This document shows, one piece after another, positions 1-14,590 of a DNA stretch of 14,590 bases. The stretch is from an uncultured Pseudomonadota bacterium (GTDB lineage Bacteria > SAR324 > NAC60-12). The stretch is taken from the NCBI GenBank assembly GCA_913020725.1, contig CAJWCD010000093.1, forward strand, positions 1-14,590. The letters are read 5' to 3'. The notes beneath the pieces are model-generated. The model worked only from the letters and a program-made list of their open reading frames with translations, made no database searches and was not told the DNA's origin. The position numbers and the translations under genes are program-made. Position 1 is the first letter of the stretch. Every line of letters begins with the position of its first letter.

Positions 1-104
1 CATTCGCCACGACGGAACAGTGCGCCACCCGGATTGACAGGTCCGATTGCTGGAGAGTCTTCCGAAGGTTTCCCGCAAAATTGATCGGCAAAGGGCTGCT
101 GATG

Positions 105-251
105 TTCAGACGTTTTGGTTCTTGCGAACCCCTATCGAACCCTGCCGAAGCAGGGCTGCTGCAAGCACCTTCAGGCCACGCCTGAAAAGGTTGCTGACCG
201 GGACAGCGCAGCATGCGCTGATGCAGTCAATTCCCGGTTCTCTGGATAACC
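105..251 (-). ncRNA. SAM-clan riboswitch (SAM-I / SAM-I/IV-like), atypical P2
   Basis: The minus strand shows the SAM-binding core in order: UUAUC-CAGAG (249-240), P2 ACCGGGA/UCCCGGU, AGCAACC (195-189)...GGUGCU (169-164) forming P3, a P4 hairpin with a C(UUCG)G loop (157-138), and GAUAG (136-132) closing P1. A GCAA-tetraloop hairpin follows (130-117). The RNA begins just downstream of a near-consensus promoter. Confidence 0.85.
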
Positions 252-258
252 AGATCAC

Positions 259-300
259 AGTATACGGATGTATTGATGAAATGTCAGCACTTTATTTTTT
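259..300 (-). promoter_or_regulatory. sigma70-type promoter for the riboswitch-led transcript
   Basis: Minus strand CTGACA (287-282), 17 nt spacer, TATACT (264-259), preceded by an A-rich UP-like tract (300-291). The expected start is around 253-251, immediately before riboswitch P1. Confidence 0.8.
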
Positions 301-455
301 CTGAATGGGCTGTGCAACTCCGTAGCTTTGCAGAAGCACAACCGCATTGCTGCCGGCAGGGGTGCGGCTTGCACTTCTCCCCGCAACCCGGAAACTGAAA
401 GGGGTGCCGGAGGTGAGAATCCGGTGGATGTTCATGAATTTCAAGACGTGGAGTG

Positions 456-1514
456 ATGGGCCTGAAGGCATTGTTTCAGAAGCCGACCCTGACAAGTTTG
501 GCGAAAACCTGCGGCTGAGCGGCGAAGCTCAGTCCGGTCGGGCTGTCGAAATTGTTGGAGAGTTTGCCGGTTCCGGGAAATCCGGAGGTCCTTGTGGGAT
601 TCACCACGAGCGACGACGCCGGAGTGTACCGTCTGAACGACACGCAGGCGCTGGTGGCAACGGCGGATTTCATCACACCTCCAGTGGACGATCCGGTGCT
701 GTTTGGACAGATCGCCGCCGCGAATGCGCTCAGCGATGTCTATGCAATGGGAGGAAAACCGCTGTTTTGCCTCAACCTTGTGGGGTTTCCCTCCGACAAG
801 CTGGGTCCGGAAATTCTCCACGGCATCATCGCTGGAGCGTACAGCAAGATCACGGAAGCCGGAGCCGTGTTGCTCGGTGGACACACCACTGAGGACGAGG
901 AACCGAAGTTCGGACTCTCCGTCACCGGCATGGTGCATCCGCAGCGCATTTGGCGTAACGTTGGAGCGCAACCCGGAGATGCCCTGCTGCTCACGAAACC
1001 GCTTGGCAGTGGTGTGCTTTTCAACGCGAATCTCAAAGGCTGGGTTTCGGCAGACGCGCTTCAGGAATGCCTCGATCAACTGGTGGCGCTGAATAAAGTT
1101 GCTGCCGAAACGCTTGCTGAATTCAGCGTCCACGCCTGCACCGACGTGACCGGTTTTGGACTCGCCGGACACGGTTTTGAAATGGCAAAGGGGTCCGGAG
1201 TCTCACTGGAAATGACGTTGGACGCGCTCCCGGTGTTCCGTGAAGCCCGTGAGATGTACCGACGTGGCATGACCACCGGAGTCAACCCTGCGAACCGCAC
1301 GATGGTCGGGAACTCGATCCGCTTTCCGGACAACAGTTCTGCGAAAGACCGCGAGATCGTCTTTGATCCGCAAACCAACGGGGGGCTGCTGGTGGCGCTT
1401 CCGGAAGCCGAGGCGGAGTCCGCGCTCAATGCCCTACGCGCGGCGGGAGTTGCAGCAGCGTCCAGCATCGGAAGCGTCCGGAAATTTGAAGCCGTGCATC
1501 TGAGCTTTGGCTGA
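456..1514 (+). CDS. selD: Selenide, water dikinase (selenophosphate synthetase), selenocysteine-containing
   Basis: ATG456 (or GTG453) reads MGLKALFQKPTLTSLAKTCG-U(TGA 516-518)-AAKLSP, in frame with ORF 552..1514. SelD motifs are present: GUxxK, DDAGVY, DFITP, AANALSDVYAMGG, GGHT, TDVTGFGLAGH, DPQTNGGLL. Confidence 0.96.
530..545 (+). promoter_or_regulatory. Bacterial SECIS-like hairpin of selD
   Basis: CAGUCC-GGUC-GGGCUG is a 6-bp stem (one G-U) with a G-initiated 4-nt loop. It starts after an 11-nt spacer following the UGA, and CGA(523-525)/UCG(546-548) can extend the stem. Confidence 0.75.
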
Positions 1515-1549
1515 GAGGGCTTCCGGATTGCACATCGTTTTTGAGAGAA

Positions 1550-1605
1550 CACCGAAACGCAGAGAATTTGCTCTGCGCTCTCTGTGCCTCTGCGGTGGTT
1601 TTTTT
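1550..1605 (+). terminator. Hairpin plus U7 tract after selD, built from a CTCTG(C/T)G repeat element
   Basis: CGCAGAG(1558-1564)/CTCTGCG(1571-1577) and CACCG(1550-1554)/CGGTG(1593-1597) are complementary, followed by TTTTTTT (1599-1605). The stem is irregular. Confidence 0.45.
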
Positions 1606-1615
1606 GAAGGGATGC

Positions 1616-2122
1616 ATGACTGAAGCAAAGCAAAAGCAGCGAAACTGGACAAAGATCGGGATGATTGCGGGCGGAGTGGTGCTTCTGATTGCCGTTGTGA
1701 TTGCGGTTCTCAACACCTACACCGACTTGTTTGAGGACTCTTTCAAACCCAAGCCCGAGCCTAAGCAGGTGGCGAGCAACCTCAAGTACGGAGAGCCGGA
1801 CAACGTCAATGATGACACGCCCGCCAAGGAGTTCACAGACGAGGTGATCGCCGCGTATTCCGAGTTTGAAAAGGTCTCTGCACAGATGCTGCTCGGTTCA
1901 GAATGCAGTGCGCAAATCCACATCAACGGCGGCACCGACGCCAAGTGGCGGGTGAACAAAGCCTCTGGAACCAAGGCGCTCAAGGACATTCGCAAACGGG
2001 CGGCCAAACACTCCAAGAGCCAGCGTTGCGTGGTCAGTGTGGTCTTCAATGGGGACGTGGTCATGCTTGCCAAGGGGAAGGGCAACAAAACCCAAGTCGA
2101 CTATCTGAAGAAAAAACAGTAA
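1616..2122 (+). CDS. Hypothetical protein with one N-terminal membrane anchor (168 aa)
   Basis: ATG1616 follows GAAGGGA. It has a basic N-terminus, a hydrophobic helix (IGMIAGGVVLLIAVVIAVL), a Pro/Lys linker and a Lys-rich domain with two Cys. The TTG start at 1541 given in the track runs through the repeat/terminator and is unlikely. Confidence 0.8.
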   Translation: MTEAKQKQRNWTKIGMIAGGVVLLIAVVIAVLNTYTDLFEDSFKPKPEPKQVASNLKYGEPDNVNDDTPAKEFTDEVIAAYSEFEKVSAQMLLGSECSAQIHINGGTDAKWRVNKASGTKALKDIRKRAAKHSKSQRCVVSVVFNGDVVMLAKGKGNKTQVDYLKKKQ

Positions 2123-2177
2123 GATCGGTAGCACTCAGCACCATAGCTGGCGCGACTCCACTACCCGAATTCCGTTG

Positions 2178-3200
2178 ATGAACGACTCTCCGCAGGCTGG
2201 TCCAGACCTCTCCCGTTTCAAAACCCTCGAACACTGCGCGTTCACCGATTCCGAAGGCCACTACTGCCAGGAACGTTCCGGACGAACCGGCTTGTGCTTC
2301 TGGCATGATCCGACGGTGGACAAGACCCACATGGAGGTCAAGTCGCTACTGGAGCAGCACTGCCGCGAGGGCAAATCCGGAGAGGGCTTCAAGCTGCGGG
2401 GTGTCAATCTCTCGGATGTGCATCTGGAACGTTCGGGAACCCGCATGGGTTTCAACCTCAGCTACGCCGATCTCACCCACGCCAATTTGCACGGAGCGCA
2501 CCTCTTCCGGGTGAATTTTCACCACGTCTCGCTCCACAAGGCTGATCTCAACGAGGCAAACCTCAACCGCGCCAACCTCGAACACGCCATCCTGCTCGGC
2601 ACCAAGTTCGGCGAGACGCACTTGGAGCATGTCCACTGGGGGGAGCGTGTCTTGCAGGAAGACCGCGCCCGCGAGTCTCGACGGGCCAACAAGCTCACGG
2701 CAGCGCTCACCCACTTTGAGGAGGCCGAGGAGGTCTATCGCAACCTGCGGCGTGGCGCGGAGAACCGAGGTTACTTTGAGCTGGCCGGGACGTTCTTTCA
2801 CCGCGAAATGGTGATGAACCGCCATAAGAGTCCCCTCTTTTCGTTTGCGCGCTTCCTCTCCAAGCTTGAAGATTTCGTGACCGGCTACGGAGAAAGACCC
2901 AGCCGGGTGTTGCGCTTTGCCGCGCTGCTGATCGTTTCCTACGCGCTGGCCTACTCCCTCGTCGGCATCCACGGAGACGGGCATGAAGTCATCCTAGATT
3001 CCGCCCGGACGCTGGCGGAGAACTTGGGTGATTTTGGACGCTGTGTCTATTACAGCATTGTCACCTTCACCACGCTCGGCTACGGGGATTTCATTCCCGT
3101 CAAACCGCTTGCACGCTTCTTCGCCGCCACCGAGGCACTGGTCGGCGCATTTTCCATGTCGCTCTTCATTGTTGTTTTTGTGCGCAAACGGATGCGTTAA
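2178..3200 (+). CDS. Pentapeptide-repeat protein with C-terminal two-TM potassium-channel domain
   Basis: A(D/N)Lxx repeats (ADLTH-ANLHG-AHLFR...ADLNE-ANLNR-ANLEH), a GYGERP motif, a TM helix, pore helix and filter YYSIVTFTTLGYGD (TTLGYGD at 3069-3089), and a final TM helix. Confidence 0.9.
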   Translation: MNDSPQAGPDLSRFKTLEHCAFTDSEGHYCQERSGRTGLCFWHDPTVDKTHMEVKSLLEQHCREGKSGEGFKLRGVNLSDVHLERSGTRMGFNLSYADLTHANLHGAHLFRVNFHHVSLHKADLNEANLNRANLEHAILLGTKFGETHLEHVHWGERVLQEDRARESRRANKLTAALTHFEEAEEVYRNLRRGAENRGYFELAGTFFHREMVMNRHKSPLFSFARFLSKLEDFVTGYGERPSRVLRFAALLIVSYALAYSLVGIHGDGHEVILDSARTLAENLGDFGRCVYYSIVTFTTLGYGDFIPVKPLARFFAATEALVGAFSMSLFIVVFVRKRMR

Positions 3201-3235
3201 GCTTTTCACTGCACCCCACTCTCATCGTTCCAACC

Positions 3236-3814
3236 ATGTCTCAACCCAAGCATGTGATCGCCCTCGACCTTCCGGAAATCAAGCGCGATGCGCTGGATCC
3301 ACAAATTCAAGCCTACTTCAACAAGTGCGATGAGAAGCTTGGCTTCGTCCCCAACGTGCTGCGGGCGTTTTCCCACAACGAGCAAAAACTCCAGAACTTC
3401 ATGGGGTTTTACGACGAGTTGATGCTCGGAGAATCCGAACTCAGCAAGCTGGAGCGCGAGATGATCGCGGTTGCGGTTTCTGCGGTGAACCGCTGCTTCT
3501 ACTGCCTCGTTGCACATGGCGCTGCGGTGCGCAGGCTTTCCGGAGACCCCAAACTTGGAGAACTGCTGGTGATGAACTACCGCGTCGCCGAACTGTCTGA
3601 CCGGCAGCGAGTGATGCTCGATTTTGCGGTCAAGCTCACAGAACGTCCGCACGAGATCGTTGAGGCGGATCGGCAGAAACTGCGCAACCATGAATTTTCC
3701 GAGCAGGGGCTTTGGGACATCAGCGCTGTGGCGTCCTTCTTCAACCTCAGCAACCGCATGGCTTCGGCCACGGACATGCAGCCCAACGAGGAGTACCACA
3801 CCTTCGCCCGTTGA
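3236..3814 (+). CDS. AhpD/CMD-family peroxidase-related enzyme
   Basis: LGFVPNV, LSKLEREMIAVAVSAVNRCFYCLVAH (CxxCxxxH AhpD motif), and FFNLSNRMA. Confidence 0.92.
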   Translation: MSQPKHVIALDLPEIKRDALDPQIQAYFNKCDEKLGFVPNVLRAFSHNEQKLQNFMGFYDELMLGESELSKLEREMIAVAVSAVNRCFYCLVAHGAAVRRLSGDPKLGELLVMNYRVAELSDRQRVMLDFAVKLTERPHEIVEADRQKLRNHEFSEQGLWDISAVASFFNLSNRMASATDMQPNEEYHTFAR

Positions 3815-3959
3815 TGAAAACTGACCTCTGGATGCAGCGTTTTCTCTTGAGATTCAACGGGGGATCCGTTAAAGCTCCAAGAGGTACAGACCTGAAAAGC
3901 TCCGAATTTTGCAACTCCATCAGCTTGGATCTGTAACTCCAGCTAAAAACTTAATCGTC

Positions 3960-5933
3960 ATGGCTCAAAAGCAAAAAAACATTTCTTTCAAGCATCGGCT
4001 GCAATACCGGTTCGACAACTTCATGTCAAAGGGCGGGATGGCTGTCTTCCTCGCGCTGCTCTGCTTGTTCTTCATCGCCTTCGTGATCATGTCAACGGTG
4101 CGGATGTCCGTCTTCTGGTTCTTTCCGGATGCGACCGTTGACGGACTCTCCGATCTGAACTGGCGGGTCTTCTTCCAGATCATTGATTCCGGATCACTCG
4201 CAGAACTCGACGCCGGCTCGAATTTGGCCAGCAAGCTCGTTGGCATCGTGACCATCTTCTTCGGACTGGTCCTCTTCTCCAGCATGGTCGCGTTCATTAC
4301 TCAGCAGTTCGAGGAACGGCTTACGCTGCTGCGCAAGGGTCGCAGCGCTGTGCTGGAATCCGGACACACGCTCGTGCTGGGTTTTGGAGATCGGCTCGTG
4401 GACATGTTGCGGGAGTTGATCATTGCCAATGAATCCGAGTCGGACGCCGTTGTCGTCGTGTTGGCGCAGAACGACAAGGAGCAGATGGATGACTACCTGC
4501 GCGAGCAGATTTCGGACTGGCAGAGTACCCGGATGATTGTACGCAGTGGCAACACGGCGAGTTTGCCAACCTTACGCAAGGTCGGTGTGGAACAGGCAGA
4601 CTCCATCGTGATCCTCAGCGATGCCAAACCTTCGCAGACTCTCCAAGTCAAGGAACTCGCCGATGCCCGTGTGATCAAGGCCATCATGGCCGTGCTAGCG
4701 ATCACAGGAGATCGTTCCGGAATCGCGATCGTCGCGGAACTGCACCTCATGCGCAACCGTGAACTCGCCGAGAGTGTCCAACCGGGGCGTGTCACCACTC
4801 TGGACGAAACCGATTTGCTCGCCCGCATGCTTGTGCAGACCTCCCGCAGTGTCGGATTGTCAGTGGTGTATTCCGATTTGGTGGGCTTCGAGGGTAACGA
4901 GTTCTACTTTTTCCGGCCCAAACAGGGCTGGGGACCGCTGACCTTCGGACAGCTTCAGTTGCACTTCCAACGCAGCGTTCCGCTTGGAGTCCGCAACCTC
5001 AATCACCAAATCCGCCTCAATCCCCCGCCGGACTACCCGATGCTCCCAGAGGATGAGGTGGTGATCCTTGCCGAGGATGATTCAACCATCAAGTTTTACG
5101 ACAAGGCCGTGATGGTGCCGAAAACCCTCTCCTACTCGGAACAGCGGGCGTCTGTTCCCAAGGAAAAGCACCTCATCATTCACTGGACCACCAAGACCCC
5201 GATTGTGCTGAAGGAGTACGCCTCCTACCTCACTTCCGGTTCGCAACTCCACCTCGTTGTCCAGCAAAATTCCGATGCACTGCGCCGCACCTTCACCAAA
5301 ATTGCAGAGCAGAATCAGAACGTGGCCATGCAAATCCGCGAACTCGACCTCTCTCACTATGCGGCCATCCGCGCCATTCGTCCGCATCTTTACGACACGG
5401 TGTCCATCCTCGGACGGCCCTCCGCGACTGCAGAAGAGATCGACACCCGGACTCTGCTCATCCTCCTGCAAATGCGCCGTCACTTCCGGGCCTATACAGA
5501 GGAAACGGGCGCAACCGTGACCACCAAGCTGATCACCGAGGTGGTTGAATCAGAAAACACCGAACTGGTCGTGAAAACTGGAGTCCGAGACTTTCTGCTC
5601 TCCAATCGCTTCATCTCCAAGATTTTCGCACAGGCCGCCCTCAACCCGGAAGTGATGTTCGTTTACGATCAGCTCTTCTCCGCTGAAGGCAGCGAGGTTT
5701 ACCTCAAATCGATTTTACTGTATTTTGATCCGGAAGAAGCTGGGGAGGTGACATTTGGGGATTGCATGCTCGCTGCACAAGCCCGGCAGGAGGTCTGCTT
5801 TGGCGTTAAGCTGATCGCGGACGAAGCTCACGCTGACCGCAACTTTGGCGTCCAGCTCATTCCCAAACGTGACAAACGCTTCGGCTTTGAAGCCGGCGAC
5901 TGCCTGATCACCCTCGCTGAAGACGAAAGCTAG
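3960..5933 (+). CDS. CASTOR/POLLUX/DMI1-like ion channel (TM-pore-TM plus two RCK-type domains)
   Basis: RLQYRFDNFMS, a TM helix, pore segment IIDSGSL, a second TM helix, LRKGRSAVLESGHTLVLG, RSGN, GFEGNEFY and EGSEVYL all parallel conserved blocks of plant CASTOR/POLLUX. ATG3960 is preferred over TTG3909. Confidence 0.88.
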   Translation: MAQKQKNISFKHRLQYRFDNFMSKGGMAVFLALLCLFFIAFVIMSTVRMSVFWFFPDATVDGLSDLNWRVFFQIIDSGSLAELDAGSNLASKLVGIVTIFFGLVLFSSMVAFITQQFEERLTLLRKGRSAVLESGHTLVLGFGDRLVDMLRELIIANESESDAVVVVLAQNDKEQMDDYLREQISDWQSTRMIVRSGNTASLPTLRKVGVEQADSIVILSDAKPSQTLQVKELADARVIKAIMAVLAITGDRSGIAIVAELHLMRNRELAESVQPGRVTTLDETDLLARMLVQTSRSVGLSVVYSDLVGFEGNEFYFFRPKQGWGPLTFGQLQLHFQRSVPLGVRNLNHQIRLNPPPDYPMLPEDEVVILAEDDSTIKFYDKAVMVPKTLSYSEQRASVPKEKHLIIHWTTKTPIVLKEYASYLTSGSQLHLVVQQNSDALRRTFTKIAEQNQNVAMQIRELDLSHYAAIRAIRPHLYDTVSILGRPSATAEEIDTRTLLILLQMRRHFRAYTEETGATVTTKLITEVVESENTELVVKTGVRDFLLSNRFISKIFAQAALNPEVMFVYDQLFSAEGSEVYLKSILLYFDPEEAGEVTFGDCMLAAQARQEVCFGVKLIADEAHADRNFGVQLIPKRDKRFGFEAGDCLITLAEDES

Positions 5934-5942
5934 AGAATAACC

Positions 5943-7643
5943 ATGATTAACTACGATCCAGGAAACCGGTTTCAGATCATCTTCGCCATCCACGGCACCG
6001 TCCTGCCGGCGGTTTCCAAGTACATGGCGGTCATGCTCATCTGGACAGGCGTCTTGCTGGCCGTCCATGAGTACACGGACTTGATTCCGAACGTGACGAC
6101 TCAGGCTCATGCGATGATCGGCCTCGCCCTGGGCCTCCTGCTCGTGTTCCGGACGAACACCGCCTACGACCGTTTTTGGGAAGGGCGCAAGCAACTGGGT
6201 AGCCTCGGCATTTCGACCCGCAACTTGGCAATCAAAGCGAACACCATCATTCCTGTGGAAGAACACGCCTTGCGTAGTGAGGTGGTCGCCCTCATTGGAG
6301 CTTACGGTGTCGCCCTGAAAGATTACCTGCGGGACGGGATCGACTTGGAAAAATTGGAAGATTTATCGCCCTCCATCAAAACCGATTTGAAGGGCTACAC
6401 CAACCCGCTGAATGGAATCCTGAGTTTGTTGAGCGTTCGCTTCTACTCCGGTGTTGATAAAAAATGGCTCCCTCCCCCCGTGTTTTCGGTCTTCAGCAAA
6501 AACCTCGATGAGTTGCAGGAGACCCTGCGGGCCTTGGAGCGTATTCGCACCACGCCGTTGCCGTTTGCCTATGTGAACCAGCTCAAGGTCTTCATGCTGG
6601 TTTACTTCCTGACCCTGCCTGTTGTGCTGATTCCTGCGTTCGGCTACGCCACAATTGTCGCCATGATCGTGATCATCTACGCGCTGGTCGGGATTGAGGA
6701 GATTGGCATTGAGATCGAAGACCCCTTTGGGGACGATCCCAATGACTTGCCTGTTGACAAAATCTGTCAAGGCATCCGCAAGGACGCGCGGGAGATTCTG
6801 GGGGTGTATGCGGACGAAGATGAGGGTGAGGACGAAGAGATCGCCGCGAAGGAGGTGGAAACCGATGCCGCTGTTGATGAAGGCGGAGCCGTGACCGACA
6901 CCGACACCTCCGCTCAGGAACTCGAAGCTCTGAAAACACAAACCGGAGATGTGGCCGAGGATCTGTTCCGGAAAGGGCTGCTGCTTTCCAAGACCAGTGG
7001 CGATACCATGGAGGTCTACCGCGCCTTCCACGAGGCAGCCGTGTTGGGACACGTCCGCGCCAAGTACAATCTGGGCATCCTCAATTTTAAGGGACAGGGG
7101 GTGCCAAAAAACATTGACGAAGCCTACTACTGGTTCCGGGATGCGGCAGCACATGGCAGCGCGGATGCCCGCAAGACGTTGAAATCGGTCAAAGCCCTGC
7201 GTGACAGCGAGGCCGATTTCAAGGACAACCAGAAGCCCCTCAACCCGGTCCTGATGGACACGCTCAACGAGGAGCAGCGCTTCTGGTATGCCAAGGCGAT
7301 CACGCAGATGGTAATGGTGGACGGGCGTATCGACGTTTACGAACGCACCTATTTGCACGAATCCATCAAGATGCTGGAAAATTCCGCGCACATCCAAGAA
7401 CTGGAAGAGGCGATCCTACTGGGGCGGGATTTTGAAATTGAACCCAACACCAGCTTTGCTCCGGAAGACCAAAAACGCATCTTGCAGGAATTGGTGGAAA
7501 TTGCAACAGTGGATCAGGATTTCGCTCCGCAGGAACAGAAACTCATGCAACTGATTGGCGATGCGCTGGGAGTCGCAGAGACGGACACCCACAACGTGAT
7601 CAAACAGGGTCTGACGCAGGTGCGCCAGTCCCAAAAGAGTTGA
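5943..7643 (+). CDS. Bestrophin-family channel fused to acidic linker, Sel1-like repeat(s) and TerB-like domain
   Basis: Bestrophin motifs LLVFRTNTAYDRFWEGRK, LERIRTTPLPFAY and GIEEIGIEIEDPFGDDPNDLP. Sel1 repeat GHVRAKYNLGILNFKGQGVPKNIDEAYYWFRDAAAHG. TerB-like VDGRIDVYE...IATVDQDFAPQEQKLMQLIGDALGV. Confidence 0.88.
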   Translation: MINYDPGNRFQIIFAIHGTVLPAVSKYMAVMLIWTGVLLAVHEYTDLIPNVTTQAHAMIGLALGLLLVFRTNTAYDRFWEGRKQLGSLGISTRNLAIKANTIIPVEEHALRSEVVALIGAYGVALKDYLRDGIDLEKLEDLSPSIKTDLKGYTNPLNGILSLLSVRFYSGVDKKWLPPPVFSVFSKNLDELQETLRALERIRTTPLPFAYVNQLKVFMLVYFLTLPVVLIPAFGYATIVAMIVIIYALVGIEEIGIEIEDPFGDDPNDLPVDKICQGIRKDAREILGVYADEDEGEDEEIAAKEVETDAAVDEGGAVTDTDTSAQELEALKTQTGDVAEDLFRKGLLLSKTSGDTMEVYRAFHEAAVLGHVRAKYNLGILNFKGQGVPKNIDEAYYWFRDAAAHGSADARKTLKSVKALRDSEADFKDNQKPLNPVLMDTLNEEQRFWYAKAITQMVMVDGRIDVYERTYLHESIKMLENSAHIQELEEAILLGRDFEIEPNTSFAPEDQKRILQELVEIATVDQDFAPQEQKLMQLIGDALGVAETDTHNVIKQGLTQVRQSQKS

Positions 7644-7665
7644 ACCTCGGACACAAAACTCACCA

Positions 7666-7965
7666 ATGGAAGCCGAAGAAAAAGGGGTTTACATCTACGC
7701 GAATGTGCTGGATCTCAATCAGGACGGCAAGGTGGACATGATCTCCTTTGTCGATCCCAAGGGGCGCGGTATTGCAGTGGCGGTGGACCGCTACCACGAT
7801 GGCACAATGGACCACATCCATGTGTTTCAGGATGTGACCGGCGACGGCAAGCTCGACATAGAGGACACGAAACTCATCCATCGCGAAGCTGCCAAGCTGT
7901 TCAAGCAAACCGATCTCGCGGAAGGCCAGATTGAACTCTTCATCGAGGACGCCGGTTACGGTTGA
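7666..7965 (+). CDS. Small acidic protein with three DxxxDG (EF-hand/dockerin-like) putative Ca2+-binding loops
   Basis: DLNQDGKVD, DRYHDGTMD and DVTGDGKLDIED within 99 aa. Starts 22 nt after the bestrophin fusion on the same strand. No signal peptide is seen. Confidence 0.8.
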   Translation: MEAEEKGVYIYANVLDLNQDGKVDMISFVDPKGRGIAVAVDRYHDGTMDHIHVFQDVTGDGKLDIEDTKLIHREAAKLFKQTDLAEGQIELFIEDAGYG

Positions 7966-7977
7966 GCTTGGAACGGA

Positions 7978-8370
7978 TCAATCGATGATGAGGGAGAAGC
8001 GAACTTTCGGGCGGTCGCTTGCGGGCCCAACATGGCAGCCGTCCGGAGGTGTGTAACGGGGGCGGGCCTGACAGGTGGTCGCCTGATGGTGATGGTACTC
8101 CAGAGTCTGGGTGGTCCGAGCCAGTGCGGCATCGACCCGCACGTTGGTGCGGCGGCGGTAGGCGCGGTCACAGGCGAGAACCTCCTGCGCCCGTGTGAGG
8201 TGCCGACACGCAGCATGTTCCGGAATGCGCTCGTACACCAGCATCTCCTGCTGCGTTTTCTGACAACCAGAAAACAACAGCAGCCCCAACCCCAGCCCCA
8301 CACTCTTACTCCAATTCCAGCACAAAACACCTGCAGAGTGATGCTCCGCGCTTACTGAATTTTCACGCAT
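7978..8370 (-). CDS. Putative small lipoprotein
   Basis: KSVGLGLGLLLFSG-C is lipobox-like (Cys codon at 8265-8263), followed by about 95 aa with four more Cys. The start is uncertain (ATG8370 or TTG8325). It fills the gap between neighbouring genes without overlapping 7666..7965. Confidence 0.55.
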   Translation of the reverse strand: MRENSVSAEHHSAGVLCWNWSKSVGLGLGLLLFSGCQKTQQEMLVYERIPEHAACRHLTRAQEVLACDRAYRRRTNVRVDAALARTTQTLEYHHHQATTCQARPRYTPPDGCHVGPASDRPKVRFSLIID

Positions 8371-8593
8371 GGGACAAGACAATCTGGATGTGATCCTCCA
8401 CAACATGGAGCGCAAGCCGGAGGACTGGCACCTGGATGACTTCCGGGCGCGACACCAAGGGGGAGTGAGCATTTGGCTGGGAGGGGGCATCTTGGGGTAC
8501 CATATTGAAAAGCCGCAATATCAGGAGTTTGGGTTGCGGGATCGCTTTCGACTGCACAAGCACATCAAAGCCCTCCGCGCACGGCAGTCCTGA
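8369..8593 (+). CDS. Hypothetical protein (74 aa)
   Basis: Protein-like composition and GC3-rich codons. It ends directly against the stop of the convergent FGE-domain gene. No family recognised. Confidence 0.6.
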   Translation: MGQDNLDVILHNMERKPEDWHLDDFRARHQGGVSIWLGGGILGYHIEKPQYQEFGLRDRFRLHKHIKALRARQS

Positions 8594-10021
8594 TCACTCC
8601 GGACGCTGATCGGACGCGCAGCGGAAGCCAATGTCCGCAGCGGTTTGGGCAGGAGAGGCGTCGTCGCGTGAGGCCGAGCGCAACTGCTCCGGGCCATCTT
8701 TCCACGAACCTCCGCGCAACACCCGATACTTGCCCTGCTGCGGACCCAAAGGATCGGGAGCAGGGTTCGAGGCATACGATTCGTACCAGTCCCAAACCCA
8801 CTCGCGGGCGTTGCCGTGCATGTCGAAAAGCTCCAGCGGGCTAGGCATCAACTCTGCTACAGGACGGGTGGTCGTGGCGTTCTTGCGATACCAGCCATAG
8901 TCCATCAAGAAGGCCGGGTCATCCCCGAAGGAGTAAAGCTTCTCATCACCGGCACGGGCGGCTTTTTCCCATTCGGCTTCGGAGGGCAGGCGCTTGCCCA
9001 AGGCATTGCAGAAGTAGCGGGCGGCAAACCACGAAACGTGGGTCACGGGCTGCCATTCCTGACCAAACTGCGGTTGCAGGTCGTCCTCCCAGTGGGCAAG
9101 GTAGTGTCCGTTGTGGAACTTGCGGGGAAAGGTGCTTTTACGTAAAATCGGCTCGGCGGCAGCCATTTTCAGGAAATCGTAGTTCGTGACCTCGCAGCGA
9201 TCAATCCAAAACTCCTTCACGAGAACATTGCGCACGGGGCGTTCGTCCGCCTCTCCGGATTCGGAACCCATCCGGAACGGACCTTCCGGCACAAAGACCA
9301 TGCCACCCGTCACCTCGTGTGCAGAACCCTTGGGCGGCAGGGTGCATCTCGATTCCAACTCATCCACAAAATCGAGCGGCAGCGTCGCTTCCTCTGGAAA
9401 CAGCTTCTTCTCCAAGCTGGCCAGCAGGGCATGGTAGAGCTTGAGCAGTTCGGGGTCCAGTGACGTGACACGCACCAGCAACCCCCGCTCGTCCCGCCCG
9501 CAACGGTACTTGTCCTTGAGGCAACGTAGTTTCTGGCGAATCCACACCCGGATCGCATCCCGCGCATTGTGCCGCTCGATTTCCCGGATCAGGAAGGGTT
9601 CAGTCTCATAGTAGATGGATTCAAACACCTTCGGAAGCATGAGCTGCTGCTTGGCGAGGTCCACCAACTCATCGTAGCGTCGACAGAATCCGATTTGATT
9701 TTCTGGAACCTCCGATCCAAAGGCCCGGTGCCGTGAGCAGGCTTTGGTTTCAGATTTGTTGTTAATGCCGAGCTTGGACTGGAAGATGCGGTAGCGCAGT
9801 TCGTAAATCTCATGAACCATCGGGTAACGCTCGCCTTTGAGGACGTAGCCCACAAACTCCTTGACCGTCTGCTCCCGGAACTCCTTGGCGAGGTTGGCAA
9901 AGGTCCGAGTGGCACCCCACGCAATCAGGGCGGCCCCCAACAGTCCAAAGACACTGAGCAGCAGGGTGCGCTTGGAAGTGCGTAGCAGGTGGTGCAAAGA
10001 AGCCAATGTTAGAGATTTCAT
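8594..10021 (-). CDS. Membrane-anchored formylglycine-generating-enzyme (SUMF1/FGE-sulfatase) domain protein
   Basis: N-terminal hydrophobic helix. C-terminal FGE motifs GPFRMGS, EVTN, PVTHVSWFAARYFC, RLPSEAEWEKAAR, LFDMHGNAREW, RVLRGGSW and IGFRCA. Confidence 0.9.
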   Translation of the reverse strand: MKSLTLASLHHLLRTSKRTLLLSVFGLLGAALIAWGATRTFANLAKEFREQTVKEFVGYVLKGERYPMVHEIYELRYRIFQSKLGINNKSETKACSRHRAFGSEVPENQIGFCRRYDELVDLAKQQLMLPKVFESIYYETEPFLIREIERHNARDAIRVWIRQKLRCLKDKYRCGRDERGLLVRVTSLDPELLKLYHALLASLEKKLFPEEATLPLDFVDELESRCTLPPKGSAHEVTGGMVFVPEGPFRMGSESGEADERPVRNVLVKEFWIDRCEVTNYDFLKMAAAEPILRKSTFPRKFHNGHYLAHWEDDLQPQFGQEWQPVTHVSWFAARYFCNALGKRLPSEAEWEKAARAGDEKLYSFGDDPAFLMDYGWYRKNATTTRPVAELMPSPLELFDMHGNAREWVWDWYESYASNPAPDPLGPQQGKYRVLRGGSWKDGPEQLRSASRDDASPAQTAADIGFRCASDQRPE

Positions 10022-10123
10022 CTCGAAGATTTCATGCCGACTTGAAAGGAAGTGACTCTCCCATAAGAACGGTGTAGAGTCAAAGCAAAGGACATTCCAT
10101 TCATTGACCCCACACCTTCACTG

Positions 10124-11446
10124 ATGTTTCGCTTCTTCAAAGATACGTCCGGATGGCTACCGAATTATCTACGGTTTCGGCTGAAGACGCCTTTTCCAGA
10201 CCTTGCAGATCAACAAACTCCGCCGGAAATGCCCCCGACGCGGGAGTGGTTGGACGAACGCCTCTGTCCGCTCGTGCAAGGTAACGGACTTTTCCTTGGT
10301 TGCCCAGCAGTTGACGAGGAATCTCGCCGCCGGGTGCGCAAGCTCCAGTTTCCAGACCAGCAGGGCGGAACACTTTTCCTCTACCTGGACACGCTGGGAA
10401 CCCTCAGTTTTTCTGAGGAACTGCTGCTGCATACACAGCCGGGACCGTATGCGGAACGGATGACTCGTTGGGTGCTGCGGCTTCTGCGTTTTCATCTGCC
10501 CAATCGGGAATTCCGGATTCCGGAAACCGTTGCCCTCGACCAACTGCTGGCCAGCAACGAGGTGCTGCTAGGCGCGCTACGCTTGCTGGAAGACGGTTTG
10601 TTGGAGCAGATTCCAGTCGCAGGCTACACTTTTCAGGATCGGCAGAACCTGTTCGTCTTTCCCCGACTCTACGCTTTTTTGGTGTGGTCCGATTCGATCC
10701 TCCGGGGCACAGAAACCCCGCTGACCGCGATTCACGCCACCGAAGCGGAGGTGAACGAGGACTGCCTGGTGGCCTTTGCCGCACTGATTTGGTCGGATGA
10801 GGTGCTGGCGGATGTGGAACGCGAGGTGCTGGGCAAATACCTACGCCAATCTGGACTCCCCAAAGCACGGCAGGCGGAACTTGAAAAACAGTTGTTTGAG
10901 CCGCTGACTCCGGAAACCCTGCAACTACGACTGGAACCTCCCATCTTGCGACGCTTCCTGTTGGAGCAACTCGTCCTGCTCGCTCTGATCGACGCGCAAG
11001 AGGCGTGGCAGGAACAAGTGCTAATCGCACACATCGCGCAGCGACTGGATGTGACTCCGGACACGTTGGAGGCAATCTATGCCTCCGTAGGCGTGTTCTA
11101 TGCTGAGTACGGTGAACGCTTCAGTTTCCTGCGGGATAATCCGGCGCTGCGGCAGCTCAAGGATTTCTCGAGCGATCTGATCACCCGACGGGTCAAGAAA
11201 AACCTCGATCGCGTGATGCAGGAAATCCAGGAAACCCGAGAGCTCTACGATCTGCTCATGAAGACGACCACCACAAAGCTCTCTGTCGCAGAAAAGCAAA
11301 AAGTGCAGGAGCAACTGCTCGATATCGCCAAGACAATCCCGGCTCTGGCGATTTTTGTGCTTCCCGGAGGCGGGTTGTTGTTGCCCATTCTCATCAAGAT
11401 CCTGCCCTTCAATCTGCTCCCCAGTTCCTTTCACGAAGAAACCTGA
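10124..11446 (+). CDS. TerB-like plus LETM1-like domain protein
   Basis: TerB-like helices LIWSDEVLADVEREVL...LALIDAQEAWQEQVLIAHIAQRL. The C-terminal LLDIAKTIPALAIFVLPGGGLLLPILIKILPFNLLPSSF resembles the proline-rich LETM1 membrane segment that ends in LPSTF. Confidence 0.75.
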   Translation: MFRFFKDTSGWLPNYLRFRLKTPFPDLADQQTPPEMPPTREWLDERLCPLVQGNGLFLGCPAVDEESRRRVRKLQFPDQQGGTLFLYLDTLGTLSFSEELLLHTQPGPYAERMTRWVLRLLRFHLPNREFRIPETVALDQLLASNEVLLGALRLLEDGLLEQIPVAGYTFQDRQNLFVFPRLYAFLVWSDSILRGTETPLTAIHATEAEVNEDCLVAFAALIWSDEVLADVEREVLGKYLRQSGLPKARQAELEKQLFEPLTPETLQLRLEPPILRRFLLEQLVLLALIDAQEAWQEQVLIAHIAQRLDVTPDTLEAIYASVGVFYAEYGERFSFLRDNPALRQLKDFSSDLITRRVKKNLDRVMQEIQETRELYDLLMKTTTTKLSVAEKQKVQEQLLDIAKTIPALAIFVLPGGGLLLPILIKILPFNLLPSSFHEET

Positions 11447-11451
11447 CCCAA

Positions 11452-12744
11452 ATGCCCACCTGTTGCGCTCAATGGTTCTACAACCTTGTGCTGCTCCCGC
11501 TGCTGCGTCTGGCGGTGCGCGTGAAAGCCCGCAAGGACTGCAAGCTTCGTGAAGGACTGGAACGGCGGCGTGAAGTGTGGAAACGCCTTGGAAATTCACT
11601 GGGTGATCGTGACTGGCAAAAACCACTACTCTGGTTTCATGTGGCCAGTGCAGGAGAGCTTTTGCAGGCGCAGCCTGTGATTTCTCGATGCGTCGCCGAG
11701 GGCTGGCAGTGCGTGCTCACCTACAGTTCCATCAACGCGCTGCGTTGGGTGGAACGCCTCGGCGGGGTTCCGGAGGTGCTCGCAGTGGATTTTCTGCCCG
11801 AGGACACGAGTTTCAACGTCCGGCGTTTGTTGGGCTTGATTCAGCCTTCTGGAATTGTGCATGTCAGCTACGATCTCTGGCCTAACCTGATCTGGGAAGC
11901 CCAGCGGCAAGGCATTCCCCAAGGCTTGATTTCCGCGCTTGTCCATGCAGGATCAGCCCGCGAAGCCAAGGGAGTCGGACGCGCCTTGTACCGCAGCCTC
12001 TACGAAGCTCTGGAGTTCATCGGTGCCGTTGCCGAAGCTGATCGTGCCAGAATTCTGCGCAGTGCCCCGCAGCATCCGGAGGTTTTCGTGATGGGCGACA
12101 CGCGTTGTGACAGTGTGCTGGAACGGCGGGATCACTTGCCTCCCCCGAATTTTCAGGAAGCCGCTTCCGGGAAATTCATCTTGGTCGCAGGCAGCACCTG
12201 GCCTCCTGACGAGCAGTGCCTCTCGCAGGGACTGAAATCCGCGTTGTCCGACCATCCGGATCTGTTTGTGATCCTCGCCCCGCATGAGCCGACAGAACCA
12301 CACCTGCAAGCCATTGCAACGGGGTTTGCTGAATTTCAGCCGCAGCGTTGGACTCAACGCCAAGACGCCATCCCACAAACCCGGATGCTGATTGTGGATC
12401 AGGTCGGTCTGCTGGCCGGACTCTACCGAGGCGCAGATTTGGCCTATGTCGGCGGTGCATTTACGACGGGTGTTCACAACACACTCGAACCTGCGGCGTT
12501 GGGACTTCCGGTGATTTTCGGCCCTCGTCACGACAACTCGCACGAAGCCCTGAGCATGGTTGAGCGTGGGCTGGCGTTCACGGTGCAAACCCCGAATTCG
12601 TTTGACACCGTGCTGAAGGATTTGCTGAACGACCGCAAGCGTTGTCAGGAATTGGGGGCGCAAGCACGGGAATTTGTGGAAGCTCAGGCTGGGGCATCCG
12701 CACAAGCAACGCAGCGCATCGGTCAGTGGCTACCGACCTCCTGA
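11452..12744 (+). CDS. waaA: 3-deoxy-D-manno-octulosonic acid (Kdo) transferase
   Basis: LWFHVASAGE, DLWPNLI, GDTRCD, VAGSTW, ILAPHEP, AYVGGAF...HNTLEPAALGLPVIFGP and GASAQ, typical of the WaaA/KdtA family. Confidence 0.88.
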   Translation: MPTCCAQWFYNLVLLPLLRLAVRVKARKDCKLREGLERRREVWKRLGNSLGDRDWQKPLLWFHVASAGELLQAQPVISRCVAEGWQCVLTYSSINALRWVERLGGVPEVLAVDFLPEDTSFNVRRLLGLIQPSGIVHVSYDLWPNLIWEAQRQGIPQGLISALVHAGSAREAKGVGRALYRSLYEALEFIGAVAEADRARILRSAPQHPEVFVMGDTRCDSVLERRDHLPPPNFQEAASGKFILVAGSTWPPDEQCLSQGLKSALSDHPDLFVILAPHEPTEPHLQAIATGFAEFQPQRWTQRQDAIPQTRMLIVDQVGLLAGLYRGADLAYVGGAFTTGVHNTLEPAALGLPVIFGPRHDNSHEALSMVERGLAFTVQTPNSFDTVLKDLLNDRKRCQELGAQAREFVEAQAGASAQATQRIGQWLPTS

Positions 12745-13595
12745 ACCATCGGTTCGTGGACACGTCGGCCCAGCACCCACGCGATCACCTGCTGTGTCCC
12801 CTGCGCTTGCAAGGTGCGGGCACAGGCGTTGAGGGTGGAACCCGTGGTCATCACATCGTCTACCACGATGACCGTGCAGCCTCGAACTTCCGAAGCCGCA
12901 GCGAAGGCGTTTTCCGGATTACGCAGGCGCTCCTCCAAGGGCAATTCCGTTTGCGGCGGCGTGTCGCGGATACGGCGTAACCACTCCGGACGCACCTCCG
13001 GTTTCGGATCCGGAAGATTGTTGCGCAAGTGATGAGTAAGCAGCAGTGCCTGATTGAAACCGCGCTTGCGAATGCGGTTGGGGTGCAAGGGGACCGGGAT
13101 CAGCACGATATTCGGGGGCAACGGAGGCCGTTGCTGTTGGGCAAGCACCATCAGTCGTCCGAGCAACGGACCCAGCCAGTCCTGCCTTCCAAACTTGCAC
13201 CGCAAGACCCACTCGCGCACGATGCCTTCGTAGCGTAGATCGGCAATGGTTTGGTGGAGTGACCAATTGGAATCGAAGCACTGCGGACACCCCTGACGCA
13301 TGGGTTCCGCCGTCAAATTTCCACAGCGCTGGCAAGAGAATGCTGGAACCAACCACGGCAAGCGTCTTAAACACTCCGGACACAAAAATGGAGTTCCAGC
13401 CTCAGCGTAGGCATTGGCTGGAATTAGCACTCGACAGTCGTGGCAAGTTGGCGGCAAAAGCTGTTGCAACCACTGCTTGATCCGGGAGGGCGGCTGGGGA
13501 TGCTGCCACGTCCGCTTAGCTGTGCCTCCGGAAATTCCCTCGGTCTTCAACTCTATCTCGAAATCCAGCCCCTCTCCGTCTTGCATGTCCTGCAT
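12723..13595 (-). CDS. comF: ComF-family protein (double zinc ribbon plus phosphoribosyltransferase domain)
   Basis: Four CxxC motifs (CHDC, CPEC, CQRC, CPQC), PVPLHPNRIRKRGFNQA and VVDDVMTTGST. The start is probably ATG13595 (or 13586). The 3' end overlaps waaA by 22 nt. Confidence 0.9.
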   Translation of the reverse strand: MQDMQDGEGLDFEIELKTEGISGGTAKRTWQHPQPPSRIKQWLQQLLPPTCHDCRVLIPANAYAEAGTPFLCPECLRRLPWLVPAFSCQRCGNLTAEPMRQGCPQCFDSNWSLHQTIADLRYEGIVREWVLRCKFGRQDWLGPLLGRLMVLAQQQRPPLPPNIVLIPVPLHPNRIRKRGFNQALLLTHHLRNNLPDPKPEVRPEWLRRIRDTPPQTELPLEERLRNPENAFAAASEVRGCTVIVVDDVMTTGSTLNACARTLQAQGTQQVIAWVLGRRVHEPMVQEVGSH

Positions 13596-13690
13596 GTCCA
13601 CCCTTTTCTTTCGATTCGTTCCTGTGTGACTCCGGAAGTTGCCCCTCGACTCTTGAAACCAACAGCCTAGGGATTTCACCTCCGAATGGC

Positions 13691-13719
13691 TTGCAAAATC
13701 CGCCGGGGTTGGCTACGCT
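13691..13719 (+). promoter_or_regulatory. Putative sigma70 promoter for tRNA-Ser
   Basis: TTGCAA (13691-13696), 17 nt spacer, TACGCT (13714-13719), 12 nt before the mature tRNA. Confidence 0.65.
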
Positions 13720-13731
13720 AGTCTTTTTTGC

Positions 13732-13821
13732 GGAAAGGTGACCGAGTGGCCGAAGGTGCGTGACTGGAAATCACGTGTACGGGCAACCGTACCGAGGGTT
13801 CGAATCCCTCCCTTTCCGCCA
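13732..13821 (+). tRNA. tRNA-Ser (GGA)
   Basis: Acceptor stem GGAAAGG/CCTTTCC, discriminator G and encoded CCA. Anticodon arm CGTGA-CT-GGA-AA-TCACG, long variable arm GTACGG-GCAA-CCGTAC, and T-loop GTTCGAATC. Confidence 0.98.
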
Positions 13822-13962
13822 GAAACCCATCCAGAGTCCTCCAGAAAACAAGCCTCCAGATCTCCCAATGACTCGAATACAAGCTGTCATGTAATGAGGA
13901 TCACACCTCTTTGTGCCCCTTGACGGGCATGGTGAGGTGCTGGCCAAATCAAGGAGAGGTAT

Positions 13963-13993
13963 TTGCTTGTGCGGGAGTTCGGTGCTATAAAAT
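13963..13993 (+). promoter_or_regulatory. Putative sigma70 promoter for gltB
   Basis: TTGCTT (13963-13968), 17 nt spacer including an extended -10 TG (13983-13984), then TATAAAAT (13986-13993), about 45 nt before the gltB ATG. Confidence 0.5.
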
Positions 13994-14037
13994 CAAGTTG
14001 GCCGTAACTCCAAATCTGACAGATATCGAACTTGCAG

Positions 14038-14590
14038 ATGCGCTACCCTGAGCCGCAAGGCTTGTACCATCCTGACTTTGAGCACGACAGTTGCGGGGTT
14101 GGCTTTGTCGCCGACCTGCACAACCGTCGGTCGCACAAGATCATCCAGATGGCGCTACGGATGCTTTCCAACCTCAAGCACCGCGGGGCGTTGGGGGCGG
14201 ATCCGGAAACCGGGGATGGCGCGGGCCTGCTCATGCAAATCCCGCATCGCTTCTACCAGGAGGAGTGCGAAAAGCTGGGGTTCACGCTTCCGGAACCGGG
14301 GGAGTACGGAGTCGCCTCGCTCTTCTTGCCGCAGAAAAAGTCCGCACGACGGCACTGCGGGGTGTTGACCGAGAGCATGTTCGCCGAATCCGGACTGGCG
14401 GTGCTGGGCTGGCGCGATGTGCCGTGCGATTTGCGTTTCGTGGGCAAGCAAGCCGCCGAGTCGCGTCCGGAAATCCGCCAGCTTTTCATTGGCAAGGGCG
14501 AACTGACGCTGGATCAAACCCAGTTTGAACGCCAGCTTTACATCACCCGCAAGCGCATCCGTAACTCGCTCGCCGAGGAGGACCTCTTCA
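14038..14590 (+). CDS. gltB: Glutamate synthase large subunit, 5' part (runs off window)
   Basis: Not in the ORF track because there is no stop in the window. It reads MRYPEPQGLYHPDFEHDSCGVGFVADL...LSNLKHRGALGADPETGDGAGLLMQIP, the GltB propeptide and class II glutamine amidotransferase N-terminus. Confidence 0.97.
   Translation, partial: MRYPEPQGLYHPDFEHDSCGVGFVADLHNRRSHKIIQMALRMLSNLKHRGALGADPETGDGAGLLMQIPHRFYQEECEKLGFTLPEPGEYGVASLFLPQKKSARRHCGVLTESMFAESGLAVLGWRDVPCDLRFVGKQAAESRPEIRQLFIGKGELTLDQTQFERQLYITRKRIRNSLAEEDLF

Follow-up and report, generated by a model that had tools for sequence, protein, structure and literature searches.

Organization of the Locus

The window analysed here, a 14,590-nt stretch of DNA from an uncultured SAR324 bacterium, is a single short contig of a 204-contig assembly. 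Three neighbouring genes on its forward strand are the subject of this study. Gene 1 (3960-5933, +; an ORF of 657 aa) encodes a CASTOR/POLLUX-like channel, gene 2 (5943-7643, +; 566 aa) encodes a bestrophin fused to Sel1 and TerB domains, and gene 3 (7666-7965, +; 99 aa) encodes a small protein with acidic loops. The gap between genes 1 and 2 is 9 nt, and the gap between genes 2 and 3 is 22 nt. The description of three co-oriented genes in the earlier note, made before any database search, was therefore correct, as were its family assignments for genes 1 and 2.

A pentapeptide-repeat protein with a C-terminal two-helix pore carrying the TTLGYG motif is encoded upstream (2175-3200, +); within the SAR324 family surveyed, this channel was found only in the genus to which the window belongs. 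It had been described as a GYG K+ channel gene just upstream of gene 1. The strand is indeed the same, but a CMD/AhpD peroxidase-related gene (3236-3814, +; TIGR01926, 205 bits against a cut-off of 82) and a further gap of 145 nt lie between them. Downstream, two small conserved ORFs (7978-8358, −, and 8369-8593, +) follow gene 3. The wider flanks consist of housekeeping genes (selD-like, kdtA, and comF-like), and the G+C content of the cluster is 0.54-0.57 versus 0.57 for the genome.

The presence of several channels within 6 kb is compatible with an anti-phage depolarization system, similar to Hailong or another pore-based defence, and such a role had been suggested earlier. The pore part of the pentapeptide channel has a weak match to HalA (18.8 bits against a cut-off of 250), and the gene next after gene 1 in the G001 genome encodes a nucleotidyltransferase. 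However, the latter gene is located inside a 572-bp insert with a 23-bp target duplication, which interrupts the junction of genes 1 and 2 in that genome. The Hailong operon consists of two genes, halA and halB (PMC13434031), and no nucleotidyltransferase match was found among the genes flanking the pentapeptide channel. No PADLOC model supports the defence role; with gene 1, PADLOC 2023 gave only weak matches to the ThsA Macro domain (E 0.001-0.004). The housekeeping flanks, the genome-like G+C content, and the fact that the genes are single-copy and vertically kept also make a defence system very improbable.

The CASTOR/POLLUX-like Channel

Gene 1 has Pfam matches above the cut-off to Castor_Poll_mid (PF06241, 85.8 bits versus 26.7) and to the Slo-like RCK domain (PF22614). 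Its matches in the PDB are 6o6j, 6o7c, and 7vm8 (E from 1e-49 to 1e-46); the best of them, LjCASTOR 6o6j (E 1.8e-49), spans both RCK halves. The hydropathy profile contains two hydrophobic segments, aa 20-56 and aa 87-115, which flank a pore loop and are followed by two RCK domains. The pore loop, IIDSGSLAELD, has no GYG or TVGYG signature. The filter motif of plant CASTOR may resemble this loop; it was not printed in the literature searched.

Residues whose side chains correspond to the Ca(II)/Ca(III) ligands of LjCASTOR are encoded between positions 4434 and 5081 (+). They were mapped by hand, by transferring a HMMER alignment onto the residues named in PMC6697748. S159 (codon at 4434), E314 (4899), and E372-D373-D374 (5073-5081) of gene 1 correspond to S345, E493, E552, D553, and D554 of LjCASTOR cluster II, and these positions are conserved in 21-24 of the 24 aligned homologues of gene 1. 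The Ca(I) ligands D442 and D444 of LjCASTOR are replaced by L263 and R265, with Asp present in 2 of the 24 homologues in each column.

As read from its sequence, gene 1 is a natural two-helix, two-RCK protein of the CASTOR type, in which the Ca2+ sites proposed to activate plant CASTOR are kept and the one proposed to inhibit it is missing. Since the ligands of the gating ring are conserved, Ca2+ regulation of the gene 1 channel gains real support. Two tandem RCK domains, the lack of a TVGYG filter, and the Ca(II)/Ca(III) ligands are features common to gene 1 and plant CASTOR/POLLUX/DMI1 (LjCASTOR 6O6J/6O7C, MtDMI1 7VM8, PF06241). The differences are the bacterial origin of gene 1, two predicted helices instead of four, the substituted Ca(I) ligands, and a pore loop that varies among bacterial homologues. 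The LjCASTOR-2TM construct, recorded as a Ca2+-regulated Ca2+ channel (PMC6697748), resembles the two-helix form that gene 1 presents in nature.

The Bestrophin Fusion Protein

The N-terminal part of gene 2 (aa 1-288; 5943..6806, +) is a bestrophin domain of the KpBest type. It matches PF25539 (Bestrophin_2) with E 4e-68 and 230 bits over model positions 8-287 of 288, and KpBest with E of about 2e-31 over aa 10-287. Its level of identity with tail-less orthologues of other genera is 53-57%. A clasp-like motif, IEDPFGDDPND, can be noted at aa 258-268. When its GDDPND part is compared with the clasp of animal BEST1 (E300-D304), positions 301 and 304 are kept, and P and N occupy positions 302 and 303. 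A clasp-like loop is likewise found within the full-length match to KpBest (PDB 4WD7/4WD8, 6IV series; PF25539), where P261, G263, and D268 of gene 2 correspond to P262, G264, and D269. Unlike KpBest, gene 2 has 278 additional C-terminal residues, comprising an acidic linker, Sel1, and TerB, which come from a K+ channel family.

The linker (aa 289-335; 6807..6947, +), in which 17 of the 47 residues are D or E, is the fusion junction. It is followed by the first half of the tail, a Sel1-like helical repeat domain (aa 336-420; 6948..7202, +), with one Sel1 match above the cut-off (PF08238). The model of this half superimposes on the Sel1 protein 6orc with Z 15.7 and an rmsd of 1.2 over 80 residues. 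The second half is a putative TerB-like helical domain (aa 421-566; 7203..7643, +) identified by PF05099 (40.5 bits against a cut-off of 24.4); the Pfam match covers only aa 503-550, and the fold-search lists for the tail were filled by the Sel1 half. Atlas TerB clusters match the domain at 0.84-0.86, which is to be taken as a lead only. An alignment of 21 tails revealed conserved acidic motifs in the TerB-like domain; a literature search for TerB as a metal binder gave no source.

Given that the window is a short contig in a fragmented assembly, the fusion might have been created during assembly. This explanation deserves practically no credence and is refuted by independent assemblies: the fusion is whole in the G001 and G002 genomes (90-94% identical) and in the metagenome loci L196 and L197, and the junction of the bestrophin and the tail is bridged by a contig from an independent run. 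The dN/dS value of the tail is 0.04-0.08 (0.06-0.08 for the TerB-like half), indicating purifying selection, and the linker and tail are kept in frame under such selection over synonymous distances of 0.3-1.4. The tail is therefore useful, though gating of the pore is not thereby established.

Origin of the Tail

The tail of gene 2 is homologous from end to end (33-60% identity) with the C-terminus of a K+ channel of about 840 aa from the same family. The architecture of this channel is GYG pore, RCK, RCK, Sel1, and TerB, and we take it to belong to the RCK-regulated two-helix K+ channels of the MthK/GsuK type. Translation of 13 genomes yielded 19 tailed-channel ORFs of 834-905 aa, with the domains assigned by Pfam. 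The tailed channel is present in 22 of the 34 SAR324 family genomes outside the window's genus, representing six genera; no description of it was found in the literature searched. The Sel1 half of gene 2 is 55-61% identical to that of the closest channel tails.

In its own genus, only the tail of this channel was found, and it is carried by a pentameric channel of an unrelated fold. The K+ channel head was not found in any of the three genomes of the genus; as these genomes are 89-93% complete, this is to be read as "not found", short of proof of loss. In 11 other genomes, the open frames of the intact bestrophin genes measure 291-358 aa, which leaves no room for a tail. The three-domain fusion was present in three clusters among the 120 listed, all of them 89-99% identical. 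Judging by these comparisons, gene 2 is a chimera of an ordinary bestrophin and the Sel1-TerB tail of a K+ channel. The chimeric origin of the tail was absent from the earlier note.

In the best tree, the fused tails are sister to the channel tails of genus g5 (support 81/91). In the AU test, placing the fused tail outside the main group of channel tails was not rejected (p = 0.12), so that its nested place is statistically insecure; the tree of bestrophin domains did not resolve the sister genus. In two g5 genomes, the bestrophin and channel genes are separated by about 250 nt and arranged head to head. No channel adjoins the bestrophin at three g5-like metagenome loci (L198-L200), two of which have short flanks; these bestrophins are 76-93% identical to g5 proteins. 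The adjacency, seen in two of five cases, may therefore not be ancestral. Bestrophin and channel genes that were neighbours could plausibly have been fused by an inversion or a deletion between them.

The 99-aa Protein

The gene of the 99-aa protein was detected in 29 of the 88 genomes of the phylum, all of one SAR324 family, with one match in each. The protein has no hydrophobic segment, and its acidic loops are at aa 16-24, 41-49, and 56-67. The three DxxxDG loops had been read as a Ca2+-binding motif, and this holds in part: loop 1 fits the strict Dx[DN]xDG form in 22 of the 25 aligned homologues, but loop 2 does so in only 1 of 25, and loop 3 is DxTxDGxxDxxD in all 25, with Thr at position 3. 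The structural model (pLDDT 88) has five strands and one helix (E8-15, E25-29, E35-40, E50-53, H65-79, and E87-93), and every loop is preceded by a strand, not by a helix. Matches to the EF-hand, dockerin, and FG-GAP Pfam models are all under the cut-off (EF-hand, 15-16 bits versus 26-30). Without a helix-loop-helix, the proposal that the protein is EF-hand-like was rejected.

A PDB profile search gave only matches to EF-hand and dockerin loops, with E 0.0035 or weaker. Fold searches with the model produced none at E 0.001 and a best Z of 5.0, which does not prove a new fold. The profile of the protein had 73 matches among 1.84 billion representatives, mainly short matches to repeated loops of long proteins. 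Two of the matched proteins, each about 170 aa in length, resemble tandem versions of the domain.

The Dx[DN]xDG motif spans EF-hand, dockerin, and calcium blade proteins (PMC3123361). Like calcium blades, the 99-aa protein has a fitting loop (loop 1) between two strands, and the strand-loop-helix around loop 3 is similar to a dockerin half site. It differs from these families in lacking a helix-loop-helix, a propeller, and a signal peptide, and its small alpha/beta model has no clear match among solved folds. It is a probable calcium-binding protein.

Synteny and Transcription

The earlier note had proposed a coupled three-part module, with gene order in other genomes as the check, and this check largely failed. 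The three-gene order is found in all three genomes of the genus. Outside the genus, the complete set of genes occurs in eight family genomes, none of which has this order; their genes are spread over separate contigs and, wherever the flanks could be read, adjoin unrelated genes. A conserved three-gene operon was thus rejected. In seven further family genomes (68-94% complete), the 99-aa gene is present and neither channel query has a match. Gene 3 keeps the ORFs 7978-8358 and 8369-8593 as downstream neighbours in genera g1, g2, g5, and g12, which makes it an older resident of the locus, whereas its upstream neighbours differ in each genus. The neighbours of CASTOR-like genes are very variable.

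A promoter scan of positions 1400-8700 found no sigma-70-like sites, with 2.2 expected by chance, and terminators within the three genes did not exceed the chance level; both results are uninformative. Part of the stretch is contained in 20 of the 23 RNA runs listed. Contigs from RNA libraries bridge genes 2 and 3; since one of them also runs through an opposite-strand ORF, the libraries may contain DNA. No bridge over the junction of genes 1 and 2 was seen among the 32 contig pieces listed, of 65, from four RNA runs.

According to one explanation, the three genes were gathered by selection as a coupled unit, with the gene 1 channel admitting Ca2+ and the 99-aa protein as its sensor; by attaching to the Sel1-TerB tail, this sensor would open the bestrophin as a path for counter-ions. 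The short gaps kept in the genus, the conserved Ca2+ ligands of gene 1, the invariant acidic loops 1 and 3 of gene 3, and the clasp-like motif are consistent with this. In Microseira, a bestrophin is also located directly upstream of a CASTOR-like gene (two loci, one genus), and in G010 a stand-alone TerB gene follows the 99-aa gene; these two cases hint at more coupling than the explanation preferred below allows. General pairing of CASTOR-like genes with bestrophins was rejected, being found at only two of 60 other loci and in one fragment. The coupled unit is nevertheless quite unlikely. Besides the missing synteny and the genomes with the 99-aa gene alone, neither the 99-aa gene nor the tail was found at any of the 60 other CASTOR-like loci, many of which are short; the 99-aa protein does not belong to the EF-hand type; the clasp motif is identical in tail-less orthologues; and Ca2+ is reportedly not required for KpBest activity (PMC6081419).

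Another explanation is a neutral shuffle, with chance adjacency of the genes and a tail that is a harmless passenger or acts by itself, with the bestrophin doing no more than anchoring it to the membrane. The variable neighbours of the CASTOR-like and 99-aa genes, the insert that splits the first junction in G001, and the length of the acidic linker agree with it. It is unlikely, given the in-frame fusion and the purifying selection on linker and tail.

Proposed Explanation and Significance

We favour, with a probability of about 0.62, a young, genus-specific ion-channel cluster of SAR324 that has three parts with separate histories and a rewired bestrophin, and serves ion homeostasis. Gene 1 would encode a cation channel that forms a tetramer and opens when cytoplasmic Ca2+ binds the conserved cluster II sites. 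The Sel1-TerB tail would act as a cytoplasmic regulatory or docking module, and through the fusion, the signal from a partner or metal that formerly acted on the K+ channel may have come to control the bestrophin pentamer. Gene 3 would be a cytoplasmic protein binding Ca2+ or another divalent metal independently of both channels. The three genes probably form one transcript in this genus, and the cluster may contribute to ion, osmotic, or membrane-potential homeostasis with no obligatory Ca2+ relay. It is decidedly unlikely that, after the module moved from the K+ channel to the bestrophin, selection gathered the sensor, the bestrophin, and the CASTOR-type Ca2+ channel into one transcript, as a Ca2+-induced excitability circuit caught in mid-assembly.

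At the operon level, a conserved Ca2+ circuit is now a far weaker proposition than it seemed at first. The small bacterial two-helix CASTOR homologues could be used to test the model of activating and inhibitory sites in plant symbiosis channels, and they may suit full-length structure work. In the bestrophin of this genus, the move of a cytoplasmic module between unrelated channel folds, from a tetrameric K+ channel to a pentameric bestrophin, is clear and datable, and this transfer is a natural swap experiment on the role of TerB-like domains on channels.

Gene content of the locus

The contig under study is represented in its entirety (14,590 bases) and comes from a 3.4-Mb genome that is 93% complete. 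The RNA libraries best matching it are seawater samples. The gene of the CASTOR/POLLUX-like channel (gene 1, 3960..5933, + strand, 657 aa), whose nearest titled relatives are Deltaproteobacteria and SAR324 records, is followed by the bestrophin fusion gene (gene 2, 5943..7643, +, 566 aa) and by the small gene of a 99-aa protein with three DxxxDG loops (gene 3, 7666..7965, +). Together, these relatives and the seawater libraries point to a marine SAR324 genome. The three ORFs, their strands and the 9-nt and 22-nt gaps are as the earlier note described them, and the CASTOR-type, bestrophin, Sel1 and TerB domains all match Pfam above the cut-offs; the 99-aa protein has sub-threshold Pfam matches only. 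The GYG channel gene, which had been placed just upstream of gene 1, is not adjacent to it: a peroxidase-related CMD gene, decayed in the congeneric genome G002, and a 145-nt gap intervene.

This GYG channel gene (2175-3200) codes for a pentapeptide-repeat protein that has a TTLGYG pore and a Cys/His-rich segment at its N-terminus; it was found in 3/3 genomes of the window's genus, in 0/22 other family genomes searched and in 6/16 genomes of the sister family (at 43–47%). A LETM1-related protein (10124-11446) has an internal stretch that weakly resembles the TerB-like tail of gene 2 (hhalign probability 38%), and in several genera its gene stays close to the small gene. Two small ORFs, 7978-8358 (−) and 8369-8593 (+), have no match in Pfam or NCBIfam; in four genera they are conserved alongside the small gene.

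Synteny of the three genes

Of the same 61 genomes searched with each of the three proteins, 28 had a match to the small gene and 25 to gene 1, two of the latter showing only weak matches; for the bestrophin domain the number was 15. The three genes do not form a conserved Ca2+-signalling operon. The order of the genes is kept in all three genomes of the window's genus, and in each of the eight family genomes from three other genera that possess all three (G003, G004, G015, G016, G020, G022, G024 and G026) they are located on separate contigs. The flanks read in these eight genomes carry unrelated genes; they comprise all but that of gene 1 in G015, extend over only 1.5 kb next to the small gene of G004 and of G026, and are limited for the bestrophin of G004 by a nearby contig end. 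In seven family genomes (68–94% complete) the small gene is present and neither of the channel queries gave a match. The downstream neighbours of the small gene are constant across four genera while its upstream neighbour is variable, so this gene is the older resident of the locus.

The neighbourhoods of CASTOR-like genes were surveyed in 62 loci from many phyla, 60 of them outside the window's genus; many loci are short, and related ones are not independent. Neither the small gene nor the Sel1-TerB tail was detected in these 60 loci, many of them short. A bestrophin gene is directly upstream of the CASTOR-like gene in two, both from Microseira and one of them split, and a bestrophin fragment is 3.5 kb away in one.

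The G001 genome, from the window's genus, has a 572-bp insert encoding a minimal nucleotidyltransferase at the gene 1/gene 2 junction (L029:6799-7370). It is a later insertion, since a perfect 23-bp repeat that copies the 3' end of gene 1 flanks it.

The CASTOR-like channel

The gene 1 product matches the LjCASTOR gating ring with an E-value of 1.8e-49, and gene 1 is a promising bacterial CASTOR homologue. The Ca2+ ligands given in PMC6697748 were mapped by hand through a HMMER alignment; the offset used, 311, is consistent with the residues named there. The gene 1 product retains the ligands of Ca(II) and Ca(III) as S159, E314, E372, D373 and D374; among 24 aligned bacterial homologues, S159 is kept in 21, E314 in all and E372, D373 and D374 in 23 each. 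L263 and R265 stand in place of the Ca(I) aspartates D442 and D444. In LjCASTOR, cluster II was speculated to be activating and Ca(I) inhibitory, and currents were recorded from a two-helix construct (PMC6697748); unlike this plant construct, the bacterial protein is two-helix by nature. Given the retained Ca(II)/Ca(III) ligands and the two-helix architecture shared with the recorded construct, we may reasonably infer that the gene 1 channel is gated by Ca2+. Ca2+ selectivity cannot reasonably be predicted, as the pore loop differs from one homologue to another and in cyanobacteria has three residues fewer. Filamentous cyanobacteria commonly have gene 1 homologues at ~50% identity. Bacterial homologues were reportedly already noted in the DMI1 cloning work.

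Other channel genes were observed near CASTOR-like genes. Whole or fragmentary genes of MscS-type mechanosensitive channels lie within 5 kb of cyanobacterial CASTOR-like genes in 12 of the 62 loci (L121, L129, L139, L140, L142, L143, L149, L150, L152, L153, L155 and L161; three members were checked with Pfam). In Microseira (L133:3525-7975 and L128), the bestrophin and CASTOR-like genes are followed by a convergent six-helix channel gene with a TLEGW filter, and in the SAR324 genome G009 (L055:5052-8015) a TLEGW channel gene is located 19 nt downstream of the CASTOR-like gene. These two arrangements suggest recurring ion-channel clusters. The G015 genome contains a CASTOR-like copy with stops and frameshifts (G015:C173:4260-6212) and an intact copy on another contig.

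Origin of the bestrophin fusion

The presence of a K+-channel tail on the bestrophin reflects a real domain swap, apparently an undescribed one. Searches of the main texts of mostly open-access papers found none that brings together four or more of bestrophin, Sel1, TerB, potassium channel and fusion, and the titles and abstracts listed for SAR324 channels and for bacterial CASTOR homologues contained nothing on this subject. PMC8644588, PMC9407390 and PMC7935092 contributed no further information.

Residues 336–566 of the gene 2 product match the C-terminus of a channel of ~840 aa composed of a two-helix GYG pore, two RCK domains, Sel1 and TerB. This tailed channel was found, by tail and head searches combined, in 22 of the 34 family genomes outside the window's genus, representing six genera; 19 copies from 13 genomes were translated. 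Its head was not found in any of the three genomes of the window's genus, nor by tblastn in G000. Intact bestrophin orthologues from 11 genomes of other genera are tail-less, with open frames of 291–358 residues, and are 53–57% identical to the window bestrophin, except for one at ~30%. Since the orthologous bestrophins are tail-less, the channel tails are family-wide and the channel head was not found in the window's genus, parsimony indicates that the ancestor of the genus saw the tail pass from the K+ channel to the bestrophin. A search of a protein collection gave 656 hits among 8,000 scored candidates; the 120 clusters listed include three with the bestrophin-Sel1-TerB fusion, all 89–99% identical, one being the window's own cluster.

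In a tree of 22 tails, the fused tails are sister to the channel tails of genus g5 (support 81/91; 52–60% identity); placing the fused tails outside was not rejected by the AU test (p 0.12). Two g5 genomes have the bestrophin and channel genes head to head at a distance of ~250 nt, so that one inversion would be enough to yield the fusion. This route is plausible rather than established, as three g5-like metagenome bestrophins have no channel neighbour. The dN/dS values among the three genomes of the window's genus are low (Sel1 0.04–0.07, TerB 0.06–0.08, linker 0.05–0.17); therefore, selection has maintained the tail ever since the fusion arose. In the tail model (pLDDT 88), the first 80–90 residues match Sel1 proteins, the fold matches covering the Sel1 part.

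The ~840-aa channel (L031:6313-8841 in G022; homologues in L176-L192), often present in two copies per genome, has no description in the literature searched. Three tail-less homologues (G005, G009 and G060; 567–585 aa) occur in other genera. In genus g2, a ~507-aa protein weakly similar to the second half of the CASTOR-like protein is encoded just upstream of the tailed channel (L179:6592-8115 and L181:6783-8300).

Compared with the clasp residues in PMC6591409 and PMC10420675, the clasp-like loop of the bestrophin retains equivalents of P297, G299, D301 and D304, with Pro and Asn at positions 302 and 303. Of 12 aligned orthologues, 11 share exactly this loop, tailed and tail-less alike. The bestrophin relative KpBest is reported to be active without Ca2+ (PMC6081419), so the bestrophin of the window may, or may not, be gated by Ca2+ and serve as a counter-ion channel.

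The 99-aa protein

The 99-aa protein is single-copy and limited to one family (29/88 genomes of the phylum), and no hydrophobic segment was found in it. Its model (pLDDT 88, 37 sequences) is built of five strands and a single helix, with loops 1 and 2 forming turns between strands and loop 3 running into the helix. The EF-hand-like identity once assigned to it thus gives way, the modelled fold excluding a canonical EF-hand, and no clear match was found among solved folds. Loops 1 and 3 are strongly conserved and the Dx[DN]xDG motif is established as Ca2+-binding (PMC3123361), so the protein likely binds Ca2+ or another divalent ion. A structural or buffering role is as possible as sensing. Two ~170-aa proteins from the representative search, P0170 and P0218, resemble tandem duplications of the 99-aa domain. 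In G010 (L081:5031-5823), a stand-alone TerB-domain gene directly follows the small gene, a second instance of small gene/TerB adjacency.

Transcription and possible function

Contigs from four RNA-library runs, possibly including DNA, contain pieces of every gene and bridge genes 2 and 3; co-transcription of all three is predicted solely from the short gaps between them. An anti-phage defence role, considered against PMC13434031, has little support, and a Ca2+ relay coupling the three genes is possible but improbable. The most likely reading, to which we assign a probability of roughly 0.6, is that the three genes form a young ion-homeostasis cluster, specific to this genus, whose bestrophin has been rewired.
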